Shown: piece by piece, positions 1-64,000 of the stretch | Position numbering within the stretch: the stretch's first letter is position 1 | Layout of the letters: every line of letters starts with the position of its first letter | Assembly (NCBI GenBank): GCA_027334565.1 | Contig: DAHWUP010000002.1 | Coordinates: 82,240 to 146,239, forward strand | Reading direction: 5' to 3' | DNA from: Candidatus Levyibacteriota bacterium | GTDB lineage: Bacteria; Patescibacteriota; Microgenomatia; Levybacterales; UBA12049 | Length of the DNA: 64,000 nucleotides | Program-made: the position numbers and the translations under genes | The notes under the pieces: model-generated | Databases searched by the model: none | The model's input: the letters and a program-made list of their open reading frames with translations, nothing else | What the model was told of the DNA's origin: nothing

Positions 1-77
1 ATGAATTAACTAAATTTTATTCGTCCACCAGCTCTTTCGGAATATCCGATATAAAAAATGGTCAAACGCTGGGAATA

Positions 78-488
78 TTGGGACTTTATAATAAAGACTC
101 AAGAAGACTTCTGGCACGTGAAATATACGCGATGTCCACGCCTTCAAACATTGTAATAGGAATAATTTCCGATATAGACAGGGTTAATTATGAGATCACG
201 CTGACTGAAGAAAACGGGAATAAGGTCATATTTGAAATTCAGGATACAACTAAAACAAGCGTATATTCCCAAAAATCACTGGCAAGATCCGGTTTTTCCA
301 AAACCCAGACAGAACAAACTGCGGTTATAACCGGGACGCCCGATCCACAATCCCATGGAAAATTCCTGGCCGACAGAGTGATCATTTTACCGAATATCGA
401 TATGTCGTCCTTTTTAAAATCAGGAAATATTCCGGCTTCCGCCTCAGCCAGCGGTTCGGGTTTGGAATTTAATCTTCCCGGAAAATAA
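78..488 (+). CDS. hypothetical protein; may be 5'-partial, as the reading frame stays open back to the window start; first in-window ATG at 132, TTG at 78
   Basis: ORF track; no in-frame stop between nt 3 and 78; no recognisable domain. Confidence 0.3.
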   Translation: MGLYNKDSRRLLAREIYAMSTPSNIVIGIISDIDRVNYEITLTEENGNKVIFEIQDTTKTSVYSQKSLARSGFSKTQTEQTAVITGTPDPQSHGKFLADRVIILPNIDMSSFLKSGNIPASASASGSGLEFNLPGK

Positions 489-525
489 CTTTACATTCAA
501 GCCACCTTAAAGTTATAATTTACTC

Positions 526-1542
526 ATGATCGAAGAATTAAGAAAAGAGTTTACGCCGTTCAAGTTTTTGGTATATCTTTTAATAATCGCGGTTTTAATT
601 TATCTGCTACAGATTTTTTCAAATGTAATCGCCAACTTTTCCGATGTTATCTTTACCATCATAATCGCCTGGCTTTTAAGTTTTATCCTCGAACCGGTTG
701 TTAACCTAACTTCCGGATTACTTAAGTTAGAAAGAATTTTTGCCGCTCTTTTGGTCTATCTTCTACTCGGAGCGCTGATTGTAATCTTGTTCCTTATCTT
801 CATCCCGCTTGTCTCTTCGCAGTTGCAGACACTGGCGACACTCGTGCCTCAATATTTTTCCGCTTTCCCGCAGTTCGTTAAAACTTGGGATAATTATATC
901 GGGAATTCGGCAGGAACCGTGATCACATTTATTCCTTCGGTTGCCGGAATGCTTATCGATTTAATATTATTGGTATTTTTATCTTTTTATCTAATTGTTG
1001 ATAAAGACCGAATAAACAATGAGATTTATAGACTTACCCCAAAACAATGGCACAAAAATATGGGATTTGTACAAAAGGTAATCGATGAAAGTTTTGCCTC
1101 GTTTTTACGAATCCAGTTCATTTTCGGAGTGATAGGCGGTATTTCAACTTTGCTGGTTTTGGTGGTCTTTGGTATACCATATGCCATAGCCATAGCGGTA
1201 TTAGCCGGTATTTTAACAATCATTCCACTTATCGGACCAGCACTGGCTCTTATTCCTCCCATATTTATCGCTTTAGTAACCAATCCCCAGAATCCGATAA
1301 TTCCTTTAGCCATTTTGGTAATTTTACTGATTATCCAGCAAATAATTTACAATTATGTGGGTCCCGAGCTGATGGGCAAAGCATTCAAGCTTCATCCTAT
1401 CATTGTTTTACTGTCAATCGTGATAGGTTTTAGGATCGCCGGGGTGTTGGGCGCAATTCTGGTCGTACCGGTATTGGGAATTGTCGTAATCGTACTTAAA
1501 GAACTGGGCTATCATTTCATTAACCCGGATGAATCTTCTTAA
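526..1542 (+). CDS. AI-2E family (UPF0118/PerM-like) transporter
   Basis: 338 aa with about 8 predicted TM helices; layout and conserved C-terminal region typical of the AI-2E family. Confidence 0.65.
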   Translation: MIEELRKEFTPFKFLVYLLIIAVLIYLLQIFSNVIANFSDVIFTIIIAWLLSFILEPVVNLTSGLLKLERIFAALLVYLLLGALIVILFLIFIPLVSSQLQTLATLVPQYFSAFPQFVKTWDNYIGNSAGTVITFIPSVAGMLIDLILLVFLSFYLIVDKDRINNEIYRLTPKQWHKNMGFVQKVIDESFASFLRIQFIFGVIGGISTLLVLVVFGIPYAIAIAVLAGILTIIPLIGPALALIPPIFIALVTNPQNPIIPLAILVILLIIQQIIYNYVGPELMGKAFKLHPIIVLLSIVIGFRIAGVLGAILVVPVLGIVVIVLKELGYHFINPDESS

Positions 1543-1628
1543 GAAATAAATTCCCGAATAGTTTTAGGATTATCTGATGATACTTCGGTTTTGTTGAGAC
1601 CAAATATTGTTCATGATACAATGAATTT

Positions 1629-2843
1629 ATGAAAGTTGAACCACGGACTTTAAAAGGTTTCCGCGATTTTCTGCCTCGCGAAGTTAAAAAAAGACAGTAC
1701 GTTTTGGAAATCCTTAAAAAGGTATTCGAGTCCTATGGTTTTGAGCCGTTGGAAACCCCAGCTTTGGAATATGATGAAATTCTGACGGGTAAATACGGAG
1801 ACGAGGGTGAAAAGTTGATGTACCGTTTCGAAGATAACGGCCGACGTAAGGTTGCCATGCGCTACGATCAGACCGTTCCTCTGGCAAGAGTCGTCGCTCA
1901 ATACCAAAACGAGGTACAGTTACCTTTTAAGAGATATCAAATCCAAAACGTCTGGCGCGCGGAGAATACGCAAAGGGGAAGATATAGAGAGTTCTTGCAG
2001 GTCGACGCGGATATTGTCGGCACCTACTCTTCCCTGGCGGATGCGGAAATTATCGCAACGGCGAAAAAATGTTTGGAAGAATTAGGATTCAGAAATTTTA
2101 AAATACTGGTTAACGACAGATTTATTTTCAACAACTTGTCCTTACCCGAATTCGAATCCCTTACGGAACCCGAACTTGGACCCTTCATAAGAAGTTTAGA
2201 CAAGTTGAAAAAAATTGGTGAAGAAAAGGTATTGGAAGAATTGATTCAAAGCGGATTTGAAAAAGAAAGGGCGAAAACTATTTTGCAAGTGGTTCAAAAC
2301 CAGAAAACACCGACCGGTTTATCGGAGGTATTTTCTGCAGCTGAAAATTTGGGTGTGAAGAAAAATGATATACAATTCCTACCCACCTTGGCTCGCGGAT
2401 TGGATTACTATACGGGCATGATATTTGAGATAGAGGTCGAAGGTTTTAATGCTGGATCGGTCGCCGGAGGAGGAAGGTATGATAATCTAATAGGCATATT
2501 CGCCGGCAGGGATATTCCGGCCGTCGGTTTTTCTTTCGGCTTTGACAGACTAATGGAAGCCATGGAAGCTTTATCTCTTTTCCCGAATAAATTTTCCGTT
2601 ACAAAAGTCTTGGTAACATACAATAAATATGCTCCCGAAATCGGGCAGACATTAAGGGAAAATGATATCAACGCAGAAGTTTATCCGGATGAAAAGGATC
2701 TGGAAAAACAATTAAAATATGCCGATAAAAAGAACGTGCCTTACGTGATGTTTTTAAATGGCGATTCATTTATCCTCAAAGACATGATTAAACAATCTCA
2801 GGAAGAACTTCCTCTTGAGGAAATTATAAAGAAATTGAAATAA
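1629..2843 (+). CDS. hisS: histidyl-tRNA synthetase
   Basis: Class II motifs: GFRDFLP, RYDQTVPLAR, KRYQIQNVWRAE..GRYREFLQVDADIVG; anticodon-binding C-terminus. Confidence 0.9.
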   Translation: MKVEPRTLKGFRDFLPREVKKRQYVLEILKKVFESYGFEPLETPALEYDEILTGKYGDEGEKLMYRFEDNGRRKVAMRYDQTVPLARVVAQYQNEVQLPFKRYQIQNVWRAENTQRGRYREFLQVDADIVGTYSSLADAEIIATAKKCLEELGFRNFKILVNDRFIFNNLSLPEFESLTEPELGPFIRSLDKLKKIGEEKVLEELIQSGFEKERAKTILQVVQNQKTPTGLSEVFSAAENLGVKKNDIQFLPTLARGLDYYTGMIFEIEVEGFNAGSVAGGGRYDNLIGIFAGRDIPAVGFSFGFDRLMEAMEALSLFPNKFSVTKVLVTYNKYAPEIGQTLRENDINAEVYPDEKDLEKQLKYADKKNVPYVMFLNGDSFILKDMIKQSQEELPLEEIIKKLK

Positions 2844-2851
2844 TTTCTTTT

Positions 2852-3769
2852 ATGAGCGTTACCAAAAAATCGATTTTATTTTTGATTATTTCCAATATTA
2901 TTTGGGGGGCCGGCTTTCCGATTTATAAATGGACCTTGGAGGCGTTAAATCCGTTTGTTTTTGCTTTCTTAAGGTTTTTTCTTGCGGCTTTGATAGTATT
3001 ACCTTTTACCTATAATAATTTAAAGATCGCCAAGAAGGATATTCCGGCCCTGATTCTGGTTTCGGTCGTGTCTATTACACTCCAGATTATGTTCCTTTTT
3101 TTCGGATTGAAGTATTCGCCAAGCATCAACGCTCCGATCATACTTTCGTCGGGGCCGATCATCTTAATAATCGCCTCTGCATTTTTTCTTAAAGATATAG
3201 TCAAACCGAAAATGCTGACGGGTACCTTAGTGAGTCTGATCGGAGTTTTGATCGTTATGTTCAGGCCTGTTATAAATAATATGAATCATATAAATCTGAT
3301 ACTTGGAAACGTTTTATTGTTTTTATCCATGCTCTGTGGGGTTGCCCAATATATGATGCTTAAGAAGATCATGTATGACAACCGACCTTTAACAATTGTT
3401 TTCTGGAGCTTTATAATCGGCTCTCTACCGCTTATTGTACCAATCTTATTTTTCAATCCGACCGGTCTACAAATGTTGACCAACATGAATTTGCAGGCGG
3501 TTTTGGGACTCTTGTACGCGACGATCTTCTCTTCGGTAGTTGGATACTGCTTTTTATATTACGGGATAAAATACATCAAAGCCTCGGAAATCGGCATTTT
3601 TTCCTATGTAGACCCTCTCGCAACGATTATAATCGCCGTTCCTCTTTTATCCGAAAAAATAACCGGGTTATATCTTTTGGGATCTTTCCTTGTATTCTTG
3701 GGAATTTTTATCGCCGAGGAAAGGATACATTATCATCCTATCCGTAAACTTTTAGAAAATGAACTCTGA
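2852..3769 (+). CDS. EamA/DMT-family drug/metabolite transporter
   Basis: About 10 TM helices, two EamA-like halves, 9 nt downstream of hisS. Confidence 0.65.
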   Translation: MSVTKKSILFLIISNIIWGAGFPIYKWTLEALNPFVFAFLRFFLAALIVLPFTYNNLKIAKKDIPALILVSVVSITLQIMFLFFGLKYSPSINAPIILSSGPIILIIASAFFLKDIVKPKMLTGTLVSLIGVLIVMFRPVINNMNHINLILGNVLLFLSMLCGVAQYMMLKKIMYDNRPLTIVFWSFIIGSLPLIVPILFFNPTGLQMLTNMNLQAVLGLLYATIFSSVVGYCFLYYGIKYIKASEIGIFSYVDPLATIIIAVPLLSEKITGLYLLGSFLVFLGIFIAEERIHYHPIRKLLENEL

Positions 3770-3770
3770 T

Positions 3771-4388
3771 TCAATGAGGTGAATAACCCCCGATCGGACC
3801 GTAATACTCAATCGTATCTGTCTTTGTCTCATCGGGAATTCTTAAATCCAGAATATAGTCGTCGCTATGTAAAAGACTATTTTTAAAATAACGAAGCAGT
3901 AAGCCTGAGAGTTTCTTGCCATGCCTTGATACAGAATCTATTTGAAAACGCGGCAAGTTACTGTTTCCTTCCCTGTCGGACCATAACGAAAAACTTACCG
4001 TATCGGTCAACAATCCGTTAAGACCGGCGCTTTTAGAAATATCTCCGTGTGACGTAGAACCATGTTCCATCGCTGTCCAATAAAGAACATTATCTGCCAT
4101 TATGCCTTTAACCTGTACGCCTTCATTAATATATCGTTGCCAAAGTCCTGAATATGAATCCGGGAAGATTCTTTGCCTGAATAAATCGTTACTCATAAAT
4201 GGTTCCGTACCGGAAGTATCAGACCCGGACGACCGGTCATTTTCCGCTAACGGCCTCCTTCGATGTTTTATTATTCTGGGTACGAATCCAAGGTATTCGT
4301 CACCTGTAACAAAAGTTTCGGCCGCGGTTGGATCTGGCATAAAAAAAGTATAGCAGATTATATTTAAGATAATTCGGACAAATCGCAA
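3771..4388 (-). CDS. hypothetical protein, third gene of the CYTH operon; the true start may be the internal Met at 4340
   Basis: ORF only; contains MEHGSTSHGD, faintly reminiscent of the HG motif of alkaline-phosphatase-superfamily phosphodiesterases; overlaps the upstream ORF. Confidence 0.35.
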   Translation of the reverse strand: MRFVRIILNIICYTFFMPDPTAAETFVTGDEYLGFVPRIIKHRRRPLAENDRSSGSDTSGTEPFMSNDLFRQRIFPDSYSGLWQRYINEGVQVKGIMADNVLYWTAMEHGSTSHGDISKSAGLNGLLTDTVSFSLWSDREGNSNLPRFQIDSVSRHGKKLSGLLLRYFKNSLLHSDDYILDLRIPDETKTDTIEYYGPIGGYSPH

Positions 4389-4654
4389 AGCATGGTTTTA
4401 ATGTTATCGGACAACGAATTCCATAACAGTGCGTGTTGATATTCATACTGTCGTCTATCCTCTTTACTCAGTGTTTCCGATTTTAGTTTTTCATCTGCCA
4501 AGCGCATAGCACCTATTATCGTTGCCTGCCCTACATCCCTTGGAAGCAAACTGTAATAGCCTTTTTTTGGCGAATCTCCCAAATATCCAATTTTTATGTT
4601 AGCCGTTCGCTCGATCATAATCCTGATTATATCAAATATTATAGGATATTTCAA
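4364..4654 (-). CDS. hypothetical small protein (96 aa), middle gene of the CYTH operon
   Basis: ATGA start/stop overlap with the CYTH gene at 4651-4654; helical, no recognised domain. Confidence 0.4.
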   Translation of the reverse strand: MKYPIIFDIIRIMIERTANIKIGYLGDSPKKGYYSLLPRDVGQATIIGAMRLADEKLKSETLSKEDRRQYEYQHALLWNSLSDNIKTMLCDLSELS

Positions 4655-5247
4655 CTTTGAGGGAAAAAGCCCGCTTTCTTCATTTCCCGGTACAAATTTT
4701 TATTGTACCTAAAAATGTATTCGACAAATTTTCCCCGGACATAACTGACCGTCAAACCGCTACTTTTGGCGAAATTCAGAATTTTTTCGCTTGCTTTATC
4801 CATTCCCATCCTATCTTTAATCAGTGTTTCAATTTCTATTAGACGATACCCGAAATCGATTTCGTCCACATCGATATTAAAACCTTTCTTTTTATATTTT
4901 TTTCTTTTTGTAACAAAAGACGCCACCTGTTTATAACCGGCCTTTGCAAGTGCTTTTTTGAAGTCTTTTTCCTCCGGCAGTTTTAAAATCTTTCCAATTC
5001 TTACCCCATCCGTTACTTCATCATATAAGTCCACCGAAATGTCGGTGTGCCCGATGGGACCGAGCGGAAGTTTTAGTTCTGGCTTTCCTTCACGTAACCT
5101 TAACCATCTGTCACTTAGAATTAACGAATAATCAGACATGTCAAAATAGCAATCGGAAAAAATAATCTCTTCCAATAGCTTTGCGCCTGTTAATAGCTTG
5201 TTCAATTGTTTCTTCGTTGGAGCAAATTTTTTCTCAACTTCGATCAT
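4651..5247 (-). CDS. CYTH-domain protein (class IV adenylate cyclase / triphosphate tunnel metalloenzyme family)
   Basis: N-terminal EVEKKF motif typical of CYTH (ExExK); about 200 aa; alternating charged beta-strand pattern. Confidence 0.6.
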   Translation of the reverse strand: MIEVEKKFAPTKKQLNKLLTGAKLLEEIIFSDCYFDMSDYSLILSDRWLRLREGKPELKLPLGPIGHTDISVDLYDEVTDGVRIGKILKLPEEKDFKKALAKAGYKQVASFVTKRKKYKKKGFNIDVDEIDFGYRLIEIETLIKDRMGMDKASEKILNFAKSSGLTVSYVRGKFVEYIFRYNKNLYREMKKAGFFPQS

Positions 5248-5314
5248 TTGACGATTATACCATCAAAAACATGGGACTTTAAATTACGTTTCACTGTATG
5301 TATAATCCATCTCG

Positions 5315-6529
5315 ATGCTTAGGGAACTTGATAAAGGTCCACAACCAAAAACAAAGGAGATGCCACGTTACGAAGGAGCCTTCATCCCTATAGACAACAT
5401 CAATGTCCTCAACCAGCCGCGACATAAGTTCGAGAATATCGAATTATTGGCTCAGGATATAGCCAGAAAAAACATCCTTAACCCTCTTACGGTTGCAGAG
5501 CTTGACGCCGGCCAGGCGCAAGATTACCTTGATACCATCAATGAAATCTGGCAGGCACAACACACGCTTGAAGAATTAAGGCCAACCGACGGGAAAGGCA
5601 CATATTACATCCTCATCGCCGGAGAAAGACGATTTAGGGCCTGTAAACATTTGGATTCCCGAGGCTGTTTCGATTGTCAGGAACACTACGGCGCGGGTCC
5701 GTGCTACCAGCGTCATTTTGGTAACAGGAACGTCGAAGTAAGATTGATGCGCAATTTCGACGCTTTGGAAGCAATTTCCACCCAGGCTTCGGAAAACACG
5801 CATATGAGAGTTCCGCCGGAAGAAGAAGCATTATTCTATGATAAGTTCTACCGGGTAAAAAGAAAATTGGATCCGAATTATTCTGTGGCTCATTTCGCCC
5901 GGGACGTCGGCAGAAGTCCCGACACTATCACCGCTGCGGTTCGCTTCTGCAGACTTCCCCAGGAAATTCAAGACTTTGTCAGAAACGAAACCCTAAGCTA
6001 CGGAATAGCGGTTGAACTGGAAAGAGCCAGAGAAAATCTTAATTTGGACGAAGCCGGACTTGATTTCTGGACCGTTAAGGCAATCGTCAGCCGCGTGACG
6101 GTACCGGAATTTCACAAAATGGTCTCTGGGGAAATAGAGAGACAAAGAAATAACCAGTCTGTGCTTGGACTGTTTAGCCAAATTCAGGAAGAGGACATGC
6201 GCAAAACTTATTTTAAACGGGTGGTTGCCAGAGAAATGATAAACGGTATATGGCAATTTATAAATTATTTCCAAAAGGTCGAGGGCTTATTTGAAGAAGG
6301 CAAATTAGGCAGTAACGATTCTCCGTTTTCTTTAAGATCACCCCTTCGTGTATACAAAACGATGATATCCTTGGAGAAAAGATTGCTGCCCCATTTCCGA
6401 GGCTTATTAACCGATGCGGAGCTTGAAGAAGCAGAAAGTGTTATTGACGAATCCGATTCGCTGATATCCCTTACCGAATCACTCATACATGCTCATGAAA
6501 ATACAGATATCGCTACTTTGATAAATTAA
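5315..6529 (+). CDS. ParB/Srx-domain protein with HTH, a Cys-rich insertion and a roughly 200-aa C-terminal extension of unknown function; no ParA partner
   Basis: IPIDNI..NPRHKF..YYILIAGERRFRAC (ParB N-terminal GERR box); ISTQASENTHMRVPPEEEALFY (ParB ENxxR region); HTH SVAHFARDVGRSPDTI; visibly GC-richer than flanks. Confidence 0.6.
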   Translation: MLRELDKGPQPKTKEMPRYEGAFIPIDNINVLNQPRHKFENIELLAQDIARKNILNPLTVAELDAGQAQDYLDTINEIWQAQHTLEELRPTDGKGTYYILIAGERRFRACKHLDSRGCFDCQEHYGAGPCYQRHFGNRNVEVRLMRNFDALEAISTQASENTHMRVPPEEEALFYDKFYRVKRKLDPNYSVAHFARDVGRSPDTITAAVRFCRLPQEIQDFVRNETLSYGIAVELERARENLNLDEAGLDFWTVKAIVSRVTVPEFHKMVSGEIERQRNNQSVLGLFSQIQEEDMRKTYFKRVVAREMINGIWQFINYFQKVEGLFEEGKLGSNDSPFSLRSPLRVYKTMISLEKRLLPHFRGLLTDAELEEAESVIDESDSLISLTESLIHAHENTDIATLIN

Positions 6530-6562
6530 CTGCCGGCATATTGGAGGAGTTTCTCAAACTTA

Positions 6563-7042
6563 TCAAACATTCTTTTGTAGAAGTTCGCTTAACTTTTCAA
6601 AACTCTGGCTCCACCCGACCTCCATTCCCCTTAACGGCATTTCTGCTTCCGGAGTTGCTCTGGTCACAGCGATACGAAGAATCATTTTGGTCATTTTGTC
6701 AACTGTTTCTTTAAAAGTGATGGTCGTCGTATTATCGATGATCGGTTTATCATCCATAAGAGCTTGCGACTCATATACGATTTTTGATGGCTCGTCAATC
6801 TCTACGAACGTCCCCCGCATCGGATACCGGCTTCCTTTTTTAATTAGTCCTTCAAGGTCCTCCATAACCAGATAAATCTGCCCACCCGGCCTTACGTCCA
6901 ACTGACTGACAGGTGTTATAAAACCTTTCGGTCCCCACCATTTCGCCATTAGATTTGGATCGATCCAGTATTGAAAAACGTCTTTCCTGGGCGCATCAAA
7001 AATCCTAGTAAGCATTAAATCTTTCTTATTTGTCATTTTCAC
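6563..7042 (-). CDS. SRPBCC-superfamily protein (AHSA1/Aha1-like domain)
   Basis: LTRIFDAPRKDVFQYWIDPNLMAKWWGP signature typical of AHSA1-like SRPBCC proteins. Confidence 0.6.
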   Translation of the reverse strand: MKMTNKKDLMLTRIFDAPRKDVFQYWIDPNLMAKWWGPKGFITPVSQLDVRPGGQIYLVMEDLEGLIKKGSRYPMRGTFVEIDEPSKIVYESQALMDDKPIIDNTTTITFKETVDKMTKMILRIAVTRATPEAEMPLRGMEVGWSQSFEKLSELLQKNV

Positions 7043-7124
7043 TCGCTTTCCTTTTACCCATACCTTCCAACTTTCGACTCTATGTTATCAAGATATACCT
7101 GATACGAGGTCCAAATCTACCCTC

Positions 7125-7508
7125 CTAGGGTACTTGAACTAAAGCCAATATATTCCCGGCGGGATCCTTAAACCAGGCAATGTCCGGCCCCATTCCGTCC
7201 ATGATTCCACGGACTATACCTTTTTCATCTTGGCTAAAACCTTCGTATATTTCAAGCCTTACGCCCTTACCGACAAGTTCGGAAACCGCGGAATCAATAT
7301 CGTCGACTACAAAATTAAGGATCGTGAAGGAGGCGGGCTTATGATCGTCTTTTTGATATACATACGCTTCACCACTTCCCGGGAAATGGACCCTTATGCC
7401 CATTTCATTCTCATCAACCCGAAGACCCAGAATATTTCCATAAAACTCCCTGGCCTTTTTTGCATCGTCTACCGAAAAACTACTGTTACCCGATTTTATT
7501 TTAAGCAT
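7125..7508 (-). CDS. VOC (glyoxalase/bleomycin-resistance/dioxygenase) family protein
   Basis: About 127 aa beta-alpha-beta-beta-beta pattern; AKKAREFYGNILGL N-terminal motif. Confidence 0.5.
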   Translation of the reverse strand: MLKIKSGNSSFSVDDAKKAREFYGNILGLRVDENEMGIRVHFPGSGEAYVYQKDDHKPASFTILNFVVDDIDSAVSELVGKGVRLEIYEGFSQDEKGIVRGIMDGMGPDIAWFKDPAGNILALVQVP

Positions 7509-7540
7509 AGTATTCCCACTAATTCCAAGAATAAATTGCG

Positions 7541-7957
7541 TTAATTGAGTTGCTCCATGTAATTTTCATCAGTTTCGTCCCAAGGCGTCACCAATTGAAA
7601 ATAATTACCGTCCAGATCGGCAAAAGTAGCGATCATCATTTCATCCGTATCTTTATTTCCCATTGAATACGACTTCGCGATAACTTTTGCTCCCAGACGC
7701 TTAATCCTCTCGAACTCTTTTTCTACATCCTCGGTCTCGAAATTGAGCATTATTCTTTCCGGGTTTTTACTAATGCCCTTGACTTTACCATGCGGACCTA
7801 TGGTAATAAATCCTTTTCCAACGGACAATCCGTAATAACCATCGCCTTCCATATCCAATTCCTTGCCGAAGACCTTCTGATAAAAGTCTGCCAATTTCTT
7901 TGGATTTTCCGAAAAAATGAGTATTGAATTGAAATTAAGCATTTTTTCCTTTCTCAA
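7541..7957 (-). CDS. VOC/glyoxalase family protein
   Basis: LADFYQKVFG..GDGYYGL..DLDGNYFQLV typical VOC motifs. Confidence 0.55.
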   Translation of the reverse strand: MRKEKMLNFNSILIFSENPKKLADFYQKVFGKELDMEGDGYYGLSVGKGFITIGPHGKVKGISKNPERIMLNFETEDVEKEFERIKRLGAKVIAKSYSMGNKDTDEMMIATFADLDGNYFQLVTPWDETDENYMEQLN

Positions 7958-8031
7958 TGAGTTTAGCTTAACCTGTATCTATATGCTGTGATTCGTTTTA
8001 CAACCTGAGGCTAAATATATGCGTTATTAAA

Positions 8032-8460
8032 TTAAGACGTGATTGTCTTTCTTGAGAGCCTATGGCTGGAATCGTTTAAAAATATTTTTGCAACTGCGTT
8101 TACCAGCTTTAACCTTAAATGTAAAGTTCGTTCATCCGGGATATTATTTAAAGAAACGGCGCGCAACGCATCAATCGGTTTACCGCCTATTGTCCCGGTT
8201 AGGTGAATCGTGCCGGATGTGATAAGCCCTTCAGAATCATAATCCGCAGCCACTATGACCTGGCAAGGGTCGTCTCCAAGCCTGACCTGCCTCACCGGTG
8301 TTTCAAAACTACCGTCCTTCTTATCCTCACCCTTGTGGTATCTGGTCACCAAGTCATCAACCCTTTTAAGATAAGAATCTACCATCTTGGTCCTTCTTCT
8401 TAAGTCCTTGCTTTCTTTAGGTGTGGAACCGTTTCCGGGAGTCCTTTCACGATTTCCCAT
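8032..8460 (-). CDS. hypothetical protein (likely starts at the internal Met MVDSYL)
   Basis: ORF only. Confidence 0.3.
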   Translation of the reverse strand: MGNRERTPGNGSTPKESKDLRRRTKMVDSYLKRVDDLVTRYHKGEDKKDGSFETPVRQVRLGDDPCQVIVAADYDSEGLITSGTIHLTGTIGGKPIDALRAVSLNNIPDERTLHLRLKLVNAVAKIFLNDSSHRLSRKTITS

Positions 8461-8569
8461 ATTGTGGATATTTTAAACCATTAATTCGGATTGTCAACTT
8501 GAAAAAAGTTAATACAATAAATTACTGTTTTGGAGTGAGGACATCTGCCTAGCTTAGGTTTCACAAATT

Positions 8570-9223
8570 TTATTCGCTTCCCTTCCATTCGGCGTAAAAT
8601 TTTTGCAAAAAATCTTCCATATATTTGGTTCTTCCGATGGCAATTTTTTTAGCGGTTTTTGTATGCATTAGATCTTTTAAAAGTAAAAGTTTTTCATAAA
8701 AATGGTTGATTGTATGACTCTTTCCGGACTTATATTCTTCAAATGTGGTATGAAAATGCGGTTTTTGAGAAGGTTCGTAAATCGGTCTTCCCATGAATCC
8801 GCCGAAGGCAAAAGTCCTGGCGATCCCTATTGCTCCGATCGCATCAAGCTTATCGGCGTCAAAAACTATTTTACCCTCCAAAGTTTTAAGGTCATGTTTT
8901 ACTTTTGCCCCTTTAAAATTTATTCCGCCGACAATTTCAACCACTTTTGCTATCGTTTTTTCATCCACGTCCAAACCCTTGAGCCATTTTTCTGCTGTTT
9001 TCGGACCGATATTTTCGTCTCCTCCATGCAGTTTATAGTCGGCGATATCATGTAAAAGTGCTGCCAACTGCACCACGAACATATCCGCTTTTTCTTTCCT
9101 ACCTATTCGTTTTGCCAGTTGCCAGACTCTATGGACATGCCACCAGTCATGTCCGCTTCCCTCGCCCTGAAGGGTTTTTTTGGCGTAATCGGCCGTTTGC
9201 TTAATAATTGAAACCTCATCCAT
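8570..9223 (-). CDS. HD-domain phosphohydrolase (YedJ-like)
   Basis: WWHVHRVW...LLHDIAD HD motif. Confidence 0.75.
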   Translation of the reverse strand: MDEVSIIKQTADYAKKTLQGEGSGHDWWHVHRVWQLAKRIGRKEKADMFVVQLAALLHDIADYKLHGGDENIGPKTAEKWLKGLDVDEKTIAKVVEIVGGINFKGAKVKHDLKTLEGKIVFDADKLDAIGAIGIARTFAFGGFMGRPIYEPSQKPHFHTTFEEYKSGKSHTINHFYEKLLLLKDLMHTKTAKKIAIGRTKYMEDFLQKFYAEWKGSE

Positions 9224-9247
9224 AAAATTTATTATAACATGGGGCTA

Positions 9248-9276
9248 TTGTTTTAGGCTCAAACTTTAGGTATAAT
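9248..9276 (+). promoter_or_regulatory. sigma70-like promoter (TTGTTT, 17-nt spacer, TATAAT) for rpmE; the -10 ends 7 nt before the ATG, implying a leaderless or near-leaderless mRNA
   Basis: sequence match; 17-nt spacer. Confidence 0.4.
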
Positions 9277-9283
9277 ATTACGT

Positions 9284-9574
9284 ATGAAAACGACGATCCA
9301 TCCGCAATATTTTGAAGATGCAACGGTCATTTGCGCCTGCGGCAATACCTTTAAAACAGGCTCAACGCAACAAGTTATTCACGTAGAGCTTTGCTCTAAA
9401 TGTCATCCGTTTTATACCGGCGAGCAAAGATTTGTTGACACCGGCTCGAGGATAGAAAAATTCCAGAAAAAGCAGCAGGCCGCAAAACTGCATATAACCA
9501 AGAAAAAGGTAGCGGAAGAAAAGAAACCGCAAACCCCTAAGACTCTTCGAGAGATGTTGCTCGAAATCCAATAG
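9284..9574 (+). CDS. rpmE: 50S ribosomal protein L31 with a lysine-rich C-terminal extension
   Basis: IHPQY..Cx[24 protein letters not shown]. Confidence 0.8.
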
Positions 9575-9589
9575 CCGACTTCCCCATTT

Positions 9590-10480
9590 ATGGACGATTA
9601 TCGACAAGTACAACTCGCGGATCTTAACAAAAAGATTGAAGAAACCAAAACACTTCTCTCCGACCCTCAAATGAGTGAGATGGCCAAGGAGGAAATCGAA
9701 ACTTTTGAGAAGCAAAGACAAGAAATTCTGGCAACCTATCAGACGGTAAGCGAAAACTCCGAAAATAACGGCGACTTGAACATTAGAAATGTTATCATTG
9801 AGGTTTCGGGCGCCGCGGGAGGAGACGAAGCGAGCATCTGGGCAAAAGAACTTCTAAGAATGTACTCAAGGTTTGCCGAGAATAAAAGATTCAAAGTCGA
9901 ACAGCTGGATGAAAATGTCATCAAAGTGGACGGCAAAGGGGCTTTTGAGATGTTTAAGTACGAAGCCGGTGTTCACCGCGTACAGCGGATCCCTGTAACG
10001 GAAAAAAGGGGCAGGGTCCATACTTCAACCGCAACGGTCTCAGTGCTGCCTGAACTTGAAGATATCGATTTGCATATCAATCCCGAGGACATCGATTTCG
10101 AAGCGTTTAGAAGCGGAGGACACGGCGGGCAAAACGTCAACAAGGTTTCAACCGCGGTAAGGCTAAAGCACATGCCGACAGGGATCGTGGTTACCTGCCA
10201 GACGCAAAGGTTTCAGGCGCAAAACCGCGAACTTGCCTTGGAAATGCTTAGAGCAAAACTCTGGGAGCAGGAGGTAGAAAAACAGCACGGCGAAATATCC
10301 AGCCTTAAGGCTACGCAGGTCGGAAGAGGCATGCGGGCGGAGAAAATCAGAACCTACAATTTTCCTCAGGACAGGCTGACCGACCATCGGATGAACAAAT
10401 CCTGGCACGACCTGCAAAGCGTGATGGACGGAAATTTGGATGATATTATGCTTAAAATGCAGGGACTTGAAACTAGTTAA
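9590..10480 (+). CDS. prfA: peptide chain release factor 1 (N-terminally short, 296 aa)
   Basis: GGQ motif ([11 protein letters not shown]), PVT anticodon motif (RVQRIPVTE), RF1-type core. Confidence 0.85.
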
Positions 10481-12164
10481 GGTAGTTCTGGTCTTTACTT
10501 CGCAATTCCTCTATTTTATCCAGCTCGTCATCGATGATGATTTTTGCGATCTGTCTCCCTCCGGCCAAATGCGGCAACACCACGTAATCGGCTCCTTCCT
10601 TATAAAGTTGCCTTGCGTCTTTTGCGTCAAGCGCCATCACCACGATTTTTGCGCGCCGATTCTCGTGTTTCAATTCTTTAAGCAGTATCAGATTATCCTG
10701 AAGATCGGGAATGGTTGAAATCACCAGCTTGGCATCATCTATTTTTGCCCGCTGCTGAATGTCCAAATCGGCGATATCCCCAAATAAACGATAAACTTTA
10801 CGACTTTCATATTTTTTGATCATATTAGGATCGAAATCTACGATTATCACCTGCTTATCTTTATCCTCCAAAGCCTCGACGATGCTCTCCCCCATCTGGT
10901 CCCCGCCGATCACAACAACGTGCCCTTTAATGTCATCCAGATTTCCGTCGTTTTCAAAATTTACCTCCTGCTTAACATTTGTTCTCTCCAAAAATCCGAT
11001 GCTCGGAGCGATCTCTCTATATAACGTCTTCCAGTGTGTAATAAAATAGGTCGAGACGGCAAAAGTGATCAACCCTACCATAGTCACCAACGAAACAGTA
11101 TTCTGATCGATGTGGCCCAAACGATATCCCAAAAAGATCATGATAAGCGAGAACTCGGAGATCTGAGACAGCGATACGCCGGTTAAAAACGACGTTCTTT
11201 TCCGATAGCCCAATAATCCGAAAGTCAACATCACTACGATCGGCTTGATAAGAAGAACGAACAATGAAAGAATGATCGCCGGAATTATCACTTCAAAAAT
11301 ATTTGCAAAGGACATCTGTAAACCTAAGAGCACAAAGAAAATGACAATGAAGAAATCACGCAAAACTTTCGCTTTGGCGATAATCTGATAACTCACAATC
11401 GTGTTTGCAAGAGCCAAGCCTGCCAAAAAACCACCGATTTCAATCGAAAACCCGACGTACTTCGAACTGACCAGGGCAGCGAGACCAAACACCCATGCAA
11501 GGCTTGTCAAAAATAAGGCTTCGGGCGAACGGGCCACAAACTCTATAACCCTTGGGAAAACTTTCCGGCTTAGAAAAATTATTCCGGCAAAAAGTAAAGC
11601 AGCCTTAACAGCGATCAAGCCAAAATTTATAAGCGATATGAATCCTCCGGTTTGGAGACTGAATCCCGACAAAAACATCAGCAAAAATATCGCCGCAATG
11701 TCCTGAAATAATAGAATTCCCAACGAAAACTTGGCATGCAAGCTATGCATTTCGCGTTGGTCGGAGAGAAGCTTAACTACGATGATGGTGGAGGAAAAGG
11801 TCAGCGCGGTAGCGATATAAAAACAGGTGATCAAATTGTACCCAAAAATGGCGGTCAGGAAAAAACCGAGCATAAACGTTCCGACTATTTGCGCAATTGA
11901 TGAAAAAAATAGTGTCTTTCCGATCGAAACAAGCTCCGAAATCCTTATCTCCAGTCCGACCATGAATAAAAGCAGCGTTACTCCAAGTTCGGAAAAGCTT
12001 TGTAAAAAATCTTTATTTGGAATACCAAAGATAGGAAAGGCCGCGATCACTATTCCTGTTAAAATATATGCTAAGATTTCGGGTTGACGAAAGAACCTGA
12101 AGATCAAAGAAAAAAATGAAGCGATGACAATGATTACGGTCAAACCCAGGAAAATATTGCCCAT
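10473..12164 (-). CDS. CPA2-family monovalent cation:proton antiporter with C-terminal RCK/TrkA-N domain (KefB-like)
   Basis: About 12 TM helices followed by [19 protein letters not shown] Rossmann (TrkA-N). Confidence 0.8.
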
Positions 12165-12222
12165 TACTAATTTTATACAAACTTAATACGAAATAGTCAA
12201 TCGAAAAATTAAAAACTATCGG

Positions 12223-12492
12223 TTAATTTTTGTTGCGGGTCAAACTTTGTCCCTGGGTAATCGCCAAAAGCTTGGACAGTTCGGACGCGAATTTTTTGGC
12301 GTGTTCCCTGCTCATTCCGATCCTTGATACCACTCGTGCACGGTTTGTATTGCCGATCCGTTGCATCACGTCAAAAATCAATCCGTCTTCGTTCGCCATC
12401 ATTGAAATGCTGTCCGTGTAATATATCGGCGTATTCTCGGGATTGATATCGACCGCCATTTCCTGCGGCTTGTTGTCTGCCATATTGATCAC
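12223..12492 (-). CDS. hypothetical small protein
   Basis: ORF only. Confidence 0.3.
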   Translation of the reverse strand: MINMADNKPQEMAVDINPENTPIYYTDSISMMANEDGLIFDVMQRIGNTNRARVVSRIGMSREHAKKFASELSKLLAITQGQSLTRNKN

Positions 12493-12519
12493 CTCCTCTG
12501 CTTTTTAAACCAAAATAGG

Positions 12520-13440
12520 CTAAAGATAACTTATTTCTTCCTCCAAGTTGACCCCGAATTTTTGTCTGACTCGTTCCTTGGCAATCCCAATCAACCTACC
12601 AACATCCGATGATTTGGCATTCCCCAAATTTACGATAAAATTCGGATGTTTTGGTGAGACTTGCGCATTACCGACCCTAAGACCTTTCAATTCGCAAAGG
12701 TATAAAAGCTTTGCGACCGGGATTACCGGAAAAGGATCGTCCTTAACGTATTGCATGAGTTTTTCTCTTTGTATATTTGATAACTGAACTACCGGAATGT
12801 TTTTAAAAGTGCTGCCTAAGCTTGGTAAGTCCATCGGGTGTTTTAAATTCCTGTAATCTATCTTTTCCCGAATCGAATTTTCAATCGAGATTTTATCCCC
12901 CGGCTTTAGGCCGAATGCAACCTGAACGATCATCTCATCATAAGCTCTGGTCTTAAAAATACTGCTACGATAGGAAAAGTTGCAACCCTGGTTGCTTCGT
13001 TTAATTGTTTTTAAAGTCTTTAAGTTAACGCATTTTACTTCCAGCACCGAGTCTTTTGTTTCGCCGGAAAAAGCTCCGGCGTTTCCTCTGACCGCTCCTC
13101 CGACCGTACCGGGAAGTCCGCCTGCCCACTCCAATCCCGATAGGCCGTTTTGGATGCAATATTTAAGTAGATCCGAGATCAATACCCCAGCGCCGACGAT
13201 CACCCTGCCGTTTTTGTTCTCAATCCCTTTGATGTGGTCATATATAACCAAACCGTCAAAACCTTTCTCGCCTATCAATACATTGGTAGCCCTCCCTAAA
13301 ATGAAAATCGGCCCTTTTTGACCAAATTCAACCAAACCGTCGGTTAATTCTTTTAATGAATTTACTGCCAAAAAATATTTGGCCGGTCCTCCAATTTGAT
13401 AATTGCTGTAATCCTTCAGCGGCACATTGGTTTGTATCAT
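12520..13440 (-). CDS. murB: UDP-N-acetylenolpyruvoylglucosamine reductase
   Basis: FAD-binding NYQIGGPA..; LEWAGGLPGTVGGAVRGNAGAFSGE. Confidence 0.85.
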   Translation of the reverse strand: MIQTNVPLKDYSNYQIGGPAKYFLAVNSLKELTDGLVEFGQKGPIFILGRATNVLIGEKGFDGLVIYDHIKGIENKNGRVIVGAGVLISDLLKYCIQNGLSGLEWAGGLPGTVGGAVRGNAGAFSGETKDSVLEVKCVNLKTLKTIKRSNQGCNFSYRSSIFKTRAYDEMIVQVAFGLKPGDKISIENSIREKIDYRNLKHPMDLPSLGSTFKNIPVVQLSNIQREKLMQYVKDDPFPVIPVAKLLYLCELKGLRVGNAQVSPKHPNFIVNLGNAKSSDVGRLIGIAKERVRQKFGVNLEEEISYL

Positions 13441-13491
13441 AACTCTGATTTTAGCATTGACGGTTGCAAATTGGAAATTATCCGAAGAAAA

Positions 13492-14637
13492 TTATTGGTT
13501 GGGTGCTGTTCCTAAGGTTGCCGAAAAATCGACGGTTTTTCCGTTTCTCCAAACTGTTATCGAAATGCGGTCACCAGGTTTTTTCTTAGCGATAATCGTT
13601 GACAATTCGTTGGAAACGTCAACTTGCTGATTGTCGATTTTAATAATAATATCTCCTGTTTGGATACCCGCGCTCTCTGCCGGAGAACCCGAAGATACGT
13701 TGGTAACATACGCACCTTGCACTACTCCGTTTAAAAGCGCAACCTGTTTGGTGAGCATCGTATAGGTTACCCCCAGAAACGGCCTGTTAAACTGTCCTGT
13801 TTGATTGAAGTTAGCGATAGAATCCTTAACAATGTTTATCGGCAGCGTAAACCCGATGTTCTGACCGTTTTGTGCTATAGCGGTATTGATGCCGATGACG
13901 TTTCCTGCAGAATCTACCAGCGGTCCGCCCGAATTCCCCGGATTCAAAGCGGCGTCTGTCTGAATTACGTTATTAAGATTTTCTACATACCCTTGGAATT
14001 GATCTCCGGCCGTTACCGCTCTTCCGATACCGGAGATCACGCCGGTAGTAACGGTATTTCTAAATTCCCCCAAAGCCGTTCCTATCGCTACCACATACTG
14101 TCCGACTTGAAGTTTAGACGAGTCGCCTAAAGACGCAGGCTTCAGCGTCACCCCGGGATTATCGCTTGTACTAATCTTCAGTAGCGCGATATCGTTTAAA
14201 GGATCCCTGTAAACTTTTTGGACTGTATATTTTTGACCCGTACTTAGCACAACGTCATATTGCACACCAACATCGGCAACGACGTGTTTATTGGTAACCA
14301 CCAGTCCGTCAGATGATACTATAAATCCAGATCCCACTCCCGTCACCTGCGGTGTCTGACTTTGCTGTGGCTGTTCCTGCCCGAATCCGAAAATTTGAAA
14401 AGGACCGAAGTTGAACGTATTGGATTGTTGAGGAGTCTGCAATTCTTCAACGGTAACAACCGATGGGCCGATCTTTTTAACGTCCGCTATTGTTACCGAC
14501 TCCTCACTTACCACCTCAACTTTTTCCGGTTGTACCAGCGGATTAAATAATGTGAAATTGGATGCGTATTTGGACAGCTCCGACCCGATTGCGAGCAAAA
14601 CTATCAATACTATTAGAGCCACTATCAATCTTCTCAT
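13492..14637 (-). CDS. htrA: HtrA/DegP-family serine protease with PDZ domain
   Basis: GSGFIVSSDGLVVTNKHV, GNSGGPLVD, C-terminal PDZ (GIQTGDIIIKID); N-terminal signal anchor. Confidence 0.85.
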   Translation of the reverse strand: MRRLIVALIVLIVLLAIGSELSKYASNFTLFNPLVQPEKVEVVSEESVTIADVKKIGPSVVTVEELQTPQQSNTFNFGPFQIFGFGQEQPQQSQTPQVTGVGSGFIVSSDGLVVTNKHVVADVGVQYDVVLSTGQKYTVQKVYRDPLNDIALLKISTSDNPGVTLKPASLGDSSKLQVGQYVVAIGTALGEFRNTVTTGVISGIGRAVTAGDQFQGYVENLNNVIQTDAALNPGNSGGPLVDSAGNVIGINTAIAQNGQNIGFTLPINIVKDSIANFNQTGQFNRPFLGVTYTMLTKQVALLNGVVQGAYVTNVSSGSPAESAGIQTGDIIIKIDNQQVDVSNELSTIIAKKKPGDRISITVWRNGKTVDFSATLGTAPNQ

Positions 14638-14647
14638 AAAATTCCTC

Positions 14648-15949
14648 CTATTTTATCAATACCCAAACTGCTTTTTCAAGCTGAGTGTCCACCGCCGGCT
14701 GCTTTGGATCCAAAGAAACCGTGTAGTCCGGCGTCAGCCCTACTTTATTAACCCAGGTACCGTTAGGTGTAAGCCATTTGGCAATGGTTACATGTAATCC
14801 TGCCCCGTCCCCCATATCCAGTGCTTCCTGGACCGTTCCTTTACCGAACGATTTTTCCCCCACCAACGCAAGTACACGATGATTATCCCTTAACGCTCCT
14901 GAAACGATTTCCGAAGCCGAGGCGCTTCCACCGTTAATTAACACAACCAATTTAATATTCGGATCGGTCAATAAACCCTGCCTTTGAACCGTCAGGGTAC
15001 AATCCTGTCCGGCCGGACAAGGCGCTTCGCTGACTACCGTTGTTCCTTGCGGCAGAAATTCCGAAGCGATAAACTGTGCGTCGGTCAGATAGCCTCCTGG
15101 GTTATTTCTCAAATCCAAAACGATACCTTTGATACTTTTATCGGATTTTATTTGTTTGACGATACCCGGAATCAATTTTTCCCAGTCCTTATTGGTATTA
15201 TCGCCGAATTCCGAAAGCCTTAAGTATGCATACTTTACGCAATCTGACTTGGTACACGAGTCGCCTTTGGGAATCAAATTCGTGCAACCGCCGGTAGGCG
15301 TACATTCCGCGCTTAAAATAGCCATTGCTACGCTTGAAACGGTAATAACATCCCTGGTAATCTTTATGCTGACAGTTTTATTATCCATTTTATGGATTAC
15401 CGTCAACGTAACGACCGTTCCCTTCGGGCCCCTGATCTTATCTGTAGCCTGAGCCAGGGTCCATCCTGCAATCGATTGACCGTCCACCGCAGTGATGATA
15501 TCACCCGTTTTGATACCGGCTTTTTCCGCCGGACTACCATCCAAAGGGGCGATAATAACGATATCTTTACCCTGACTACCCAACTCGGCTCCGATACCGG
15601 AAAACTGACCCGCCAGACCCTGCTTGAAGTTGGTATTTTGTACGGGCGGAAGATACATTGTAAACGGATCTCCCAAAGAATTTACCATTCCTTCGATCGC
15701 GCCGTTTAACATGTTCTGTTCGTCGAGTTTCGATTTATCGTAATAATTCTCTTCCAGTCTCTGCCAAACCGCCCAAAACTGAGAAAAATCGATATTGATC
15801 AAGCCCGGAGGCGGTTCCTGACTGGCAACATTTAGGGTAGGCTGATAATTTTTCCAGTCTAAGTTGACTTTGTTTACCCCGAAATAATAACCTGCGAAAA
15901 AAGTAATGGCAACCAATAGCAAAACCTGAATCACCCGACTTCTTTTCAT
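14648..15949 (-). CDS. ctpA: C-terminal processing peptidase (S41) with PDZ domain and two Cys-rich insertions
   Basis: PDZ GIKTGDIITAVDG; LDLRNNPGGYL; GGSASASEIVSGAL; inserts CTPTGGCTNL..DSCTKSDC and CPAGQDC. Confidence 0.85.
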   Translation of the reverse strand: MKRSRVIQVLLLVAITFFAGYYFGVNKVNLDWKNYQPTLNVASQEPPPGLINIDFSQFWAVWQRLEENYYDKSKLDEQNMLNGAIEGMVNSLGDPFTMYLPPVQNTNFKQGLAGQFSGIGAELGSQGKDIVIIAPLDGSPAEKAGIKTGDIITAVDGQSIAGWTLAQATDKIRGPKGTVVTLTVIHKMDNKTVSIKITRDVITVSSVAMAILSAECTPTGGCTNLIPKGDSCTKSDCVKYAYLRLSEFGDNTNKDWEKLIPGIVKQIKSDKSIKGIVLDLRNNPGGYLTDAQFIASEFLPQGTTVVSEAPCPAGQDCTLTVQRQGLLTDPNIKLVVLINGGSASASEIVSGALRDNHRVLALVGEKSFGKGTVQEALDMGDGAGLHVTIAKWLTPNGTWVNKVGLTPDYTVSLDPKQPAVDTQLEKAVWVLIK

Positions 15950-16033
15950 AATAATTTTCTAATTATGCCAGAAATATTTTTCCCAGGCAACAGTTAATAT
16001 ATTAATAAATCCTAAGTTTTTGCTGAGAATACA

Positions 16034-16282
16034 TTATACCTTAGCGGTGAACGGAAGCAGTCCCAAATGTCTGGCGTGTTTGATCTTAAGCGTAACTTCT
16101 TTTTGGTGTTTAGAACAAAGCCCGCTTCGAAGCCTTGAGATGATTTTTGCCCTATCCGTCATAAATCGCGATAAGGTAGCTGCGTCCTCGAAGGTCGGCT
16201 CCTTTTTTTCACTGCAGAAAAAGCATTTCTTGGGAGCGTTCGTTTTTCCGGTTTTTCTGATGATTCGTTTTTTCTTCGGCAT
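16034..16282 (-). CDS. rpsR: 30S ribosomal protein S18
   Basis: CFFC..; ISRLRSGLCSKHQKEVTLKIKHARHLGLLPF. Confidence 0.85.
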   Translation of the reverse strand: MPKKKRIIRKTGKTNAPKKCFFCSEKKEPTFEDAATLSRFMTDRAKIISRLRSGLCSKHQKEVTLKIKHARHLGLLPFTAKV

Positions 16283-16286
16283 AATC

Positions 16287-16787
16287 TTAGAACGGGATAT
16301 CGTCGGGGACTATTTCATCCTCTTTCTGGGTTTCCGGTTCCTCTTGTTTTTTAGATTTTGCCGGTGTCTTTTTCTCGGTTTTTTCTTCCGGTTGTTCTCC
16401 CTGCGGTTCTTCAATTTCTTCCTCTTCTTCTGTTCGGGCCTCTTCTCCGTTTCGTCTGGAATCCAAAAGTATCATGTCGGAGATGATGATTTCCGTGGTT
16501 TGTTTTTGAGTTCCGTCCTGAGCGGTCCAGTTTCTGGTAGTCAATCTTCCTTCAACGTATACCTTTCTTCCTTTGGTCAAAAACTGCGAACAAAGTTCTG
16601 CCAATTTGTTCCAAGCAACGATCCTGTGGAATTCCACTTCCTCTTTTTTTTCACCGGAATCCGTGGTCCAGTTTCGGTTGGTCGCAATCGAGAAACTGCA
16701 GACCGCCGTTCCCGATGGCGTATATCTTAACTCAGGGTCTCTGGTTAAATTTCCGATAAGCTGAACTCTGTTTAAACTTCTTGCCAT
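16287..16787 (-). CDS. ssb: single-stranded DNA-binding protein
   Basis: OB fold NRVQLIGNLTRDPELRYTPSG; acidic tail ending DDIPF. Confidence 0.9.
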   Translation of the reverse strand: MARSLNRVQLIGNLTRDPELRYTPSGTAVCSFSIATNRNWTTDSGEKKEEVEFHRIVAWNKLAELCSQFLTKGRKVYVEGRLTTRNWTAQDGTQKQTTEIIISDMILLDSRRNGEEARTEEEEEIEEPQGEQPEEKTEKKTPAKSKKQEEPETQKEDEIVPDDIPF

Positions 16788-16788
16788 A

Positions 16789-17067
16789 TTATTTTTGTCT
16801 TAACAAAAGATGTCTTAATACTTCATCCTGCGTAAGTAATTTTTTTTCAAAATCCTTGGTTAGGACATCCTTGAGTTCAAAAACGTAATTGACAAAAAAA
16901 CCGCTTTCCTGTCTTTTGATCGCATAAGCCAACTGCTTTTCTCCCCATTCCTCTTCTTTGGTAAATTTGGCTCCCTTAAGCCACGATTTTACGGACTCCA
17001 AAATCTTTTTTCTGCTTGCTTCGGAAAGCGAATTTTTCAAAACCAATACCAATTGATAATTCTTCAT
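16789..17067 (-). CDS. rpsF: 30S ribosomal protein S6
   Basis: MKNYQLVLVL..WGEKQLAY; classic rpsF-ssb-rpsR order. Confidence 0.8.
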   Translation of the reverse strand: MKNYQLVLVLKNSLSEASRKKILESVKSWLKGAKFTKEEEWGEKQLAYAIKRQESGFFVNYVFELKDVLTKDFEKKLLTQDEVLRHLLLRQK

Positions 17068-17173
17068 TTAATCTCGTCTTCATTTTACAATATGACTTTC
17101 TTTAAAGCAAGAATTAAGTTGGCTTACTTTTTTGCCGTCTTAAAGAAAAATCTGGAAAAATGGAAATCGACCA

Positions 17174-17524
17174 CTACTCGGCGATGGAAGCAAGACTGTC
17201 CCGAACTAGATTATCATACTGAAGATGCACTCCGCCGGCGTTTCTTCTGAACGTTTCCCAATCGGTAATTCCTTTAATCGCACTACCGCTGCTCACCAAT
17301 TCCTCAAATGCCAGAGTCGCAGTAAGATACGCATTGCAGGTAATATCCAAAAACCCTCCGCCCGTCCTTACCAATCTCATCGCCGCCACCTGCTCGCCCA
17401 AAGGATTTATCTGCGTTATTATACCTCCGGATATCTTTATTTCTCCCCGGCTTAAAAAACTTGCCAATTCGTAAGGGGTCACTTTGTCCGGACCGGTTAT
17501 TTTGCTTCTTTCGATATCACTCAC
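17174..17524 (-). CDS. hypothetical protein (116 aa)
   Basis: ORF only. Confidence 0.3.
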   Translation of the reverse strand: MSDIERSKITGPDKVTPYELASFLSRGEIKISGGIITQINPLGEQVAAMRLVRTGGGFLDITCNAYLTATLAFEELVSSGSAIKGITDWETFRRNAGGVHLQYDNLVRDSLASIAE

Positions 17525-17662
17525 AGCAATCGGAATTATAGCACAGTAGATTTTAAGGGTAAAATATTACTAATAAAAGCTTTTTAACCCGATTTGGCTA
17601 ACCTTAGGGATTTTGAAAATTCCGTAAATAGTGGTAGAATCTATCCTAATAACCAAAAACCT

Positions 17663-19096
17663 ATGACACAGGTTGAGGCAAGACATTCACCGGTTCAACC
17701 GGGTATTTCTACCCGAAGAGAAATGCTGCCCCCATCACCCGATCCCGCTATTCGGAAACTTCACCAATTGACGGATACTGAAGATACTAAATTATTCGGT
17801 TTTTTAAATGACCTTGAAACAAGCGAAGATCCGGCTGTAGAAGCCGTGTATGGTGCCGGAAACGGATATACGGACCGGTTGGCTAAAGTACAATCGAATA
17901 ACGACGGGGCCTTCTACCTATCGGTTCCGGGATCTTCCTCGGGCGAAGGTAGGGATTATGTCCTCGTTCAAGTTAACACCTGGGCGGCCAAAGAACGGTC
18001 GGTAAATCCTCACAAAGGGATATTGAACGAAGACTCACCTTTTATAGCGCCGTTTGGGGAAGGAAGGCTTTTGGCAGCCGTTTTCGACGGCGCGAGCAGC
18101 CGAAGACCTATTCCGGGTCTTTACGAATACGGAGTTTCTGGCGCCTGGTACATCGCCCATCTCGCTTCGCTTGGATTCCCCAATACTAAAGAATATCTGG
18201 ATTTAAAAGCAAACCCCAACACGTCTGCCGAAGAAGTAATGAAAACGTTAAATACCTGGCTTAAAGAGCGGCTTCGGGGAGTGGAAGGAGTCTCTTATGA
18301 TGACGTGATTTATATTCCCGGAATGGCTGCAACCATGGTTTTAATCGATTACCAAAAAGACGAAATCAGCCTCGCCCATGTCGCCGATACCCTGGCCGTA
18401 GCCGAATATGACAGTAGCTTTTCGGTCTTAACCGACGATAAAAATTTCCAGTGGGACGAGATGAAGCGAAGGCTTGAAGATTCAATCGTTAACGAAGAGC
18501 TTGCTAACGGCCGTTATGCTACCAGGGTAACCGTAAAGGATGATCCCAGGATCAAAGGTCTTTTGGAACAAAGTTACCGTGCCAAGATCAATTCCCATCC
18601 GTTCGGCACGGGAATCTTAAACGGTCAACCCGAATTGGTTGGAAACGGACTAATTTACACAGACACCGTTCCTATCCCTAATGACCGGGGACTTAAATTG
18701 CACCTTGTCTCAGATGGCGTTTATTCGATTTGGATGGGTCGGGAGGATCAACCGGATCTTGGTTCGGGCGTGAGGAAATTGCTCGGCGCTTTGGACAATC
18801 CGTCGGTCAACCCGCGCAACGTCCTGTCCGAAATCGATATCAGAGTAAGCCTTGACCCCGACGGGGCGATTTTAGGAAGAAGTAACGACGACTCAAGCCG
18901 AGTATCCATTCAGGTCAAAAAAGGAACGGACAGCGAGGCTGCCACGGAATTCCGTAATACAAACAGAAGGTTGCTAATTCAAGATTCCGCGGAAATCGCC
19001 CGTGCGCAGGTGATCCGTGACGCCGAAAAGCAGCAACCACATCTGCCGTCAATCAAAACCGGACCGCTGGAATATATGGGCATGAGCGGAAAATAA
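17663..19096 (+). CDS. PPM/PP2C-like domain protein with degenerate metal-binding motifs (possible pseudophosphatase); alternative TTG start at 17594
   Basis: LLAAVFDGASS (compare vFDGHGG), PGMAATMVLID (compare GSTAvval), ADTLAVA (compare GDSRavl), LHLVSDGVYS (compare laSDGlwd), NDDSSRVSIQV (compare DNiTvivv); GC-rich relative to flanks. Confidence 0.4.
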   Translation: MTQVEARHSPVQPGISTRREMLPPSPDPAIRKLHQLTDTEDTKLFGFLNDLETSEDPAVEAVYGAGNGYTDRLAKVQSNNDGAFYLSVPGSSSGEGRDYVLVQVNTWAAKERSVNPHKGILNEDSPFIAPFGEGRLLAAVFDGASSRRPIPGLYEYGVSGAWYIAHLASLGFPNTKEYLDLKANPNTSAEEVMKTLNTWLKERLRGVEGVSYDDVIYIPGMAATMVLIDYQKDEISLAHVADTLAVAEYDSSFSVLTDDKNFQWDEMKRRLEDSIVNEELANGRYATRVTVKDDPRIKGLLEQSYRAKINSHPFGTGILNGQPELVGNGLIYTDTVPIPNDRGLKLHLVSDGVYSIWMGREDQPDLGSGVRKLLGALDNPSVNPRNVLSEIDIRVSLDPDGAILGRSNDDSSRVSIQVKKGTDSEAATEFRNTNRRLLIQDSAEIARAQVIRDAEKQQPHLPSIKTGPLEYMGMSGK

Positions 19097-19117
19097 GGCG
19101 AAAGCTAAAAGTTTATT

Positions 19118-20185
19118 TTATGCTCCGATTTTAAATTCGACCACATCACCGTCCCTCATGACATAATCCCTTCCTTCAAACCTTGTCCTTCCGTTTTCGC
19201 GTGAAACTTTCCAACCCCCGTTTTCTACAAAATCCCGATAAGAAACAACCTCCGCCTTGATGAATTTTTTGATAAAGTCGGTATGAATGGTCCCGGCCGC
19301 ATCCGCAGCCGAAGTTCCCTTCCTGATGGTCCAGGCACGCACCTCCTTTTCCCCCGCCGTAAGAAAAGATATCAGATCCAAAATTTTATAACCTTCTTTG
19401 ATAACTTTCTCAAGACCGGATTCATCGACACCCAATTCTTTGAGATATTCTTTTTGCTCCTCTTGCGAAAGCTCGGAAAGTTCCGACTCGATTTTGGCAC
19501 ATACGGGTATCGTTTCGGGACCGAGATCTTTATCAAGATCCGTCTCGTCGACATTAGCGATGGTAAACATCGGTTTTGCGGTTAATAGTTGAAGTTGTTT
19601 TGCCGCTTCTTTTTCCTCGTTTGACAACCCTACTTCCCTTACCAGCTTTCCCTGATTCAATGCTGCGGTTAATTTTCGGACCGCCGACCACCTGGATAAA
19701 TCTTCTTTGCTCGCATTACGTTTGGGCTCCTGCTGTCTATTAAGTGTTTCAAGATCTGCAAGGATTAGTTCGGTATTTACAACCTCAAAGTCTGATTTAG
19801 GATCTTGGGAGCTTTCGTGCCGCAACACATTTTCGTCTTTAAAGTATCTGACAACCTGGGCTATCGCATCGCATTCACGAATGTGTGACAGGAATTTATT
19901 ACCCAAACCCTGCCCCTGTGCCGCTCCTTTGACCAAACCGGCGATATCCACAAAAGAAACCGTCGCGTAAATAATCGGCGGAGCAACCGTCATTTTGTGT
20001 TCATTTTGAGTTATTTGGCTAAGTTTTATAAGCCTTTCGTCGGGCACAGGAACAATTCCTATGTTCGGTTCTATGGTTGCGAACGGATAATTTGCGACAA
20101 ACGCCTGTTGTTTCTTTAAAAGCGCGTTGAAAAGTGTCGATTTCCCGACATTAGGCAAACCGATTATTCCGATACTTAAGTTCAT
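19118..20185 (-). CDS. ychF: ribosome-binding ATPase YchF (Obg-family GTPase) with TGS domain
   Basis: GIIGLPNVGKSTLFNAL; C-terminal TGS. Confidence 0.9.
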   Translation of the reverse strand: MNLSIGIIGLPNVGKSTLFNALLKKQQAFVANYPFATIEPNIGIVPVPDERLIKLSQITQNEHKMTVAPPIIYATVSFVDIAGLVKGAAQGQGLGNKFLSHIRECDAIAQVVRYFKDENVLRHESSQDPKSDFEVVNTELILADLETLNRQQEPKRNASKEDLSRWSAVRKLTAALNQGKLVREVGLSNEEKEAAKQLQLLTAKPMFTIANVDETDLDKDLGPETIPVCAKIESELSELSQEEQKEYLKELGVDESGLEKVIKEGYKILDLISFLTAGEKEVRAWTIRKGTSAADAAGTIHTDFIKKFIKAEVVSYRDFVENGGWKVSRENGRTRFEGRDYVMRDGDVVEFKIGA

Positions 20186-20272
20186 AATTACACTAATTAT
20201 AATATTAATAAAACATTAAGAATGTATTGACGGCTAAAACTAATTAAAAAGACCATATTCTAAAACAATCCA

Positions 20273-20863
20273 TTATTTTTGTAATGCGGAAATAATTTCA
20301 GCTGTTTTTCTGACACGACCAATCCGGGGAAAAATACGGGCGATTGCAAATTCGTGATCGGACTTTGCCCGCGCGGCCATTGCATCCTCGGCAAAAATTA
20401 AACTATACCCTCTTTCATAAGCATCTCTCGCCGTCGACTCGACTCCATAGTTGGTTGAGATCCCACCCAAAACTATCGTTTTAATTTCTCTTCTTCTTAA
20501 TTCCAGGTCAAGTTCAGTTCCATAAAATGCTCCCCATTGGCGTTTGGTAATTAAAAGGTCATTCTCTTTTAGGGAAAGCTCCGGAACAATTTCCGACCAA
20601 TTCTTCGGCCTTTCCCCACCCCACTGCATTTTTTCATCAGTCTCCGGATGAAGCATATCTTTTCCGTCAGCTGACCCGTTTACGTGAACCAAACATACCT
20701 GCATTTTGGCCTCATGAAAAGCCTTGGTGAGTTTTTGCGCGTTAGCAATCACTTCAGCCGGCGTTGATGGTTCGGACATCATTGAAGTAATACCAATCTG
20801 AAGATCAATCAATACCAAAGCCGTCTCTTCGGGTTTAATTTTTAAAATCTTATTCACATTCAT
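20273..20863 (-). CDS. isochorismatase-family cysteine hydrolase
   Basis: ALVLIDLQ..; IVLGGISTNYGVESTARDA. Confidence 0.75.
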   Translation of the reverse strand: MNVNKILKIKPEETALVLIDLQIGITSMMSEPSTPAEVIANAQKLTKAFHEAKMQVCLVHVNGSADGKDMLHPETDEKMQWGGERPKNWSEIVPELSLKENDLLITKRQWGAFYGTELDLELRRREIKTIVLGGISTNYGVESTARDAYERGYSLIFAEDAMAARAKSDHEFAIARIFPRIGRVRKTAEIISALQK

Positions 20864-20969
20864 ATAATATTATATAACAACATAAATATATTTTCCGTCA
20901 TTATTTTTTAAATCACATTAACAAACCCTTGCTCAAATTCGATTAGCATAATATTGCTATAATAAGACC

Positions 20970-21680
20970 GTGCAGTTACCAAATGTCAAAAAAATCTTTA
21001 TCTTTATATCCGGCGCCTTTTCTTTATGCGTTATCTTGTTTTTCGTGATTGTTTTCCCGACCGAACAGAAACTGGCTGTCCAACTTCCCGATCAAATATC
21101 AAAACAGGAAAAAATCTATCATATAACCTATGTCAAATTTACAATGATAAATCCTTATGTCATCGATGCCGCGATCGCCTCACAAGATCGTCGTTTTTAC
21201 AATAACCTGGGAGTTGACCTGGTCGGAACCGTTCGCGCGCTTTACTACACCGCCGTCAGCGGACAAAGACAAGGTGCAAGCACCATCACCGAACAGTTGG
21301 CAAAAAACGTTTATTACCATGACAAGGACACACCCGAGACAGACATACAGACCAAACTCCTTGCTCCGTTTATCACTCTGCTTTATTCGAAACAGTACAT
21401 TCTGGAAATGTATTTAAACGATATATATTTCGGCAAGCAGGCTTATGGAATATATAACGCAAGTATGACATTCTTTAAAACATCTCCAAAAGATCTGAGT
21501 CTTTCTCAGTCGGCTTATTTGATGGGTCTGATTAACGTTCCTAGTTATTTTTCCTCCCATACCGAACAAGCTATTCAAGAAGCCGATATAGTGTTAGAAC
21601 AAATGCAATCGGAAGGATACATTACGCCAGCTCAAGTAAAAACCGCCGAAACCAAGCTACGGGCGCAATCATTTTTTTAG
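20970..21680 (+). CDS. monofunctional peptidoglycan glycosyltransferase (GT51 transglycosylase domain)
   Basis: AIASQDRRFY..GASTITEQLAKN..; N-terminal TM anchor. Confidence 0.75.
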   Translation: MQLPNVKKIFIFISGAFSLCVILFFVIVFPTEQKLAVQLPDQISKQEKIYHITYVKFTMINPYVIDAAIASQDRRFYNNLGVDLVGTVRALYYTAVSGQRQGASTITEQLAKNVYYHDKDTPETDIQTKLLAPFITLLYSKQYILEMYLNDIYFGKQAYGIYNASMTFFKTSPKDLSLSQSAYLMGLINVPSYFSSHTEQAIQEADIVLEQMQSEGYITPAQVKTAETKLRAQSFF

Positions 21681-22810
21681 AATTGAGGCGGTGATTGATC
21701 GTCCGTCTTGTTCAGCTCGTCTGGCAAAATCTCATCCAGATCGTTCTTTGAGGCCGGGACTCTTCGTCTTCTTTTAAATTTAAGTTCTAAGTCTTTTTTG
21801 AAAATTAATACAAATCCCAAACCCAAAACTATAATTCCGACAACCACCGCCAGTCCTGCAATCAGACTTTTAGTATTCAGACCGCTTAAAAACGAAGTGT
21901 TAATCGGAACCGGACTAGGCGTCGGCGTCACAGTTTCTGTCGGAACGGGAGTGTCGGTAGGTGACGGCGTTTGACTGGCTTGGGCGCTATCGGAATTTGA
22001 GGAAAGTACCGAAGACGCTGCCAAACCTCCGGGAACGGCGGACAATTCATTGGAAAAATCTCCTGAGGTACAACCGTTATTGGCAGCTATTACAAAATAG
22101 TAGGTTGTACCGGTGGCAAGCGATCCAACGGTATAAGTGGTGACGCCTTGGTCACCGATATTCGGATTGCCATAAATATATTTTCCCGATTCTATGCCAT
22201 AGGCGACCAGGTAATTGGTCACCGGATCCGAAGCATCGGTCCAGGTCAATGTTACTTGATTATCACCGCTTGAAACAGCGGAGGTCAGAACGGGAGTACT
22301 GCCCGGAGCCGGATCATTACAAGCAGAGCCTGTGGGAGTAGGCGTCGGGGTCGCCGTAACGGAAACGGGCTGGAAAACGATACTGATGCTACCGATGTTA
22401 CCGGTAGAATCGGAGACGGTAAAATTGTCCGTTCCGGCGCTGGTCGAGCAAACCCCGAACTGAACCTCGTTACCGGGCGAACCCGAACCGTCCGAGCCGG
22501 TGGCAGCCTGGGCACTGGTCGTACGGCTGGTACCACCACATGCGCCGCTATTATTGGCAATGATATTAAGTCCGGAATCCGAGTTGGTATTGGTGATAGT
22601 AATCATATCTCCCGATCCGACCGGATTACCCGAACCATCTTTAACGTCAATTGTTATCACCGCAACAGTCTGTCCGTCGGCATTGGGAGTTGAGTTATTG
22701 GAACTTACCGACGCGGAATTTGCCAAAACCGGAGTAGTAGAAAACAAAAAACCTCCCAAGATCAACAAGATAATCTTGAACATCGAGGCCCTGTTTTTAT
22801 ATGATTGCAT
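21677..22810 (-). CDS. cell-surface protein: signal peptide, Ig/FN3-like domains, Pro/Thr linkers, C-terminal TM anchor and basic tail
   Basis: N-terminal signal MFKIILLILGGFLF..; TATPTPTPTGS and PSPTDTPVPTETVTPTPSP linkers; C-terminal LIAGLAVVVGIIVLGLGFVLIF then KRRRR; GC-rich. Confidence 0.5.
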   Translation of the reverse strand: MQSYKNRASMFKIILLILGGFLFSTTPVLANSASVSSNNSTPNADGQTVAVITIDVKDGSGNPVGSGDMITITNTNSDSGLNIIANNSGACGGTSRTTSAQAATGSDGSGSPGNEVQFGVCSTSAGTDNFTVSDSTGNIGSISIVFQPVSVTATPTPTPTGSACNDPAPGSTPVLTSAVSSGDNQVTLTWTDASDPVTNYLVAYGIESGKYIYGNPNIGDQGVTTYTVGSLATGTTYYFVIAANNGCTSGDFSNELSAVPGGLAASSVLSSNSDSAQASQTPSPTDTPVPTETVTPTPSPVPINTSFLSGLNTKSLIAGLAVVVGIIVLGLGFVLIFKKDLELKFKRRRRVPASKNDLDEILPDELNKTDDQSPPQF

Positions 22811-23038
22811 ATAAATGCTTTCCTTAACTTAAAATTCTAAACTTAAAATCCGCTTAAAGCAAAGTAAATGTTAACCGTTTCTATTAACCTAATACTTTGT
22901 ACCACATAAAAGATTGAATTTTAAGATATCAAACTTTTTGATGCGAATTCATTTAATTCAGCGAATTCTCAGATATTTTACTTATTATTCAAATGAGTAT
23001 ACCTTAATCCGGCATTAGCTCCTATACGGAAAACGCAC

Positions 23039-23069
23039 TTGACTTTTTAAAAAACATATTGATAATATA
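23039..23069 (+). promoter_or_regulatory. sigma70-like promoter TTGACT-17-TAATAT upstream of 23089
   Basis: sequence match in an AT-rich 278-nt intergenic region. Confidence 0.4.
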
Positions 23070-23088
23070 AATTACTCATCAAAATTTT

Positions 23089-23457
23089 ATGAATGAAGAA
23101 TTAAATACAAATACCCAAGCCCAACAACCCCCCCAGCCTGTCGTAAATTCTACCCCGACCGCAAAAAACAATAAAATGGTTTATGCCATAGCGGCATTCG
23201 TGCTTGTGGTCGTAATTGTCGGCGCGGTTTATTTGATGCTTCCTAAAACATCGGTGGCTCCGACCACGCCTGCACGACAGACGGCACAACCTAATCAAGG
23301 GACACAAACGACCCAAACCAAAGTCACGCCATCGAACGTTGGCCAAACCCTTCAAAATACAGATACGACCATGCAACAGGCGATCGATCAGGCAAATTCT
23401 GATTTAAACGACATAAGTAAAATCAATACATCACAAGACAGTACCAGCGGATTATAA
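23089..23457 (+). CDS. small single-pass membrane protein, Q/T-rich ectodomain
   Basis: TM MVYAIAAFVLVVVIVGAVYLML; 3-nt gap to the next gene. Confidence 0.4.
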   Translation: MNEELNTNTQAQQPPQPVVNSTPTAKNNKMVYAIAAFVLVVVIVGAVYLMLPKTSVAPTTPARQTAQPNQGTQTTQTKVTPSNVGQTLQNTDTTMQQAIDQANSDLNDISKINTSQDSTSGL

Positions 23458-23459
23458 AT

Positions 23460-24281
23460 ATGAATAAATTCATAAAACTATCTTTATTAACGGGTTCACT
23501 CTTGCTGCTTGTAGCGCTACCGGCATTTGCCCAAACCTACGGCGGACAAAGACTTTTAAACGAAACGAATAGGCTGCAAAATATAGCAAGCAAAGATGCT
23601 ACTGTCCAGCAGAACCAACTACAGAATCTGATTAAACGCGCCGATAACTTAATCACAAACAGGATAAGTACACTTAACACCCTCTTAACCCGAATTCAGA
23701 ATGACAGCAGGCTTACCGCAAGCGAAAAAACCAGTCTTACCTCCGACATCCAGAACGATATCACCGGACTCACGGCTCTTAAGACCAAAATAGATGCGGA
23801 CACGGATATTACTACTGCAAGGACCGACGCAAAAACGATTATTACCAATTATTACATCTATGCTATATTTGAACCCAAAATGCGATTGCTTATTATTTTG
23901 AATAATCTGCAAACCGTTACTACAAATATCCAAAACTTGATTCCGCAAATCCAGACCATAATCAATACATTACAGTCACAAGGAAAAGACGTGTCGCAAC
24001 TGCAAACCTTATTAAGCGATGTTAATTCTCAGCTACAGACAATAAGTACCACCCTTACCAAAGACGTTACAAGCGTAGAAAATATCACGGCAAGCTCCGG
24101 AATTTCGGTTGCGGAACAGGCTTTTGCCCAAGTAAGACAAGATGTTGCCCAAATCGTAAGGTCGGGCTTTGCCAAAATTCGCTCAGACTTTGCCCAGATG
24201 AGGCCGTTATTCAGCCAATTGATCATTAATAAAGTAACACCCGGACCTACTTCCCCGACAAGCACGGGTTCCGCATCGTAA
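23460..24281 (+). CDS. secreted coiled-coil/repetitive protein
   Basis: Signal peptide LLTGSLLLLVALPAFA; heptad-like N/Q/T-rich repeats. Confidence 0.45.
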   Translation: MNKFIKLSLLTGSLLLLVALPAFAQTYGGQRLLNETNRLQNIASKDATVQQNQLQNLIKRADNLITNRISTLNTLLTRIQNDSRLTASEKTSLTSDIQNDITGLTALKTKIDADTDITTARTDAKTIITNYYIYAIFEPKMRLLIILNNLQTVTTNIQNLIPQIQTIINTLQSQGKDVSQLQTLLSDVNSQLQTISTTLTKDVTSVENITASSGISVAEQAFAQVRQDVAQIVRSGFAKIRSDFAQMRPLFSQLIINKVTPGPTSPTSTGSAS

Positions 24282-24401
24282 GGGTTACGGAGCTAGCAAG
24301 GACATAGGAATTATTTTGTGGATTTTTTACAGATTATTTTCTAATACCTTGTCCCAACTTGTAACTTTGTAATTTGTTTCACAGATTTTATCATTTAACC
24401 C

Positions 24402-24812
24402 ATGTATAAGTTTTACATGGCAAACAGCGTTGTACATTTTGAAATGCCGGCAAAAGACAAAAAAAGAACTGCCGAATTTTATTCAAAGGTTTTCGGATGG
24501 AACATGCGACAACTGGGTGATGATATGGGGAATTATCTTATTGCCCAAACCGCGGAAACCGACGAAAAAAACATGATGAATAAAACTCCCGGCACGATAA
24601 ATGGCGGATTTTTTGATTATAAAGACGAGGAAGGATTTAATATACCCCATTTAGTTATATCTGTTGAAAACTTGGATAAGACCATAAGAGATGTAAAAGC
24701 CACCGGGGGAAAAATTCTTGGTGAAAAAATGAATATTCCGGGAATTGGAATGTATGTTTCTTTCAAAGATACCGAAGGAAATATTGTAGGCATGCTTCAA
24801 CCAAACCGCTGA
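24402..24812 (+). CDS. VOC/glyoxalase family protein
   Basis: FEMPAKD..AEFYSKVFGW..; GGKILGEKMNIPGIGMYVSFKDTEGNIVGM. Confidence 0.6.
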   Translation: MYKFYMANSVVHFEMPAKDKKRTAEFYSKVFGWNMRQLGDDMGNYLIAQTAETDEKNMMNKTPGTINGGFFDYKDEEGFNIPHLVISVENLDKTIRDVKATGGKILGEKMNIPGIGMYVSFKDTEGNIVGMLQPNR

Positions 24813-24975
24813 AGTTAATTATTTTTTACGGTAAAGAGATAAAATATTAAGAAGTAAAATAATTCCGGAGCTTGGGGAGTATGTACTCAAGGCGTTTTGA
24901 ATTTACTCGTTAATATCGTCGTCTACAAACCGGATATCAGCCGTTGTTTACTTAAGCTTATGATATAATCGCCGC

Positions 24976-25599
24976 ATGGTTGAAGGAACAAGTCGAAACT
25001 TAGTCTCGGTTATTGAGGGTGTTACTGTTACTCCGGTTTCCATAGAGGCAGTTCCCAGTGACATCAACCCTTTTTACACAATGGATATATCACAAGCACC
25101 CAACGACGACGTTTTTATAAGATTTAACGATTTAAAATCTCATACCATTATTAAGGCTGTGAGAATAAACGGGAACTTCGAGGGCGGACCTTATACCTTA
25201 GTCACTGACGAATTGGTAAATCTAATCAGAAATTTTGCAAGCTCAAAGGAACCGGACCATATTCGCCACCCCGAAGAAAAGAAAGAGGAATTATTTTCTT
25301 CGATAGTCAATCCGCTGGTTTTAACCGGCGGACCGGACGATGATTTTAGAATCAAGGTGAGTGGGATCGAAAGCATGGACAACCCGGTCGAGGAGGAAGA
25401 TCTTGACGTATTCGGAGGAAGTTTTTTAGATATTATAGTTGGCAAAAACGGTAACGTGACGACTGCCATCAGGAATACCGGCTGGCAGTCACCAAAGCAA
25501 CTTATTTTGGAGTTTAAGACTGCGGAAAACGGAGGCAAATTCCCGCTGGTTGCCCAAACTTTTACCAGAATTTGCGAACGCTTCATCCAAGCTGCTTAG
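24976..25599 (+). CDS. hypothetical protein
   Basis: ORF only; convergent with the nucleotidyltransferase. Confidence 0.3.
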   Translation: MVEGTSRNLVSVIEGVTVTPVSIEAVPSDINPFYTMDISQAPNDDVFIRFNDLKSHTIIKAVRINGNFEGGPYTLVTDELVNLIRNFASSKEPDHIRHPEEKKEELFSSIVNPLVLTGGPDDDFRIKVSGIESMDNPVEEEDLDVFGGSFLDIIVGKNGNVTTAIRNTGWQSPKQLILEFKTAENGGKFPLVAQTFTRICERFIQAA

Positions 25600-25618
25600 T
25601 CAACAGATTTAGTTTTAC

Positions 25619-26026
25619 CTATAATCCAAGCTGTGAAACAAAAGCCTTGAGAGCGCCCGTTTTGTCCACAAGTATTACATAACCGTCTGCCAAAACTTTC
25701 TTTGTTTGTTCATCTGTCGGTGACTTCAGCCACTCTGAAGTGGTAAAATTAAATTCCACTTCCAAACCAGTGTTATAGTAGACCCTTTTTGTCTTTAAAA
25801 GACCCCAATCCTCATCAAGCACGTTGGTTATTATTCCGAACTTTTCCGCCCAGGTGCTGTCTTTTAGATAAATTTCGACATTATCCGTTAGTATCACCAG
25901 GTCCAAATCTGATGACGCTTGGGCGGCGTTTCTGGCATAAGAACCTACCAAAAAAACTCCGATAATGTTATCTTGCATCGCTGCCCAAGCCTTAAAATCC
26001 GTTAATAAAATATTAAAGTTAGGCAT
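25619..26026 (-). CDS. minimal nucleotidyltransferase (Pol-beta superfamily, MNT/KNTase-like)
   Basis: GVFLVGSYARNAAQASSDLDLVILTD (GS-x9-DxD signature). Confidence 0.65.
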   Translation of the reverse strand: MPNFNILLTDFKAWAAMQDNIIGVFLVGSYARNAAQASSDLDLVILTDNVEIYLKDSTWAEKFGIITNVLDEDWGLLKTKRVYYNTGLEVEFNFTTSEWLKSPTDEQTKKVLADGYVILVDKTGALKAFVSQLGL

Positions 26027-26182
26027 TCAACTGATAATAAACTCCTTTTTTGCCTTTTTGTCAAATGAATTAGATACTGCCACTATCAAAGACTGTACAT
26101 TTTGTCGTTTACGCTTATTAAATATTGTACGTGTTACCCCAGATCATATTTTAAATGAATATATTGGTGGTATAATTTCTCC

Positions 26183-27535
26183 ATGACCATCCATCTGCCG
26201 AAACTACCCAAACTTCCCGACGCTCCGAAGCTTCCCCGACTTTTGAAAATGCCGGAATTTCCCCATTTGCGAAAAATCAGTTTTAACGTTGAATCTTTTA
26301 AGAGCATACCCCGGTTTATTTTGAAACATAAAATTTCGCTTTCGTCATTGATTTTGCTGATATTGTTCGTAACTTTTGCAATGTGGTACCGCGGATATCT
26401 TCTTTCCAAAATGAAACCCGCACCCCAGGTCAACGGCAATGAAGATTTTTACTCCTCTACGGGCAAGAATGCCGTACCGACGATAATTATCCCGACGCCA
26501 ACGATAATTAATAACAATAACAATTCCGACATATATAATAGTGCCATATACCAGACACCGACGCCTTTTCCGACCTTTCCTCCTCTGCCGACACTGGCTC
26601 CACTTCCTACAGCTACTCCTATTCCAACGACCACTACTTCAAGTTCCTCGTCCAATAACAGCAGCAATCCGAATTGCACCACAGGCGGAGGAACCCCAAA
26701 CTCATGGTATTCGGATGTTTACCCTAACCCGCCCATAACCACCGGTACCGGCTCGGTAACCATCATCGTCGATATCCGTGACTGCAACGAAAATTTAGCA
26801 CCGGTAAGCGATAATTTGAAAATTTCATTGAGCTCCGGCGATCCGAATACCCTGATTAACGGCAACAAACTGCCAGTAAACGTCAACACTCAAAACGGTG
26901 AAGTCAAATTCAATGTCAGCTCGCAGATCAATGGTTCGGTGACGCTTATCGTCCAGGATACGACCAGCAACTTTACCGTGACCGACATCAACAACCATAA
27001 TCCGGTGATAACTTTTTCGGGCAATAGTTCGGGAAACTCTAATTGCACCACCGCAAGCGGCGTTCCGAATTTCTGGTATTCCGATGTCTATCCGGCCTCG
27101 CCCATCTCGGCCAATACCGGCTCGACGGTCACACTTACCGTCAATATCCGCGATTGCAGTCAAAATGACGTATCAAACGATAACATCACCGTTACCCAGA
27201 CCTCAAGCGATTCAAGCGTTAAGATAAACGGATCGAGTTCACCAGTCAGCGCCCAGGCCCAAAACGGCGTGGCGACTTTTAACATCACTTCCCAAAATAC
27301 CGGAACCGATACTTTCACAGTACAGGATACTACCAGTAATTTTTCCATTACCGATACCAACAACCATAGTCCAAGCATCGTCTTTAGCGGTTCATCTGCC
27401 ACGCCGACACCGACGCCCACCCCGACCCAAGCTCCCGCCTCAACGGCCACGCCGACACCGACGCCCACCCCGACCCAGGCTCTTACTTCTACTCCGACCC
27501 CTACGCCGACAAACACACTTTCTCCTACTCCATAA
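26183..27535 (+). CDS. membrane-anchored surface protein with two tandem Ig-like repeats of about 124 aa and Pro/Thr linkers
   Basis: N-terminal TM LSSLILLILFVTFAMWY; repeats starting NCTTGGGTPNSWYSDVYP and NCTTASGVPNFWYSDVYP; C-terminal (TPTPTPTPTQA)x2. Confidence 0.55.
   Translation: MTIHLPKLPKLPDAPKLPRLLKMPEFPHLRKISFNVESFKSIPRFILKHKISLSSLILLILFVTFAMWYRGYLLSKMKPAPQVNGNEDFYSSTGKNAVPTIIIPTPTIINNNNNSDIYNSAIYQTPTPFPTFPPLPTLAPLPTATPIPTTTTSSSSSNNSSNPNCTTGGGTPNSWYSDVYPNPPITTGTGSVTIIVDIRDCNENLAPVSDNLKISLSSGDPNTLINGNKLPVNVNTQNGEVKFNVSSQINGSVTLIVQDTTSNFTVTDINNHNPVITFSGNSSGNSNCTTASGVPNFWYSDVYPASPISANTGSTVTLTVNIRDCSQNDVSNDNITVTQTSSDSSVKINGSSSPVSAQAQNGVATFNITSQNTGTDTFTVQDTTSNFSITDTNNHSPSIVFSGSSATPTPTPTPTQAPASTATPTPTPTPTQALTSTPTPTPTNTLSPTP
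26671..27414 (+). repeat. intragenic tandem repeat, 2 x 372 nt (124-aa Ig-like module), followed by a duplicated PT-linker unit at about 27403-27480
   Basis: aattgcaccac..ggcg...ccgaa.t..tggtattc.gatgt.tacc recurs at 26671 and 27043. Confidence 0.6.
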
Positions 27536-27592
27536 CTTATAAAAAAATAACGATTGTTGACAGTTTGTACCTTAAATGCGATACTTTAAAAA

Positions 27593-28591
27593 ATGCAGAC
27601 GGAGCGTATCCACTGGATAGACATCACCCGAGGAATCGCCATCATTTTTGTCATCTATGCCCATGTGCTGGGAAACCAGGGCATCCGATATCTTTTTTAT
27701 GCCTTCCACATGCCTTTATTCTTCTTTATTTCCGGCGTTCTTTTTAGAAAAGACGACGGTTTTCTTACGGTCGTTAAAAAATCCGCGAAATCCTTAATTA
27801 TTCCCTACTTTATCCTGGCTTGGTTTTTTTACGTCTGGTGGGTCTTATCGAACGGAAGCAGTTTTTTTAATCCGGCGATCATCACCCAGTTCTGGGGCAT
27901 TTTTTACGGCAACAGCAACAACGGAATGTTGGCTTTTAATGACGTTTTGTGGTTTTTGCCCACGCTGTTTGTGACCAGAGTGATGTTTGCGGCATTAACA
28001 AAAATTTCATTAAAAACCGGTCTACTGGCCTTAACGCTGTTATTATTTTCAATCTTTGGATATGCGCTATCTGTTTTTGGGCCCGATGTCAAACTTCCGT
28101 TCGGTTTTGAAACCGCTTTATCAGGGATAGTTTTTTACGGAGCTGGATTTTTATGGTATCGGGGTCAGAGTGCGAAAAAAATGATACTCGGCCATAAACG
28201 CCTGATCTTCCCGGCATTTTTATTGATTATGATCCTACTCGCAACTATAGATTTCCACAATTTCGGACGACAAATCGATATGAGGCTTAACAACTTGAAC
28301 AATTATTTCTTCTTTTATGTTGATGCATTCTTGGGTATCTTTTCCTGGCTGTCGTTTGCCCTAATCCTTAATAAAAATGTTCTGCTTGAAGCTTTCGGAA
28401 GATATTCGCTTGTTTTGTTCGCCTGGCATCCGTTCGTGTTTAAATACCTCAACGATTATATTTTAAACCTAATCACAGCCGTTAAAACGCTTATTCCCGC
28501 AATTTATACCATAATTACAGTCAGCGTCATCCTCTTTGCTAACTCGATATACGAAAATCTCCGTAAAAAAATCTTTTTTCGCCCTTCTTAA
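27593..28591 (+). CDS. acyltransferase family 3 (OafA-like O-acyltransferase) membrane protein
   Basis: IDITRGIAIIFVIYAHV..FHMPLFFFISG N-terminal motifs; about 10 TM helices. Confidence 0.7.
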   Translation: MQTERIHWIDITRGIAIIFVIYAHVLGNQGIRYLFYAFHMPLFFFISGVLFRKDDGFLTVVKKSAKSLIIPYFILAWFFYVWWVLSNGSSFFNPAIITQFWGIFYGNSNNGMLAFNDVLWFLPTLFVTRVMFAALTKISLKTGLLALTLLLFSIFGYALSVFGPDVKLPFGFETALSGIVFYGAGFLWYRGQSAKKMILGHKRLIFPAFLLIMILLATIDFHNFGRQIDMRLNNLNNYFFFYVDAFLGIFSWLSFALILNKNVLLEAFGRYSLVLFAWHPFVFKYLNDYILNLITAVKTLIPAIYTIITVSVILFANSIYENLRKKIFFRPS

Positions 28592-28796
28592 TTTATTTTA
28601 ATACTTAAAGCTTAATCGTATAACGCCATATTAACAACAACCGCGGTATTCAATGTTTCTGCTTTATATTCCGAGAGCTTTAACTCTCACCTTTAAGGCT
28701 TTGAGTCTTATTTTACTCACATCTTATTGATCGGTAACTTAAATCACGCCATTACCGGAAAGCATGTTATAATATAAAAATCGAAAGCGAGGTGAA

Positions 28797-29240
28797 TTGT
28801 TCATGGTGAATGCTACCCGAAAGACAGCCAAGAAGGTTAAGGGTTTCTCGGATGAAGAACGCGAAGCGATGCAGGAACGCGCCCGGGAACTGATGTCGGA
28901 CAAAGGGAACGGAGAGGCCGCAGTGCTTAAGAAAATCGCCGAGATGAAAGGTTTGGATCATATTTTGGGCGAAAAACTACACGACCTCATCAAGAAAAAC
29001 GCGCCGACCTTAGTACCCAAAACCTGGTACGGTATGCCCGCCTATGCCAACAAGGATGGTAAGGTCGTCTGCTTTTTCCAAAACGCGAGCAGGTTCAAAA
29101 CAAGGTATTTAACTTTAGGCTTCAGTGATGCTGCAAAATTGGATGAAGGCAACATTTGGCCGGTAACTTTCGCTCTAACCAAGTTGACCCCAAACGAAGA
29201 AACAAAAATCGCCGCGCTGGTGAAACAAGCGGTGGGATAA
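28797..29240 (+). CDS. DUF1801 (YdhG-like) domain protein
   Basis: Weak family resemblance; good SD GAAAGCGAGGTGA upstream. Confidence 0.35.
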
Positions 29241-29298
29241 ACAATCATAATTTCGACTATATGCATCCTAGGGACAAAGTAATCGTAGGGAACAAATT

Positions 29299-29757
29299 CT
29301 AGACTGCGTCTTGAAGAATCTTGATGATGATTTTTTTCATTCCGAGCAGCGCCATTGTGGATTTTTTATCTCTAATAAGTTCACCTATATTTTGCGGAAC
29401 TATCTGCCAGGAAAGTCCGTACTTATCCTTAAGCCATCCGCATTGCTGAGCTTTTTTATCGCCGCCTTTTGTCAATTTATTCCAGTAATAATCTATTTCC
29501 TTCTGACCCTTACACTGAACGACCAAGGATACCGATTCATTGAACTTTACAAAAGGCCCGCCGTTTAAAGCGGTGAATTCCTCTCCGTCAAGGATAAAGT
29601 CAACCGTCATCACGGAGCCGACAGGTTGTTTGGAAGGAGTTTCAACCGTGTAATAATTTTTAGAAATTATTTTAGAATTTTTGAAAATAGAAACGTAATA
29701 TTTAGCCGCTTCCTCAGCTTCATTATTAAACCATAAGAAGGTTGTGATCTTTTGCAT
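29299..29757 (-). CDS. PhnB/3-demethylubiquinone-9 3-methyltransferase-domain protein (VOC superfamily)
   Basis: ITTFLWFNNEAEEAAKYYVSIFKNS..; GDKKAQQCGWLKDKYGLSWQI. Confidence 0.7.
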   Translation of the reverse strand: MQKITTFLWFNNEAEEAAKYYVSIFKNSKIISKNYYTVETPSKQPVGSVMTVDFILDGEEFTALNGGPFVKFNESVSLVVQCKGQKEIDYYWNKLTKGGDKKAQQCGWLKDKYGLSWQIVPQNIGELIRDKKSTMALLGMKKIIIKILQDAV

Positions 29758-29841
29758 ACAAATAAAATTATCAAAATAAGACGTCGAAAGTCAGTAACTT
29801 AAATTACCTTAGTCTTAAGGATTTTATAGATAACGATAAGG

Positions 29842-30015
29842 TTAAAATTTCAAAAGCTCCAGTGCCTTATAGACAAATACAGCCGGCCATAAGATAGCCT
29901 CAATAATGCCGACAACACCCTGCATCAGCGTGTGTGCATGTTGTAAAAAATAAACCAAAGCCCCGAATACCCCGATACCGTAAAGAGCTTCTCCTCCCCC
30001 GGCGCATTTCTTCAT
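29842..30015 (-). CDS. unannotated small hydrophobic protein (57 aa, MKKCAGGGEALYGIGVFGALVYF...)
   Basis: Strong SD GGGAGGTGA 7 nt upstream of the ATG at 30015; below the 60-aa ORF-track cutoff. Confidence 0.3.
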   Translation of the reverse strand: MKKCAGGGEALYGIGVFGALVYFLQHAHTLMQGVVGIIEAILWPAVFVYKALELLKF

Positions 30016-30276
30016 AACGTCTCACCTCCCCAAATCAAACTTACTCTACCCGAAACTACTTGTCAAACAGCATTTACATAATGAAATCATGAAGCACGTT
30101 TATGGATTTAAAGGAAAAGTTCGGAAAGATCCTAAAGCTAATTGGTTTTTATAAGTTTGAATAAAAAACTATCCAACGAAATTATGTCTATTCCAGTATC
30201 ATTTTCTGCTTTTTTATCAGTCTTCGCGCGCCATACCCGGCCGTGACATACTATTTTCGATATCGGATGTAAAATT

Positions 30277-30810
30277 TTATTGTCGTTGGGGACCGCTTCT
30301 TTGCGGAAGAGCGGGTAAATCGTTTAAAATGACACCGTTTTTGTCGGTCAAAATCCCGACGTCGTCAAACCACATTCTGTCCTGACCATTTTGGTCGTCC
30401 GAAAGGTTTAACTCTACAAAGTATAGTTTATCTCCCGTCTCGACCGTGAATTGCTGTTTATGGTCTTCCTGTTCCGTATTGTTAGGGGTAAGTGTAACCA
30501 ACATAGACCCGCCTGAACTTGCTACGGTCGACATTGTCCAGCCGTTTAACGCCGCTTTTACATCTGCCGGCGAAGTACCGTTTACCGGATAAATCAAATA
30601 TGAATGCTGGTTAAGCATCGGGTTATCCTGTAATTTTGTACCCTTAATGCTCGTTAAAGGCTTAGGTGCAGGAGTTAATTTGGTTGATGAAACGCCTTCT
30701 GTGGCAGGAAGAATTACCGATCGCCTACTGTAATGGACCCATAAAAATACCAACCCGACCAGTACCAATACCGCTATCACTCCGGCAACCAAAGAATAAT
30801 TCTTTTTCAT
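30277..30810 (-). CDS. membrane-anchored hypothetical protein
   Basis: N-terminal TM VAGVIAVLVLVGLVFLWV. Confidence 0.4.
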   Translation of the reverse strand: MKKNYSLVAGVIAVLVLVGLVFLWVHYSRRSVILPATEGVSSTKLTPAPKPLTSIKGTKLQDNPMLNQHSYLIYPVNGTSPADVKAALNGWTMSTVASSGGSMLVTLTPNNTEQEDHKQQFTVETGDKLYFVELNLSDDQNGQDRMWFDDVGILTDKNGVILNDLPALPQRSGPQRQ

Positions 30811-31034
30811 AAAAACCTAGAAAAAGTTTACCGTGCCCAGGCAGCAAATACGGTGATTTCGATCACGGGCTTCCTTCTTTTACCACAAATTTTATATATT
30901 CAGCTGGTTTTAAGAAATTTTGTCTATATTCTAGATAATATAAATTTTGTAAAAAATTTTAAAGGATCGCGGCCAGGCAGGAATAAAAACTGTCCGTGAC
31001 CCCAAATCATACCCCATATAACCATAGCGCCTTA

Positions 31035-31073
31035 AAATAAACGCTTCGCCAATCAGAAGCGTTTATTTTTTGG
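31035..31073 (+). terminator. intrinsic terminator-like hairpin (13-bp stem AAATAAACGCTTC/GAAGCGTTTATTT, 8-nt loop) followed by a U-tract; orphan (no annotated gene ends here)
   Basis: Perfect inverted repeat 31035-31068, then TTTGG. Confidence 0.45.
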
Positions 31074-31209
31074 TGATATGTTGATTAACAAATGTTATAA
31101 AGGTTTATCCGAAGCTATTAAACCTGCACTACCCTTTGTTCGGTTTCGTTGATGACTTTTCCTTGTAACAAAAAAAGTTTTCGCACGGATAATCCACAAC
31201 AAAAATGTA

Positions 31210-31235
31210 GTCTTGTCAATAACTTCTGTCAAGAC
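31210..31235. promoter_or_regulatory. imperfect palindrome GTCTTGTCA-N8-TGTCAAGAC overlapping the putative promoter (TATACT -10 at 31244-31249) of the riboflavin kinase gene
   Basis: Inverted repeat with 1 mismatch; candidate operator. Confidence 0.25.
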
Positions 31236-31255
31236 CGAAATGATATACTACACAA

Positions 31256-31636
31256 ATGAAGATATTGTACTTATTGCGAGGAAAAGTAAAAGAAGGAAAA
31301 AAAAGAGGAAAACGTCTGGGATTTCCCACCGCTAATATTACCTTGCATAAAAAAATTCCCGAAGGAATTTATGCTTCTAAAGTCACGATCGATAAACAGG
31401 ATTATTTGGCGGCTACTTTTATCGGCGCCTCCAAAACATTCAGAGAAACGGAACTTAAATGTGAAAGTTTTATTTTAAATTTCGATAACGAAATCTACGG
31501 TAAATGGATCACGGTTAAGCTAATTAAAAAAGTCCGCAGAAATAAAAAATTCTCTTCGGTTAAGAAACTTATTGATCAAATGGAAGTCGACATATCGAAT
31601 ATCCTGATGTTTTTTTCAAAAACTAAAACAAATTAG
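31256..31636 (+). CDS. monofunctional riboflavin kinase (RibF C-terminal-domain type)
   Basis: GKKRGKRLGFPTANI..PEGIYASKV..ELKCESFILNFDNEIYGKWITVKLIKKVR. Confidence 0.75.
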   Translation: MKILYLLRGKVKEGKKRGKRLGFPTANITLHKKIPEGIYASKVTIDKQDYLAATFIGASKTFRETELKCESFILNFDNEIYGKWITVKLIKKVRRNKKFSSVKKLIDQMEVDISNILMFFSKTKTN

Positions 31637-32289
31637 TCCTTTCCGTTGTTCCAAAAATCTCCATTGTGTCCTTCGCGGTCCATCGTTTTGTTTTCATATT
31701 GTTGCTCCAGTTGCTTTTGCTTATTGTCGGTTTGGAGAATCACTTTTTCAATTTCAGGTTTATTGTTAAGCGAAGCGCTCTTACTTGCTTCTTCCAAATT
31801 TTGCGCACTTTGTTCGACACTTCTCAGATTTATTTTGTTGTTTTTGTTGAGAGTTTGCTCGTAATCGTTGATCGTTCCTTGTAAATTAGACGAATTGTTC
31901 TGCGCCGAAAGTGCTTTGATTTCTTCGCTCCTTCTTTTGAGCATCTGGCCGCTAAAAGAGGGGTTAACCGCAGATACAATATTTTCAGTCAGTCTTTTTA
32001 CGGGATATAATAAATCGCCGGGTAAACTGTTTTGAGCATCCACTATCGTATAAGAACCCGCGGACAACATCAAAATTATTGCCATAAATGAAAGAATCAG
32101 CCATTTACTATACCTTAAGCCTTCCCCGTGTCCCGGAAAATGCAGTAAAAAGCTGGTCTTAGTAAATTGCGATCTCTCAAACCGGTATAAGTTAGAAATA
32201 TTCTTAGACAACAAACCCAATTCCTCTGCCTCCTTTGCGGAAGCTCCGGATTGTTTTAATTCCTTTATAATGTTTTCTAAATCATTCAT
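31633..32289 (-). CDS. putative anti-sigma factor (single-pass membrane protein) co-transcribed with the ECF sigma factor
   Basis: 8-nt overlap with the sigma gene; one TM (LILSFMAIILMLSAG); Q/N-rich ectodomain. Confidence 0.45.
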   Translation of the reverse strand: MNDLENIIKELKQSGASAKEAEELGLLSKNISNLYRFERSQFTKTSFLLHFPGHGEGLRYSKWLILSFMAIILMLSAGSYTIVDAQNSLPGDLLYPVKRLTENIVSAVNPSFSGQMLKRRSEEIKALSAQNNSSNLQGTINDYEQTLNKNNKINLRSVEQSAQNLEEASKSASLNNKPEIEKVILQTDNKQKQLEQQYENKTMDREGHNGDFWNNGKD

Positions 32290-32788
32290 TGCTTATGATC
32301 TCCTTTAATTTCTTCAACGCACGAAATTGCAATACTCTGACATTTACTTCACTTATCCCTAAAATTTGTCCCGTTTCCCTGGCGGATAATTCATTGACGA
32401 ACCTTAGAATTACCACTTCCTTTAAATTCTTAGATAAATATTGAAGCGCCCGGGTAACCTTTCCGATATTTTCATCCTTCTCCAGCTTTTCGATCAAATT
32501 TTCGTCGTAATGAGGTTCTATGCCCAGCTCCGTCATATCCTCCAAAGAAGTTTTCTTGGTCCTGGAATCTTTTCTAAAATGATCGATCATGACGCTTTTG
32601 GCAACTTTGTATAAGTACGCCTGAATAAAATCGGTGTTTATTTTCTCCCAGTTTTTCCAAACTTTTAGGAACACTTCGCTTGTGATGTCCTCCGCCAAAT
32701 TCGGATCCCGGGTGTTTAAATAAACGTATTTATATATCTTATCCGAGAATTTCAAGTATGTTCTTTCGAATTCTTTTTTTAATTGCAT
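32282..32788 (-). CDS. RNA polymerase ECF-type sigma-70 family factor
   Basis: Region 2 (DITSEVFLKVW..YLYKVAKSVMIDHFRK) and region 4 HTH (LSARETGQILGISEVNVRVLQFRALKKL). Confidence 0.8.
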   Translation of the reverse strand: MQLKKEFERTYLKFSDKIYKYVYLNTRDPNLAEDITSEVFLKVWKNWEKINTDFIQAYLYKVAKSVMIDHFRKDSRTKKTSLEDMTELGIEPHYDENLIEKLEKDENIGKVTRALQYLSKNLKEVVILRFVNELSARETGQILGISEVNVRVLQFRALKKLKEIISNE

Positions 32789-32846
32789 CGGACATATTCT
32801 ATCACAGCCTAATATTGTAACGATATTTTCGGACTTTCGTTATATA

Positions 32847-33497
32847 TTGCATATGAAAAAGATTATTGCATTTTTAGCCATTATTTTAATCTTTGCCCTC
32901 TTGCAAAATAAAAATAATTTACAAGCCTATGCAGACCAGAATATTCATAAGACCTCTATCGATGTGGCCAAAAACGTATTTAACGGTTTTGAAAATGGAA
33001 AAAACAAATACCAAATACGCGTTTTCGGCAACAACTTCATGATAAAAGGACAGATCTCGGCCGCGTCCTCAACGTCAATTACCATTAATTCACAGGTTAT
33101 CTACATAGACCCATCCGTCACCGGAGATGTTAAAGTTGTCGGAAATCCGCAGGTTAATGCATACGCGATCATCTCGGGAATCATTCAGAACTCCGATTAT
33201 TATGCTCAAAGAATAGTAATAAACCAACGGGACAAAAATGAACCGTCAGAAAATGAACAGGGAGAAGAAAACGAAAATGTTACTCCGACCGTCACACCCA
33301 CCGTTATCCCTACGGTTACGCTTACGCCGACTCCGACCCCAATTGCCACCGAAAGCCCAACACTTACACCGACCCCCGTATCCACCCAGAGCGCAAGTAT
33401 CGAAACCAACTTTGGCAATCAGTTCAACCTGCAAAACATCATCAATAATTTTGAAAAGTTTTTTTCTTTCGTCAATAACGGATTTTTCAGATTTTAA
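32847..33497 (+). CDS. secreted protein with a C-terminal Pro/Thr-rich region
   Basis: Signal peptide IIAFLAIILIFALL; TPTVTPTVIPTVTLTPTPTP. Confidence 0.45.
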   Translation: MHMKKIIAFLAIILIFALLQNKNNLQAYADQNIHKTSIDVAKNVFNGFENGKNKYQIRVFGNNFMIKGQISAASSTSITINSQVIYIDPSVTGDVKVVGNPQVNAYAIISGIIQNSDYYAQRIVINQRDKNEPSENEQGEENENVTPTVTPTVIPTVTLTPTPTPIATESPTLTPTPVSTQSASIETNFGNQFNLQNIINNFEKFFSFVNNGFFRF

Positions 33498-33544
33498 TTC
33501 AGTTTCTTAAACCCCTTAAACAACTAGTGATATAATTCCAAAAT

Positions 33545-34444
33545 ATGAGGACATTCATTTTATTATCGATAGTTATTGCGGTGTTTGTTACGGTCTTGGC
33601 CGCTTTTTCGTCAAACAACCCAAAACTTAAGATCAATAAGACTATCCAAAAGTCGATTGATAATTTTCGTTTCAACCATATCGCAGTAATAGTTATGGAA
33701 AATAAAACCTTTGATGAAATTGCCGGAAACAAAGAGGCGCCTTACATCAACTCGTTAATAGAAAAATACGGATTGGCGGCTAAATATTCCGCCGTAACCC
33801 ACCCCAGTCTTCCCAATTACCTGGCGCTTTTGGGTGGTGACACCTTCGATGTGACCGGTGATTGCGAAAACTGTTTTATTCCGGATGAAAATCTGGTCGA
33901 TCGGCTGGAACAAAGAGGCCTCACTTGGAAAGCATATATGGAGTCCATGCCAAGCCCATGTTATATTGGCAGTAGCGGTCTTTATGCACAAAAGCACGAC
34001 CCGTTCATTTATTTTGATGACATCAGAAATAATCCAAAGCGATGTAGTAAGATCGTCGACTACTCCCAGCTACTTAACGATTTAAAAAGCCGACAAACAG
34101 CTCCCGATTTTATCTGGATCACGCCCAATCTTTGTAATGACATGCATGACTGTCCGGTTTCAACGGGAGATAAATGGTTAAGCGAACAAATTCCTTCGAT
34201 ATTAAACTCCGAGGCTTTTTCAAAAAGCGATTCGCTTATAGTTCTGACTTTCGATGAAGGTAACGATAACGACAATAATGTGGCAACGATATTAATCGGC
34301 AAAAACGTTAAACCCGGCTACCGGTCACAAGTCGCGTACACCCACTATTCCCTGCTTAAAACAATCGAACAAAATTGGGGCCTTGATTATTTGACAACCA
34401 ATGTGGAAAAAAGCCCGGCGATGTTTGAATTTTTCAAAAAATAA
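33545..34444 (+). CDS. phosphoesterase-family protein (PLC/AcpA-like, PF04185), secreted
   Basis: FNHIAVIVMENKTFDEIAG..HPSLPNYLALLGGDTF; N-terminal signal anchor. Confidence 0.7.
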   Translation: MRTFILLSIVIAVFVTVLAAFSSNNPKLKINKTIQKSIDNFRFNHIAVIVMENKTFDEIAGNKEAPYINSLIEKYGLAAKYSAVTHPSLPNYLALLGGDTFDVTGDCENCFIPDENLVDRLEQRGLTWKAYMESMPSPCYIGSSGLYAQKHDPFIYFDDIRNNPKRCSKIVDYSQLLNDLKSRQTAPDFIWITPNLCNDMHDCPVSTGDKWLSEQIPSILNSEAFSKSDSLIVLTFDEGNDNDNNVATILIGKNVKPGYRSQVAYTHYSLLKTIEQNWGLDYLTTNVEKSPAMFEFFKK

Positions 34445-34463
34445 ACGGCTAAATAACCACCTG

Positions 34464-34883
34464 TTAAGGATTGATACGAACCGTTTGGGCACTGGTTGTG
34501 CCATTTATACCCTGTTCGTAAACCGTCACATTTTGTCCCGGCTTAAGACTGTTTTGATCGACCGTACTAAGTTGCTGGTATTGTGTTAAGGCTGAAAGCG
34601 AAACCGTCCTGATCGTGCCGTTAGGCATTTTGACGGTTATTTGATTTCCCGAAATACCGGTGATTATCCCATTCAACACTCCTCGTTGGAAAATTCTTCT
34701 TGGGAAAACGAAACGATTCGTTCCTCTTAAAAAACCGTATCTTCCCCGCATACCCGGCATATATCCATATCCGTAATAAATCCTATTCAATCTCTCCCTT
34801 TGGACAGAAACTTTAAGAGCAAAAGCAAAAACCATTACCAATACCGCTACGATAATTATACCGATAACTTTTTTTCCGTTCAT
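34464..34883 (-). CDS. membrane-anchored hypothetical protein
   Basis: N-terminal TM; ORF only. Confidence 0.35.
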   Translation of the reverse strand: MNGKKVIGIIIVAVLVMVFAFALKVSVQRERLNRIYYGYGYMPGMRGRYGFLRGTNRFVFPRRIFQRGVLNGIITGISGNQITVKMPNGTIRTVSLSALTQYQQLSTVDQNSLKPGQNVTVYEQGINGTTSAQTVRINP

Positions 34884-34936
34884 AAGTTAATTTATTATCA
34901 CTGTAACCTGAATAAAAACTGAACAACTCATACAAG

Positions 34937-36394
34937 TTACCAGAGCATCACCCAGAAAGTTTGCATTATCAATACCTGGATGAACTGGATAAAAATAAAG
35001 ATAAGGAAATATTTAGAATTGAATTTTAAATTTTCTGTAAGAAAACGGGCCATGGGGACAACTAAAAAAGGGATAAAAATTAACCAAATCCTTCCCGCCT
35101 CCCCCCTCACCAGCCCCAACGCGTCGACCGTAAATAAAGTAGTCAAAAAAGGTATAAGCATTACTATTTCTTTCGACCGTTTATATTTTATAAAATTGCC
35201 GATTAAATCTTTCAAAAGCAGTATAAAAATGACCGACACGGGAATACCGGCAAACACGAAAAAATCATAAAAATTATAAAATACCCAGGGAAAATATGAT
35301 CTTTGGACCATTCCTTTCGATAAAACAGCGGCGGTAATAGTAAAAAAGTTGGTGTTTAGAAATATTAATAAAAACAATAAAAATGACAGTAGTCCTGCGA
35401 TTAAGGCCAGGTAACTTTCCATTAATTTATTAATAAGTTGCGAGAATTTGTATTTTTGATTTAAGAGCAACAGTAAACATACAAAATAAAATAGTAAAAA
35501 GGGGGCAATGCTCAGAGAAAAAAATAAACCGAATGCAAGAATCAATCCGGACATATACGCAAATTTTAAATTATTTTTCTCTACCGCCAATATAATAAAT
35601 ATTAACGCTAATAAAGGAAATATAGTATAAAACGCGTCCAAGAGCGGAACAAAAAAAATGACGCTTGGAACGGTTGAATAAATCACCGAACTTCTAAACG
35701 CGGTTTTGACGTTAAAAATTATTTTTGTCAAATAGTAAAGCGGGGCCACGGGCAGTGCTACCAGAAAAGGGATAAAAAGCGACGAAAAAACTGCGGTTTC
35801 TTTCTGGTTTTGTAACAATCCTAACCAAATTTTGGCAACCGACGGAGTTGAGGGAGTTAAATGCGCGATAATACCGGAATTTGGAAGATGTTGAAAAATC
35901 ACCTCGAATAGCCAAAATAATACTATTCCACCCGGAGGGTGGCTTTTGGCATGCATGGTAAGTGCCGGAACTATGTCGGCAAAAGTGGATAAATAAGAAA
36001 TTAAATTATGGATTTGCAAGGAAGCCGTAAATTGTCCGTTTGCGCCGGGGCTGATAATTCTTTCGATCAAGACGGATATTCCGCTTCTCGAAAAAAAAAG
36101 GATACTAAAAACAAAAAGGTATAGCCAGACAATCACAAACGAGATCAACGCTTTCTCATGATTTTTGATCTCCTTTTCTTTGGAATCGTATTTATTTATC
36201 AGCCAAAATAACGCTATAAAAAGCAAAAAGGGGGCCCAGACTTTTGGCAAAGATGAGGCGGAAAACTGGTACGGCCATCGCCAATCGGGAGGATAAACTC
36301 CCGGGCCCCTAAGATATGGACTAATGTTGAAAGCGATGGCAAGAAAAAAAACGGCTGCCAAAAGAATAGTGAGCGATAAGACTTTTTTTTGCAT
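34937..36394 (-). CDS. polytopic membrane protein (12 or more TM helices), possible GT-C-type glycosyltransferase
   Basis: Hydrophobicity pattern only. Confidence 0.4.
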   Translation of the reverse strand: MQKKVLSLTILLAAVFFLAIAFNISPYLRGPGVYPPDWRWPYQFSASSLPKVWAPFLLFIALFWLINKYDSKEKEIKNHEKALISFVIVWLYLFVFSILFFSRSGISVLIERIISPGANGQFTASLQIHNLISYLSTFADIVPALTMHAKSHPPGGIVLFWLFEVIFQHLPNSGIIAHLTPSTPSVAKIWLGLLQNQKETAVFSSLFIPFLVALPVAPLYYLTKIIFNVKTAFRSSVIYSTVPSVIFFVPLLDAFYTIFPLLALIFIILAVEKNNLKFAYMSGLILAFGLFFSLSIAPFLLFYFVCLLLLLNQKYKFSQLINKLMESYLALIAGLLSFLLFLLIFLNTNFFTITAAVLSKGMVQRSYFPWVFYNFYDFFVFAGIPVSVIFILLLKDLIGNFIKYKRSKEIVMLIPFLTTLFTVDALGLVRGEAGRIWLIFIPFLVVPMARFLTENLKFNSKYFLIFIFIQFIQVLIMQTFWVMLW

Positions 36395-36427
36395 TTAAAA
36401 AAATAGCGTAAATAGAAGTTTTAACAC

Positions 36428-37075
36428 TTAGTATCTGTTCTTAAGCATCTTTTTGTTTCTGTGGACCCACCAGTCGCTCTCTTTATCAAAAAACCACCAG
36501 TCGTCGGACTTTGTGCCTAAAATGACCTTGGCTAAATTTTTGGCAACATCGGTTCTTAATCTTTTTACGGCCGAAGGCAGCCAGGACACCGCCCTTTTAT
36601 TACCGATATCGACCTGTTCCTTTAAAGTCAAAAGCCATTCGATATTGTCAGCATCTTTGGCAAGAATTGCTTCTTTGGATTTTCTCTTTTTGTATTCATT
36701 CAAAACGTCAAGTATTTTACCACCAAACTCCAAAGTATCCATCAGCTCTTTGATTGCCGCAAATTCATCCGAAACCGTATATTTCTGATGTACATAATTG
36801 AGGTCGCTAGTCCTGGCTTCAGCAAGGTCATGAAACAGGCACATTTGCAGTACTTTTGATGAATCAACATCCTTCTCCAAGGTTGCCAAAACATAGCCGA
36901 CGTATGCGGTTCTGGTTAAATGTTCTGAAACCGATTGTTGTCCGCTACCCAAGAAAAAGAATGCGCTTCTGGGTGTTTTGGATAATGCACCCACTTCGAA
37001 CAAAAAATTTACCACTGCCTTATTAGGATTGACTTTACCGCCTTTTTTCATAAAGGTATTGTAATCAATTTTCAA
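36428..37075 (-). CDS. HD-domain hydrolase (YfbR-like 5'-deoxynucleotidase family)
   Basis: SVSEHLTRTAY..CLFHDLAEARTSDL. Confidence 0.75.
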   Translation of the reverse strand: MKIDYNTFMKKGGKVNPNKAVVNFLFEVGALSKTPRSAFFFLGSGQQSVSEHLTRTAYVGYVLATLEKDVDSSKVLQMCLFHDLAEARTSDLNYVHQKYTVSDEFAAIKELMDTLEFGGKILDVLNEYKKRKSKEAILAKDADNIEWLLTLKEQVDIGNKRAVSWLPSAVKRLRTDVAKNLAKVILGTKSDDWWFFDKESDWWVHRNKKMLKNRY

Positions 37076-37091
37076 CGGATGTCAATGAGAC

Positions 37092-38054
37092 TCAAAGAAG
37101 ACTATTGTTTCTCGTAGACTCAAGCTCCACCTGCACATACTTTGCGGATGGCACTTCTTTTTTAACCCTATCCTCGATCTTATCTACCAGCTGCTCAAGT
37201 TCTCTCGTGCCGAGCTTCGCGTTCATGTGAATATATAAGTTCACGAGTAATTTTTCCGTACCGATATGCATCGTCTTAATCCCCAGAACATTTTCCACTT
37301 CATCTATTTCCATCGCAGCACTGATTATCTTATCTTCTGTTTCTTTTGATGCGCTCTTGCCGATCAAAAGGTCCCTGATTCCTAGAATTAACCCAAAAGC
37401 CATTATCGCCAGTACTATCCCGATGACCATCGATCCCAACCCGTCAAATCTCTGATCACCGGTTAAAACATATATCCCCAGCGCTAAGGTTCCCAAAATC
37501 GCCGAACTTGTTCCCATTAAATCCAGCGTGAACGTGGTTTTTGTCTCAACCAGAGAAGATCTAAAGAATATTCTTGCAATATGTCTTGCCGGTCTTCTTC
37601 TTAAAAGTCTTAAAAGGCTAAGCAAAAAAGCATATCCGTTGGTAATAACCGTAATGAACAGCACTACCAAGGCAATATTAACATCATGGATCGGTTTTGG
37701 ATATAGAAACCGGCTCAGTCCGAAGTAAAACGCGAGTGATGAAGTTAAGCTGAACATAATAAGAGCCGCCAAAAGGTTCCAGAAATATACCTCATTTCCG
37801 TAACCGAACGGATGCACTTCATCCGCTTTTTGCGAAGCCCGATAAAATCCGATCATTAAAAAACTTGATGAGATTAAATCCGAAATTCCTTCCAAAAATT
37901 CGGTAATCATTATTACGCTTCCCGATAAAACTGCAACAGAAAGGTTAAGAAGTATGTCCAGCAAATCAACCGTAAACGAGGTGATGATAACTCTTTTCGA
38001 AGTCAAATGCTGGTCTGGTTTAGCGGGATTTACCTCCATGATTTTATTATACAA
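37092..38054 (-). CDS. cation diffusion facilitator (CDF) family metal efflux transporter
   Basis: 6 TM plus C-terminal cytoplasmic domain; LNLSVAVLSGSVIMITEFLEGISDLIS. Confidence 0.8.
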   Translation of the reverse strand: MYNKIMEVNPAKPDQHLTSKRVIITSFTVDLLDILLNLSVAVLSGSVIMITEFLEGISDLISSSFLMIGFYRASQKADEVHPFGYGNEVYFWNLLAALIMFSLTSSLAFYFGLSRFLYPKPIHDVNIALVVLFITVITNGYAFLLSLLRLLRRRPARHIARIFFRSSLVETKTTFTLDLMGTSSAILGTLALGIYVLTGDQRFDGLGSMVIGIVLAIMAFGLILGIRDLLIGKSASKETEDKIISAAMEIDEVENVLGIKTMHIGTEKLLVNLYIHMNAKLGTRELEQLVDKIEDRVKKEVPSAKYVQVELESTRNNSLL

Positions 38055-38078
38055 GTTTTAATTTGTTTTTTGAAAAAC

Positions 38079-38954
38079 CTAAAGGCTGACAACTTGGGGA
38101 ATAATCTTTTTTCCGAAAATATCAAGTGGTTTAATTTTTTCGACTCCGCTAATGCTGTAAATAACCTGATCAATCCCCGCTTGCCCAAGCTGCATGCATT
38201 CGTGGATTACCTCATCCGGATTAATATCCTCACCGTCTAAGTGGGAAATAACGGTTTTTTCTATCTCTTCATAATTTCTGCCTACTTCTTCACAATGCTT
38301 TTGTAAAACATCGAGTTTGTGATTTAACTCTTCAATGCCTGCCCTTGCGAACAGATTACAGGCATCGGCATATTGCGCTACCAAACGAAGAGTTTTTTTC
38401 TCACCACCGCCGCCTACCAAAATGGGAGGATGAGGTTTTTGTAAGGCTTGCGGACTATTCAACGGATGTTCCAAATGATAATGTTTGCCTTTAAAAGGCT
38501 TACTATCCCCCGACCACATGCGCTGAAAAATTTGCAGGGTTTCCTCCAATCTTTCGAAGCGTTCCTTAAGCGGAGGAAAATTAAAACCAAGGGCTTTAGA
38601 TTCCTGTTCATTCCATGCCGCACCGATACCCAAAACCGCTCTTCCCCCACTCAAAACATCCAGGGCCGTTACCGCTTTGACCAAGAGAGCGGGATCACGG
38701 TAAATCACACCGGTCACCATAGTCCCCATTTTAACTTTTTTGGTCAAACCGGCGATATAACCTAAAGTCGTATATGCTTCGAGCATCGGCTCTTCGGGAG
38801 CTCCGACATAACCGATTTGAAAGAAATGATCCATCACCCAAACGCTATAAAAACCGTTTTTGTCTGCCGAAACCGCGATGTCCTTAAGCAGTTCTCCGAT
38901 CTTCGCATCCCCCCCGGTCCAGGTAAATTTATTGATTTGAAGGCCAATTTTCAT
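38079..38954 (-). CDS. LLM-class (luciferase-like) flavin/F420-type oxidoreductase
   Basis: FYSVWVMDHF..; LDVLSGGRAVLGIGAAW. Confidence 0.7.
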   Translation of the reverse strand: MKIGLQINKFTWTGGDAKIGELLKDIAVSADKNGFYSVWVMDHFFQIGYVGAPEEPMLEAYTTLGYIAGLTKKVKMGTMVTGVIYRDPALLVKAVTALDVLSGGRAVLGIGAAWNEQESKALGFNFPPLKERFERLEETLQIFQRMWSGDSKPFKGKHYHLEHPLNSPQALQKPHPPILVGGGGEKKTLRLVAQYADACNLFARAGIEELNHKLDVLQKHCEEVGRNYEEIEKTVISHLDGEDINPDEVIHECMQLGQAGIDQVIYSISGVEKIKPLDIFGKKIIPQVVSL

Positions 38955-39074
38955 ACCGATATTTTAACAGCAATAAATTTTCGCATAGAATGTTTATTGA
39001 GTCGGTGATAAAATAATATTCACAGATATTATACATAAACATCCTGAAAAATACTTGAAAATAGTTAAAAATTT

Positions 39075-40061
39075 ATGGCAAAAATTTATTACTTTTTAGG
39101 ACATGAACAATTTCACCCCGAAAAGCTGGTCGAATTTGCAAGGACCGCGGAAACTGCCGGCTTCGACGGTCTTTTTGTATCCGAACACTTCAATCCCTGG
39201 GTGGATGATAAAGGTGCTTCGGGTTTCGCGTTTTCCACCCTCGGTGCGATCGCGGCGGTAACCCAAAGGATCGAACTGATGACGGGTGTGATCACTCCTC
39301 TATTTAGATATCATCCGGCGGTGATCGCACAGGCCGCGGCTACTCTGGATCGCATATCGGGGGGTAGATTCTACCTGGGCGTTGGAACCGGAGAGTCGAT
39401 TAACGAAACGCCGCTTGGTATCGAATTCCCCAAATACACCGAACGATCGGAAAGAATGATAGAGGCGCTGAAAATCATGCGTAGATTACTTGATAAGGAA
39501 AAGTTAAGTTTTGCCGGCAACTATTACAAAACCGAGAACGTAAAGTTGTACAGCCCACCGTTACACTCGATACCGATTTTAATGGCGGCCCAAGGACCAA
39601 AATCCGCCGAACTTGCGGCCGAATATTCCGACGGCATCATCGTCAGCATAAAGGACCCCAGGGAGCAAAATGAAAAAGTTATCGTACCGGCTAATAAAAA
39701 AAGGAAACTGCTGGGGAAAGCAAAATTGACAATCGTCACAAACCGATGGACTGTTTTTGCCAAAAACGAAGAACAGGCTCTAAAAGCCCTGGCACCCTGG
39801 CGTGGTTTGCGTTCGCCCGGAAGAGACACTGCTTATGACCCCAAACTATTGCAAGAGGAGGCAGATCTACTCAACAAAAATGAAATTCTAAGTAAATATA
39901 CGGTCTTGACCTCGGCCGAGGATTATATCGATGCATATTCGCCGCTAATTACCCAGCTGAATTCGGACATCGTGGTTATTCAGACCACAACCCACGAAAA
40001 TCAAGATGAATTAATTAGAATGATCGGCAAACAGGTCCTGACAAAACTTAAAAGACTATGA
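39075..40061 (+). CDS. LLM-class oxidoreductase resembling F420-dependent glucose-6-phosphate dehydrogenase (FGD) family
   Basis: N-terminus MAKIYYFLGHEQFHPEKLVEFARTAETAGFDGLFVSEHFNPW parallels the FGD N-terminus (..GYKASAEQF.PRELVEL...AE..G.D...VSDHFQPW); LDRISGGRFYLGVGTGES. Confidence 0.65.
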   Translation: MAKIYYFLGHEQFHPEKLVEFARTAETAGFDGLFVSEHFNPWVDDKGASGFAFSTLGAIAAVTQRIELMTGVITPLFRYHPAVIAQAAATLDRISGGRFYLGVGTGESINETPLGIEFPKYTERSERMIEALKIMRRLLDKEKLSFAGNYYKTENVKLYSPPLHSIPILMAAQGPKSAELAAEYSDGIIVSIKDPREQNEKVIVPANKKRKLLGKAKLTIVTNRWTVFAKNEEQALKALAPWRGLRSPGRDTAYDPKLLQEEADLLNKNEILSKYTVLTSAEDYIDAYSPLITQLNSDIVVIQTTTHENQDELIRMIGKQVLTKLKRL

Positions 40062-40063
40062 TT

Positions 40064-41629
40064 TTATGACTCACTATATCCGGGAAAGAAGTCGGTGATA
40101 ATTCTATTGTTCTCTACTCCGGCATTTCTAAGAGTCGACTTAAAATTCTCAACCATCAGCTGAGGTCCCGAAATATAAAAAATCCTGTTAGGAGAATCCG
40201 GCACTATTTGTTTGATGTTTTGTTCGGTTATATGCCCTCCGACCCCCTGCCAATCCGACGGGATACGACTGGTATCGGTTAAAACAAATATGCTTTTTAC
40301 ACCGTTTAACCTTGCCCTTTCGAATAAATCGGAATAGATGATATCTTCCCTGGTCCGGTTGGCAAAAATCAAAACAATGTCAACCCGCATGTTCCGATCG
40401 ACGATATATTGAATCATGCTCCTAAACGGAGCTATTCCTACTCCTCCGGCGATGAATACTAACGGTTTCTTTAAATCTTTTGGAAGAACAAAATCCCCAG
40501 AAACCTGTGAAGCAATGATCTTTCCTCCCTGATTTAATGAAATAAGTTCTTTTTTATAACTGCTCGGTGGGCTGTAAAATTTAACAATCATCGAAAGTTT
40601 GTTTTCCGTCGGTGAAGAGGAGATACTAAAATATCTTCTGTTCCCCCTTGAATCTTCGTTCTTGTGAGCGAGGGTCCATTCCAAATACTGTCCGGGGATG
40701 AAGGCAAAACCCGGTTCTTTATCAAATATAAATTCGAAGGTATCACGACTTAATTGTATCCTTTGTCTTAAATAAAGTACCATCCTCGACGTCGGACTAA
40801 TAATATAAGAAAAAACATTGCCCAAAACCAATGCCAATTCCGGAGTGAAGGTATATGTCAATCTTAATGAAGGGGTCGCATATAAAAATGCGACCAGATA
40901 GGCAAAATAGTTTCTTTTTTGCCTGGTGTTAGGTGAAGTCAACGGTTCGGTAAACATTACAAACGTAAAGAAAAACAACGCCGAATCCAAAACGTTTAAC
41001 CGCCAAAGCGAAATGACGGAAGTTAAATTCCCCCCCCTTATAAATGAGCCCGCGGCGATGACCACCAAGTACAAAGACAAGAAATTGAATATCATATCTT
41101 CTCTTTGCATTTTCCTTACAATCAAAAGTCCTCCAAAGAAAACGAAAGGGAGCATCACCGGAGTTCCCACCCACCATGTTGCTGAGTGCTCAGGTGAAAG
41201 TAAGGCTATCGCGGCAACGGAAACCGCAGCCGGATTAAAAATATGTCGTTTGTCTATCGTCAAAAGATATTTTGAAGCCATCGCGACTACCGACGCGGCT
41301 ATGATATATGGCAAACTTAAAGGATATTTAACCGGGACAATCAACGCAAGAATCAACGCAGTGATATAGACCGATTCCACATTGGGTACGGCATTAAAAA
41401 ATTTCGCAAAAATATAATTGGAAACAAATCCCGCAATTACCGCTGCAAAGACACTAATCGTGATATCCAAAGGATTATAGCTCAAGATTTTAAGAAAGCT
41501 AAGAATTATGGCCATTACTATCAAAAAAATTAGATAGTACAACGTCAACCTGTACATGGTTATTCTGTTTAAAAAATTATCGATTGTTTTCATAATATTT
41601 TTAATAAACGGTATATTTTTCAAAACCAT
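40064..41629 (-). CDS. fusion protein: RnfD/NqrB-like polytopic membrane domain plus FNR-type FAD/NAD(P)-binding oxidoreductase
   Basis: HIFNPAA and MFTEPLTSPNTRQKRNYFAYLVA (compare RnfD/NqrB FMATDPVTSPvTR..K..YG.L); C-terminal RRYFSISSSP (RxYS FAD motif), GGVGIAPF (NAD(P) motif). Confidence 0.6.
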   Translation of the reverse strand: MVLKNIPFIKNIMKTIDNFLNRITMYRLTLYYLIFLIVMAIILSFLKILSYNPLDITISVFAAVIAGFVSNYIFAKFFNAVPNVESVYITALILALIVPVKYPLSLPYIIAASVVAMASKYLLTIDKRHIFNPAAVSVAAIALLSPEHSATWWVGTPVMLPFVFFGGLLIVRKMQREDMIFNFLSLYLVVIAAGSFIRGGNLTSVISLWRLNVLDSALFFFTFVMFTEPLTSPNTRQKRNYFAYLVAFLYATPSLRLTYTFTPELALVLGNVFSYIISPTSRMVLYLRQRIQLSRDTFEFIFDKEPGFAFIPGQYLEWTLAHKNEDSRGNRRYFSISSSPTENKLSMIVKFYSPPSSYKKELISLNQGGKIIASQVSGDFVLPKDLKKPLVFIAGGVGIAPFRSMIQYIVDRNMRVDIVLIFANRTREDIIYSDLFERARLNGVKSIFVLTDTSRIPSDWQGVGGHITEQNIKQIVPDSPNRIFYISGPQLMVENFKSTLRNAGVENNRIITDFFPGYSES

Positions 41630-42335
41630 CCGTAAATATAGCCTGCTTGTCTTTGGTCACCAGGTAGCCTTCGATATTTTTCAATCCTTGCAAAAATCTT
41701 ATCCCCTTGATGCCCATTGCGAATGTCGCCGTCGCGAATCTGTCCGCGTCATAAATATCGTCGGCAATTACCGTTACCGAAGCAATTTCATTTGCTTTCT
41801 TTTTACCGATCGGATCATAAATATGCTCTCCCCTTTGGTAGTTTCCCGATGTTGCTATACCTTTTTCGGCAAGGTAAACTACTTTAATTATCTCCTTGCG
41901 GTTAAACGGATTCTGTATGCCGACACTCCACTTCTTACCCTTTTGGTTCATACCGTTTGTTTGGATATCTCCGGCTATTTCTACATAAAAATTTTTCAAA
42001 CCCTTTTTGCGTAAGATTTTTGCTCCTTGTGAAATGGCATAACCCTTGACGATGCCGGACGGATCGATTTTTTCCCCGACCTGTATATCAAAATAACCAT
42101 GGGTAACTGTTTTCGTCTCTTCGGATAACCGCAATATTTTTTTCATGATACGGCTTAACTGCAAGGTTTCTTGATTGTTATATCTTGATACTTCGCTGTC
42201 ATTTTTATATGTACTAAAAGTTTTGTCGATATAATGAAAATACGCAAAGACTTCGTTCAGGTCCTCATTCGTTACCTTCTTGTCGCATACCTCTATTATT
42301 ACCGGCATCCCCATTATCGATTTTTGTCTTTTCAT
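41601..42335 (-). CDS. apbE: FAD:protein FMN transferase (ApbE family)
   Basis: SGIVKGYAIS, ATSGNYQRGEH, HIYDPIG motifs. Confidence 0.8.
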   Translation of the reverse strand: MKRQKSIMGMPVIIEVCDKKVTNEDLNEVFAYFHYIDKTFSTYKNDSEVSRYNNQETLQLSRIMKKILRLSEETKTVTHGYFDIQVGEKIDPSGIVKGYAISQGAKILRKKGLKNFYVEIAGDIQTNGMNQKGKKWSVGIQNPFNRKEIIKVVYLAEKGIATSGNYQRGEHIYDPIGKKKANEIASVTVIADDIYDADRFATATFAMGIKGIRFLQGLKNIEGYLVTKDKQAIFTDGFEKYTVY

Positions 42336-42345
42336 ATTTTTTCAA

Positions 42346-42867
42346 TTATTTCGCCTGAGCCAGCGCGTCTGCCAAAGACTGTTGAAAGGCCTGGCTTGAA
42401 GCCGACGCCCCCGAAATTAGGTCGACATTGGCACTTTGCGCCTGAAGGGCTTCCTGCTTTAGATAGGGTAAGGCCTGGCTGTTCACGTACTGGGAAGTCG
42501 GGTTGTCGTTTGGATACTGCAGAAAGACTACATCGGTTAACCTTCCGCCCGAGACTACTGCCTGTACCTGAATATTGCCGTAGAAAGCGTCGGCAACACT
42601 ACCCGTAAAAGTTCCATCCTTATACATTCCGGATGGACTGGGAGTAGGTGTCTGGGTGGGTGCAACAGTGACCTGGGAAACGTTTGGGCCGGTTGCCTGT
42701 TGTGAAGTCCGGGATGGGGTTGGTGTTGAGGTGATTGATTGTATGGGAGTGTTTAATGCTTGGTTTTTTCCTACCACCGGCCTCTCATCTCCCCCGTGCA
42801 ACTGTCTAAATACTACAAGCAAACCGAAAATTGTCAAAACCGATGTAATCTGAAAATATTTTCTCAT
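42346..42867 (-). CDS. membrane-anchored FMN-binding-domain protein (PplA/RnfG/NqrC-like, PF04205), paralog A with PT-rich linker
   Basis: YKDGTFTGSVADAFYGNIQVQAVVSGGRLTDVVFL...DLISGASASS (flavinylation-type SGA[ST] motif). Confidence 0.7.
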   Translation of the reverse strand: MRKYFQITSVLTIFGLLVVFRQLHGGDERPVVGKNQALNTPIQSITSTPTPSRTSQQATGPNVSQVTVAPTQTPTPSPSGMYKDGTFTGSVADAFYGNIQVQAVVSGGRLTDVVFLQYPNDNPTSQYVNSQALPYLKQEALQAQSANVDLISGASASSQAFQQSLADALAQAK

Positions 42868-42929
42868 GAACTTATATTTACGAAATCAGCTTAAAATTGG
42901 TTGAAATAATCTTGTATAAATTTTAGCGA

Positions 42930-43364
42930 TTATTTCGCTTGATTTAAAGCGTCTGTCAACGAAGCAATAAAAGCCGGCGATGAAGCCGACGCCCCGGACA
43001 CAGCATCAATGTTGGCATTTTGCGCCTGAATAGCCTCCTGTTTTAGATAAGGTAGGGCCTGAGAATTGATATACTGCGAAGTCCGGTTATCGTTCGGGTA
43101 TTGCAAAAAAATCACGTCGGTTAATTTACCACCGGCTATTACAGCCTGAACCTGCATATTGCCGTAAAATGCATCTGCGATGCTGCCCGTATAGGTCCCG
43201 TCCTTATATGGACCGGCTGTTACCGAAGCTACGTTGGAAGACCCCGTACCGCTCGCAGAGCTTGAAAAGGTATTCAATAAACTACCCGTGTTTTTCATTT
43301 GTCTGACCAGCACCAAAATGACAAATGCTCCCAAAATCAGCACGCCCCGCAAATATTTTTTCAT
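42930..43364 (-). CDS. membrane-anchored FMN-binding-domain protein, paralog B
   Basis: YKDGTYTGSIADAFYGNMQVQAVIAGGKLTDVIFL...DAVSGASASS. Confidence 0.7.
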   Translation of the reverse strand: MKKYLRGVLILGAFVILVLVRQMKNTGSLLNTFSSSASGTGSSNVASVTAGPYKDGTYTGSIADAFYGNMQVQAVIAGGKLTDVIFLQYPNDNRTSQYINSQALPYLKQEAIQAQNANIDAVSGASASSPAFIASLTDALNQAK

Positions 43365-43413
43365 ATTTTCTAAATTTAAAAGAAGTGGCTTAAAGTTAGC
43401 TGAAGAAATTGAA

Positions 43414-44160
43414 TTAACCTTCTAGTTCTTTGGCCGCGTATCTGTAATTACAAAAATCACAGTCCGGTGAACTTGGAGGTAACTGAGCGCTGTTCAAACA
43501 TTTATAGGCATTTAGGATCTCTTTCTCTACCCATGAATCATCACCGTAGTAAGGAATTATCTTTATATCGAATTCCAGTCTTGCATCAAATCTGTCAATA
43601 TCTGTTCTTCCGTTACAATATACGAAGTATCCCGTTTTGGAAACCGCAAAATCATTTTTTCTGAACAACCATTGATATACTTCCATCTGCCGCTTATAAC
43701 CGATTTGCCAATCCGCATCCAAGTTTACCTCCTCCTCTTTTGAAGTAGACTTATAATCAACAATGATAAATTCTTGCCGCGGATTTATCCAAATGTCGTC
43801 AACCCCGCCGGTAATAACAAAATTGGTATTTTTGTCTTTATAGGTTATACCTTTAAATGGATCCCTCCATTCGTTCAACTTCTCGTGTCGAAGCGGAATG
43901 GCATCGATTCCAAATTTTTTCATCAGGGGATGCTGTTCGCCTTTCTCTCGCAAAATATCAAATTCTTTTTTCAGTAATTTATCTACCGCTGAATTCAATG
44001 AAAACGGAAAACCCGGAGGTTGGGCAACACCTAATTTCCTGTCCATATAAAAACATCTTTGACAATTTAAAAAAAGGTCAAGTTTGGATCGACTTAACCG
44101 AAAGTCTCTGTCTTTTGTATACAAATTTCCTTTTCTTCTAGAATTGTAAAAGCCGGACAT
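43414..44160 (-). CDS. PD-(D/E)xK nuclease, Cas4/RecB-like with Cys cluster
   Basis: GGVDDIW..EFIIVDYKS (D..E.K core); N-terminal CQRC and C-terminal C..CDFC, the typical Cas4 4-Cys arrangement. Confidence 0.55.
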   Translation of the reverse strand: MSGFYNSRRKGNLYTKDRDFRLSRSKLDLFLNCQRCFYMDRKLGVAQPPGFPFSLNSAVDKLLKKEFDILREKGEQHPLMKKFGIDAIPLRHEKLNEWRDPFKGITYKDKNTNFVITGGVDDIWINPRQEFIIVDYKSTSKEEEVNLDADWQIGYKRQMEVYQWLFRKNDFAVSKTGYFVYCNGRTDIDRFDARLEFDIKIIPYYGDDSWVEKEILNAYKCLNSAQLPPSSPDCDFCNYRYAAKELEG

Positions 44161-44164
44161 AAAA

Positions 44165-44905
44165 TTATCCCGATTTATAGCGCCTTCCCGCTCTTTGCCA
44201 GAAGTTTACAAAACCCGCAAATCCACTGCTTTTTCCGTAACCGATAGGGCTTTTTTTCTCTTCAATTTGCAGTTGATCCCGCGCTTCCATCATGTCTGCC
44301 AGTTCTTCGACCATCTCAATATCGTCCGTCGCCTCGGAGAATTCCACAAACTCTTCTTTTATTTTTTTAGCCAAATGCCAAGGCAGCTCCTGATAGGTTA
44401 TTGTTCTAATAGAAAAAGGTATATTTTTAACTTTTAAAACATCGGTCACTTTATCCCTGACCAGCTTCGGAAGATCGGGATGTTCCTGTCCGTCCTCATC
44501 GCTTACCAGGATAATCCCCTTGGTAAAACCGCCATTGGTTATTCTTTTTGCTTTTTGTCTGTTTCTAATCCTTTCCATGGATAGGTTGGGATTTGCTTCA
44601 ATTATCTTTTCCATATCCGCAGAGATTTGTGAAAGACAGTTATCAAGTTCAACTTGGGACCGGTGATTAAACCAAGTTACGACATTCTTCTGAAGCTCTA
44701 CGCAATTTGAACCTAAGTTCGCCAATACTCCGCCTGATTGAGTTTCTGCTACCTGCGCGTTTTCAATATGTACATTATCACCGCTAATTTCCATCTTGTT
44801 TTTCATTTTAGCAGATTTTATAAGAAAATATTGTATTTTAGCCGAGGTAGTGTTAGAATACTTTCTACTTCTGTCCCAAGATTTATGCCGGCACGACATG
44901 AACAA
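44165..44905 (-). CDS. hypothetical protein, C-terminal half possibly MazG-like all-alpha NTP pyrophosphohydrolase (EEFVEF..EELAD); TTG start with SD GGAGGAG, or internal ATG at 44806
   Basis: ExxE...ExxD spacing resembling the MazG motif; 4-nt gap to the nuclease gene. Confidence 0.3.
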   Translation of the reverse strand: MFMSCRHKSWDRSRKYSNTTSAKIQYFLIKSAKMKNKMEISGDNVHIENAQVAETQSGGVLANLGSNCVELQKNVVTWFNHRSQVELDNCLSQISADMEKIIEANPNLSMERIRNRQKAKRITNGGFTKGIILVSDEDGQEHPDLPKLVRDKVTDVLKVKNIPFSIRTITYQELPWHLAKKIKEEFVEFSEATDDIEMVEELADMMEARDQLQIEEKKSPIGYGKSSGFAGFVNFWQRAGRRYKSG

Positions 44906-45256
44906 TTACCCAGTTCTCCTCCGTGGAGACTAAAACCTTTTAGAACGGAGTTTATTCTAAGGTATCCGAGTTGGGAAAGGCTTGAAAACGATATCAAAGC
45001 ACAATACGTAAACGATGCACACATGACGACCATGTTTTCGGAATATAAAGATATGTACCAACTTTTTTACAAAGCGAGAGAGGACGTACTTTTGGGCAAA
45101 GGTTCCGATGCCTTAAACTACTTCCAACGTACCTTCACTATGCCGGACGGACAACTTTATTCCCCCGAGCTTGTTGAAGCTTCCGTTCCAATATTCACAA
45201 CGGTCAGGGACGCGCTTGACGCCAGAAAAGCATCGATGAGAATCAGAACCAGATAA
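44885..45256 (+). CDS. hypothetical protein (124 aa from the first ATG; the ORF extends to a TTG at 44738, antisense to the preceding gene)
   Basis: ORF only; protein-like composition. Confidence 0.3.
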   Translation: MPARHEQLPSSPPWRLKPFRTEFILRYPSWERLENDIKAQYVNDAHMTTMFSEYKDMYQLFYKAREDVLLGKGSDALNYFQRTFTMPDGQLYSPELVEASVPIFTTVRDALDARKASMRIRTR

Positions 45257-45258
45257 AA

Positions 45259-45669
45259 TTAAAGCTTCATTGAAAATCTGACAATTTTTAATTCTTTGCC
45301 TTCGTGGAATTGCAAAGGCACCGGACGGTAACTCGGACTGACTTTTCCTATTCTTCTCATCGCGAAATCATCACTGTCATCGCTGTCGTCGATCAACAAA
45401 CACCCGCTATCCGACACGGCAATAAGCGATTCGGGTCTTATGCCATAGATATCGGCAACCGGATTTTTGGCATCAAAAACAAACAGATACGCCATTTGTC
45501 TGCCGTCTTGCCGTTTGTTGACAATTGCCATTTTTCTTCTATCCGGGGTCGGAGTGATGTAGGCAACCGAACTGACCACAGGGTCTTTTCCTTCTGCCAC
45601 CCGACTTATATCTAATTCCTGAGCTTCGATTCGTAACGACATGACGTAATTATAGAACAAATTCTGCAT
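45259..45669 (-). CDS. hypothetical protein (136 aa) with an acidic DDSDDSDD tract
   Basis: ORF only. Confidence 0.35.
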   Translation of the reverse strand: MQNLFYNYVMSLRIEAQELDISRVAEGKDPVVSSVAYITPTPDRRKMAIVNKRQDGRQMAYLFVFDAKNPVADIYGIRPESLIAVSDSGCLLIDDSDDSDDFAMRRIGKVSPSYRPVPLQFHEGKELKIVRFSMKL

Positions 45670-45726
45670 TTGTCAACTATAGGACTACTACGACTCCCGT
45701 TTTTTGACGTATGTTAGAATGATAAT

Positions 45727-47001
45727 ATGGCATTTATAAAAAACTATCCCGACCTTGCGGTCAACGATAAACGTGAGGTCGTACTCGATCTTATTGAAGA
45801 AGCTTTATCCTCAATTACTCCGCGAAGCGTCATCGAAAAAGAATTTAAGGTCAAAGATAACATTCTTACAATCAGCGGCCATAAATTCAACCTCAATGAG
45901 TACGAAAAAACCTTTATTTTGGGCTTCGGTAAAGGTTCTGCCAAAATCTGCAGACTGATGGAAGACACTCTGGGAATTTATTTGAACGGGGGTTTCGTAA
46001 TCGATGTGAAAACCGAGAGCTTTGAAAAAATCGAATTTTGCCACGGGACACATCCTGTCCCCTCGCAATTAAATATTGACTTCAGCAAAAAGGCGATCGC
46101 AGGCTTAGGTAACTTAAACGAAAGGACACTGGTTTTGGTGGTAATCTGCGGCGGTGGCTCCGTACTTTTCGATGTACCGAACATCGATCTGGACAAACTG
46201 ATAAAAGTTAATAATCGGCTCTTACTCTGCGGCGCAGACATTCGCGAAATAAATACCATCCGAAAACATCTGTCTAAAATCAAAGGCGGGGGTTTGGCAA
46301 AGATATTAAAACCGGCAAAGATCGTTTCATTGGTTTTTTCCGATGTCTTGGGAAACGATTTGTCGATGGTTGCATCCGGTCCGACCGTTTTTGACAATAC
46401 CTCAATTTATGACGCACTCGACATTTATCACAAATACGGCCTTGAAAACTTAGGTATTACGGAAAATGATTTTATTGAAACCCCCAAAGACGAGAATGTT
46501 TTTTTTGGAAATGACGAAATCTTGATGCTAAGCAATCAAACCGCACTTATGGCCATGTTTAAAAAAGCCGGCAAATTAAATATCGACTGCGAAATTTATT
46601 CCGACAAGTTTCAATCCGACGCGGAACTGGCGGGAAAAGCCCTGATCGAAAATACCAAACCCCATTCGATTCTTCTGGCAGGCGGCGAAACGACGCTTAA
46701 CATAACAAATCCAAACGGCAAAGGCGGAAGAAACCAGGTGGTAGTTCTGTCATCACTTTATTATCTAAACGATAAAACCGTGGTTGCTTCTTTTGACTCA
46801 GACGGATGGGACAACGGTCCGGTCGCGGGCGCAATCGGCGATTCGGAAACTCTTGAGAAAGCAAAACATTTAGGACTCAACCCGCAGGAATATCTGGAAA
46901 AAGACAACAGTTTTGTTTTCTTTAAAAATGTCCAGGATGCGATTATTACCGATAGACTAGATAGCAATATTTCTGATTTAATAATAATATATAGAAAATA
47001 A
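45727..47001 (+). CDS. glycerate 2-kinase (MOFRL family, DUF4147 plus MOFRL)
   Basis: LAGGETTLNI..GKGGRNQ; DSDGWDNGPVAGAI. Confidence 0.8.
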   Translation: MAFIKNYPDLAVNDKREVVLDLIEEALSSITPRSVIEKEFKVKDNILTISGHKFNLNEYEKTFILGFGKGSAKICRLMEDTLGIYLNGGFVIDVKTESFEKIEFCHGTHPVPSQLNIDFSKKAIAGLGNLNERTLVLVVICGGGSVLFDVPNIDLDKLIKVNNRLLLCGADIREINTIRKHLSKIKGGGLAKILKPAKIVSLVFSDVLGNDLSMVASGPTVFDNTSIYDALDIYHKYGLENLGITENDFIETPKDENVFFGNDEILMLSNQTALMAMFKKAGKLNIDCEIYSDKFQSDAELAGKALIENTKPHSILLAGGETTLNITNPNGKGGRNQVVVLSSLYYLNDKTVVASFDSDGWDNGPVAGAIGDSETLEKAKHLGLNPQEYLEKDNSFVFFKNVQDAIITDRLDSNISDLIIIYRK

Positions 47002-47003
47002 CT

Positions 47004-47870
47004 ATGGACTCGCCTGCCCTAGAAAACGATAAACTGTTCGATCTTAAACTTAAAGCCAATAGAGCAAGGGAACTGGTCATTGAATCTTTGCTTGAGGCAG
47101 GTTCCGGTCATTCTGCCGGTTCTTTAGGTATGGCCGATATTTTTACCGCGTTTTATTTCCACATTTTACGGCACGACCCCAAAAACCCCGACTGGCCTGA
47201 CAGAGACAGACTGATCTTATCTAACGGACATATTTGCCCGCTAAGATACGCGATGATGGCAATGTCCGGATATTTTCCGGAAGATGAGCTTAAAACTCTT
47301 CGAAAAATCGGCTCAAGACTTCAGGGACACCCCCACCGTATTACACTGCCGGGACTTGAGACCACTTCGGGTCCTCTGGGCGAAGGATTGTCGCAAGCCA
47401 TCGGAATCGCGCTGGCAGCCAAACTTGACAATAAATCATATCAAACCTATGTACTTACGTCCGACGGCGAACATCAAGAAGGTAATACTTGGGAGGCAGT
47501 CCAGTTCGCGGGAAAAATAAGGCTTAACAATATGACCGAAGTTATAGACAGGAACAACATTCAAATCGACGGATTCACCGAAAACATCATGCCGCTTGAA
47601 CCGTTAAAAGAAAAATACTTAAGTTTCGGTTGGGAGGTTTTCGAGGCAAACGGAAACGATATAGCCGCCTTTGTCGAAACTATAAGAAAGGTACGTATGG
47701 TTTACGACAAACCCTCTTGTATTATCGCCCATACTATTCCCGGCAAAGGAGTAACTTTTATGGAAAACGATTATAACTGGCACGGCAAAGCGCCGGACAA
47801 GGATGAAGCCGAAAAAGCACTGAACGAAATTAGAAATTTTCGCGAAAAAATTCTTAGCGATCGCGAATAA
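47004..47870 (+). CDS. tkt: transketolase, N-terminal (TPP pyrophosphate-binding) subunit
   Basis: GSGHSAGSLGMADIF..; SDGEHQEGNTWEA. Confidence 0.9.
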   Translation: MDSPALENDKLFDLKLKANRARELVIESLLEAGSGHSAGSLGMADIFTAFYFHILRHDPKNPDWPDRDRLILSNGHICPLRYAMMAMSGYFPEDELKTLRKIGSRLQGHPHRITLPGLETTSGPLGEGLSQAIGIALAAKLDNKSYQTYVLTSDGEHQEGNTWEAVQFAGKIRLNNMTEVIDRNNIQIDGFTENIMPLEPLKEKYLSFGWEVFEANGNDIAAFVETIRKVRMVYDKPSCIIAHTIPGKGVTFMENDYNWHGKAPDKDEAEKALNEIRNFREKILSDRE

Positions 47871-47879
47871 TATGGATTT

Positions 47880-48866
47880 ATGCTGAACAAAGATTTGAAG
47901 CTGAATGAGAAGCTGTTTGAGCAAAATGTCGAACTAAAACCGGTCCGCGACGGTTTTGGGGAAGCTTTGCTTTATTTGGGCGAAAAAAATCCGGACGTGG
48001 TAGTTTTGACCGCAGACCTTAAAGAAAGCACACGAACCGAAAAATTTGCCGAAAAATTTCCGGAAAGATTTTTCGAGGTAGGTGTGGCCGAACAGAATAT
48101 GGCGGCTATCGCGGCCGGGCTTGGCGTAAGTGGCAAAATACCCTTTATAGCTTCGTATGCGGTATTCTCTCCCGGAAAAAATTGGGAAACTATAAGAACT
48201 ACTATTGTATACAATAAGGCTAATGTTAAAATCGCCGGGCATCATGCGGGAATAATTACAGGAGCAGACGGTGTAACCCATCAGGCAACAGAAGATTTAA
48301 GTATAACCAGATGCTTACCTGGTCTTACGATATTTTCTCCCTGTGATGCGGTTGAAGCTAAAAAGGCGACGATCGAATCGACTAGCATCGACGGCCCGGT
48401 TTACTTAAGACTTTCCCGCGAGAAAACGCCTGTTATTACAACCGACGACACGCCTTTTGATATAAACAAAATCCAGTTGTTTTGGTCAAGTGAAGATCCG
48501 AAAGTAACAATTTTTGCCACCGGACATATGCTTTACTATGCACTTTTGGCGGCAAAAAACTTGGAAGCCGAAGGTATAAATGTTCTGGTTGCCAACGTCT
48601 CGACCATTAAACCCGAAGACGCGACTACTATTGTCGATTTGTCTAAAAAAACCGGGAAAGTAGTTTCGGTCGAAGATCACCAGGTAAAAGGAGGCTTGGG
48701 GTCGCTGATAGCGGAGGTACTGGCAAAAAATACACCGATGCCGATGGAATTCGTCGGCCTTCAAGACACTTTTGCCGAATCCGGAGAACCTAAAGAGTTG
48801 ATCGTTAAATATAACATGGACGAAAAGGCTATAGGTGAGGCCGCAAAAAAGGTTATTGGAAGATAG
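47880..48866 (+). CDS. tkt: transketolase, C-terminal (pyrimidine-binding) subunit
   Basis: FFEVGVAEQNMAAIAAGL.., C-terminal domain; split-tkt arrangement. Confidence 0.9.
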   Translation: MLNKDLKLNEKLFEQNVELKPVRDGFGEALLYLGEKNPDVVVLTADLKESTRTEKFAEKFPERFFEVGVAEQNMAAIAAGLGVSGKIPFIASYAVFSPGKNWETIRTTIVYNKANVKIAGHHAGIITGADGVTHQATEDLSITRCLPGLTIFSPCDAVEAKKATIESTSIDGPVYLRLSREKTPVITTDDTPFDINKIQLFWSSEDPKVTIFATGHMLYYALLAAKNLEAEGINVLVANVSTIKPEDATTIVDLSKKTGKVVSVEDHQVKGGLGSLIAEVLAKNTPMPMEFVGLQDTFAESGEPKELIVKYNMDEKAIGEAAKKVIGR

Positions 48867-48887
48867 TCTCACACTATTCTTTGAGAG

Positions 48888-49751
48888 TTAAATCGAATTG
48901 AATAACTTCAACCTGTTTTCTACTACCGTACCTATCATGGAAACCGCGGACGGCAAAATTTTGTAAGGCGCTACTTCATCGGGGTGTTCCTGCAACCCTT
49001 TTTCAAGACCTTTTCGCCAGGCGACACGGAGTTCCGTACTGACATGAACTATGGTCATTCCTGCCTGTATTGCTGCAACAAAATCCTCATCAGCCGTTCC
49101 CGATCCGCCGTGCAAAGTCATATACCTTCCTGTTTCTTCCTTAATCCTCCTGATCAAATCGATCTGTAGATGTTTTTTGGCATCGCCCGTAACCATCGAT
49201 TTTAAAAGTCCGTGCATGTTACCTACCGCCGGCGCAAGCACTTCTACTCCAGTCTCCTGTACGAATCGTTTTGCATCTTCGGGATCGGTCAACTGTAGCC
49301 CTTCGGGTGCTTTTTCCATAACTTCCGACGAGGTGCCGATAAACCCGGTTTCCCCCTCCATAATCACGTTTGGATTAATCGATTTTGCCAAGCGGACGGC
49401 TTCTTTGGTATTCTTGATATTTTCGTCTAAAGTTAGGTTCGAATTGTCGAATATGATTTCGTCAAATCCGGCCTCAGCCGCCTCTTTAACTTTTTCCAGA
49501 GAATGAGTGTGATCCGCATTTAAAAAAATAGGATAATTATATTCATTTCTTAGGCTTGAAACCCAAGCTGCTACCTGGGCTACTCCGATAAATTCCCTCT
49601 CGCCCTCGGAAACACCGATGAGAACGGGCAGTTCCAATTTTCTTGCGGATTCGAAAACAGCCTTTAGGGCTGCGATCTCGGAGATATTAAAATGGCCTAT
49701 TGCCACCTTTTTTTGATCTGCTTCTTTAAGATATTCCAATAAACTTTTCAT
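48888..49751 (-). CDS. fba: class II fructose-bisphosphate aldolase
   Basis: VAIGHFNISE; LHGGSGTADEDF. Confidence 0.85.
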   Translation of the reverse strand: MKSLLEYLKEADQKKVAIGHFNISEIAALKAVFESARKLELPVLIGVSEGEREFIGVAQVAAWVSSLRNEYNYPIFLNADHTHSLEKVKEAAEAGFDEIIFDNSNLTLDENIKNTKEAVRLAKSINPNVIMEGETGFIGTSSEVMEKAPEGLQLTDPEDAKRFVQETGVEVLAPAVGNMHGLLKSMVTGDAKKHLQIDLIRRIKEETGRYMTLHGGSGTADEDFVAAIQAGMTIVHVSTELRVAWRKGLEKGLQEHPDEVAPYKILPSAVSMIGTVVENRLKLFNSI

Positions 49752-49791
49752 ATTGTTGGAGGTAAAATTGCAGAAAGTTATGAATTATTTA

Positions 49792-49962
49792 TTAATATGG
49801 TTTTGCGCCGAACATCTGCCACACGATCCATAAGGCTGCAACAAGCACAAAGACCGAAAATAATAAAAATGTCAAAGAATCAAATTTAATTCCATAGGTT
49901 TCTGCCCGATAAAGATTTTTTCTTTGTTTATGCGCAGAACTTTTTGTTCTTTTCTTGGCCAT
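49792..49962 (-). CDS. unannotated small membrane protein (56 aa, MAKKRTKSSAHKQRKNLYRAETYGIKFDSLTFLLFSVFVLVAALWIVWQMFGAKPY)
   Basis: Strong SD AAGGAGGTG 7 nt upstream of the ATG at 49962; basic N-terminus plus one TM. Confidence 0.35.
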   Translation of the reverse strand: MAKKRTKSSAHKQRKNLYRAETYGIKFDSLTFLLFSVFVLVAALWIVWQMFGAKPY

Positions 49963-50191
49963 TTTTAACACCTCCTTTTATATTGTCATACTTATTATGC
50001 TCATACGAAAACCTCAGTTGTCAATAAGAATTTAACTTTTTGAAGCAAATTATATAACTATAAGATTATATTTGGGCAGGCGTAAGTTAAACGGGCGATA
50101 AAATTTGCTCCGACTTCAGTCGCTTATTCGAACAACAGAACAATAAATTCCCCTTGACAATAACCTATAATTTAACTTAATCTTATAATAT

Positions 50192-50608
50192 ATGTCCGAA
50201 ATTGGTACAGAAGTCGCCCAGCCTGATATTACTTCTGCCGAACAACAATCCAAAGAGGGATTCATCGATAGGGCAAAATCATTTATTCGAAAAGCGCTCA
50301 GCAGGAGTAAAACTTCTGATAACCGTTTTAATCAGGCACAACCGGTTCCGTCCGACACCGATAGGATTACGGCAATTACCGAACAACTTAAATATCCCGA
50401 TTATAAGGGACCGGGAATTGCCAAAAAGGATTATATTGCCACCGGACAAAACCCGTTGCCAACCGGCGAAAAGTTAGCAGCCGAGGATAGCCTGCCGCTC
50501 ACACTTCCGCAAAAAGGTGAAGAAGGTTATGTTCCTTCGGCTCAAACCGGCGAGGAAATTCCGCAGGTGCCCGAACAACCGGAAGAAACAATCGAACAGG
50601 TAGCTTAA
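50192..50608 (+). CDS. hypothetical acidic, likely disordered protein
   Basis: ORF only. Confidence 0.35.
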   Translation: MSEIGTEVAQPDITSAEQQSKEGFIDRAKSFIRKALSRSKTSDNRFNQAQPVPSDTDRITAITEQLKYPDYKGPGIAKKDYIATGQNPLPTGEKLAAEDSLPLTLPQKGEEGYVPSAQTGEEIPQVPEQPEETIEQVA

Positions 50609-50791
50609 ATCATATGTTAGAAAATATCGCGAATATCCTAAATTTAAAACCGTCGACGGTCAAGAAGGCCGAATTACCACAAAATACATCTCGGGATTTG
50701 CCACTTACCGTTTCTCCAACACCGGATGACATAAGACAACAAAGGAATAAATTGGCTGCCAGGATGATACCGAGGACATAAATAGAGGAAC

Positions 50792-52120
50792 TTAATTATC
50801 CTCTACCCTATAACCCATTTTTATGACTTTCTCCCTAATTTTATCCGCTTCGGCATAATTCTTTTCTTTCCTTAAGATATCACGTTTGATTAAAAGCTTT
50901 TTAATATCGTCCGGCATTTCTTTTTCTCTGAACTTTAAAATTTTACCAGAATCTTTAAGCGATAATCCCAATATCTCATCGAATTTGAAAATAGATTCCG
51001 ACTTTGCCGAGGTAGGATTATCGGAATTTACGACCTGCCAAACAACAGCTAAGGCTTGCGGCATATTCAAATCGTCATTGACGGCTGTCTGGAAATCGTT
51101 TTCAAGTTCTGCGCAACCGATCCTAGGATTATCAAAACCTGAGATTTCCCTTCTTAACTTATTTAATGCGTTTTGTGCGGCTTCCAACGCTTCCCAGGTA
51201 AAATTCATTTCCTGTCTATAGTGGGTTTGTAAAAAAAGATAACGTAAGGCAAGGGGGTCGAATCCCTTTTTCTCAATATCGGAAAGTGTATAAAAGTTAT
51301 TAAGACTTTTACTCATTTTTTCTCCCTCAACGAGCATATGGGCACCGTGAACCCAATATTTCACGAACGGCTTTCTCCCGGTTTTGGCTTCACTTTGGGC
51401 TATTTCGTTTTCATGGTGGGGAAAAATTAAGTCAACCCCGCCTGTATGAATATCGATTTCGTCTCCAAGGACTGACTGCGACATGACCGAACATTCAATA
51501 TGCCAACCCGGCCTCCCCCATCCTAAATCCGTTTGAAAACTACCCGGTGCTTTCTCGGGCACCGATTTCCAGAGTGCAAAATCCTGGACATCGCTTTTCG
51601 TATATTCATCGGACAAGGTTCTCGTTCCGGTTTTCAGTTCCCGTTTCTTAACGCCCGAAAGCTTTCCATAATCTCTAAATTTTGATATATCAAAATATAC
51701 CGACCCGTCTTTTTCCTTGTACGCATAACCCTTATCAAGCAGCGCTTTAATGTAATCAACCATCCTGGCGATGTATTCTGTTGCGAAAGGCCTGACCGTG
51801 GGAGGCTCAACGTTCAATTTATTAATATCGGTGAGGAAAAATTTCGTGTATTTATCCGATATTTCTTTTATGGTCTTTTTCTGTTCATTTGCCCTTTTGA
51901 TTATTTTATCGTCTATGTCAGTGACGTTTTGTGCCGATTTAACCTGATAACCGTTATATCTTAACGCTCTGATGAGAACATCCGAGAATACAAATGTACG
52001 TAAATTACCGATATGCATATAATCGTAAACCGTCGGTCCACAAGTGTAAGTTGTGACATTTTTATCTTGCGCTGGAACAATTTCCTCTTGTTGACGATGT
52101 AGGGTGTTATAAATTCTCAT
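50792..52120 (-). CDS. cysS: cysteinyl-tRNA synthetase
   Basis: CGPTVYDYMHIGN (HIGH), KMSKSLNN (KMSKS). Confidence 0.9.
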   Translation of the reverse strand: MRIYNTLHRQQEEIVPAQDKNVTTYTCGPTVYDYMHIGNLRTFVFSDVLIRALRYNGYQVKSAQNVTDIDDKIIKRANEQKKTIKEISDKYTKFFLTDINKLNVEPPTVRPFATEYIARMVDYIKALLDKGYAYKEKDGSVYFDISKFRDYGKLSGVKKRELKTGTRTLSDEYTKSDVQDFALWKSVPEKAPGSFQTDLGWGRPGWHIECSVMSQSVLGDEIDIHTGGVDLIFPHHENEIAQSEAKTGRKPFVKYWVHGAHMLVEGEKMSKSLNNFYTLSDIEKKGFDPLALRYLFLQTHYRQEMNFTWEALEAAQNALNKLRREISGFDNPRIGCAELENDFQTAVNDDLNMPQALAVVWQVVNSDNPTSAKSESIFKFDEILGLSLKDSGKILKFREKEMPDDIKKLLIKRDILRKEKNYAEADKIREKVIKMGYRVEDN

Positions 52121-52677
52121 CCCGACACTCCCCTGTTTACCTCAACGCTGGTTTGCGCCCTTTGAACGGCAAGTGGCAGCTTTTTTTCCTCTTTCTTATG
52201 CTCAAGCTCAGCCATCTTCTTCTGTTCTTCCTCTTGAGCTTGAACATCTGCGGGGCGTTCCTGTTTTTTGTGTTCGTAGGCAAAGAGCGGGTCGTAATAA
52301 ACCCGTTCGTGTAACTCTTGCCTTATTTTAAGAAGTTTCTGCTGCGTTTCGTATTCCTCCTGGGTTTGGGGTTTAGGGGTTTGTGGAGCCTGAGTCGAAG
52401 GTGCATAATAGTCCTTTACCATTTCCGCTGTTTCTTCATTTTGTAAATTCTGCGCCGCTACTGCTTCGTTAGGTAACTGTCCCTGAGCTTGGACCGCCGG
52501 TTGATTTTGATTCTGATTCGTCACCGTTGTGTGATTATTCTCATTCTTGATCCCTATCTGTCCTGAAACCGCATTAGTGGTGTCCGAAACCGCGGATTTG
52601 ACCGTATTTAAGGCGGTCTGCTGACCTTGTTCAAGAATCTCACCAAACTGCGGCAACGCCCCCGATATCGGGTCCAT
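52117..52677 (-). CDS. hypothetical Q/E-rich low-complexity protein, translationally coupled between recR and cysS
   Basis: ATGA overlap at both ends. Confidence 0.4.
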   Translation of the reverse strand: MDPISGALPQFGEILEQGQQTALNTVKSAVSDTTNAVSGQIGIKNENNHTTVTNQNQNQPAVQAQGQLPNEAVAAQNLQNEETAEMVKDYYAPSTQAPQTPKPQTQEEYETQQKLLKIRQELHERVYYDPLFAYEHKKQERPADVQAQEEEQKKMAELEHKKEEKKLPLAVQRAQTSVEVNRGVSG

Positions 52678-53285
52678 CAGTATTCACTCCTTCCCTCCAT
52701 AGCTCGCTGAAGGGTTATATCATCAGCATACTCCAAATCTGCCCCGACGGGAAGACCTCTGCCTATGCGGGTAATCTTGATTTCGGAATTGATAACTTTT
52801 ATCTGTTTGGAAATATACATCGCGGTAGCCTCGCCTTCCATCGTTGGGTTGGTCGCCAGAATCAGCTCTTCTATCTTGGAATTCGGATTTCTAACCCTTG
52901 CCAAAAGTTGTGGAATATAAATTTCGTCCGGGCCTATGTTTTCAAGCGGGTCAATTTTGCCGTGTAATACATGATATATCCCCTTGTATCCCCGGCCTTT
53001 TTCGAGTGCCAAAACGTCGAGCGGTTGCTCGACAACACACACTCTTGATTCGTCACGTGTTTTATCGGAACAGATACTGCATGGATCACGGTCGTCAATC
53101 ATAAAGCAAATCGAGCATATGCTGGTACCTTTCTTAAGGTTTAAAAGGCTCTTGGCAAAATTATCCAGTTCGCTTTGCGGAACGTGCAACAGATAAAAAG
53201 TCAATCTTTGTGCGGTTTTTGGACCGATTCCCGGAAGTTTTTCAAACGACTCGATTAGGTTTTGGATCGCCTTAGGTATTGTCAT
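52677..53285 (-). CDS. recR: recombination protein RecR
   Basis: LPGIGPKTAQRL HhH; C4 zinc finger CSICFMID..CSICSD; Toprim. Confidence 0.9.
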   Translation of the reverse strand: MTIPKAIQNLIESFEKLPGIGPKTAQRLTFYLLHVPQSELDNFAKSLLNLKKGTSICSICFMIDDRDPCSICSDKTRDESRVCVVEQPLDVLALEKGRGYKGIYHVLHGKIDPLENIGPDEIYIPQLLARVRNPNSKIEELILATNPTMEGEATAMYISKQIKVINSEIKITRIGRGLPVGADLEYADDITLQRAMEGRSEY

Positions 53286-53287
53286 AT

Positions 53288-54190
53288 TCAGGATTTTAAG
53301 GCTTTGGCGGCCGTTTCCGCAATAGACAAAACCTCAAGCTTGGGAAATGATTTGAAGTTCGGAATATCGATGGTATCCGATACTACCACCCGCTCAAGTC
53401 TTGAGTGTTGTAAAAGTTTACCGGCATCCCTGGCTAAAACCGCATGGGTTGCAAAAGCAAATACATTTAAGGCTCCGTTTTGCAAAAGCAAATCGGCGGC
53501 CTCGACCATAGTCTGACCGGTAGAAATCATATCGTCGACGATAACGGCGGTTTTACCCCTTACATCACCGTCAAGCCCCGAATCATTTATTGCCCCGCTT
53601 GACAGGTCTCTGTTTTTGGTGACGGTCGCAAAAGGAATATTTGACAACAAATCAGAAATTTCCTCAATCCGCCTGATTCCACCCATATCCGGTGAAACCA
53701 AAACCAATTCGTCCAACTTAAAATCCTTTTTGATTTTTTCGGCAAAAACAGGTAATGCCGATAAGTGGTGCATAGGCACCGGAAAAACATCCGGGATCTT
53801 CGGCGAGTGAAGGTCGAAAGAAAAGGCTTCGGTCATCCCGACGACTTTCAGGATATTGGCGATTACTTCCAAAGAGACCGCTTCACCGTCGCGAAAAATA
53901 TGGTCTTGTCTTTGATAACCAAGATACGGAATCAATGCCTTAACGGTTTTTGCACCGGATCTTCTCAGTGCGTCGATCATAATAAAAAGCTCCATGTAGT
54001 TTTCATCCGGCGGAATGCTTGCCGACTGCACCACCACGCAGTCCTCATCTAATACTTTTTCCTGGATTCTGATCCTTTTTTCTCCGTCCGGGAACATAAA
54101 AATCTCGACCGGAGACAATTCGATATTCAGTCCGGCCGCAACTTTAACCGCCAATATTTTATTGGAATTACCGCTAAAGATCTTCATCAA
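53288..54190 (-). CDS. prs: ribose-phosphate pyrophosphokinase
   Basis: YLGYQRQD; VIVDDMISTGQT. Confidence 0.9.
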   Translation of the reverse strand: MMKIFSGNSNKILAVKVAAGLNIELSPVEIFMFPDGEKRIRIQEKVLDEDCVVVQSASIPPDENYMELFIMIDALRRSGAKTVKALIPYLGYQRQDHIFRDGEAVSLEVIANILKVVGMTEAFSFDLHSPKIPDVFPVPMHHLSALPVFAEKIKKDFKLDELVLVSPDMGGIRRIEEISDLLSNIPFATVTKNRDLSSGAINDSGLDGDVRGKTAVIVDDMISTGQTMVEAADLLLQNGALNVFAFATHAVLARDAGKLLQHSRLERVVVSDTIDIPNFKSFPKLEVLSIAETAAKALKS

Positions 54191-54236
54191 TCTATTCTAC
54201 TATTTTTGAAGATTGTGTGGCAAGAACAGAAGGAAA

Positions 54237-54521
54237 CTACTGATTTCCGCCTAAAAGTCCCGACAGTCCGCCTTGCATTGACGCTAATTTTCTGGCAGCT
54301 ACTTCCTGCGATTTCTTGATTGCTTCATTGACCGCGTCTTTAACATCGTTATCACCTCTTCCGTTCGTCTTAATGTCCTTGATTTTTTGATCTCCGGTGA
54401 TAATGATCTGGACGCCATGACTATCGACGTTAACTTCTTCCCCCTGCAGCTCTTTTTGAATTTTCATCGCCTGGTCTCGCATTTTTTTAAGCTCCCCCAG
54501 TTGTGCGAATGGATTATTCAT
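54237..54521 (-). CDS. ybaB: nucleoid-associated protein YbaB/EbfC
   Basis: MNNPFAQLGELKKMRDQAMKIQKEL.. Confidence 0.85.
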   Translation of the reverse strand: MNNPFAQLGELKKMRDQAMKIQKELQGEEVNVDSHGVQIIITGDQKIKDIKTNGRGDNDVKDAVNEAIKKSQEVAARKLASMQGGLSGLLGGNQ

Positions 54522-54524
54522 ATT

Positions 54525-55940
54525 TCAGTTCACCCCCTTTAATATTACCTCAATCCTTATGTTCTTCCCTGTAATTTTTTTTGTTGCCTCTTCCAATAAA
54601 TTAAGGTTCTTTTCTTCTTCTATCCTTTCCTTGTGAAATTTTGAAGATGCGATTATGACAAGTTTACCGTCTTTGATATCCTCTGCCGTACAACCGCGCA
54701 AAACCCCGGCAAATAGATTATTGTGGTTTTTGATCTCCTCAATCAATCTACTAAAAAAACCATTATTCGACAACTGCGTTGTGCCCGCAGAATTCTCTTT
54801 GCGAGTATCGGTGTGTTGTGACCGACCGGTAACTCGACCTGCATCATAAGTTTGAGTAGAATTATTCTCCTGAGCATCTTTGGAATCGGTGTTGTTTTCC
54901 TCCTCGCCTCCCCACTCGACAAGAGCTATTTCAAGCGGGGTCTGTGGTAAAACTGCATATTTGATCTCCGAATTCGCATCGGATAAAATTTCGAAAAGTT
55001 TTCTTATTTCACCCAGATTAAACAACGTTTCTCCTTTTTCCACACCTGCCTCCACCAACAGCATAAAATGCAGTTGTTCGATCAGCTCTTCGGTAAAATA
55101 TTTAAAATCCATCCCCTGTTTTTCCAGCTCCTGGCAAAGTCTGATACCGGCTTTAACGTCTTTCTGGGCAAAGGCCATAAGCATCTTCGAGACACTCATA
55201 CCTATCCCCAATATATGATATTTTTCATTTACCAGATCTTTGGTTATGGTTTTTTTACCGGAATATCCGTAAACCTCTTCCAAAATTTTCGCTCCGTCAC
55301 GAAAACTTCCGTCGGACAATGCGGCAATTTCTACTAAGGCGTCCTTATCGATTTTGATACCCTCGGCCTTAATAATTCGTTGCATCGACCTGACCAGTTC
55401 TTCACTCGTTGCTTTGGTAAAGTTGATCCTGAAACATCTTGAGGCGATCGTCGCCGGAACTTTTTGCGCTTCTGTCGTACACAGAATAAAAACTGCGTGG
55501 CCGGGCGGCTCCTCCAGGGTCTTTAACAATGCATTGAATGCTTCGGTGGTAAGCATATGAACCTCGTCGATGATATAAATTTTCTTGCCTGCTTTAAACG
55601 GCGCAAGTTTTATTTTCTCCCTCAAATCTCTTATTTCGTCGATGCCGCGGTTTGAAGCACCGTCGATTTCCAGAACATCGAGATTATTGCCGTTGGTGGT
55701 TGATACACACTGTTCGCATTTGTTGCAAGGTTCAACTTGAGTTTTGTCTTTCCTTCCTACGCAATTTATGACTTTGGCTACGATTCTGGCAGCGGAAGTT
55801 TTACCCAAACCCTTAGGACCGGTAAATAAGAATGCGTGTATCGAGCTCTTCTTGGAAAAAATAGACAGGAGGTTTTCCCTAACCGCCTCGTTATCGAGTT
55901 CCGATATTTTTTGGGGTCTGTACTTTCTGTAATAAACCAT
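54525..55940 (-). CDS. dnaX: DNA polymerase III gamma/tau subunit (start taken at MVYYRKYRPQ; the ORF extends to 55973)
   Basis: YRKYRPQ; FTGPKGLGKTS Walker A; CNKCEQC zinc module. Confidence 0.9.
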   Translation of the reverse strand: MVYYRKYRPQKISELDNEAVRENLLSIFSKKSSIHAFLFTGPKGLGKTSAARIVAKVINCVGRKDKTQVEPCNKCEQCVSTTNGNNLDVLEIDGASNRGIDEIRDLREKIKLAPFKAGKKIYIIDEVHMLTTEAFNALLKTLEEPPGHAVFILCTTEAQKVPATIASRCFRINFTKATSEELVRSMQRIIKAEGIKIDKDALVEIAALSDGSFRDGAKILEEVYGYSGKKTITKDLVNEKYHILGIGMSVSKMLMAFAQKDVKAGIRLCQELEKQGMDFKYFTEELIEQLHFMLLVEAGVEKGETLFNLGEIRKLFEILSDANSEIKYAVLPQTPLEIALVEWGGEEENNTDSKDAQENNSTQTYDAGRVTGRSQHTDTRKENSAGTTQLSNNGFFSRLIEEIKNHNNLFAGVLRGCTAEDIKDGKLVIIASSKFHKERIEEEKNLNLLEEATKKITGKNIRIEVILKGVN

Positions 55941-56050
55941 ACACGTCGCTTTCGTTCCGATTTTCAATCTCAAATTTACAAATTACAATTGATGTTTTAT
56001 TTCACAAATTGAAAAAACGGAAATTCACCGAAAATTGATAATCCTGACTT

Positions 56051-56437
56051 TCATTCGTGATGAATCCCGAGTAAGTGCATCAACCCGTGTTCCACGAGCT
56101 CGTCGACCTTATCGTCAACCAGCATTTCATCACGCGCCGCATCGTTTATCACCTGAGGGTAAGAGAGCACGATGTCACCCAAACGCAAAACTTCACTCGG
56201 AATGCCAAAAGCCTGACCCTCGGTTTGCGAAAAAGAGAGTATATTCCTTGTCTTGTCTTCCCCTTTATATTTTTTGCTTAAAGACCGCATTTTCCGGTCG
56301 CCGACAATCGCAATCGAGACCTCAACCGGCGCGTCGACATCATTCTTGCTGATGACATTTTCCACAACCTGTTTGATACGTTTCCTGTTAATCTTATATC
56401 TGCTTTCAACAAAGATTGGTACCTTTACTTTACTCAT
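56051..56437 (-). CDS. ybeY: rRNA maturation endoribonuclease YbeY
   Basis: HGLMHLLGIHHE. Confidence 0.85.
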   Translation of the reverse strand: MSKVKVPIFVESRYKINRKRIKQVVENVISKNDVDAPVEVSIAIVGDRKMRSLSKKYKGEDKTRNILSFSQTEGQAFGIPSEVLRLGDIVLSYPQVINDAARDEMLVDDKVDELVEHGLMHLLGIHHE

Positions 56438-56440
56438 AAG

Positions 56441-56626
56441 CTATGCTGCCGGTATCCTTTTGGCCCTTCTTGCGTCCTCTGCCTTTTGCTTTCTCGCCAG
56501 TGAAGGCTTAAGATAGAACTCGCGCCTCTTGGCTTCCTGCAGGATACCTTCTGACAAAACTTTTCTTGAAAATTTTCTGATCAATGCCTCATCACTGTCT
56601 CCGGGCATTTTTTTCACTACTACCAT
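56441..56626 (-). CDS. rpsU: 30S ribosomal protein S21
   Basis: 61 aa basic protein; LARKQKAEDARRAKR. Confidence 0.8.
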   Translation of the reverse strand: MVVVKKMPGDSDEALIRKFSRKVLSEGILQEAKRREFYLKPSLARKQKAEDARRAKRIPAA

Positions 56627-56641
56627 AATAAAACACCTCCT

Positions 56642-56986
56642 TTATAAATTTACCTTTTCGTATTTTCCCCATGGTCCCGTGATATGAATATGAAGATGGT
56701 CGATAATTTGAGCTCCCCCTCCATTCAATAACAACTTGAAACCTTTTTTATCCAGACCTTTCTTTTTGATTGTTTTTTGGATGATGCCGAAAACCTTAGC
56801 CATAAGCTTTGGATCGGTAAGTTCCATAAAATCCTTTAAATGTTTTTTGGGAACAACTAAAAAATGTAGATCTTTCGCAGGATTCAAATCCGGAAAAACC
56901 ATGACATCTTTATCCTCGTAATCGAATTCTTTTGCTATTTCGTGACTGGCAATTTTACAAAAAACACAGGATTTCATATTAATCAA
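56642..56986 (-). CDS. HIT-family (histidine triad) nucleotide hydrolase
   Basis: CVFCKI; DHLHIHI triad. Confidence 0.85.
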   Translation of the reverse strand: MINMKSCVFCKIASHEIAKEFDYEDKDVMVFPDLNPAKDLHFLVVPKKHLKDFMELTDPKLMAKVFGIIQKTIKKKGLDKKGFKLLLNGGGAQIIDHLHIHITGPWGKYEKVNL

Positions 56987-57004
56987 TATTTCAAACCCGG
57001 TATT

Positions 57005-57904
57005 CTAAATCGTTGTTAATACATCTATTATAGCATTCAGACTCAATTTTGTCGGTTTCATCTTGGGATTATGCGTCGTGCCGTTCAAAAGCATTTTTTT
57101 GGAAATGTGCAAAAACCAGGTTGCGCCGGGATCGATTTTCCTAAGTTTTTCATATGCCAAAGTCAGGTCTACCCCTTTTTTGCCCGGATCGTCGGGACGA
57201 GCTTTGATCCTCACGTAACCTTTCCTGGGATCCCTTCTTACCACCACCATATAGCCTTTAAGCTGGGCAAGCTTAACGACACTGTCGTTTATCGTTTCAA
57301 GCCCTAATCCTTTCCCCCATCTGGTTTTAAATTCGATTCCGTTTTTGTCAATTTCCCTTTCCGCCCAGATCCTATTCTCAAAATCATGCAATAAAGCGTC
57401 CAGACAATCCGAAATAAAATCAACATAAAATTCATCCCGGTTAGGTTTTTCCAGTTTCAGTCCGTCCAATATGTTGGTTACTGAAAAATCCTGGTAATCT
57501 GCGAGTGGGTCGGCCCTGAACACTTCCTTAAAATGATCGATGTCGGTAACATATTTTACCAACCTTTGTAGTGCCTCAAGCTTTTCCGGATTAATAGACG
57601 GATCGTTTTCTACTAAACCCCGCTTAACGAAATCGAAGGTCAATGAAGCTCCACAAACGGAATCGTCCGAGGTTTGATGATGGTCCAACGGTCCCATTCC
57701 CGTATCGACATGAATATATTCGTCATCGCCTTTTTTTTCTATTGCATAATCAAATCCCTGACCTTTTGGCAAAGGCAACAACCTTTCGCCGGACGGCACA
57801 AACCTGACGTTAGCTTTGTCCCATCCACCCAAAAACTTTCTCAAAAGCCATACGGATGTAATCGCGTCCATATCGGGCGCGTTATGAGCAACGATATATT
57901 TCAT
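57005..57904 (-). CDS. DHH-family phosphoesterase (NrnA-like)
   Basis: VAHNAPDMDAITS (motif I), HVDTG (motif II), LDHHQ (motif III). Confidence 0.55.
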   Translation of the reverse strand: MKYIVAHNAPDMDAITSVWLLRKFLGGWDKANVRFVPSGERLLPLPKGQGFDYAIEKKGDDEYIHVDTGMGPLDHHQTSDDSVCGASLTFDFVKRGLVENDPSINPEKLEALQRLVKYVTDIDHFKEVFRADPLADYQDFSVTNILDGLKLEKPNRDEFYVDFISDCLDALLHDFENRIWAEREIDKNGIEFKTRWGKGLGLETINDSVVKLAQLKGYMVVVRRDPRKGYVRIKARPDDPGKKGVDLTLAYEKLRKIDPGATWFLHISKKMLLNGTTHNPKMKPTKLSLNAIIDVLTTI

Positions 57905-58034
57905 TGTTCGTTTTGAGTCTGTATCAGCAGTTCTTTTAACCCGCTATAAATACAAGTCTTTTAGTATACGCTATTTTCAGGGCAAAAAAAAGGGCCGAAG
58001 ATTTGACAATGGTATTATTTTATAATTAAATGAA

Positions 58035-58295
58035 ATGAATATGGGTGAAGCAAGTTCGACGGAGGAAAATTTTGGACTCAAACCCGAAAATTTTGCGCAG
58101 ACCATCCAAAACGGGCCGGCCATCGCTAAAATAACCACCCAGATACCCTCCGAAGACGAGACTATAACGGCCGCCGGCAAAGAAGGCGTAGCTTTTACGG
58201 TCCGTCTTCCCGAGACTACCGATAGCGAAACGTTCGCCTCTAAAAACCCGGGGTTCTTAAGAAGGGTATTTGCTAAATTAAAAATAATCCATTAG
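58035..58295 (+). CDS. hypothetical protein (86 aa)
   Basis: ORF only. Confidence 0.3.
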   Translation: MNMGEASSTEENFGLKPENFAQTIQNGPAIAKITTQIPSEDETITAAGKEGVAFTVRLPETTDSETFASKNPGFLRRVFAKLKIIH

Positions 58296-58314
58296 GCAAA
58301 AAAATTATCCGGAG

Positions 58315-59538
58315 TTATTTAATTTTTTTCAACAATTCCTGAAGGGTTAATAATTCACTATTGCTTGCTGTTCTCTCTTTAAATTCGATCTTTCCCCCGC
58401 TCCTTTGCGAAACCACCAAACGGTATGGTATGCCTATCAAATCTGCGTCGGCGAATTTTTCTCCGGCCGAGACATCCCTGTCATCGTACAAAACCTCCAT
58501 ACCGCTTTCTTGCAGTTCCCGATAGACCTTTTCCGCCTGTTCATCCGTGCCTAAAGAAATAAGGTGTACGAGATACGGCGCAACGGCTTTCGGCCAGATG
58601 ATCCCCTTCTGGTCGTGAAACAGTTCGACCAAAGTGCCTAAAACTCTGGTGGGTCCGATACCGTAACTTGCAAGCCAAACGGGTTTCCTTTGCCCGCTCT
58701 GGTCGTTATAATACCCGCCCATCTTCTCGGCGTACATTGTACCCAAAGGAAAGATATTACCAACCTCGATCGCCTTGGCTTCCACCATTTTGCCTTTTCT
58801 GCATTTAGGACATATCTCCCCTTTCTTCCCTTTAAAAATCTCCTTATTTTGGGCAAAATCGCAGTTGTCACAATAAAAAATAGTATCTTCGCCCTGATCG
58901 CTCAATACCTGGAATTCATGTGTGATGTTCTCGGTGAACACTCCCCCTCCGGCTTCAACGATTTTTACATCAAATCCGATCCTCTTAAAGATTTTAAAAT
59001 AGCTTTCGGCCACTTCCCAGTAATATTTGTACATGTCATCCTTGGTTAAATGCGCACTGTATAAGTCTTTCATCAGGAATTCCCTGGCTCGAAGTATTCC
59101 TGACTTAGCCCTGGGTTCATATCTGAATTTGGTTGAGAAATGATAAATTTTTATGGGAAATTCCTTGGGGCTTACATAAAGCTTGGTAATTAAATACATC
59201 ACTATCTCTTCGTGCGTAAAGGAAAGTCCGTATTCCTTGTCATCCTTTTTAAGCTGATACATGATGTCTCTGGCCTTATCCCAGCGGCCGGTCTCTTTCC
59301 ATATCTCTTTGGGATGAAGAAGCGGCATCAACATTTCCTGCGCTCCGGTTTTATCAAGTTCTTCACGGATAATATCGTTAATTTTTGTCACAACCCGAAA
59401 TCCTAAAGGTAGAAGCGTCCACGAACCGGACATCAGTTGATCGATAAATCCCGCCTGTACAAGTAATTTATGGTTGACTGACTCGGCCGCTTTAGGCGCC
59501 TGCTTTAAAGTTTTCGGAAAATTATGAGAATATCTCAT
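58315..59538 (-). CDS. proS: prolyl-tRNA synthetase, short bacterial-type form lacking the INS editing domain, with a 4-Cys zinc-ribbon insertion
   Basis: N-terminus MRYSHNFPKTLKQAPKAAESVNHKLLVQAGFI (compare [22 protein letters not shown]); CDNCDF..CPKC. Confidence 0.85.
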   Translation of the reverse strand: MRYSHNFPKTLKQAPKAAESVNHKLLVQAGFIDQLMSGSWTLLPLGFRVVTKINDIIREELDKTGAQEMLMPLLHPKEIWKETGRWDKARDIMYQLKKDDKEYGLSFTHEEIVMYLITKLYVSPKEFPIKIYHFSTKFRYEPRAKSGILRAREFLMKDLYSAHLTKDDMYKYYWEVAESYFKIFKRIGFDVKIVEAGGGVFTENITHEFQVLSDQGEDTIFYCDNCDFAQNKEIFKGKKGEICPKCRKGKMVEAKAIEVGNIFPLGTMYAEKMGGYYNDQSGQRKPVWLASYGIGPTRVLGTLVELFHDQKGIIWPKAVAPYLVHLISLGTDEQAEKVYRELQESGMEVLYDDRDVSAGEKFADADLIGIPYRLVVSQRSGGKIEFKERTASNSELLTLQELLKKIK

Positions 59539-59592
59539 ACGGATGAGTATACCATTTTTCCTTTTTATATTGTATACTCTTAAAATTATCTA

Positions 59593-59946
59593 ATGAATGA
59601 GCGACAGCCCCAAGACAACGGAAATTTGGATGGTGTCATCAAAGACGAAATAAGCGTCAACTACATCAACCCCGCAAACGCTTCGGGACATAACTTAAGA
59701 AGACTAATTGCCGAAACAATTTTTTCACCCAAAAGTGAAGCAAGTCTAAGGTACAACCTCCATGATTACGAAGATGAATTAACTACCGATCAGCTTGAAA
59801 GCGTTAGGCATACGGGTTTATACGATATAATCGGGTTCATTAATGAAAAGGCGTGTGAGCTGGGTTTTGCAGATGAAATAATAGTTGTAAGCAAGGGTCC
59901 CTTCCCGACAGAAATAATAAATTCCGAAAGCCAGAGAATCATTTAA
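59593..59946 (+). CDS. hypothetical protein (117 aa)
   Basis: ORF only. Confidence 0.3.
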   Translation: MNERQPQDNGNLDGVIKDEISVNYINPANASGHNLRRLIAETIFSPKSEASLRYNLHDYEDELTTDQLESVRHTGLYDIIGFINEKACELGFADEIIVVSKGPFPTEIINSESQRII

Positions 59947-59978
59947 TTTAGAGCTTCTTATCTGTCTGAATTTTAAGT

Positions 59979-60305
59979 TCAGACCACCTCCGTTCCCTTA
60001 GGAACGTCTATCTCGGGAATAAGAAGTACGGTTTTTTCAGGTACGTCAATTGCCATCAGCATCCCTTGTGATTCTTCTCCCTTGAATTTGCGGTATTGAA
60101 GATTCACGATAAAAGGCAACCTCTTCCCTACCAATTCTTCGGGCTTAAAACTTTCCGCGATCCCCGAAACAATCTGCCTTTGAAACTCTCCGAAATCAAC
60201 CTGAAGCTTTAAAAGCTTATCCGCATTTTCGACTTTCTCGACGGATAAAATTTCACCTATTCTGATCTCAACCTTCTTAAAATCGTCTAAAGCTATTTGG
60301 TCCAT
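59979..60305 (-). CDS. tRNA-binding domain protein (CsaA/Trbp111-like OB fold)
   Basis: FKKVEIRIGEILSVEKVENADKLLKLQVDFGE.. Confidence 0.75.
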   Translation of the reverse strand: MDQIALDDFKKVEIRIGEILSVEKVENADKLLKLQVDFGEFQRQIVSGIAESFKPEELVGKRLPFIVNLQYRKFKGEESQGMLMAIDVPEKTVLLIPEIDVPKGTEVV

Positions 60306-60319
60306 AAAAGAAATTATAC

Positions 60320-61222
60320 TTATTTCCCAATCTCATGTCCACCGAAAGCGTTCCTTAATGCATTCAGGACTTTCGTGGAAAATGCTCTGTGTAGCTCTTT
60401 TTGCTTTTGGGTTTGCAGCCTGTATCGAAGCGAATCCTCGATAATCCTTATATTTATACCTTTGTTCTTTGCTTCCTCTATAGTCCACCTTGCTTCACCC
60501 GATTCGCTAACCGGCCCTTCCATCATCTTAAGGTCGGGGCTATTTTTCAAGGATTCAGCCAAGCGGTCCATCAGAAATCCGGAAATGACCGTTCCCTTTT
60601 GAAAAACCTCCGCCACCTTTACAAGATCGAATTTATAATCAGATTTCTCAAGGACTTCAAACCCTTCTGCCAAAGACTGCATCATCCCATACTCGATCCC
60701 GTTATGCGCCATTTTTATGAAGTGCCCCGCCCCGCCTTCGCCAAAAAACTTGTGTCCGCCTTTCGGTTTTGCCAGCGAATCAAGTAAGGGAATGATGTAC
60801 TCGTATGCCTCCTTTGAACCTCCGGCCATTAGCGGATAACCGCTTCCCTCGGCCAAGATCCCGCCGCTTATACCGATGCCCAAGTACTCAATACCCATAG
60901 GTTTAAAATGCCCGAAGCGTCTTTCCGTATCCTTAAAATATGCGTTCCCGCCGTCGACAACGATGTCGCCTTTTTCAAGATACGGCTCAAGCTGATCCAG
61001 CACTCCCTGGGTCGCCTCACCCGCAGGCAGCATCAACCATAAAACTTTGGGGCGGGGCAATTTGGAAATCAAGTTTTCGATGTTTTTAGAAATTTCCAAT
61101 CCCGAAATATCTTTGGGGCCTCTGTTCCAGGCAATCACCCGATGTCCCGATTTTGACAACTTAAGAGCGATCCTTGAACCCATTTTTCCAAGCCCCAGAA
61201 CGCCGACTGTCATATCAACCAC
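60320..61222 (-). CDS. gnd: 6-phosphogluconate dehydrogenase (decarboxylating), short form
   Basis: VGVLGLGKMGSRIALKL; AYFKD..; 13-nt overlap with zwf. Confidence 0.85.
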   Translation of the reverse strand: MVDMTVGVLGLGKMGSRIALKLSKSGHRVIAWNRGPKDISGLEISKNIENLISKLPRPKVLWLMLPAGEATQGVLDQLEPYLEKGDIVVDGGNAYFKDTERRFGHFKPMGIEYLGIGISGGILAEGSGYPLMAGGSKEAYEYIIPLLDSLAKPKGGHKFFGEGGAGHFIKMAHNGIEYGMMQSLAEGFEVLEKSDYKFDLVKVAEVFQKGTVISGFLMDRLAESLKNSPDLKMMEGPVSESGEARWTIEEAKNKGINIRIIEDSLRYRLQTQKQKELHRAFSTKVLNALRNAFGGHEIGK

Positions 61223-62667
61223 TTCCTCCCGTCTTTTTCAATTAATGCATCCGCTTCCTTAACCCCCCAGCTGCCGCGTGTATAAGTTTTGATAGGGGTT
61301 TTTTCCTCCTCCCAGTTTCTTAGAATGTCCGTTATAAGTCTCCAGGAACTTTCCAATTCGTCCGAACGGCTGAATAACATCTGGTCTCCGAAAAAAATAT
61401 CCAGAAGTATTTTTTCGTAGGCCTCCAGCCCTCTTGTTCCGAAACTTTCCTTATAATTAAATTTCATATCCACCGAATCGAGTCCCAATTTTACCCCCGG
61501 TGTCTTGGCGATGAAGCGAAGGTTTATCCCTTCATCGGGCTGAATCCTGAAGGTAATGACGTTTCCTATCTCGGGACAACCGTACTCCTTAAATAGAATG
61601 TGGCAGGTCTGTATGAAAACTACCGAAATCTCGATAACATGTTCCGGCATATCCTTACCGGCTCTAACATAAAACGGTACTCCTTCAAACTTTGGGGTAT
61701 CGACAAACAACTTCATCGCTACAAACGTTTCGGTTTGGGAATCGGAAGAAACGTTCTCCTCGTTTAAGTATCCTTGATATTGCCCTTTGACCACCGAATC
61801 CTTTTGGTCACAACGAAGTGATGCGATCACCTTGGCTCTGGCGTCCCTTAGATCTTCCTTGGTAAAGCTTTTCGGGCTTTCCATCGCCACTGCCGCCAGA
61901 AGCTGCATCAGATGGTTTTGGGCTATATCCCGAAGCTCCCCCACTCCGTCGAAAAATCGTCCGCGGTTGCCGATCCCGCCCTTTTCGGCGAATGTGATCT
62001 GTACGTGGTCTATAAAGTTCTTGTTCCAGACCGGCTCGAAAATACCGTTGGCAAACCTAAAAGCCAACATATTCTGCACGGTTTCCTTTCCAAGGTAATG
62101 ATCAACCCTAAAAATCTGCCTTTCGTCAAAAATCTCCCCTAACTTTTTATCCAGACTTCTGGCGGTTTCAAGGTCCTTTCCGAAGGGCTTTTCGATAACT
62201 ATCCTTGTCCAGCTGCCCTTACCGAAATCTTCCGAGGGATATCCGCAACCTTCGGATAATTTGGTTTTGACCAGGCTATCCAAAATAGCCTCGTCGTAAT
62301 CCGGAGGAGTTGCCAGATAGTAAAACCGGGTTACGCACGCCCCAATCTGCGAATCGATTACCTTTAACTTTTCCGAAAGTTCAAGATAACCCTTATCGTC
62401 TTCAAAACTTCCGTCCTGGTAAAATAAATGTTTGGTAAAGTCCTCCCACCCAGGGTCTTTGCTTTCCTGTGTAAAGTATCCGCGAAAATGTTCGTCCGAC
62501 AGATTCCTTCTGGAAAAACCGATGATGAAAAATTTATCCGGCAGCATTCCGTTTTTAAACATCGAAAACAATGCCGGAATCAGTTTGTTTTTTGCCAAAT
62601 CCCCCGTCGCCCCGAAGATAACCATGATAAACGGTTGATTCACCTTAAAGTTTTTGGAATTTTCCAT
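61210..62667 (-). CDS. zwf: glucose-6-phosphate 1-dehydrogenase
   Basis: IFGATGDLAKNKLIPAL; RVDHYLGKE. Confidence 0.9.
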   Translation of the reverse strand: MENSKNFKVNQPFIMVIFGATGDLAKNKLIPALFSMFKNGMLPDKFFIIGFSRRNLSDEHFRGYFTQESKDPGWEDFTKHLFYQDGSFEDDKGYLELSEKLKVIDSQIGACVTRFYYLATPPDYDEAILDSLVKTKLSEGCGYPSEDFGKGSWTRIVIEKPFGKDLETARSLDKKLGEIFDERQIFRVDHYLGKETVQNMLAFRFANGIFEPVWNKNFIDHVQITFAEKGGIGNRGRFFDGVGELRDIAQNHLMQLLAAVAMESPKSFTKEDLRDARAKVIASLRCDQKDSVVKGQYQGYLNEENVSSDSQTETFVAMKLFVDTPKFEGVPFYVRAGKDMPEHVIEISVVFIQTCHILFKEYGCPEIGNVITFRIQPDEGINLRFIAKTPGVKLGLDSVDMKFNYKESFGTRGLEAYEKILLDIFFGDQMLFSRSDELESSWRLITDILRNWEEEKTPIKTYTRGSWGVKEADALIEKDGRKWLI

Positions 62668-62719
62668 AATTTAAAAATTATAAAGCCTTGAACAACAAAT
62701 ATAAAGAACTAATCTGATT

Positions 62720-63415
62720 TTACCGAAAATAAACCGATTGGTCCGTAATCAAGACCGTCACTTTAGAAAGCTCCTTCATCAAAAACCTCGCCGGGACCTT
62801 TGTAACGAAACCTTCTTCGAACATTCGCTTTAGGGCTATCTGTTTTTCTTTTCCGAATGCCAAAACGATTATTTTGTCAAACTGCCTTAATGCGGCAAAA
62901 CTTAAGGTAATCCTTTTCTTGTAAACCGTTTTATTCGCATTATAAAAGCTGACCAGTGATGTCTTATCATTTAAAATCGCATCGGAAATCTTCTCGATTG
63001 CCGGTATTCCCGCAGTATGTCCGTCCGTACCGACCCCTAAAATGGCCATGCTTTTTTGAAAATGATTGAATAAGTAACGCACGGTCTCGTCATAATCTTT
63101 GGCTGTGTCCTCAAGACCTTTATTTTGAAGGATCGGGTAGAATTTTATGTTCAGTTCATCAAGTGCGGACAACAATTGAGTATTTTTTATCATCAGCTCG
63201 TTACTATCTATGTAAAACTTCTCCCCGTACCGTTCGTCCACCATCGCAACCGCTCCCGCCTTAAGCTTTTTCTCTTTCGCTAAGAGTTGATACAAAGCTT
63301 TTGGCGTCGATCCGCCGGACAAAAAAAGCACGCTACTTTGGGTTAAATGCTGATAAATAAGAGTTTTGCAGATTTCAAAACCTTCCTTTGGATTGTTAAC
63401 TTTTACTATCTTCAT
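62720..63415 (-). CDS. pgl: 6-phosphogluconolactonase
   Basis: FLSGGSTPKALY..; VDERYG. Confidence 0.8.
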   Translation of the reverse strand: MKIVKVNNPKEGFEICKTLIYQHLTQSSVLFLSGGSTPKALYQLLAKEKKLKAGAVAMVDERYGEKFYIDSNELMIKNTQLLSALDELNIKFYPILQNKGLEDTAKDYDETVRYLFNHFQKSMAILGVGTDGHTAGIPAIEKISDAILNDKTSLVSFYNANKTVYKKRITLSFAALRQFDKIIVLAFGKEKQIALKRMFEEGFVTKVPARFLMKELSKVTVLITDQSVYFR

Positions 63416-64000
63416 TTGGGAATAATCGGCTGCCCGGAGAAAATCCTTAACAAATCGTGCACCGTAATAAGAGCGATAAGTGCGAGTAGAATCGCCATCC
63501 CGACGGTATGAATATACGATTCCAAAACCGGATCGACCTTACGTCTGGTGACAGCTTCGATGGCGATGAATAACAGTCTTCCTCCGTCAAGCGCCGGAAA
63601 AGGTAAAATGTTTACTATCGCAAGGTTTAAGGATAGAAGCGCGACAAATGATAATACCGCGTTAAACCCGATGCTGACCACCGTTCCTGTCAGCTGCGCT
63701 ATGCCGACCGGACCGGCCACATCTTGTGGCACCGCTCCCCTGGTGAGGATTTGGGTCGTAAGCATCACCAGACCGTTCACGATAAGCCAGGTCTCATTCA
63801 ACGCTTCTTTTGTGCCAACGAACGGCGCTTCATACCAGGGATACCTTTTTATATCTGTCCCCGGCGAAATCGCTACCCCCATGGGTCCCTGATTTTTCGG
63901 ATAGTTTTTACGCGGAGTAATGTTTAAAACGATTTCTTTTCCGTTTTGAGTTTTAATAAGAATCGGAATTTGCGTTCCCGCTAGGTGGTCTACCAGTTTT
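63412..64000 (-). CDS. rseP: RIP zinc metalloprotease RseP (site-2 protease), C-terminal part; the gene continues beyond the window edge
   Basis: NLAIVNILPFPALDGGRLLF C-terminal M50 motif; ORF open past nt 63882. Confidence 0.7.
   Translation of the reverse strand, partial: KLVDHLAGTQIPILIKTQNGKEIVLNITPRKNYPKNQGPMGVAISPGTDIKRYPWYEAPFVGTKEALNETWLIVNGLVMLTTQILTRGAVPQDVAGPVGIAQLTGTVVSIGFNAVLSFVALLSLNLAIVNILPFPALDGGRLLFIAIEAVTRRKVDPVLESYIHTVGMAILLALIALITVHDLLRIFSGQPIIPK

Follow-up and report, generated by a model that had tools for sequence, protein, structure and literature searches.

Can one membrane protein and a flavinylated partner take electrons from NAD(P)H and export them? The question is raised by a minus-strand block (positions 40064-43364) of the window, the whole 64-kb stretch of Candidatus Levyibacteriota DNA analysed here. 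The block consists of four closely packed genes, in which two paralogous FMN_bind genes and apbE lie directly upstream, on the same strand, of a gene that joins an RnfD/NqrB-like membrane domain to an FNR-type module (Table 1). The original prediction had described four co-directional genes; all were recovered as minus-strand open reading frames at these coordinates, every motif quoted for them was found in the sequences, and the assigned domains (FMN_bind, ApbE, NQR2_RnfD_RnfE and NAD_binding_1) are borne out by Pfam. We consider it fairly likely that the products of the operon are an NQR/RNF-like exporter of two components, which moves electrons across the membrane, and the enzyme that matures it.

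The database copy of the fusion protein (P0001) and nearly all listed homologues begin at the equivalent of Met13, with a few called from an internal Met. On the evidence of these sequences the true start is almost certainly Met13 (41593), giving 509 rather than 521 aa; with this start the 29-nt overlap with apbE disappears and a 7-nt gap takes its place. Residues of the fusion protein are numbered from Met13 throughout, unless the 521-aa ORF is stated. The apbE start chosen by the gene caller lies at 42308 (235 aa).

Table 1. Coordinates of the genes, domains and motifs of the operon (window positions).
Feature	Position	Strand	Details
FMN_bind paralogue 1	42930..43364	-	144 aa; Pfam FMN_bind 4.4e-7
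Predicted flavinylation motif DAVSGAS, paralogue 1	42987-43007	-	aa 120-126; DAVSGASASS = 42978-43007
FMN_bind paralogue 2	42346..42867	-	173 aa; Pfam FMN_bind 1.6e-7
Predicted flavinylation motif DLISGAS, paralogue 2	42403-42423	-	aa 149-155; DLISGASASS = 42394-42423
ApbE-family FAD:protein FMN transferase	41601..42335	-	244 aa; Pfam ApbE 1e-44
Fusion protein, longest ORF	40064-41629	-	521 aa
RnfD/NqrB-like 10-TM domain of fusion	40790..41593	-	aa 1-268; both termini predicted cytoplasmic
HIFNPAA	41225..41245	-	aa 117-123; aligns with NqrB R199-N-F-L-N203-P-A205
Extracytosolic loop SPEHSATWWVGT	41162..41197	-	aa 133-144; 12-residue remnant of the ~50-80-aa "five-helix linker"
TEPLTSP	40931..40951	-	aa 215-221; aligns with NqrB T-D346-P-V-S-A-S and RsxD T-D-P-V-T-A-S
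FNR-type FAD/NAD(P)H-binding module of fusion	40064..40789	-	aa 269-509

The RnfD::FNR fusion had been taken for a novel, uncharacterised architecture, which it is not, because PF03116 fused to PF00175 already defines the published "NQR/RNF-like systems". According to Méheust et al. 2021 (eLife 10:e66878), these systems occur mainly in Actinobacteria and CPR, and their operational definition also includes a flavinylation cluster, with ApbE and/or FMN_bind encoded within five genes and at least one of these proteins carrying a secretion signal. In the window, PF03116 is N-terminal and PF00175 C-terminal in a single protein, which is adjoined by ApbE and two FMN_bind proteins, the latter with N-terminal hydrophobic anchors. 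The complex was later modelled by Huang et al. 2024 (mSystems 9:e00375-24), who describe a membrane subunit without the conserved NqrB/RnfD flavinylation Thr and a multimer model with the partner at the outer face. The fusion likewise has no such Thr, and both SGAS-bearing FMN_bind paralogues correspond to the NqrC/RnfG-like extracytosolic flavinylated subunit, their orientation being read from charge only. The operon is a typical CPR (Levybacteria-like) member of a known system, which received its name in 2021 and a model in 2024; our literature search found no experimental study of it. With E<1e-30 as the limit, the family forms 262 clusters of 50% identity, and it extends over at least 577 GTDB species genomes, and the order FMN_bind-ApbE-fusion is kept across CPR, Chloroflexota and Thermoleophilia loci.

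The C-terminal part of the fusion is a complete FNR-type FAD/NAD(P) module, as originally predicted, on which Pfam, PDB sequence matches and Foldseek agree. NAD_binding_1 (PF00175) matches aa 392-495 of the 521-aa ORF with an E-value of 1.3e-17, and FAD_binding_6 gives a sub-threshold match (0.0038). The PDB sequence matches are to NqrF and benzoate dioxygenase reductase, and the Foldseek matches to FNR-family reductases including NqrF, and also to SpNOX. The module carries the R-x-F-S motif (RRYFSISS, aa 319-326), GGVGIAPF (aa 383-390) and the C-terminal aromatic motif DFFPGY, and contains no ferredoxin [2Fe-2S] domain.

The N-terminal part matches NQR2_RnfD_RnfE (PF03116; 4.1e-9, 36.7 bits against a cutoff of 27.7, aa 34-153 of the 521-aa ORF) and has the ten-helix fold of two inverted five-helix repeats found in the RnfD/NqrB structural family; the AF2 model of the full-length fusion has a pLDDT of 93.6 and a pTM of 0.89. 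Among 25 diverse members, the mean number of Lys plus Arg per loop is 1.7, 0.7, 1.9, 3.7, 2.1 and 2.0 on the inside and 0.2-0.4 on the outside. This alternation predicts ten transmembrane helices with both termini inside, and hence a cytosolic FNR module. Together with the homology to C. tetanomorphum RnfD, the structure of which has cytoplasmic termini (Vitt et al. 2022), these positive-inside statistics support the predicted location of the module.

In RnfD and NqrB, the five-helix linker carries and caps a covalent FMN (Vitt et al. 2022), bound to a Thr. The fusion retains 12 residues of this linker: hhalign places a gap of the fusion opposite RsxD residues ~143-190, including DGISQAT187, and NqrB residues 209-280, including Thr236, are left unaligned. 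A [ST]GA[ST] motif is absent from the whole fusion protein. The shortened acceptor loop and the missing motif contradict the proposal that the RnfD-like domain is itself covalently flavinylated. The Thr of TEPLTSP, put forward as the FMN attachment site at the outer face, was rejected as a candidate. TEPLTSP is the counterpart of the riboflavin/Na+-site acidic-residue motif (RsxD LTDPVTAS, NqrB ATDPVSAS, with the riboflavin-binding Asp346), not of the acceptor residues Thr187 and Thr236, and is located where TM8 meets the cytoplasm, beside an Arg/Lys cluster. Within the loop, Trp-Trp is invariant in all 67 sequences, and Thr139 and Thr144 are Ser/Thr in only ~75%; the WW loop is presumably the docking site for the FMN of the partner.

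A second flavin site appears to be retained. Riboflavin is bound by Thr162, Asn200, Asn203 and Asp346 in NqrB (Hau et al. 2023), and the riboflavin pocket of C. tetanomorphum RnfD includes Asn124 and Asp248 (Vitt et al. 2022). Alignment to the four NqrB ligands yields a predicted pocket of Thr78, His117, Asn120 and Glu216, in which His117 and Asn120 of HIFNPAA correspond to Asn200 and Asn203. His117, Asn120 and Glu216 are among the most conserved positions of the family: His117, Asn120 and the neighbouring Pro121 are invariant (67/67), Glu216 is kept in 66 of the 67 sequences, and position 78 is Thr (58 sequences) or Ser in all of them. As the sequence-only match between the fusion and NqrB is weak (E 0.36), this residue mapping rests on two concordant profile alignments and fold similarity. 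We found no mapping of HIFNPAA and TEPLTSP onto the NqrB/RnfD riboflavin site in the available parts of Méheust et al. 2021 and Huang et al. 2024.

The two FMN_bind proteins are indeed paralogues, sharing 53% identity overall and much more within the FMN_bind domain, which is present in both. Such duplication is uncommon, being found in 3 of the 71 related loci that carry FMN_bind. In paralogue 1, the N-terminal signal-anchor MKKYLRGVLILGAFVILVLV is followed by a Ser/Thr-rich linker and the FMN_bind domain; paralogue 2 has the same layout with a longer, Pro/Thr/Ser linker. NCBIfam gives weak matches of these proteins to RnfG and PplA. They had been described as membrane-anchored lipoproteins, of which the anchor stands, given the N-terminal hydrophobic segment, but the lipid does not: neither whole sequence contains a cysteine, so there is no lipobox and the proteins are signal-anchored. 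Of 74 partners at related loci, 73 have D-x-[IV]-SGA[ST] and 68 an N-in signal-anchor. The N-termini are positively charged ahead of the hydrophobic segment, beginning with MKK or, in Chloroflexota, with a long Arg/Lys tail, and a Pro/Thr/Ser-rich linker comes after it. The partners are predicted from this charge distribution to face outward. A classical lipobox occurs in one distant FMN_bind partner.

The system probably transfers electrons through the membrane, from NAD(P)H to a flavoprotein that faces outward. This general model, advanced in the original prediction, is supported, and the same NAD(P)H-export model was proposed in Méheust et al. 2021 and Huang et al. 2024. NAD(P)H would be oxidised at the cytosolic FNR module of the 509-aa subunit, with FAD bound there, and the electron would pass to a non-covalent flavin in the predicted riboflavin pocket and on to FMN attached covalently, by ApbE, to the Ser of SGAS in a membrane-anchored FMN_bind partner, of which two are encoded here. 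The partner flavin would probably dock where true RnfD and NqrB hold their covalent FMN, in a pocket that is uncapped here and lined by the invariant Trp-Trp. In Rnf, the distance from riboflavin is 7.7 Å to the FMN of RnfD and 11.7 Å to a cytoplasmic cofactor (Vitt et al. 2022). In effect, the proposed path would be that of the RnfC-RnfD-RnfG arm when Rnf oxidises NADH, except that the FNR module replaces RnfC.

Reduced FMN_bind protein would then pass its electrons to an extracytosolic acceptor encoded outside the cluster. An all-against-all census of 80 loci revealed no conserved acceptor gene near the cluster, the commonest neighbour beyond the three core genes being an ABC ATPase (18 loci). 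Possibly, though we think it unlikely, the same machine is an assimilatory reductase of ferric iron (or another metal) that feeds Fe(II) uptake, not a general reductant sink. An FTR1 iron permease and an Rrf2 regulator lie ~3 kb upstream in one homologous locus (L006/L007), a CDF cation transporter is encoded ~2 kb downstream in the window and again near the cluster in another (L003), and the iron transporter VIT1 is reported for 6 of 127 clusters in Méheust et al. 2021. However, CDF is an efflux family and its position is variable, and no iron-transport family is conserved beyond the three core genes in the census.

The ApbE protein has the fold, FAD/Mg-site motifs and catalytic His motifs required of the family; ATSGNYQ and EHIYDP are conserved, with TSG-x-Y and H-[IV]-x-DP kept in alignment with the solved E. 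coli and V. cholerae enzymes. It has no signal peptide, lipobox or transmembrane segment: the chain opens at the first beta-strand of the fold (IMGMPVIIEV). In almost all of ~70 related loci ApbE is likewise leaderless, and there as here the frame, read from stop to stop, is too short upstream to encode a leader. The original prediction was right to name ApbE as the transferase, but for an enzyme that lacks a leader it is not obvious how the FMNs could be installed outside the cell. The motif-bearing substrates at these loci are solely exported proteins, and a leaderless ApbE with substrates predicted to face outward is at odds with the usual view of how extracytosolic proteins are flavinylated. 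This enzyme without an export signal is the sole feature of the operon for which we found no report; the available parts of Méheust et al. 2021 and Huang et al. 2024 contain no mention of it that we could find. One tentative explanation is that ApbE acts in the cytoplasm: a Sec- or lipoprotein-type substrate would receive its FMN at the C-terminal SGA[ST] before export or while it is under way, and would cross the membrane as a flavinylated chain. If so, this would be an order of ApbE-dependent maturation not described before, and the FAD-export machinery needed by extracytosolic ApbEs would be dispensable, which would suit minimal CPR genomes.

It is improbable that the system is both flavinylated and active in the cytosol, as a membrane-tethered NAD(P)H:acceptor reductase with no transmembrane transfer, in which the leaderless ApbE modifies a cytoplasm-facing FMN_bind protein. 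Known leaderless ApbEs do act on cytosolic targets, such as Klebsiella fumarate reductase, and the missing leader recurs across the family; yet the charge pattern and linkers of the partners, the lipobox of the distant member, the vacated FMN pocket and WW loop on the outer side and the multimer model of Huang et al. 2024 all place the partner outside. We also find little likelihood that the system runs inward or is ion-coupled, with the RnfD-like domain keeping the Na+/H+ channel of NqrB/RnfD. Its fold is that of the ion-translocating subunit and the Na+/riboflavin acidic residue (Asp248 in RnfD, Asp346 in NqrB) is kept as Glu216, but the gating elements of Rnf and Nqr, the five-helix linker and the movement of NqrC/RnfG between the D/E and B subunits, are absent or reduced here, and the step from NAD(P)H to flavin offers little driving force. 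As the original prediction implied, no other Rnf subunit was found: a phmmer search of six-frame ORFs of the 64-kb window with E. coli RsxA/B/C/E/G, at single-sequence sensitivity, returned nothing below E 0.3, and related loci contain none. With one homologue only of the membrane core of the six canonical subunits, the operon might be taken for a decayed, now functionless remnant of a full Rnf/Nqr operon, but its intact, tightly spaced genes and a family of this size with conserved motifs and gene order effectively refute this.

By itself the locus adds little. Favouring export of NAD(P)H electrons to an outward-facing flavoprotein, we see its value as a clean minimal test case: for the delivery of such electrons to the cell surface in organisms without a respiratory chain or quinones, for the retained riboflavin pocket as a possible intramembrane relay, and for the maturation of an exported flavoprotein when the flavin transferase itself lacks an export signal. 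Because the family spans so many species and hundreds of clusters, an experimental answer would be widely applicable in CPR and Chloroflexota.

Our comparison with known systems places the operon closest to the NQR/RNF-like systems described in the two studies, with which it shares the fusion architecture, the FMN_bind and ApbE neighbours, the CPR range, the missing flavinylation Thr and the proposed one-way NAD(P)H route; it differs in its two tandem FMN_bind paralogues, where most related loci have one. With the RnfC-RnfD-RnfG arm of Rnf it has in common the RnfD fold, the set of riboflavin-site motifs, an outer RnfG-homologous FMN_bind partner and, sitting on the RnfD termini, a cytoplasmic module linked to NAD(H). 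In contrast to Rnf, the [2Fe-2S] core of RnfA/E, RnfB and RnfC are missing, an FNR module stands in RnfC's place, and the D-like subunit has no covalent FMN; presumably the system does not work as a ferredoxin:NAD+ oxidoreductase. Like Na+-NQR (NqrA-F), it combines an NqrB-like domain, an NqrC-like partner and an NqrF-like FAD/NAD module with maturation by ApbE, whereas its NqrF-like part, without the ferredoxin domain and transmembrane helix, is fused to the NqrB-like part, NqrA, D and E are missing from the window, and there is neither evidence of a quinone site nor a counterpart of Thr236. NOX/ferric reductases (FRE) such as Streptococcus pneumoniae NOX (PDB 8qt6) also join a membrane domain to a C-terminal cytosolic FNR-type dehydrogenase and send NAD(P)H electrons outward, but through two b-type haems in a six-helix domain, where the fusion has a predicted flavin pocket within the RnfD fold, which is Amt-like and has ten helices; the membrane domains are not homologous. 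The flavin-based EET system of Listeria (Ndh2, EetA/B, PplA, FmnB) likewise uses an ApbE-flavinylated extracytosolic FMN_bind protein as terminal carrier in a Gram-positive-type envelope; it runs through the quinone pool, and its FmnB is a secreted lipoprotein ApbE fed by a dedicated FAD-export ECF transporter, whereas the route proposed here is quinone-independent and its ApbE is leaderless.

The four co-directional minus-strand ORFs lie where the original prediction had placed them and contain all the motifs that it quoted; the four-gene observation thus holds, and the system was broadly read correctly. The 144-aa and 173-aa proteins match Pfam FMN_bind and the 244-aa protein matches ApbE (1e-44), while the large protein matches NQR2_RnfD_RnfE (4.1e-9, which exceeds the gathering score), NAD_binding_1 (1.3e-17) and, weakly, FAD_binding_6. 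NCBIfam gave no equivalog, and its similarities to FNR-type reductases, NqrF among them, were only partial. The two FMN_bind paralogues share 53% identity overall, with a nearly collinear domain. The fusion gene had been started at the longest-ORF ATG, 41629, which adds 12 residues that lack a counterpart in nearly all homologues and makes the gene run into the end of apbE. Conservation favours ATG 41593 instead (Met13 of the 521-aa ORF), the start in nearly all listed homologues and in the identical database entry P0001; the fusion protein therefore has 509 residues, numbered here from this Met, and its gene does not overlap apbE. For a few homologues, the annotated start is an internal Met. 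Stop-codon readthrough joining FMN_bind to ApbE is ruled out by their different frames, and a scan for promoters and terminators gave no information, its counts being near those of shuffled sequence.

The cluster falls into a class already named and modelled computationally, the NQR/RNF-like systems, known from bioinformatics. Méheust et al. (2021) define this class by a protein with N-terminal PF03116 and C-terminal PF00175 within a flavinylation gene cluster. Huang et al. (2024) modelled the Ktedonobacter complex with AlphaFold-Multimer; they state that the membrane subunit is without the flavinylation site conserved in NqrB and RnfD, and suggest that the partner's covalent flavin samples the flavin site of that subunit. 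Of the original prediction's refuting condition, an already named and characterised family, one half thus applies: the family is named and modelled, but a full-text literature search found no experimental characterisation of it. A word-indexed search gave thousands of matches, the best 120 of which are all fusions of ~500 aa at 54–70% identity, the named ones being RnfD-type or FNR-type proteins of Patescibacteria or Levybacteria. An exhaustive search with the RnfD/NqrB-like N-domain alone yielded 262 clusters (50% identity) at E<1e-30 and 1534 at E<1e-3. At least 577 loci were found by scanning one genome per GTDB species, spanning many CPR classes as well as Chloroflexota and Thermoleophilia; among those listed, a Candidatus Levybacteria MAG matches best (66% identity). 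The window itself sits inside a 169-kb metagenomic contig. One Levybacteria MAG, DAIDHK01, has two fusion-gene copies on separate contigs (L040 and L061), one with two FMN_bind genes and apbE, the other with a single FMN_bind gene and without a detectable apbE.

The full-length fusion protein was modelled with AlphaFold2 from a 67-sequence alignment (pLDDT 93.6, pTM 0.89). Foldseek with this model returned FNR-family matches only, so the N-domain was modelled (pLDDT 93.1) and searched separately. The mean number of Lys and Arg residues per loop in 25 diverse members alternates cleanly (inside 1.7, 0.7, 1.9, 3.7, 2.1 and 2.0; outside 0.2–0.4), which indicates ten TM helices and places both termini on the inner side. 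The FNR module begins four residues past the last helix and is accordingly cytosolic, as originally proposed.

The covalently flavinylated RnfD-like domain of the original prediction, with the TEPLTSP threonine as an outward-facing FMN acceptor, does not stand. In a profile alignment to E. coli RsxD, HIFNPAA lies opposite FNPAM and TEPLTSP opposite LTDPVTAS, and the ~80-residue RsxD loop with the known acceptor DGISQAT187 falls opposite a gap. A profile search against the PDB set the same motifs opposite NqrB R199-NFLN-PA and ATD346PVSAS, leaving NqrB residues 209–280, including Thr236, unaligned. TEPLTSP is located at the cytoplasmic end of TM8, right before an Arg/Lys cluster, and hence not on the outer face. 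The outer loop at the lost acceptor region has 12 residues (SPEHSATWWVGT), and the [ST]GA[ST] motif is absent from the whole fusion protein. Residual sites fared no better: Thr139 (HSATWW) and Thr144 (VGTP), the latter set opposite RsxD Thr187 by hhalign, are Ser/Thr in only ~75% of the 67 sequences compared; Ile, Val, Ala, Asn and Glu occur there as well, and neither site has the D-x-x-S-G-A context. Thr219 was likewise rejected as a target of cytosolic ApbE, since its motif is common to canonical RnfD and NqrB, where it is unflavinylated, and no small Gly-Ala precedes it.

Neither FMN_bind protein of the window contains a cysteine; they cannot be the lipoproteins first described and are signal-anchored instead. 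In a local census of 80 related loci, FMN_bind is encoded upstream in 71 (one copy in 68, two in 3), and the loci without it are mostly on contigs ending too near the fusion gene. Of 74 partners, 68 begin with Lys/Arg followed by a strongly hydrophobic segment; the flavinylation motif reads SGAT in 54 partners and SGAS in 19. At L089, a related locus, the distant member P0256 (N-domain ~35% identical) lacks neighbouring ApbE and FMN_bind genes. Directly upstream, and translationally coupled to it, is the gene of a signal-anchored Cupredoxin_1 protein of 142 aa, which suggests a variant reducing a blue-copper protein instead of a flavoprotein. L068 also encodes a homologous cupredoxin, ~2.4 kb upstream of its fusion gene.

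The ApbE gene directly precedes the fusion gene in ~70 of the 80 loci. In alignment to solved ApbE structures, the window ApbE starts where the mature domain starts and keeps the TSG-x-Y and His-x-x-Asp-Pro motifs. Almost all of the ~70 loci have no hydrophobic stretch at the ApbE N-terminus and an in-frame stop within a few codons of the position aligned to window ApbE residues 1–4; signal peptide, lipobox and TM segment are absent in nearly all, in CPR and Chloroflexota as well as in a high-GC member. The observation rests on the window gene, L008–L087 and L088. In the distant high-GC member, the leaderless ApbE adjoins a partner whose lipobox, LAAC, is of the classical type. Known leaderless ApbEs serve cytosolic targets, but the cluster ApbE has no motif-bearing substrates other than FMN_bind proteins that are signal-anchored or lipoproteins. 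The conserved absence of a leader is the one point not found in the literature; the searched sections of Méheust et al. (2021) and Huang et al. (2024) carry no comment on it. A cytosolic transferase and exported substrates could be reconciled by flavinylation before or during export, or by a non-classical route for ApbE. The Tat route for a pre-flavinylated partner was rejected, a twin-arginine motif occurring in 0 of 74 partner N-termini. A wrongly assigned partner topology would be the least likely explanation, given the partner charge patterns.

All-against-all clustering of neighbouring ORFs in the 80 loci showed only the three core families to be conserved, the next commonest being an ABC ATPase (18/80), indicating that the acceptor is not encoded in the cluster. 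The window cluster is flanked on one side by two luciferase-like (LLM) oxidoreductases, a CDF transporter and an HD-domain protein, and on the other by a PD-(D/E)XK protein; in the related loci and the 80-locus clustering, none stays with the cluster beyond close relatives. Both LLM genes are missing at the corresponding position in the Levybacteria-like loci L003 and L005. The PDDEXK_1 gene keeps its position there and not across the wider family, and its adjacency is probably lineage synteny, not a functional link. Neither RsxA, B, C, E or G homologues nor a second ApbE or FMN_bind gene beyond the cluster were detectable in the 64-kb window. The stand-alone riboflavin kinase on the same contig may matter for the flavin supply of an organism with a reduced genome. 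Iron links are sporadic: VIT1 occurs in 6 of the 127 clusters of Méheust et al. (2021), and the FTR1/Rrf2 locus of one CPR relative is a hint of iron assimilation.

Coordinates of the cluster genes, their neighbours and features of related loci
Feature	Sequence	Coordinates	Strand	Remarks
Riboflavin kinase	window	31256-31636	+	126 aa; Pfam Flavokinase; ~8.4 kb from cluster
LLM oxidoreductase	window	38079-38954	-	Bac_luciferase/LLM, flavin- or F420-dependent; downstream of fusion gene
LLM oxidoreductase	window	39075-40061	+	same family; directly downstream; ends 2 nt from fusion-gene stop codon
Four-gene cluster	window	40064-43364	-	
Fusion gene	window	40064-41593	-	
Rejected start extension	window	41594-41629	-	
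ApbE	window	41601-42335	-	leaderless
PDDEXK_1 protein	window	43414-44160	-	C-terminal Cys cluster; 49 nt upstream of first FMN_bind gene
FTR1 iron permease, Rrf2 regulator	L006/L007	272-1509		~3 kb upstream of FMN_bind-ApbE-fusion cluster
Leaderless-ApbE observation	L088	4126-5004		
P0256 locus	L089	4573-6512		

The side-chain ligands of riboflavin in V. cholerae NqrB are Thr162, Asn200, Asn203 and Asp346, with backbone contacts from Gly198, Ala205 and Phe342, and the D346A mutant is defective (Hau et al., 2023). In alignments, the four ligands correspond to Thr78, His117, Asn120 and Glu216 of the fusion protein, conserved in 67/67 (Thr/Ser), 67/67, 67/67 and 66/67 sequences, respectively; His117 and Asn120 belong to the small set of positions that do not vary in the family. 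The same roles were given to Asn124 and Asp248 of RnfD, in which the FMN lies 7.7 Å from riboflavin and is capped by a “five-helix linker”, and riboflavin lies 11.7 Å from the cytoplasmic cluster in RnfC (Vitt et al., 2022). On the basis of the conserved aligned ligands and their roles in NqrB and RnfD, HIFNPAA and TEPLTSP are predicted to form a riboflavin pocket, and the membrane domain appears to keep this cytoplasm-proximal flavin site. It has lost the covalent FMN together with its cap, leaving an open outer pocket edged by an invariant Trp-Trp pair. As compared with Rnf, we propose as a refinement that the cluster system corresponds to the RnfC-D-G arm with FNR input.

Follow-up and report, generated by a model that had tools for sequence, protein, structure and literature searches.

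Our analysis points to a core, CRISPR-independent nuclease that is joined, in one clade, by an accessory cassette of three genes (gene A, MazG2, and gene B) occupying a variable slot upstream of it. We put the probability of this reading at about one half. Most CPR bacteria lack CRISPR systems, and they are believed to rely on nucleotide scavenging. Their handling of DNA ends, their control of the nucleotide pool, and their resistance to phages are, to our knowledge, poorly understood.

Solo Cas4 genes are already known to be common in CPR genomes, where they have no assigned function, are mostly inherited vertically, and at times lie beside restriction-modification genes (Hudaiberdiev et al. 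2017, PMC5704561). Our literature search on this nuclease family returned nothing beyond that study. The near-universal Cas4-like nuclease described here has an unusual 2+2 cysteine site.

Results

Organization of the locus

The window is a 64-kb stretch of Candidatus Levyibacteriota DNA, and all four open reading frames of the preliminary description are present in it. The stand-alone nuclease of the Cas4/RecB PD-(D/E)XK family (248 aa) is encoded at 43414..44160 on the minus strand. MazG2, a putative internally duplicated NTP pyrophosphohydrolase of 209 aa, lies at 44165..44794 on the same strand, with its stop 4 nt before the nuclease ATG. The hydrolase had been described as lying 4 nt downstream of the nuclease; the spacing is right, but in the direction of transcription it is upstream. 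Gene A (44885..45256, plus strand, 123 aa) is divergent from MazG2. The 90-bp region between them (44795..44884) is the presumed promoter region for both genes, and a simple scan found no consensus promoter in it. Gene B (45259..45642, minus strand, 127 aa, predicted to be beta-rich) converges on gene A. Its ATG is the start of the public gene call in L001. A sigma-70 promoter with a 12/12 match to consensus (TTGACA-16 nt-TATAAT, 45649..45676, minus strand) lies 5' of gene B and ends 6 nt before this ATG, which implies a leaderless gene B mRNA.

Genes A and B had been reported as unknown reading frames of 124 and 136 aa. They do exist, as real genes with syntenic homologues, but their boundaries had to be revised to those given above. 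Homologues of gene A were found in L094 (E = 2e-10, full length), L087 (2e-7), L097 (9e-7), and L004 (1e-4), and wherever a related locus extends far enough upstream, a divergent gene of ~124 aa from this fast-evolving family (alignment A8) lies beside MazG2. Gene B has homologues in L096 (E = 4e-7) and L094 (E = 3e-6), which share an N-terminus of the form 'MSLRIE / MAVLIE' (alignment A9). Neither gene has a match in Pfam, PHROG, PADLOC, or the PDB.

The nuclease and cassette are flanked in the window by housekeeping genes, and the cassette has no compositional anomaly, its GC content being that of the genome background. No tRNA or Rfam family was found in the 64 kb. The reported absence of a CRISPR context also holds across the window: there is no array, and there is no cas gene among its 78 open reading frames beyond weak Cas4 matches to the nuclease itself.

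A Cas4-like nuclease with a 2+2 cysteine site

The nuclease is a PD-(D/E)XK enzyme of the Cas4/RecB fold that is independent of CRISPR. Its score with PF12705 (PDDEXK_1), 44.1 bits, exceeds the gathering cutoff of 22, and residues 21-240 align to positions 1-243 of the 247-position profile. An AF2 model (pLDDT 85) searched against the PDB with Foldseek returned RecE, Cas4, MGME1, EXO5, and AdnAB as top matches (E = 1e-5 to 1e-3). The Cas4 structures among them (7mi4, 4ic1, 8d3l, and 4r5q) gave E values of 2e-5 to 4e-5 and TM scores of 0.38-0.45, and RecE, MGME1, and EXO5 scored as well as these. The PF12705 score and the structural matches uphold the original Cas4-like assignment. Searching the PDB with the nuclease sequence gave no match. 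Against Cas4 models, the nuclease reached 28.2 bits with TIGR00372, under the curated cutoff of 65, had no match to PF01930 at E ≤ 1, and matched the PADLOC Cas4 models weakly (27-30 bits).

The motifs quoted in the preliminary description (GGVDDIW…IIVDYKS, CQRC at 33-36, and CDFC at 234-237) were all found. The catalytic residues D122, D135, and K137 and the RecB-type QxxxY motif (Q158…Y162) are invariant in 83 of 83 CPR sequences. However, the cysteines do not follow the Cas4 arrangement that had been proposed. In the same 83 sequences, the invariant cysteines are C33, C36, C234, and C237, a 2+2 pattern (CxxC…CxxC), whereas Cas4 has a 1+3 pattern (C…CxxCx5C) that holds an Fe-S cluster. C221 (94%) and C182 (90%) are common but not invariant. 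The public call for this gene (P0003) is 210 aa long and omits the conserved N-terminus that bears the first CxxC.

Like the solo Cas4 and PF12705 nucleases found outside CRISPR loci, this enzyme has the PD-(D/E)XK core and QxxxY motif, a four-cysteine site linking the N- and C-termini, and no cas1, cas2, or array nearby; it also matches the folds of Cas4, EXO5, MGME1, and AdnAB. It differs from solo Cas4 in falling under the TIGR00372 cutoff, in its lack of a PF01930 match, and in its unusually high conservation, with 82 of 248 residues near-invariant (≥97% conserved among 83 CPR sequences) across CPR lineages.

The nuclease is widespread and mostly found without the cassette

The nuclease is encoded by a core gene, present in almost all Patescibacteria and under very strong purifying selection. 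We found more than 8000 homologues; across Patescibacteria, identity is 58–83% in at least 584 species. The preliminary description had coupled the nuclease to the hydrolase, as in a nuclease-plus-hydrolase module. The wider comparison does not support a dedicated partnership of this kind: the nuclease gene is conserved CPR-wide, and 79 of 80 loci from other species have no MazG-like gene within 6 kb of it. The one locus of the 80 that bears MazG2 (L004) was recovered by eye and by HMM only; tblastn of MazG2, gene A, and gene B against the 80 loci found nothing. In L002, the transketolase gene abuts the nuclease and the slot is empty. No conserved partner of the nuclease emerged across CPR, as 71 of 89 upstream genes are singletons.

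What else occupies the slot? In other CPR genomes, it often holds OLD, DUF4297-like–HerA, or restriction genes. An OLD-family ATPase lies directly upstream of the nuclease in four loci, with gaps of -8 to +4 nt, and L081 has the order HsdR, DUF4297-like, HerA, and then the nuclease. Other upstream genes encode a ResIII-family enzyme, a type IIG-like enzyme, a DUF262-like protein, and AlbA_2 proteins. In total, at least 21 of the 80 orthologous loci from other CPR genomes have a defence- or MGE-type gene within 6 kb, a count drawn from nuclease loci alone.

MazG2 is a duplicated relative of COG4997

The second protein had been read as 246 aa long with an EEFVEF…EELAD spacing reminiscent of MazG enzymes. 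The motif is there, but the 246-aa reading, which starts at TTG 44905, is over-extended. ATG 44794 ('MEISG…') is the start in the public call and in all homologues, and yields the 209-aa protein. A k-mer protein search with MazG2 returned itself alone.

Profile comparison upholds the MazG-superfamily assignment. With PF01503 (PRA-PH), MazG2 itself falls just short of the cutoff (21.0 bits against 21.3); its canonical relatives pass at 24.5-26.5 bits. It aligns to canonical COG4997-like proteins at 99.6-99.7% in hhalign, and these match HisE and MazG structures by profile (HisE 1yvw, E = 1.5e-4; also 7bgm, 2a7w, 1vmg, 7ody, and 2gta). Foldseek searches of a MazG2 AF2 model (pLDDT 85, pTM 0.79) against the PDB and a viral-structure library gave no significant match, which neither confirms nor rejects the fold.

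An HMM of the canonical family matched MazG2 with a total E value of 9e-33 in two pieces whose order was swapped. We considered a circular permutation of a MazG-like domain from these swapped pieces, and dropped it in favour of duplication with reciprocal loss because of the ~190-aa relatives and the hhalign result, in which the N-terminal half fits canonical positions 32-104, helices included (97.7% probability, E = 2e-12). The C-terminal half aligns to canonical positions 2-79 (99.7%, E = 5e-26). The acidic motif is gone from repeat 1 (residues ~25-98), which retains the K…NGGF strand. Repeat 2 (~106-183) has kept LVRD, E147-E148-x2-E151, and E164-x2-D167-x2-E170; across the family alignment, these six acidic residues vary little or not at all in repeat 2 and are absent in repeat 1.

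These comparisons place MazG2, as a predicted enzyme, among the COG4997-type all-alpha NTP pyrophosphohydrolases of the MazG/HisE superfamily, as an internally duplicated member. COG4997 is annotated as a 'predicted house-cleaning noncanonical NTP pyrophosphatase' of ~100-120 aa, and belongs to the all-alpha NTP-PPase superfamily with HisE/PRA-PH and MazG. Several two-repeat relatives carry the COG4997 name in JGI. MazG2 shares with COG4997 proteins the KLVRDK hairpin, two helices (EExxE and E-x2-D-x2-E), and the K…RGGF strand. Unlike COG4997 proteins, however, MazG2 consists of two fused copies, the first without the hairpin and acidic residues and the second without the RGGF strand. The reciprocal losses imply that one chain stands in for a dimer and has a single active site. 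Judged by its residues, MazG2 is thus a predicted single-chain pseudo-dimer with one intact metal site.

E. coli MazG likewise has two tandem MazG domains in one chain, and its halves are not equivalent. The likeness lies in this tandem arrangement of all-alpha NTP-PPase domains. The E. coli protein is larger, is not known to show the reciprocal loss of terminal strands, and belongs to the PF03819 subfamily, whereas MazG2 is COG4997/PRA-PH-like. No sequence match rose above threshold.

MazG2 is linked to the nuclease within one clade

All ten two-repeat MazG2 genes that could be located lie directly upstream of a nuclease orthologue on the same strand, so the pairing seen in the window does recur elsewhere. 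The ten loci have at least three different downstream contexts, and all are in Levybacteria-like genomes. Since they come from one clade, in which synteny is broadly conserved, the linkage may partly reflect inherited gene order. As a negative control, we used 54 loci of canonical single-domain genes from a metagenome scan with the MazG2 family profile, which recovered canonical genes only. None of the 54 canonical COG4997 genes lies beside the nuclease.

The orientation of MazG2 and the nuclease is constant, and their spacing is 4-9 nt in two lineages. In relatives, one or two extra open reading frames lie between the two genes, and the cassettes hold one to three further small genes. Between these loci, identity is 71-81% for the nuclease, 51-75% for the neighbours, 27-41% for MazG2, and 22-34% or undetectable for genes A and B. 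Relative to their neighbours, the cassette genes evolve at two to three times the rate.

Discussion

In the reading that we favour, MazG2 and the nuclease would be co-transcribed, as their 4-nt spacing suggests. MazG2 would hydrolyse (d)NTPs to (d)NMP and PPi at its sole intact active site, and the nuclease would degrade or resect DNA ends, with the CxxC…CxxC metal site as a probable structural staple. The nuclease would not need the cassette, which would sit in a variable slot that is empty or holds other cargo in other genomes. The most likely role of MazG2 would be to adjust or sanitise the pool of nucleotides in cells that subsist on salvaged nucleic acid. The sub-cutoff PRA-PH score of MazG2 and its lack of a significant structural match count against this reading.

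A role of MazG2 in phage conflict is the main alternative. The preliminary description proposed an anti-phage module, in which MazG2 would deplete or filter (d)NTPs on infection, the small proteins would sense or regulate, and the nuclease might be a DNA-degrading effector. Nucleotide-depletion defence enzymes such as dCTP deaminase and dGTPase do act on the dNTP pool. The likeness to them, an analogy drawn in that description, is conceptual; the folds and families of these enzymes are not known to be related to those of MazG2, and no PADLOC model matched. Indeed, PADLOC-DB 2.0 has no match for MazG2, gene A, or gene B, and no meaningful match for the 29-member MazG2 family. The linkage of MazG2 to the nuclease in ten of ten loci, and the frequent presence of a defence-type gene immediately upstream of the nuclease in other CPR genomes, nevertheless speak for an unrecognised conflict system. 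The fast evolution, variable content, and position of the cassette fit such a system as well as they fit a housekeeping accessory. Against it, vertical inheritance keeps the cassette at one fixed site within a single clade, where its GC is normal and mobility genes are missing; lineages that lack the cassette also have the nuclease as a core gene; and canonical COG4997 genes show no linkage to the nuclease. A defence role is possible, and we consider the module as proposed unlikely. A broader conjecture, which we also regard as unlikely, sees in the CPR-wide solo Cas4-like nuclease the marker of a conserved defence hotspot, and perhaps a contributor to it. Lineages would place OLD, DUF4297-like–HerA, restriction enzymes, or the MazG2 cassette immediately upstream, with read-through into the nuclease. 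On this view, the cassette would be a novel small anti-phage system acting on the dNTP pool, possibly with the nuclease as effector. The neighbour counts that favour both ideas (at least 21 of 80 loci) come from nuclease loci alone.

Could the adjacency instead be no more than the inherited gene order of Levybacteria, with MazG2 an ordinary house-cleaning enzyme? The flanking transketolase, glycerate kinase, NQR-like, and sigma-70 genes are syntenic in most cassette loci, reading frames intervene between MazG2 and the nuclease in relatives, and the nuclease works elsewhere without MazG2. However, the linkage has been kept where both flanks have changed (L088 and L153) and while MazG2 diverged to 27-41% identity, with a constant orientation and, in two lineages, a spacing of 4-9 nt. 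We therefore find functionally unrelated neighbours an unlikely explanation too. Finally, MazG-like genes and small orphan reading frames are typical phage cargo, and the cassette could be what is left of a decayed phage or integrative element that had inserted next to the nuclease. Its small orphan genes, its strong consensus promoter with a leaderless start, and the nuclease homologues that lie beside integrases on IMG/VR contigs would suit such an origin. We consider it improbable, since the site has no integrase, repeats, or tRNA, blastn and tblastn against GenBank phages gave no match, PHROG matches were weak only, GC is that of the genome background, and the cassette has been kept across deep divergence.

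A core nuclease with a clade-specific accessory cassette remains the reading we prefer. In its present state, the work yields a neat annotation more than a surprise. The MazG2 cassette appears to capture the step from a small homodimeric enzyme to a single-chain pseudo-dimer, and the nuclease is a promising candidate for a central role in the DNA processing of CPR bacteria. If the slot upstream of it is a real defence hotspot, it would provide a simple positional handle for finding new defence systems in these organisms.

A conserved Cas4-like nuclease in a housekeeping region

The four ORFs that the preliminary description placed outside any CRISPR context are all present. The window is a chromosome segment of Patescibacteria (Levybacteria-like), and a contig of MAG GCA_021832785.1 matches it at 99.95% identity over 13 kb and is identical in the region of interest. 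The 64 kb carry housekeeping genes (e.g. transketolase halves, glycerate kinase, aldolase, and aminoacyl-tRNA synthetases), and GC content is ordinary at the cassette, by which we mean the MazG-like gene MazG2 and small genes A and B. No CRISPR array, tRNA, or Rfam family was found in the 64-kb window, and its cas-like matches are weak Cas4 matches to the nuclease only, bearing out the lack of CRISPR context. A 48-nt tandem repeat (2.3 copies, 27392-27510) was rejected as a CRISPR array; it sits within a coding region and its translation is Pro/Thr-rich. Another nucleotide-pool enzyme, a YfbR-like HD-domain 5'-nucleotidase, is encoded 6 kb from the cassette (36428-37075, minus strand).

The 248-aa nuclease (43414-44160, minus strand) matches PF12705 PDDEXK_1 at 44.1 bits; its score against TIGR00372 (cas4) is 28.2, far below the cutoff of 65. 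Its AlphaFold2 model (pLDDT 85) matches the structures of RecE, four Cas4 proteins, MGME1, EXO5, AdnAB, and ACE1 (E 1e-5 to 1e-3). The modeled fold thus places the nuclease in the Cas4/RecB exonuclease clade. The fold family proposed for it therefore stands, but the proposed Cas4-style cysteines do not. Cas4, AddB, and Dna2 have a 1+3 cysteine pattern, whereas the invariant cysteines here are C33-x2-C36 and C234-x2-C237, a 2+2 CxxC…CxxC arrangement. In an alignment of 83 sequences, conservation reaches at least 97% at 82 of the 248 positions, including D122, D135, K137, Q158, and Y162. The public call (P0003, 210 aa; 3120-3752 of related locus L001) begins at an internal Met and omits 38 conserved N-terminal residues (window 44047-44160, minus strand), the first CxxC among them.

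The nuclease is distributed and conserved like a core gene. Its homologues of about 250 aa number more than 8000 (70-83% identity), and it is encoded at 58-79% identity in at least 584 species genomes from CPR lineages, with labels including Levybacteria, Shapirobacteria, Nealsonbacteria, Saccharibacteria, and Gracilibacteria. An earlier study (Hudaiberdiev et al. 2017, PMC5704561) had already described solo Cas4 as frequent in CPR genomes, mostly vertically inherited and of unknown function; PF12705 members receive only brief treatment there.

MazG2 and the small cassette genes

MazG2 (44165-44794, minus strand) lies upstream of the nuclease on the same strand, not downstream as had been described. 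Starting at a TTG makes the 246-aa reading too long; the ATG at 44794, used in the public call and shared by all homologues, yields a protein of 209 aa. A k-mer search with MazG2 matched only itself, and HMMER, run against all 1.84 billion representatives, returned 95 matches. Among these were three full-length relatives (36-41% identity) and many proteins of about 105-120 aa that cover MazG2 residues 106-176, with a second stretch at about 50-100. The short relatives score above threshold for PF01503 PRA-PH and just below it for PF03819 MazG, and their profile matches solved structures of HisE, HisIE, SSO3215, MazZ, and YpjD. JGI annotates them as COG4997 'house-cleaning NTP pyrophosphatase'. 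By profile comparison, the MazG-type assignment stands at the superfamily level; the length does not.

A profile of 70 short proteins matches MazG2 in two pieces with their order swapped. Circular permutation, our first reading of this order, was ruled out by relatives of about 190 aa, recovered with a family profile, and by hhalign of the halves. The alignments place residues 25-98 on canonical positions 32-104 (97.7% probability, E 2e-12) and residues 106-183 on positions 2-79 (99.7%, E 5e-26). These relatives and alignments show MazG2 to be an internal duplication. The LVRD hairpin and every acidic metal ligand are gone from repeat 1; repeat 2 has lost the terminal K…RGGF strand and keeps E147, E148, E151, E164, D167, and E170. 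MazG2 would therefore function as a single-chain pseudo-dimer with one predicted active site.

Genes A (44885-45256, plus strand, divergent from MazG2) and B (45259-45642, minus strand, adjoining glycerate kinase) are real families with no match in Pfam, PADLOC, PHROG, or PDB. A perfect 12/12 sigma-70 consensus promoter (TTGACA-16 nt-TATAAT; 45649-45676, minus strand) ends 6 nt before the gene B start codon (ATG at 45642), which implies a leaderless mRNA, probably strongly expressed. Some relatives carry a 110-aa gene B paralogue upstream of MazG2.

Linkage of MazG2 to the nuclease

Every located two-repeat gene (window and related loci L004, L082, L087, L088, L094, L096, L097, L098, and L153) has a nuclease orthologue downstream of it on its own strand, so the pair does co-occur. 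Two more distant two-repeat proteins are uninformative or lack linkage. In two lineages MazG2 and the nuclease are 4-9 nt apart; elsewhere they are separated by one or two small ORFs of 64-110 aa. These extra genes, absent from the window, occur in L094, L096, L097, L004, L098, L088, and L153 and include family D (about 93-110 aa) and family E (about 65-68 aa, highly charged, 45-64% identity between loci). Identity to the window is 71-81% for the nuclease, 51-75% for neighboring housekeeping genes, 27-41% for MazG2, and 22-34% or undetectable for genes A and B.

The nuclease is not a dedicated partner of MazG2. Among 80 species loci, only L004, from a Levyibacteriota genome, has a two-repeat gene within 6 kb of it, and in L002 a transketolase gene abuts it directly. 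Canonical single-domain genes adjoin the nuclease in 0 of 54 metagenome loci.

The slot upstream of the nuclease

In 90 loci (L002-L081 and L154-L163) we surveyed the next gene upstream of the nuclease orthologue. It is on the same strand in 73, lies within 30 nt in 38, and belongs to many different, unrelated families. Pfam identified OLD-family ATPase-nucleases directly upstream in four loci (gaps -8 to +4 nt), as well as type I R subunits and Schlafen/AlbA_2 proteins. HerA-like ATPases also occur. Three further neighbors were assigned by eye as ResIII-family, type IIG-like, and DUF262-like proteins; ResIII is present among the pooled Pfam matches. In L081 (114-6750), HsdR (type I restriction R subunit), a DUF4297-like gene (382 aa, assigned by eye), HerA (E 4e-188 to PDB 8xau), and the nuclease follow on one strand, the nuclease beginning 3 nt after HerA. 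Within 6 kb, homologues of defence- or MGE-type genes (OLD, HerA, HsdR, ResIII-family, type IIG-like, DUF262-like, AlbA_2, or Bro-N) occur in at least 21 of the 80 species loci, a count over nuclease loci alone that is only suggestive of enrichment.

Ten IMG/VR contigs classed as viral (L154-L163) carry nuclease homologues (37-60% identity) flanked by integrases, DNA methylases, ResIII/SNF2 helicases, SMODS/SLATT/AGS_C (CBASS-like), PIF1, and SRAP. They resemble CPR genomic islands or integrated elements more closely than they do clear phages.

Discussion

We favor, at a probability of about one half, an accessory, co-transcribed NTP-pyrophosphohydrolase cassette beside a core solo-Cas4-like exonuclease. 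That the cassette is an unrecognised defence system is doubtful. The defence-type families directly upstream of the nuclease in other CPR loci speak for it, but the window neighborhood is housekeeping, the nuclease behaves as a core gene, and the PADLOC models gave no match to MazG2 or its 29-member family, nor to genes A and B. The anti-phage or nucleotide-depletion module once proposed is unproven. Among the 78 window ORFs, PADLOC gave single weak matches to LmuA (1e-6), the ThsC/HIT family model (8e-8), RT-Protease_XI (1e-14, probably the PDZ protease), PDC-M35A, and PDC-S09.

Mere synteny of MazG2 and the nuclease is unlikely. The linkage outlasts local rearrangement, since different genes lie downstream in L088 (histidine kinase) and in L153 (peptidase and hydrolases). 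A mobile-element remnant is very improbable.

Both kinds of protein were already known; new here are the duplicated form of a COG4997 enzyme and the 2+2 cysteines of a solo Cas4-like nuclease. The upstream slot, with a core gene as its border, is a possible defence hotspot. On the simplest reading, the slot flanked by the nuclease is a variable one, and the MazG2 cassette is its long-resident occupant in Levybacteria.
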